Shown here: one piece after another, positions 1-7,581 of the stretch
How the letters are laid out: each line of letters opens with the position of its first letter
Position numbering within the stretch: position 1 is the stretch's first letter
Source of the DNA: Delftia acidovorans NBRC 14950
Lineage (GTDB): Bacteria; Pseudomonadota; Gammaproteobacteria; Burkholderiales; Burkholderiaceae_C
Direction of reading: 5' to 3'
Length of the DNA: 7,581 nt
Assembly: GCF_001598795.1 (NCBI RefSeq)
Contig: NZ_BCZP01000053.1
Coordinates: 1-7,581, forward strand
Translations under genes and position numbers: made by a program
The notes under the pieces: model-generated
Seen by the model: only the letters and a program-made list of their open reading frames with translations
The model's database searches: none
What the model was told of the DNA's origin: nothing

Positions 1-120
1 CCTGCTGGCGTGCTGTGCTGCCAGGGCATAGGCGTCGGCCAGCGCGAAGGCGTGCCGCAGCGCGTAGTGCCAATCGCTGGCCCAGCGGTGGTCGCGGTCA
101 GCGGTGGCAGATGACGACAT
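1..120 (-). CDS. Hypothetical protein, N-terminal 40 codons only (continues past the left edge)
   Basis: Not in the ORF track because it has no stop in the window. ATG is at 120-118, with GGAG 9 nt upstream on the minus strand. Translation is MSSSATADRDHRWASDWHYALRHAFALADAYALAAQHASR with strongly G/C-biased third positions. The frame fits position 1 exactly. Confidence 0.5.
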   Translation of the reverse strand, partial: MSSSATADRDHRWASDWHYALRHAFALADAYALAAQHASR

Positions 121-226
121 AGGGCCGGTCTCCAAATTGCTCCAGCGCCCAGGCGCATGCGTCTTGCGTGCAGGCGCCGACGAATTGCTGCTGCGTGCAG
201 CCGCATTTGATGGTGAAGGTGCGCAT
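98..226 (-). CDS. Small Cys-rich hypothetical protein (42 aa)
   Basis: This is the C-terminal part of track ORF 98..499; the upstream part of that ORF reads as junk. ATG is at 226-224, preceded by GGAG with a 4-nt spacer. Roughly 80 percent of third codon positions are G/C. The sequence MRTFTIKCGCTQQQFVGACTQDACAWALEQFGDRPYVVICHR has 5 Cys. It overlaps the next gene's start by 23 nt. Confidence 0.5.
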   Translation of the reverse strand: MRTFTIKCGCTQQQFVGACTQDACAWALEQFGDRPYVVICHR

Positions 227-239
227 AGGGCTCCAGTGA

Positions 240-480
240 TCAGAGGGTTGGCAGTTCCAGCGGGATCTGCTGGAGCTTGGTTGCGGCAGGCGCATCTGCG
301 GTGCTGGTCTTGCGGGTGCGGCGCTTGGGTGGAGTGGCCGCCTCCGCAGCGCTGGCCAGCTGCTCGCGCGCCCTGGCGAAGGTCTGGGCCACGTTGGTGT
401 GCTCGCTGCGGCGGTAGACAAAGGCCTGATCGGTGATCGGTGATCGGCGTGGAGGGGCGGGTGATGCGGGCGAGTTGCAT
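240..480 (-). pseudogene. Small hypothetical gene disrupted by a +7 frameshift in a heptamer repeat
   Basis: ATG is at 480-478, with GGAG 6 nt upstream, and opens a high-GC3 frame (MQLARITRPSTPITD). After the repeat at 427-447 the high-GC3 signal moves to another frame (QAFVYRRSEHTNVAQTFARAREQLASAAEAATPPKRRTRKTSTADAPAATKLQQIPLELPTL, stop at 242-240). Removing one 7-nt unit joins the two into a 77-aa ORF. That ORF ends 13 nt before the SD and ATG of the next gene. Confidence 0.5.
427..447. repeat. Perfect tandem heptamer (TGATCGG)x3 carrying three GATC sites
   Basis: Read directly: tgatcgg tgatcgg tgatcgg at 427-433, 434-440 and 441-447. Confidence 0.95.
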
Positions 481-498
481 GTGGGTCTCCGGCATGCA

Positions 499-524
499 AA
501 CGGCCCGCTCAGTGGCGGGCCGTT
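499..524 (-). terminator. GC-rich 10-bp hairpin, possible weak intrinsic terminator or attenuator within the leftward operon
   Basis: AACGGCCCGC (499-508) pairs perfectly with GCGGGCCGTT (515-524) around a 6-nt loop. On the minus-strand RNA the stem is followed by only about 3 U. The stop codon of the upstream gene (511-509) sits in the loop. Confidence 0.35.
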
Positions 525-760
525 GGTTGGTCAAAGAAGGTGGTGCCGCACCAGGCGTAGAGCAGCATTCCGCTGTGCCTGGCCTCGTCCAGTGCCGCAT
601 ATCCCGCGTCGCTCAGCAGCGCGCATGCGCTCCAGATCAGCGGGTGGCCGGCGCCCTCGCGCTCCATCACGGCGCCTTCGGCCAGGTCGCGGAAGTAGGT
701 GGCCAGCCAGAACGGCCCGGCAGGAGTTGGCTGCGGTGTCTCGGGATAGGGAGGGCTCAT
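509..760 (-). CDS. Hypothetical protein, paralogue A of a tandem pair (83 aa; alternative start at 775)
   Basis: ATG at 760-758 overlaps the stop of the upstream paralogue in an ATGA arrangement. It shares the motifs PYP, FWLAxYFRDLAE and GMLLYAWxGT with the neighbouring gene. Confidence 0.6.
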   Translation of the reverse strand: MSPPYPETPQPTPAGPFWLATYFRDLAEGAVMEREGAGHPLIWSACALLSDAGYAALDEARHSGMLLYAWCGTTFFDQPTARH

Positions 761-1098
761 GGCTGGTCTGGGCATGCCTCGAAATACCTCGTCCCAGACC
801 AGGCGTAGAGCAGCATCCCGTCATCCCGGGTTCGTGCTGCAGACGCACTCGTCTCATCTGTCTGCTTGGTGCGGGCTCCGTAGAGAGCAAGTTGGGTAAC
901 GTTGTCCGTGCCGGGGCCGCGCTTTGCGTGGCTGCGTTTGCAGAGCTGATCCAAGGCTGCGGTTTCCGCCAGATCCCGGAAATAGGCGGCGAGCCAGAAA
1001 GCTGGGTGATGTGTGCCAGGGGATTTCGGGTAGGGCATGCTCAGATGCTCGGCCTTTGGCTTGCGAGGTGGGCGACGCGGTGGGATGGCATTTGCCAT
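757..1098 (-). CDS. Hypothetical protein, paralogue B of a tandem pair (113 aa; alternative starts at 1038 or 1221)
   Basis: ATG at 1098-1096 is preceded by GGAG with a 7-nt spacer. It contains MPYPKSPGTHHPAFWLAAYFRDLAE and DGMLLYAWSGTRYF, matching paralogue A. The 5' extension to 1221 in the track translates to a low-quality peptide. Confidence 0.55.
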   Translation of the reverse strand: MANAIPPRRPPRKPKAEHLSMPYPKSPGTHHPAFWLAAYFRDLAETAALDQLCKRSHAKRGPGTDNVTQLALYGARTKQTDETSASAARTRDDGMLLYAWSGTRYFEACPDQP

Positions 1099-1267
1099 GG
1101 CAGATCTCCAGTGGTAGACGAAGAAAAGGGCCGGTGCCGCGTGGCGGCTGCGTGGGCGAGATGGCTGGTGGTTGCGAAGAGAGAAACCCAGGCCCGGCGA
1201 AAAAGAAGGCCGCATGTGCATCCAAAGGCGGGTGCTTGAGAGGGCGGAGGCGCGGCGTCAAACCGAA

Positions 1268-1316
1268 GCGCCCTGCAACCCAAGACGCTTGGGTTTGCCC
1301 TGCGTTGCGCAGGGCG
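1268..1316. other. Twin perfect hairpins with an alternative long-range pairing (possible structured RNA or regulatory element)
   Basis: Hairpin 1 is AACCCAAG-acg-CTTGGGTT (1277-1295) and hairpin 2 is GCCCTGC-gttgc-GCAGGGC (1297-1315). A second copy, CGCCCTGC (1269-1276), can pair instead with GCAGGGCG (1309-1316). The two pairings are mutually exclusive. Confidence 0.35.
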
Positions 1317-1406
1317 GGCGCGCTGCTGGCGGTCAGCCCGACAGCCGGCAGTGCTTCAGCCATTACCCGCCATGGCTGCGGTGTGTGGGCGCCTCGAAGA
1401 ACGAGG

Positions 1407-1634
1407 TCATCCCCTGGCGGTCGTTGTCACGCGCTCAGTGAAATCGGCCACGCTGGGCCGCAAGGGGGTTTTCAGGTCTTCGCGCCGCAGCTCCAGTGAT
1501 TGGAGTGGGCGCCTGCCGGCCTGGGCGAAAGCAGGGCTCCGATGGCAGCCCCATGCTTCACAGCGTGGGGTGCTGGTCTTGTTTATTTCGCAGGGCGAGA
1601 GTGGTCGATAGATGGTCTGGGCTGAGCCAGCCAC
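1407..1634 (-). CDS. Doubtful hypothetical ORF (75 aa, GTG start)
   Basis: It is the only sizeable minus-strand ORF between the leftward promoter and paralogue B. Third-position G/C is only moderate, there is no convincing SD, and the peptide is unremarkable. It may be non-coding. Confidence 0.25.
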   Translation of the reverse strand: MAGSAQTIYRPLSPCEINKTSTPRCEAWGCHRSPAFAQAGRRPLQSLELRREDLKTPLRPSVADFTERVTTTARG

Positions 1635-1689
1635 AGTCTTGTGCCACTCTCTTTTTAAGGACCGGCGCGAGCCCGGCCGATGCCGTGGT

Positions 1690-1717
1690 GCCCAACGCGA
1701 TCAAAGATGCGTTGGGC
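1690..1717 (-). other. 9-bp perfect hairpin at the predicted 5' end of the leftward transcript
   Basis: GCCCAACGC (1690-1698) pairs with GCGTTGGGC (1709-1717) around a 10-nt loop. It lies immediately downstream (leftward) of the -10 element at 1725-1720. Confidence 0.4.
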
Positions 1718-1719
1718 GA

Positions 1720-1748
1720 ACTTTACTAAGAACTAAAGTGACGGTCAA
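1720..1748 (-). promoter_or_regulatory. Leftward early promoter (PL-like): TTGACC-N17-TAAAGT
   Basis: The minus strand reads TTGACC (1748-1743), a 17-nt spacer, then TAAAGT (1725-1720). The hexamers and spacing are identical to the rightward promoter at 2948-2976. The promoter sits in an AT-rich tract at the boundary of the immunity cassette. Confidence 0.55.
1721..1738. promoter_or_regulatory. Operator-like 18-mer (OL candidate) CTTTACTAAGAACTAAAG
   Basis: It matches the palindrome at 2958-2975 at 14 of 18 positions, and both are followed by TGA. One arm coincides with the -10 of the leftward promoter. Confidence 0.5.
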
Positions 1749-1761
1749 CAAAAAGCTAAAG

Positions 1762-1777
1762 AAATCTTGAGAGATTT
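1762..1777. promoter_or_regulatory. AT-rich palindrome AAATCT-tgag-AGATTT (second operator, or weak terminator of the repressor-lipoprotein transcript)
   Basis: It has perfect 6-bp arms. On the minus strand it is followed by a T-rich run (ctttagctttttg). It lies between the lipoprotein stop and the leftward promoter. Confidence 0.3.
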
Positions 1778-1813
1778 GTAAACATTGCTTGAGACCGGGG
1801 GGCAGCTGCGAGG

Positions 1814-2239
1814 CTAGCCGGTGCAGGCTTCGTAGATCCCGAGGCTGCGCGCGTCAGCTTGGCTGGAAGATGTTTGGTCTATGAGCGCAGCTTCAGATGT
1901 TGCGGCGAACCGCTTGAAGCCGGTGAACCCGCCGTATGAGTTTTTCCCATTGACCTCGCCACACACCACTGCACCTTCTTGGAAGGCAACTAGGCGAACG
2001 TTTCTGAACTGAGCGCTCTGAGGGTCTTTCAGGGCATTCGATACAGCTGTTTTAGCGGAGGAAATTAAATCTTCTTCCGAATGACCAGAATACAAATAGT
2101 CTCGGTTAAACAAGGCATAGCCGCCGACTATCTTTAAAGATATCTGACGTTCGTGAAGATATGGGTCATATTGAGGGGCTGTCACGCAGCCGGCCATAAG
2201 TGCAGCCATCAAAGATGCCGTTACAGTGATGCCCCTCAT
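1814..2239 (-). CDS. Prophage-encoded lipoprotein (141 aa), co-transcribed with the repressor
   Basis: The N-terminus MRGITVTASLMAALMAGC is a signal peptide with a lipobox Cys. GGAGA lies 4 nt before the ATG. The gap to the repressor stop is only 10 nt. The codon usage is low-GC, like the repressor's. Confidence 0.85.
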   Translation of the reverse strand: MRGITVTASLMAALMAGCVTAPQYDPYLHERQISLKIVGGYALFNRDYLYSGHSEEDLISSAKTAVSNALKDPQSAQFRNVRLVAFQEGAVVCGEVNGKNSYGGFTGFKRFAATSEAALIDQTSSSQADARSLGIYEACTG

Positions 2240-2249
2240 GGTATCTCCG

Positions 2250-2909
2250 TTAGAAAATTAAAGAGTCTTGTCCCACGCTGCCAGCAACGCGCTCAATGCA
2301 CTCAACGTCTGAGCGCATCAACGTCATCGGCTCATACCTGTTATTGATGCTGACTAGTTGCAGCTCATCGTCCCGTATCCAGTTGAGCTGTTTTAGGAGA
2401 CACTTTCCATCAGTCAGTTTGACAACGACGTCCATGCCTGGCTGCGATTCTATGCTTGGGGTCACAATTACATATTCGCCCGCCCTATACCGTGGGTGCA
2501 TTGAATCGCCCTTGATTCTTAATGCGAAGGCGCGGGGGTCTTGTGTCCAGAAATCAACCCAGCCATCAATTCCGTTGTCTTGAATGAGGTAGCCATCATC
2601 GCCCCCTCGGACGGCGCCTGTTACGGGGACACGACGAGGCTTTTTTTCGTTGGCCGCTGGGATGGGGCTGTTGTCATCTTCTGGTTTAGTCGCAAAACCA
2701 TCCTCGAAGTAGCGTTCGCCCAGTCGCAGCTCGTTTGCAATGTTGCGTGCAGACCTCTCGCCAAAGCTCTTGGCTGGGTCAAGGAGTTGAGAGATGCGAC
2801 CCTCGCTGACTCCTGCGGCGCGCGAAAACTCCACCTGGCTCCCTCTGTAGGGGGGTGAGTCGATCAGTGCCCGTAGGCGCTGTTTCCGATGCTGCGTCAG
2901 TTCGTCCAT
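2250..2909 (-). CDS. CI/LexA-type phage repressor (N-terminal XRE-type HTH, C-terminal S24 peptidase)
   Basis: The HTH region is QVEFSRAAGVSEGRISQLL. The S24 catalytic signatures are GDSMHP (Ser) and VVVKL (Lys). It lies divergent to a Cro-like gene across a 70-bp operator region. Confidence 0.95.
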   Translation of the reverse strand: MDELTQHRKQRLRALIDSPPYRGSQVEFSRAAGVSEGRISQLLDPAKSFGERSARNIANELRLGERYFEDGFATKPEDDNSPIPAANEKKPRRVPVTGAVRGGDDGYLIQDNGIDGWVDFWTQDPRAFALRIKGDSMHPRYRAGEYVIVTPSIESQPGMDVVVKLTDGKCLLKQLNWIRDDELQLVSINNRYEPMTLMRSDVECIERVAGSVGQDSLIF

Positions 2910-2945
2910 GTTTAGGAAATGGTAAACAATCCGAGTTTAGGAAAT
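2910..2945. promoter_or_regulatory. Two direct 11-bp repeats GTTTAGGAAAT in the repressor/cro intergenic region (operator or maintenance-promoter region)
   Basis: The copies lie at 2910-2920 and 2935-2945, 25 bp apart. GTAAACA (2922-2928) recurs at 1778-1784 near the leftward promoter. A TAAACT -10-like hexamer for the repressor strand lies at 2939-2934. Confidence 0.4.
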
Positions 2946-2947
2946 TG

Positions 2948-2976
2948 TTGACCCTATCTTTAGAATGATCTAAAGT
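2948..2976 (+). promoter_or_regulatory. Rightward early promoter (PR-like): TTGACC-N17-TAAAGT
   Basis: TTGACC is at 2948-2953 and TAAAGT at 2971-2976, with a 17-nt spacer. The predicted start site is about 2983, which is the A of the cro-like ATG. Confidence 0.6.
2958..2975. promoter_or_regulatory. Operator palindrome (OR candidate) CTTTAGA-atga-TCTAAAG
   Basis: It has perfect 7-bp inverted arms and overlaps the spacer and -10 of the rightward promoter. It is related to the 18-mer at 1721-1738. Confidence 0.55.
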
Positions 2977-2982
2977 GAGGTG

Positions 2983-3210
2983 ATGGAACTCAAGACTTGG
3001 CTTACTGCAGAGCGTGGCCGTTCGACGGCCTTGTCGGCTCATCTGTCTGTCACCTTGGGGCGCATCACCCAGATGGCTGATGAGGGCGTTCCTGCGAAGT
3101 ACATGCTTGCTGTTCGTGACTTCTCCTGTGGGGCTGTGACGCTGGAGGAGATGTTGGCGCCCAAAGATGTGCGTCGTGCGACGAGCAGCGGCGGGGTGGC
3201 GCATGTTTGA
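2983..3210 (+). CDS. Cro/YdaS-like small HTH regulator (75 aa; alternative GTG start at 2980)
   Basis: MELKTWLTAERGRSTALSAHLSVTLGRITQMADEGVPAKYMLAVRDFSCGAVTLEEML resembles the YdaS/Cro-type single-domain HTH pattern. It is divergent from the repressor. Confidence 0.85.
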   Translation: MELKTWLTAERGRSTALSAHLSVTLGRITQMADEGVPAKYMLAVRDFSCGAVTLEEMLAPKDVRRATSSGGVAHV

Positions 3211-3234
3211 CGCCCTTGCTGGATGGTCTTCTGT

Positions 3235-3483
3235 TCATCTTGTCACTCTTGCAGAGATGCTTCGCAGCTGTGCAATCACTTCCGGTGCCGCGCTCCCTGT
3301 CTCCTGCATGCGCTGGCAGCACAGTTCGCTCCAGCGGGCCAACGCGCCCGCGCTGAAACCGGCTCGGCCTTCGCCTTCCAGGACTTCGATCATCTGGCCC
3401 AGGAACAGCTCCAGGGCCTGCGCCCATTGGGGGCTGCCGATGTTGTCTGCTGTGGGCGTTGCGGGTGTTGTGCTGTGGGTCAT
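3235..3483 (-). CDS. Hypothetical small acidic protein (82 aa), opposite in orientation to the surrounding operon
   Basis: The peptide MTHSTTPATPTADNIGSPQWAQALELFLGQMIEVLEGEGRAGFSAGALARWSELCCQRMQETGSAAPEVIAQLRSISARVTR looks helical and protein-like. Its third-position G/C is higher than that of the codon-aligned plus frame, which reads as Cys-rich junk. The SD is weak and no promoter was found. Confidence 0.4.
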   Translation of the reverse strand: MTHSTTPATPTADNIGSPQWAQALELFLGQMIEVLEGEGRAGFSAGALARWSELCCQRMQETGSAAPEVIAQLRSISARVTR

Positions 3484-3510
3484 GTCGATGGCTCGCAAGG
3501 GGTTGTGCTG

Positions 3511-4041
3511 ATGAGTGCAACTTTCTCAGTTGGCATCGCCCCTGGCTATGTCGAATCCGATCCCCAAGCCGACATTGCCGCCGGCATGGATGTGCTGGAC
3601 GCAGCCTACCTGACGGCGCAGACCAGCCAGGGCGGTGTCAAGGCACTGGCCGTGCGCATGGGCATCAACGCCGGCACGCTGCAGCACAAGCTCAACACCA
3701 ACAACGAAACGCACCACCTGACCCTGCGCGAGGCTGTGCAGCTGCAGGTGGTCACGGGCAATGCGGCTGTGCTGCATGCCATGGCCAGCCAATTGGGGTA
3801 CGAGTGCCGGCGCGCCTTGCCAGACCAGGCAGAGGGTGACCCGGTGGAGGCCTTCATGCATTTCCAGTCCGCCGTGGCCGAGGTCACGCGCGCTGCAGCT
3901 GATGCGCACCGCCAGCCGTCGCGCAATGCGGTGCGGCGGCTTGACCGCCAGGTGCAGGAACTAACCGTCATGGCGCAGTACCTGGCCCGCTCGGCACAGC
4001 AGCGCCTGGCCGACACCCCTGGAGGTGGCAATGCGTATTGA
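3511..4041 (+). CDS. Phage CII-type regulatory protein (CP76 family-like), 176 aa
   Basis: The core GGVKALAVRMGINAGTLQHKLNTNNETHHLTLREAVQLQVVTGNAAVLHAMASQLG matches the remembered CP76/CII signature. ATG is at 3511, with AAGGGG 9 nt upstream. The track ORF from 3223 is an artefactual 5' extension. Confidence 0.8.
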   Translation: MSATFSVGIAPGYVESDPQADIAAGMDVLDAAYLTAQTSQGGVKALAVRMGINAGTLQHKLNTNNETHHLTLREAVQLQVVTGNAAVLHAMASQLGYECRRALPDQAEGDPVEAFMHFQSAVAEVTRAAADAHRQPSRNAVRRLDRQVQELTVMAQYLARSAQQRLADTPGGGNAY

Positions 4042-4879
4042 TATCAAGCCTGAGGGCGGTGATCGATACAAGCGTGCCCTGGCCGGCCTGGATGGTGGGC
4101 AGATTGCTCTGGCCACGGCCGAGGCCATCAACATGGGTGCGGGCCGTGTCAAGAATTCCATGCGCTCTGAAATGCAAAGCGTTTTCGACCGGCCCACGGG
4201 CTATGTGCTGCAGTCGGTGCAGGTGGTCAAGAAGGCCACGGCCGGCGACCTCAATGCGCTGGTGGCGCCTACCTACATGGGCGGCAAGGGCGTGGACCCG
4301 CAGCAGATCCTGGCCGCTCAGGAGGATGGCGGCCGGCGCCGTGACAAGCGCAGCGAGAAGGCCCTGCGCACGGCAGGCATCTTGCCCATTGGCTACCAGA
4401 CCGCGATCCCCGCCACTCCCTACCCGGGCAGCGATGACGGGCGCGGGAACCTCAAGGGCTCGACCCTGGTACAGCTGATTGCCTACTTCCAGGCCTTCGG
4501 CGAGCAGGGCTACCGGGCCAACATGACCAAGGGGCGCATGCAGGCCCTGCACCAGCGCGGCGGCAAAGGCGCGCGCTTCATGGGGCCGGTGAAGGGCATT
4601 CGCTACATCGTGGCCTATGGCCGTCTGCGCGGCGGTGCGCGGGCAACCGCGCGTGGCGAGTACGACAAGCGGGCATCCAATCTGCCGCCCGGCATTTGGG
4701 CGGTGACCGGCACAGGCGGCGCAGACGTGCGGCCGGTGCTGATGTTCGTGCGCGGCGGCAACTACAAGCCCCGCATCAGCCTGGACGGGGTGCGCAAGCG
4801 CTCGGGCATCGATGAGTTGGTTCCCCGCTGGGTCCGTGGCCGCGTCTATGACGCATTCAGGAAAGCCAGTCAGGGCTGA
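4031..4879 (+). CDS. Hypothetical protein (282 aa), unknown function
   Basis: It has strong G/C third-position bias. GGAGG (4021-4025) lies 5 nt before ATG 4031. It overlaps the CII-like stop by 11 nt. The N-terminus loosely recalls gpZ/HK97-gp10-type tail-completion proteins, from memory only. Confidence 0.85.
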   Translation: MRIDIKPEGGDRYKRALAGLDGGQIALATAEAINMGAGRVKNSMRSEMQSVFDRPTGYVLQSVQVVKKATAGDLNALVAPTYMGGKGVDPQQILAAQEDGGRRRDKRSEKALRTAGILPIGYQTAIPATPYPGSDDGRGNLKGSTLVQLIAYFQAFGEQGYRANMTKGRMQALHQRGGKGARFMGPVKGIRYIVAYGRLRGGARATARGEYDKRASNLPPGIWAVTGTGGADVRPVLMFVRGGNYKPRISLDGVRKRSGIDELVPRWVRGRVYDAFRKASQG

Positions 4880-4908
4880 CGGCCCGGCTGATATCAGGAG
4901 AGATAGAC

Positions 4909-5250
4909 ATGCAACACATCACCCAACAGGTGACCTCGCATGACACCAAGGCGGATTCTTTCTCCGCCATTGGTAATGCCACGCGGGTGCGCCTCAATGA
5001 ACGGCTGTACAGCAGCCTGGCCGAAGCCCACCGCCGGGGGCAGCCCGCCCTGAGCCGGCGCGAGCTGCGGGACTTCCATAACGAGTGCACGGGCGAATGG
5101 CTGGAGATCTCCAGCGTGGCCAGCACGGTCAATGCGCTGGTGGCGGCCAAGCGAGTGGAAGAGGTGGCGGCGCGGGCCTGCTCCCTGCCGCCGCATCGCC
5201 TGGTCAAGCCTGTGCGCTGCCGCCTGCAGCAGGCGACGTTGACGGACTGA
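4909..5250 (+). CDS. Hypothetical protein (113 aa), possible winged-helix DNA-binding protein
   Basis: AGGAGA lies 8 nt upstream of the ATG and coding bias is good. The segment LSRRELRDFHNECTGEWLEISSVASTVNALVAAKRVEEV looks wHTH-like, which is inference only. Confidence 0.8.
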   Translation: MQHITQQVTSHDTKADSFSAIGNATRVRLNERLYSSLAEAHRRGQPALSRRELRDFHNECTGEWLEISSVASTVNALVAAKRVEEVAARACSLPPHRLVKPVRCRLQQATLTD

Positions 5251-5274
5251 ATTGATATCGAAGGTTGAGCAGGC

Positions 5275-6345
5275 ATGAATCACTACCCCCACCACATCGG
5301 CGACTTCAACACCGCGACACGGCACTTGTCACGGCTGGAGCGTGCCATCTACCGTGACATGCGTGACATGTACTGTGACACCGAGGCGGCGTTGGACGGC
5401 TCCAGCTTCGATCTGCTGGCGCGGCGCCTGCTGTGCCGGTCGCCGGAAGAGATCGATGCCCTGCAGTTCGTGCTGGCTGAGTTCTTTACGCAGCTGCCCG
5501 ATGGCCGATATCAGAACGACGAATGCGAGCAGATCGTGGCCCAGTTCCGCCAGCAGCAGGAGGGGCGCAACGAGGTCAAGAGCAATGAGCATCTGCGGCA
5601 GAAGCGCAGCAGGGCTAGGCGTAGTGCTATCTTTTCTGCGCTTCGTACTCTGGGTGTCGTGCCTGCTGCCAAGGCGAAAGCTGCAGATCTGATGGCTCTG
5701 TGCCGTCAGCATGGGATCGTCGTGACAGATACCAGTGTCACGCTCAATGGCACGGACTGGCTTGGTGGTGATACGGGCAATGTCACGCCACGTCACGGTG
5801 ATGTCACGGGTGGTGTCACGCCTCGTCACGGGGATGACACGGGTAACCAGAACCAGAACCAAAACCAATACATACCCCCCAACCCCCCTGCAGGGGGGGC
5901 GAGTGGTGGACTGGCTATCGCCACGGCGCTTGCAGGCAGCTTCCCGGAGCATCGCCGCACCCGGTTGGTGGACGTGGCCGACGCCGTGGCCGATGCCATT
6001 GCCCGTGGCGACGTGACGGCCGAGGAACTGCTGGCTGCCGCTGAGCAGCAGCGTGGACTGCTGGCGGCGAAGGATGGCAAGGCCTGTCCCAGCCTGCTGC
6101 GCTGGGTGCGTGAGCAGCGTTGGAAGGACGTGGTGATGCTGGCCTCTGCGGCAGGCGAGGGGCAGCAGCCCGACAACTGGGCAGACACGCGCAGCGGCGT
6201 CGAGGGCATGGCGGCCAGCCTGGGCATGCCGGGCTACGACGACTGGTGCGATGCGCGCGCAGGGCAGGGCCTGCGGCGAGCGTTCGCGGACTACGAGGCG
6301 GCAGTGCATGCGCTGTTGGCCGAGCGTCAGGGGGTGTCGGCATGA
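5275..6345 (+). CDS. DUF1376 (YdaU-type) phage replication-associated protein, 356 aa
   Basis: The N-terminus MNHYPHHIGDFNTATRHLSRLERAIYRDMRDMYCDTE is the characteristic DUF1376 opening. A low-complexity linker and a C-terminal domain follow. Confidence 0.9.
   Translation: MNHYPHHIGDFNTATRHLSRLERAIYRDMRDMYCDTEAALDGSSFDLLARRLLCRSPEEIDALQFVLAEFFTQLPDGRYQNDECEQIVAQFRQQQEGRNEVKSNEHLRQKRSRARRSAIFSALRTLGVVPAAKAKAADLMALCRQHGIVVTDTSVTLNGTDWLGGDTGNVTPRHGDVTGGVTPRHGDDTGNQNQNQNQYIPPNPPAGGASGGLAIATALAGSFPEHRRTRLVDVADAVADAIARGDVTAEELLAAAEQQRGLLAAKDGKACPSLLRWVREQRWKDVVMLASAAGEGQQPDNWADTRSGVEGMAASLGMPGYDDWCDARAGQGLRRAFADYEAAVHALLAERQGVSA
5353..5370. repeat. Tandem 9-mer CGTGACATG x2, with a third GTGACA at 5375-5380
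   Basis: Read directly. It encodes RDM-RDM. The hexamer is the reverse complement of the motif arrayed at 5782-5841. Confidence 0.9.
5721..5742. repeat. Inverted repeat CGTGACA-N8-TGTCACG
   Basis: It has perfect 7-bp arms at 5721-5727 and 5736-5742. Confidence 0.9.
5782..5847. repeat. Two tandem 33-bp units carrying six phased GTCACG-type hexamers (iteron-like array)
   Basis: Hexamers start at 5782, 5792, 5803, 5815, 5825 and 5836 (the last is GACACG). The 21-mer cores GTCACGCCACGTCACGGTGAT and GTCACGCCTCGTCACGGGGAT are 19/21 identical. Confidence 0.85.
5845..5868. repeat. A-rich hexamer tract (AACCAG)2(AACCAA)2
   Basis: Read directly. It encodes the NQNQNQNQ run and is followed by TACATA. 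It is locally the least G/C-rich part of the gene. Confidence 0.9.
5883..5898. repeat. Perfect 16-bp palindrome CCCCCCTGCAGGGGGG
   Basis: Read directly. It is preceded by another C6 run at 5875-5880. Confidence 0.9.
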
Positions 6346-6494
6346 CGGTGCGCGCCCTCATCGGCGCGGCGGCGCCCCTCTCGATGTGCTCAAAAAATAG
6401 GCAGGATCGCGGGTCCTTTTTGGCCCCCTTGGAAGCGGGTAATTCGAGCCGCGCTCTCGGACTGTTGCGCAACCTTCCTAAGGGGGTTAAGTGA
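6342..6494 (+). CDS. Possible 50-aa ORF bridging the replication and terminase genes
   Basis: ATG 6342 overlaps the DUF1376 stop (ATGA), with AGGGGG 7 nt upstream. Its TGA (6492-6494) overlaps the GTG start of the small terminase (GTGA). Third-position G/C is fairly high. The peptide is MTVRALIGAAAPLSMCSKNRQDRGSFLAPLEAGNSSRALGLLRNLPKGVK. The call conflicts with the expectation of a cos site in this interval. Confidence 0.35.
   Translation: MTVRALIGAAAPLSMCSKNRQDRGSFLAPLEAGNSSRALGLLRNLPKGVK
6403..6421 (+). terminator. Weak hairpin plus T-run (possible leaky terminator)
   Basis: AGGATC-gcg-GGTCCT (one G-U pair) is followed by TTTT. An A6 run lies just upstream at 6392-6397. Confidence 0.25.
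6424..6486. promoter_or_regulatory. Long-range inverted repeat that includes the terminase SD
   Basis: CCCCCTTGGAAG (6424-6435) is complementary to CTTCC(T)AAGGGGG (6474-6486) with one bulged T. The right arm contains the AAGGGGG SD, 4 nt before GTG 6491. Confidence 0.5.
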
Positions 6495-7033
6495 AGGTCC
6501 TGCCTTACTTTGATGCTCCTATTTCGCAAGCAGAATTTGCGGCTTTGGTTGGTGTCAGCGAGGCTCGCGTGAGCCAGCTGGTGGGCGAAGGCGTGATCGT
6601 CCGGGGCGATTCGGGCCACGAATGGCTGCTGAGCTACTGCGAGCGCCTACGCGACCAGGCGGCGGGCCGCGCATCGGCCGGTTTGGGTGGTCTGGACCTG
6701 GTCCAGGAACGTGCGGCGCTGGCGCGCTCGCAGCGCGAGGCCCAGGACCTGAAAAACGCCGTCGCCCGTGGCGAATTCGCGCCCATCGGCGCCCTGGCCG
6801 ATGTCCTGGGGCTCGCCAGCTCAGCCGTGGTGGACCGCATGGACCAGATCGAGGGCCAGCTGCGCAAGGCCTGCCCGGATCTACCCGAAGATGCCCGCGT
6901 CACGGTGCTGCGCGTGCTCGCCGATGCGCGAAACGAGTGGATTCGCGTCACATCCAAGCTGATCGGCGAGCGCGTGGCGGCCATGGCCGAGGCGCCCGAC
7001 GAGGATGAGCTGGACGAGGAGGCCGCATTTTGA
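6491..7033 (+). CDS. Terminase small subunit, lambda Nu1-like (180 aa, GTG start)
   Basis: It has an N-terminal HTH (ISQAEFAALVGVSEARVSQLVGEGV). The segment RSQREAQDLKNAVARGEFAPIGALADVLGLASSAVVDRMDQIEGQL parallels lambda Nu1 RAQADAQELKNARDSAEVVETAF and the residues that follow it. It sits directly upstream of a gpA-like gene. Confidence 0.9.
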   Translation: MKVLPYFDAPISQAEFAALVGVSEARVSQLVGEGVIVRGDSGHEWLLSYCERLRDQAAGRASAGLGGLDLVQERAALARSQREAQDLKNAVARGEFAPIGALADVLGLASSAVVDRMDQIEGQLRKACPDLPEDARVTVLRVLADARNEWIRVTSKLIGERVAAMAEAPDEDELDEEAAF

Positions 7034-7581
7034 GCGCACCCCTGTCGAGAGAGGCCATTTCCGCCATCCAGGCCGCCGTGCAGCTGGGCCTGTCCAGCCT
7101 GCGGGCCGACGCACCGCAAACACTGTCCGAATGGGCCGCCGACCACTTCCTGCTGGCCGGCGAATCCAGCCACCAGAAGGGCGGTTGGGTGGCCTGGCCG
7201 TTCCAGGTGGGCATTCTGGACTTCATGAGCGACGACCGGATCGAGGAACTGGCCGTCAAGAAGTCCAAGCGCGTCGGCTACTCGAAAATGATCACGGCCT
7301 TCGTCTGCTACAACATCGCGCACCGCCGACGCAAGCAGGCGCTGTGGCAGCCCACGGACGACGACCGTGACAGCTTCGTCAAGACCGAGATCGAGCCCCT
7401 GCTGGACAGCAAGGACGGCGTGCCCTCTGTGATCGCGGCCCGCAAGCAGGGCAGCCGGGTCGAGGAGACCATCAAGTACAAGCCTTTCCGTGACAGCGTG
7501 CTGCACCTGCTGGGCGGCAAGGCGGCGCGGGCCTACCGCCGTATCACGGTGGCCGTGGCCATCCTGGACGAATGGACTGCG
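7030..7581 (+). CDS. Terminase large subunit, lambda gpA-like, N-terminal 184 codons (continues past the right edge)
   Basis: It is not in the ORF track because it is open-ended. TTG 7030 overlaps the Nu1-like stop, and GAGGAGG lies 7 nt upstream. The translation LSEWAADHFLLAGESSHQKGGWVAWPFQVGILDFMSDDRIEELAVKKSKRVGYSKM...LGGKAARAYRR closely tracks the remembered gpA N-terminus (ESSYVEGRWEAYPFQRAIMDAM...VKSARVGYSKM...GGKAAKNYR). Confidence 0.9.
   Translation, partial: MSAPLSREAISAIQAAVQLGLSSLRADAPQTLSEWAADHFLLAGESSHQKGGWVAWPFQVGILDFMSDDRIEELAVKKSKRVGYSKMITAFVCYNIAHRRRKQALWQPTDDDRDSFVKTEIEPLLDSKDGVPSVIAARKQGSRVEETIKYKPFRDSVLHLLGGKAARAYRRITVAVAILDEWTA

Follow-up and report, generated by a model that had tools for sequence, protein, structure and literature searches.

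The origin of bacteriophage lambda is embedded in the gene of its own initiator. Within the linker-coding middle of gene O, an array of direct repeats, all facing the same side of the helix, is followed by an A/T-biased unwinding tract and then by a palindrome. Among lambda and its lambdoid relatives, the repeats are swapped in step with the initiator's N-terminal half, and one C-terminal half can stand in for another. Iteron plasmids with winged-helix initiators (RepA, pi, TrfA) use short direct repeats bound by their own initiator, an adjacent unwinding element and extra sites near or in the initiator gene, and these initiator sites serve both replication and autoregulation. The Rac prophage of Escherichia coli has been reported to carry an active origin, oriJ (PMC3945230).

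The window considered here is the whole 7,581-nucleotide stretch of Delftia acidovorans NBRC 14950 (contig NZ_BCZP01000053.1). It contains an element with the lambda order of parts, all of them inside the linker-coding middle of a DUF1376/YdaU-family gene (Table 1). Judged from sequence comparison, the region 5721-5910 together with an auxiliary cluster in the same gene is probably the prophage origin, lying within the coding sequence of its own initiator in the manner of lambda gene O.

Table 1. Features of the putative origin and its surroundings (positions in the window)
Feature	Position	Strand	Remark
113-aa gene	4909..5250	+	upstream of the DUF1376 gene; outside the specificity pair
DUF1376/YdaU-family gene, 356 aa	5275..6345	+	proposed replication initiator
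Auxiliary cluster	5316..5379		5' coding region of the DUF1376 gene
BES1/BZR1-like segment, residues ~100-160 (KSNEHLRQKRSRARRSAIFSALRTLGVVPAAKAKAADLMALCRQHGIVVTD...)	5572..5754	+	candidate reader of the CACG core
Inverted pair CGTGACA-N8-TGTCACG	5721..5742		39 bp upstream of the array
Iteron array	5781..5841	+	six TGTCACG-type repeats, one orientation, 10-12 bp apart
A-rich tract, (AACCAR)4 + TACATA	5845..5874	+	proposed DNA-unwinding element
C6-AA-C6-TGCA-G7, then CGAGTGGTGGA	5875..5910		conserved right border of the putative origin core
Conserved non-coding block	6380..6490	+	upstream of the terminase small-subunit gene; not part of the putative origin

Architecture of the element

An earlier note on this DNA had described six hexamers spaced 10/11/12/10/11 bp and forming two tandem 33-bp units, and both descriptions hold. 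Five exact GTCACG copies start on the + strand at 5782, 5792, 5803, 5815 and 5825, and the sixth, at 5836, reads GACACG; Tandem Repeats Finder returned a 33-bp period with 1.9-2.3 copies and 80-90% matches. The inverted pair listed in the same note is perfect, with CGTGACA at 5721-5727 and TGTCACG at 5736-5742 on either side of 8 nt. Counted on both strands of the window, GTCACG occurs 20 times, compared with 3.9 +/- 1.9 in shuffled sequences (largest 9), and 11 of the 20 copies fall within the DUF1376 gene. The assertion that the hexamer is found elsewhere only as isolated copies has to be corrected. A second cluster occupies the 5' part of the DUF1376 gene, with GACACG at 5316 and GTCACG at 5328 on the + strand and CGTGCC at 5341, CGTGAC at 5353 and 5362 and TGTGAC at 5374 for the opposite strand. 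Further minus-strand copies missing from the original list are located at 3115, 4340, 6012, 7366 and 7489. Derived from 87 sites at 15 loci, the motif consensus is TGTCACG(G/C).

With 57% A on the top strand, the A-rich tract, rightly singled out before, shares first place in A content among the 30-mers of the window, and no other 30-mer in the DUF1376 gene is as unstable; still lower stability occurs in two intergenic regions of the window, at about 1750 and about 2945. These regions and the tract's A+T content of only 63% speak against the origin reading. The tract has about 37% G+C in a gene of 62-72% G+C, and the top strand of its AACC-repeat part (5845-5868) is free of T. The adjoining block runs from C6 (5875-5880) over AA, C6 (5883-5888) and TGCA to G7 (5893-5899) and includes the perfect 16-bp palindrome CCCCCCTGCAGGGGGG (5883-5898), as had been noticed. 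Folded as a single strand, this palindrome performed no better than shuffled sequence. Among family loci, a stable hairpin after the AACC repeats reached the top 10% at 13 of 44, a modest enrichment that is not universal, and with these two results selection for a hairpin was dropped as an explanation. No known RNA family, tRNA, promoter or terminator was detected at the element, and the window holds no DnaA box, an absence that we count in favour of the origin reading.

Two clusters of sites about 400 bp apart within one gene would also be compatible with binding of the DUF1376 protein for a purpose other than initiation, such as autoregulation by roadblock or looping or another DNA transaction, with the origin located elsewhere. 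We regard this as unlikely. Operators normally reside at promoters, and no sigma-70-like promoter was found in 4800-6600. Moreover, the AACC repeats and GC palindrome that accompany the array throughout the family, and an order of parts that matches ori-lambda, would be left unexplained. The element may have a dual function as origin and in autoregulation.

The DUF1376 protein

The 356-aa protein consists of an N-terminal DUF1376 domain, a BZR1-like middle, a disordered linker and a C-terminal helical domain. Pfam assigns residues 2-88 to PF07120 (DUF1376; E 5e-25, 88 bits vs a cut-off of 30.1) and nothing else; in particular, the protein is not placed in Phage_rep_O, and the C-terminal domain searched against Pfam gave no match. 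NCBI labels close relatives 'YdaU family protein', and the protein matches PHROG 'primosomal protein' families. NCBIfam returned no match and the PDB no sequence relatives. In the AlphaFold model (pLDDT 83.7), residues 167-198 score below 50 and the means of 10-residue blocks stay below 50 through residue 210, between two confident domains. As the origin-like element codes for residues 149-212, it occupies the part of the gene that encodes the interdomain linker, and the linker peptide quoted earlier (VTPRHGDVTGG VTPRHGDDTGN QNQNQNQ) agrees with the translation. Structural comparison with viral proteins brings up DUF1376, Lin1244/Lin1753-like and replication-initiator proteins as neighbours, in line with a role in replication; against the PDB, Foldseek with the full model gave only weak winged-helix matches with E above 0.5. 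The literature searched mentions DUF1376 but contains nothing functional, in agreement with the previous remark that a DNA target for DUF1376 proteins would be new.

Conservation as DNA

Full-length homologues at 31 loci, ranging from 38% to 98% in protein identity, retain without exception the repeats, the AACC repeats and C6AAC6-N1-5-G6/7, and the linker around these parts is unalignable. Repeats persist where the linker peptide differs, which is the outcome that the alignment proposed in the earlier note had asked about. With the window included, C6AAC6 gives PPNPP at 23 loci and TPQPP at 9. The C6/G7 block occurs in 32/32 full-length loci with a variable centre and in two reading frames, and variants of it are found in distant loci and in Rac ydaU. 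Codon choice in the core is extreme: proline is never encoded by CCG (0/120 vs 122/390 outside), and 61 of 63 glycine codons are GGG (97%), compared with 136 of 868 elsewhere (16%). AACC repeats with a period of 6, 7 or 8 nt are present in 44 of the 47 DUF1376 loci examined and are read as NQNQ, PEPE or aperiodic peptides, (AACCAG)n giving PEPE in L083, L085 and L033. Periods of 7 and 8 nt make peptide repeats impossible.

In the array of close relatives, 41 of 48 hexamer columns are invariant vs 21 of 34 spacer columns. Across 12 distinct close relatives, the right copy of the inverted pair never changes and the left one differs at a single position; a motif copy 45 bp before the array also exists in L010, L018 and L019. 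Every GTCACG-class locus has an array of 3-9 copies, mostly 10-12 bp apart, and in the majority of these loci auxiliary sites are again present at positions 53, 78 and 87 of the gene. On this comparative evidence, the element is selected as DNA, not as protein.

A disordered, low-complexity linker with a 33-bp period could in principle have arisen by a recent in-frame duplication, the DNA pattern being a mere by-product of the peptide. This is extremely improbable. The array is carried by every relative, so the duplication is not recent; relatives read the same DNA in different frames, with AACC periods of 7 and 8 nt among them; motif copies persist where spacers and peptide change; and the extreme codon usage of the core adds to this. 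Even within the array itself, GTCACG is read in two frames, as VT and as RHG. The locus is a clear example of coding sequence whose main constraint is an element at the DNA level; from one relative to another, its bases are read in three frames. Slippage-prone homopolymers are tolerated there, since the tract has no way of encoding stop codons.

Searches of wider collections yielded little. Scanning genome contigs with a single protein returned one distant locus, a nucleotide search of the phage collection only a 113-bp match, a protein search only N-terminal-domain matches, and profile A3 against an index of 5.8 billion proteins one family member only.

Repeat type and the N-terminal half

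Two loci, L018 and L031, belong to mosaic phages. Their DNA homology is lost only at gene positions 47-528, that is in the N-terminal half and the repeats (ATGTCACGG vs CGTTGAACG), and resumes exactly at (AACCAG)n. The N-terminal domains are 47% identical and the C-terminal domains 73%. Across 81 distinct proteins, GTCACG arrays accompany 27 of 28 members of the BZR1-like class and GTTSAAC arrays 35 of 44 members of the AG[KR]AS class, with no cross-overs between protein class and repeat type. The auxiliary 5' copies switch motif together with the array, reading CATTTAACGTTCGTTGAACGGGCGTTGTACC in the GTTGAAC class. Comparison shows that the repeat type co-varies only with the N-terminal half of the DUF1376 protein.

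One protein feature, HLSRLER vs HLTFVER, was tried as specificity determinant and rejected. L033 combines HLSRLER with GTTGAAC repeats, so that the DNA site embedded there accounts better for the change.

The return of homology exactly at (AACCAG)n, and the presence of the core in genes with unrelated C-terminal domains, could suggest that what preserves the AACC/C6-G7 core is mainly its use as a homology anchor, at which phages exchange N- and C-terminal modules, with no direct role in initiation. We consider this very unlikely. Selection for future recombination is weak, and neither the strict codon choice nor the co-varying repeats nor the AT-rich equivalent in Rac, which is devoid of AACC repeats, would be accounted for. 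Module exchange is more likely a consequence than a cause of the conserved core.

Neighbouring genes

The earlier note had proposed a prophage origin bound either by the DUF1376 protein or by the upstream 113-aa protein. The comparisons favour the origin and the DUF1376 protein as putative binder and disfavour the second candidate. The L018 and L031 versions of the small protein (110 aa) are 95% identical while their repeats differ, and on these grounds it was rejected as repeat reader. It has no family match in Pfam, PHROG or NCBIfam, and its gene is absent directly upstream of the DUF1376 gene in L022, L025 and L068.

The terminase small-subunit gene, which starts at 6491 (PHROG 57, weak Phage_Nu1), was likewise dismissed as the source of a repeat reader, as the repeats differ while the terminase stays conserved. 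Its position 600 bp downstream raises the possibility of a packaging site (cos/pac), at which a Nu1-like small subunit would bind the repeats and the palindrome would be nicked. Lambda cosB contains repeated Nu1 sites and cosN partial symmetry, and the large subunit of relatives is GpA-like. Nevertheless, a packaging role of the element is highly improbable. Between L018 and L031 the repeat type changes while the small subunits remain 77% identical (55/60 in the first 60 residues). A cos site would travel with the small subunit just upstream of its gene, and the element does not: it occurs with another terminase family in L032, at least 1 kb from the terminase gene in L018, L031 and L025, and with no terminase nearby in L042, L067, Rac and L086. 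What does travel with the terminase, across loci with differing repeats, is the non-coding block 6380-6490. Its 16-mer GCGGGTAATTCGAGCC (6435-6450) is shared by 23 loci, including some with GTTGAAC-type repeats, and on sequence grounds the block is a better candidate for a packaging (cos) site or for terminase control.

A BZR1-like segment as candidate repeat reader

The middle segment of the protein resembles the basic helix-loop-helix-like DNA-binding domain of BES1/BZR1 from plants (PF05687; PDB 5ZD4), with profile similarity over about 55 residues. In the window protein, the Pfam BES1_N match is subthreshold (E about 1e-3, 20 bits vs a cut-off of 25). Matches appear in 16 of 27 homologues, most below the curated cut-off, with a best E of 1.5e-5, and PF05687 is precomputed for protein P0054. 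PDB BZR1 chains match the segment with E 0.024, and hhalign with BES1/BZR1 gives a probability of 84%; Foldseek with the middle segment alone found no significant match. In the model of the segment, a loop separates a long basic helix from a short one, and a beta-hairpin follows. The alignment pairs the invariant Arg of the phage RSRARR with Arg41, the residue through which BZR1 reads the G of CACG, and the phage ALC with BZR1 Cys73; BZR1 Glu37 is replaced by Gln or Lys. BZR1 binds CGTG(C/T)G or CACGTG, and the phage repeat reads CGTGAC(A) on the opposite strand. The BES1/BZR1-like segment is the likely repeat reader in the Delftia/Comamonas subfamily. The domain is described as plant-specific, and here it would be inserted in a putative phage initiator.

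A model for initiation

Sequence comparison shows that it is the N-terminal half of the DUF1376 protein that is matched in specificity to the TGTCACG(G/C) repeats. The six repeats sit at intervals of one helical turn on the same face of the DNA and may be bound by several protein copies, with the basic BZR1-like segment most likely recognising the CACG core. The nucleoprotein complex might strain the adjacent least-stable (AACCAR)4-TACATA tract and cause its opening. The C6/G7 block could limit the opened region or form a hairpin for helicase loading or priming, and the C-terminal domain (residues 210-351) might recruit the host replicative helicase.

DNA conservation and the lambda-like layout together suggest that members of the DUF1376/YdaU family are replication initiators that bind inside their own gene. 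Extended to its full scope, the proposal is tentative: DUF1376/YdaU might be a large initiator family whose origin, made of lineage-specific iterons, a T-free AACC unwinding element that is free of stop codons whatever the reading frame, and a GC hairpin, lies in its own linker DNA, the iterons of Delftia/Comamonas being read by a BES1/BZR1-homologous bHLH-like domain. If true, a counterpart or the source of a fold regarded as plant-specific would exist in phages or bacteria, and the view of the domain would change. For DUF1376, a domain common in prophages of Proteobacteria, the comparison offers a testable function as origin-binding initiator with defined candidate DNA targets, TGTCACGS in the GTCACG class and CGTTGAAC in the majority class. 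By the same rule, origins might be predicted in hundreds of uncultured phages, and with them the specificity of each replicon (incompatibility, or immunity against replication takeover).

Comparison with known systems

Rac offers a close parallel. Its YdaU is also a DUF1376 protein, and the architecture of ydaU is the same: in the order seen here, the linker part contains TGTTCAA-type repeats, then an A-rich tract and finally C7-TAAAT-C7-G5, and the 5' coding part, where the auxiliary cluster lies in the window gene, holds two further repeats. Repeat sequence and C-terminal domain differ, and the unwinding tract of Rac is truly AT-rich. The element in ydaU may be a sequence-level candidate for oriJ. 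A point against is that PMC3945230 places its 'primers framing oriJ' about 600 bp further downstream, within the Walker-A region of ydaV, although these primers do not map the origin. In Rac, ydaU is followed by this DnaC-like gene, whereas the window has no phage loader or helicase gene, which also speaks against the origin reading, nor is there a loader between its putative initiator and terminase genes. Element-bearing DUF1376 genes elsewhere precede replication genes of several kinds, namely a lambda P-like loader in L042, a DnaB-like helicase/primase in L067 and a DnaC-like ATPase with NinB/NinG in a circular 41.6-kb element.

Like iteron plasmids, the locus combines short repeats with a proposed unwinding element and further sites in the putative initiator gene, and the fold weakly resembles winged-helix proteins and RepA-like viral proteins. 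Neither sequence nor fold matches Rep_3/RepA significantly, and in contrast to those plasmids the putative origin is located inside coding sequence and lacks DnaA boxes.

The sequence features of a lambda-type intragenic origin were found, namely a repeat array above the minimum of 3-4 copies at helical-turn spacing, a relatively AT-rich, strand-asymmetric tract with palindrome, location in the linker and co-variation with the N-terminal half, including joint exchange of repeats and N-terminal half between L018 and L031 as in lambda. Other features differ from lambda. The putative initiator is a DUF1376 and not a Phage_rep_O protein, and no P-like loader gene adjoins it in this phage. The repeats are non-palindromic and measure 7-8 bp, compared with about 19 bp in lambda, and additional motif copies are present in the 5' coding region. 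Finally, the proposed unwinding tract is a T-free AACC repeat and the palindrome is built of C6/G7 homopolymers.

Results

A temperate phage has integrated into a Delftia-like genome here, and the window corresponds to its early region; the proteins closest to those encoded here are from Delftia acidovorans and D. lacustris. The true start of the CII reading frame is probably internal, near 3590. Among these early genes lies one matching PHROG 1924 ('minor tail protein') and tail-completion family 27. It is found upstream of the DUF1376 gene in three homologue loci (L022, L025, L068) and downstream in three others (L018, L028, L031), and thus moves as a cassette. No convincing gene was found in positions 1-1800, where long ORFs overlap in all frames; this part could mark the end of the prophage or belong to the host.

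Features of the window
Feature	Position	Strand	Remark
TGATCGG x3	427-447		perfect repeat
Xanthomonas sRNA sX2 match	492-567	-	weak, sub-threshold
AT-rich spot	near 1750
S24 repressor	2250-2909	-
Cro/YdaS-like	2980-3210	+
CII (CP76)	3223-4041	+	ORF; domain at residues 124-260 only
phrog_1924 protein	4025-4879	+
113-aa protein	4909-5250	+	without family
DUF1376/YdaU protein	5275-6345	+
Second repeat cluster	5316-5379		two copies on +, followed by four on the opposite strand (copies or variants)
BZR1-like segment	5572-5754		residues ~100-160
Inverted pair	5721-5742
GTCACG-type array	5782-5836 (starts)		spacing 10/11/12/10/11 bp; five GTCACG, one GACACG
(AACCAR)4-TACATA	5845-5874
Palindrome	5883-5898
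Non-coding block	6380-6490		strongly conserved; 16-mer at 6435-6450
Nu1-like terminase small subunit	6491-7033	+

The hexamer array, the inverted pair, the A-rich stretch and the palindrome were all recovered as an earlier note had described them. GTCACG occurs 20 times in the window, five times the expected 3.9 +/- 1.9, and is read there in two frames, as GTC ACG (VT) and as C GTC ACG G (RHG). The claim that the hexamer occurs elsewhere only as isolated copies did not hold, as it overlooked the second cluster, which lies in the 5′ part of the DUF1376 gene within the domain-coding region and codes for the peptide RHLSRLERAIYRDMRDMYCD.

Judged by comparison of homologous sequences, it is the DNA of the element at 5721-5910 that is conserved, not the peptide. 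Scanning viral contigs provided 31 loci with full-length homologues (38-98% identity), and contig look-ups added two more. The order of repeat array, AACC repeats, short A-rich spacer and ACCCCCCAACCCCCC-N1-5-GGGGGG(G)CGAG is kept in every locus, while the remaining linker is unalignable and carries large insertions and deletions. Arrays and core DNA thus persist where the linker peptide differs, which excludes the possibility raised earlier that the repeats are a recent in-frame duplication. The C6AAC6 run is translated as PPNPP in 23 loci and as TPQPP in 9, the surrounding frame being restored by small insertions or deletions on either side, and (AACCAG)n reads NQNQ in the window versus PEPEP in L083, L085 and L033. 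In the core, CCG is used for none of 120 prolines (122/390 elsewhere) and GGG for 61 of 63 glycines (136/868 elsewhere). Among 12 distinct close relatives, 41 of 48 hexamer columns are invariant compared with 21 of 34 spacer columns; in more distant relatives the arrays are non-alignable and comprise 3-9 copies with the consensus TGTCACG(G/C). A mere low-complexity linker is ruled out by the cross-frame DNA conservation, the core codon bias and the persistence of the repeats among relatives.

Of 47 DUF1376 loci examined, 44 carried AACC repeats (gene positions 370-670), with a period of 6, 7 or 8 nt. Periods of 7 and 8 nt cannot stem from a peptide repeat. The top strand of the AACC repeats is free of T, so that no stop codon is possible in any forward frame, and we infer that this lets an unwinding element sit within a gene beside slippage-prone homopolymers. 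In many lineages a GC-rich palindrome of differing sequence follows. Hairpin stability is modestly enriched, with 13 of 44 loci ranking in the top decile for their own gene. Homopolymer lengths at the place of 5875-5899 vary naturally, with C7 in L009 and G6 in L015; the latter results in a gene of 1067 nt, which probably carries a frameshift. In a heat-evolved E. coli strain, a ydaU frameshift was reported at residue 178 of 285 (PMC10044804), at or near the stretch coded by the C7 runs.

In the window's own subfamily, CGTTGAACG-type repeats replace TGTCACG in four loci (L025, L026, L031, L068). Comparing L018 with L031 amounts to a swap experiment done by nature. Their DNA agrees at 83% up to gene position 46, shows no homology at positions 47-528 and agrees again (73%) from (AACCAG)n onward. 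The upstream 110-aa protein is 95% identical, the terminase small subunit 77% (55 of the first 60 residues) and the C-terminal domain of the DUF1376 protein 73%, compared with 47% for its N-terminal domain and an unrelated middle part. The only thing co-inherited with the repeat type is thus the N-terminal half of the DUF1376 protein. Of the two binders proposed earlier, this speaks for the DUF1376 protein and against the upstream protein, which is nearly unchanged despite different repeats.

Across 81 distinct family members, proteins with an RSRARRSAIF-type middle segment are accompanied by GTCACG arrays in 27 of 28 cases and those with an AG[KR]AS motif by GTTSAAC arrays in 35 of 44, neither class containing an array of the other. 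When the array type switches, so do the auxiliary copies in the 5′ coding region: they are TTGTCACGG and CGTGAC in the GTCACG class and CATTTAACGTTCGTTGAACGGGCGTTGTACC in the GTTGAAC class, where the latter forces HLTFVER instead of HLSRLER. Two auxiliary GTTGAAC copies occur in the L042 group (positions 183 and 194), and two TGTTCAA/TGTTGAA copies in Rac ydaU. Outside the window's lineage, three lineages carry such copies of their own repeat at positions other than 5316-5379. That the element is functional as DNA and paired with the DUF1376 protein is nearly certain.

The structure model of this protein begins with a winged-helix-like N-terminal domain, continues with a long helix and a small domain, and reaches a helical C-terminal domain after a disordered linker, the part encoded by the candidate origin. 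Structural neighbours among viral proteins are DUF1376, Lin1244/Lin1753-like, 'Replication protein' and RepA-like proteins. Residues ~100-160 match Pfam BES1_N (E ~1e-3), as do 16 of 27 homologues (best 1.5e-5), and the homologous protein P0054 has a precomputed BES1_N domain. BZR1 PDB chains match the segment at E 0.024, and hhalign, run against a BZR1 sequence entered by hand, gave a probability of 84% with 33% identity across 55 columns. The BES1/BZR1 DNA-binding domain is described as plant-specific and targets a CGTG core; BZR1 itself binds CGTG(C/T)G and CACGTG, and its Arg41 reads the G of CACG (PMC12668046). In our alignment the invariant Arg of RSRARR is paired with Arg41 and ALC with Cys73, and CACG is the repeat core in the window. 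The segment lies inside the swapped module, occurs only in the GTCACG-repeat subfamily and is absent from the GTTGAAC class. It is a candidate repeat reader, treated as a lead because a fold search with the segment returned no informative match.

Discussion

The best-supported reading, and a quite probable one, is that the element is a phage replication origin; it rests on how the element is built, on its co-variation, on the genes around it and on the precedent of Rac. We prefer this to an operator; searches at the element found no DnaA box, promoter, terminator or known RNA family. An origin is also preferred to a packaging site, since the terminase small subunits that accompany the element come from two unrelated families, some loci having none nearby, and a different conserved block (6380-6490) occupies the place directly upstream of the terminase gene. 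That block, with the motif GGGTCC...GCGGGTAATTCGAGCCGC...CTAAGGGGGTTAAGTG, travels with the terminase small-subunit gene, and its 16-mer is exact in 23 loci, including loci with repeats of the other type and phages with other DUF1376 classes. The block may itself serve as the cos site or as a control region for the terminase.

The linker of ydaU in the E. coli K-12 prophage Rac follows the same plan (TGTTCAA-type repeats, A-rich tract, C7-TAAAT-C7-G5), and a DnaC-like ydaV comes after the gene. Rac is reported to have an active origin, oriJ, which served to make plasmids (PMC3945230; reference list of PMC11014345). The 'primers framing oriJ' of PMC3945230 amplify the ydaV Walker-A region (L082 5241-5395), ~600 bp downstream of the origin-like element in ydaU.

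Elsewhere, the DUF1376 gene with its element precedes a lambda P-like loader in L042 and a DnaB-like helicase/primase in L067, and in a circular 41.6-kb Burkholderia element the DUF1376 gene is followed by a DnaC-like ATPase and then NinB and NinG. The latter, a Burkholderia gladioli 'plasmid' (NZ_CP104216.1 36388-37164 for the locus), resembles the circular genome of a lambdoid phage. The YdaU gene it carries has a third repeat type, GGAAACCCAG (~5 copies), 7-nt AACC repeats and two GC palindromes. In lambdoid phages, this arrangement with a loader or helicase is the O-P position. The element would work like the origin inside lambda gene O, whereas the putative DUF1376 initiator is no member of the lambda O family.
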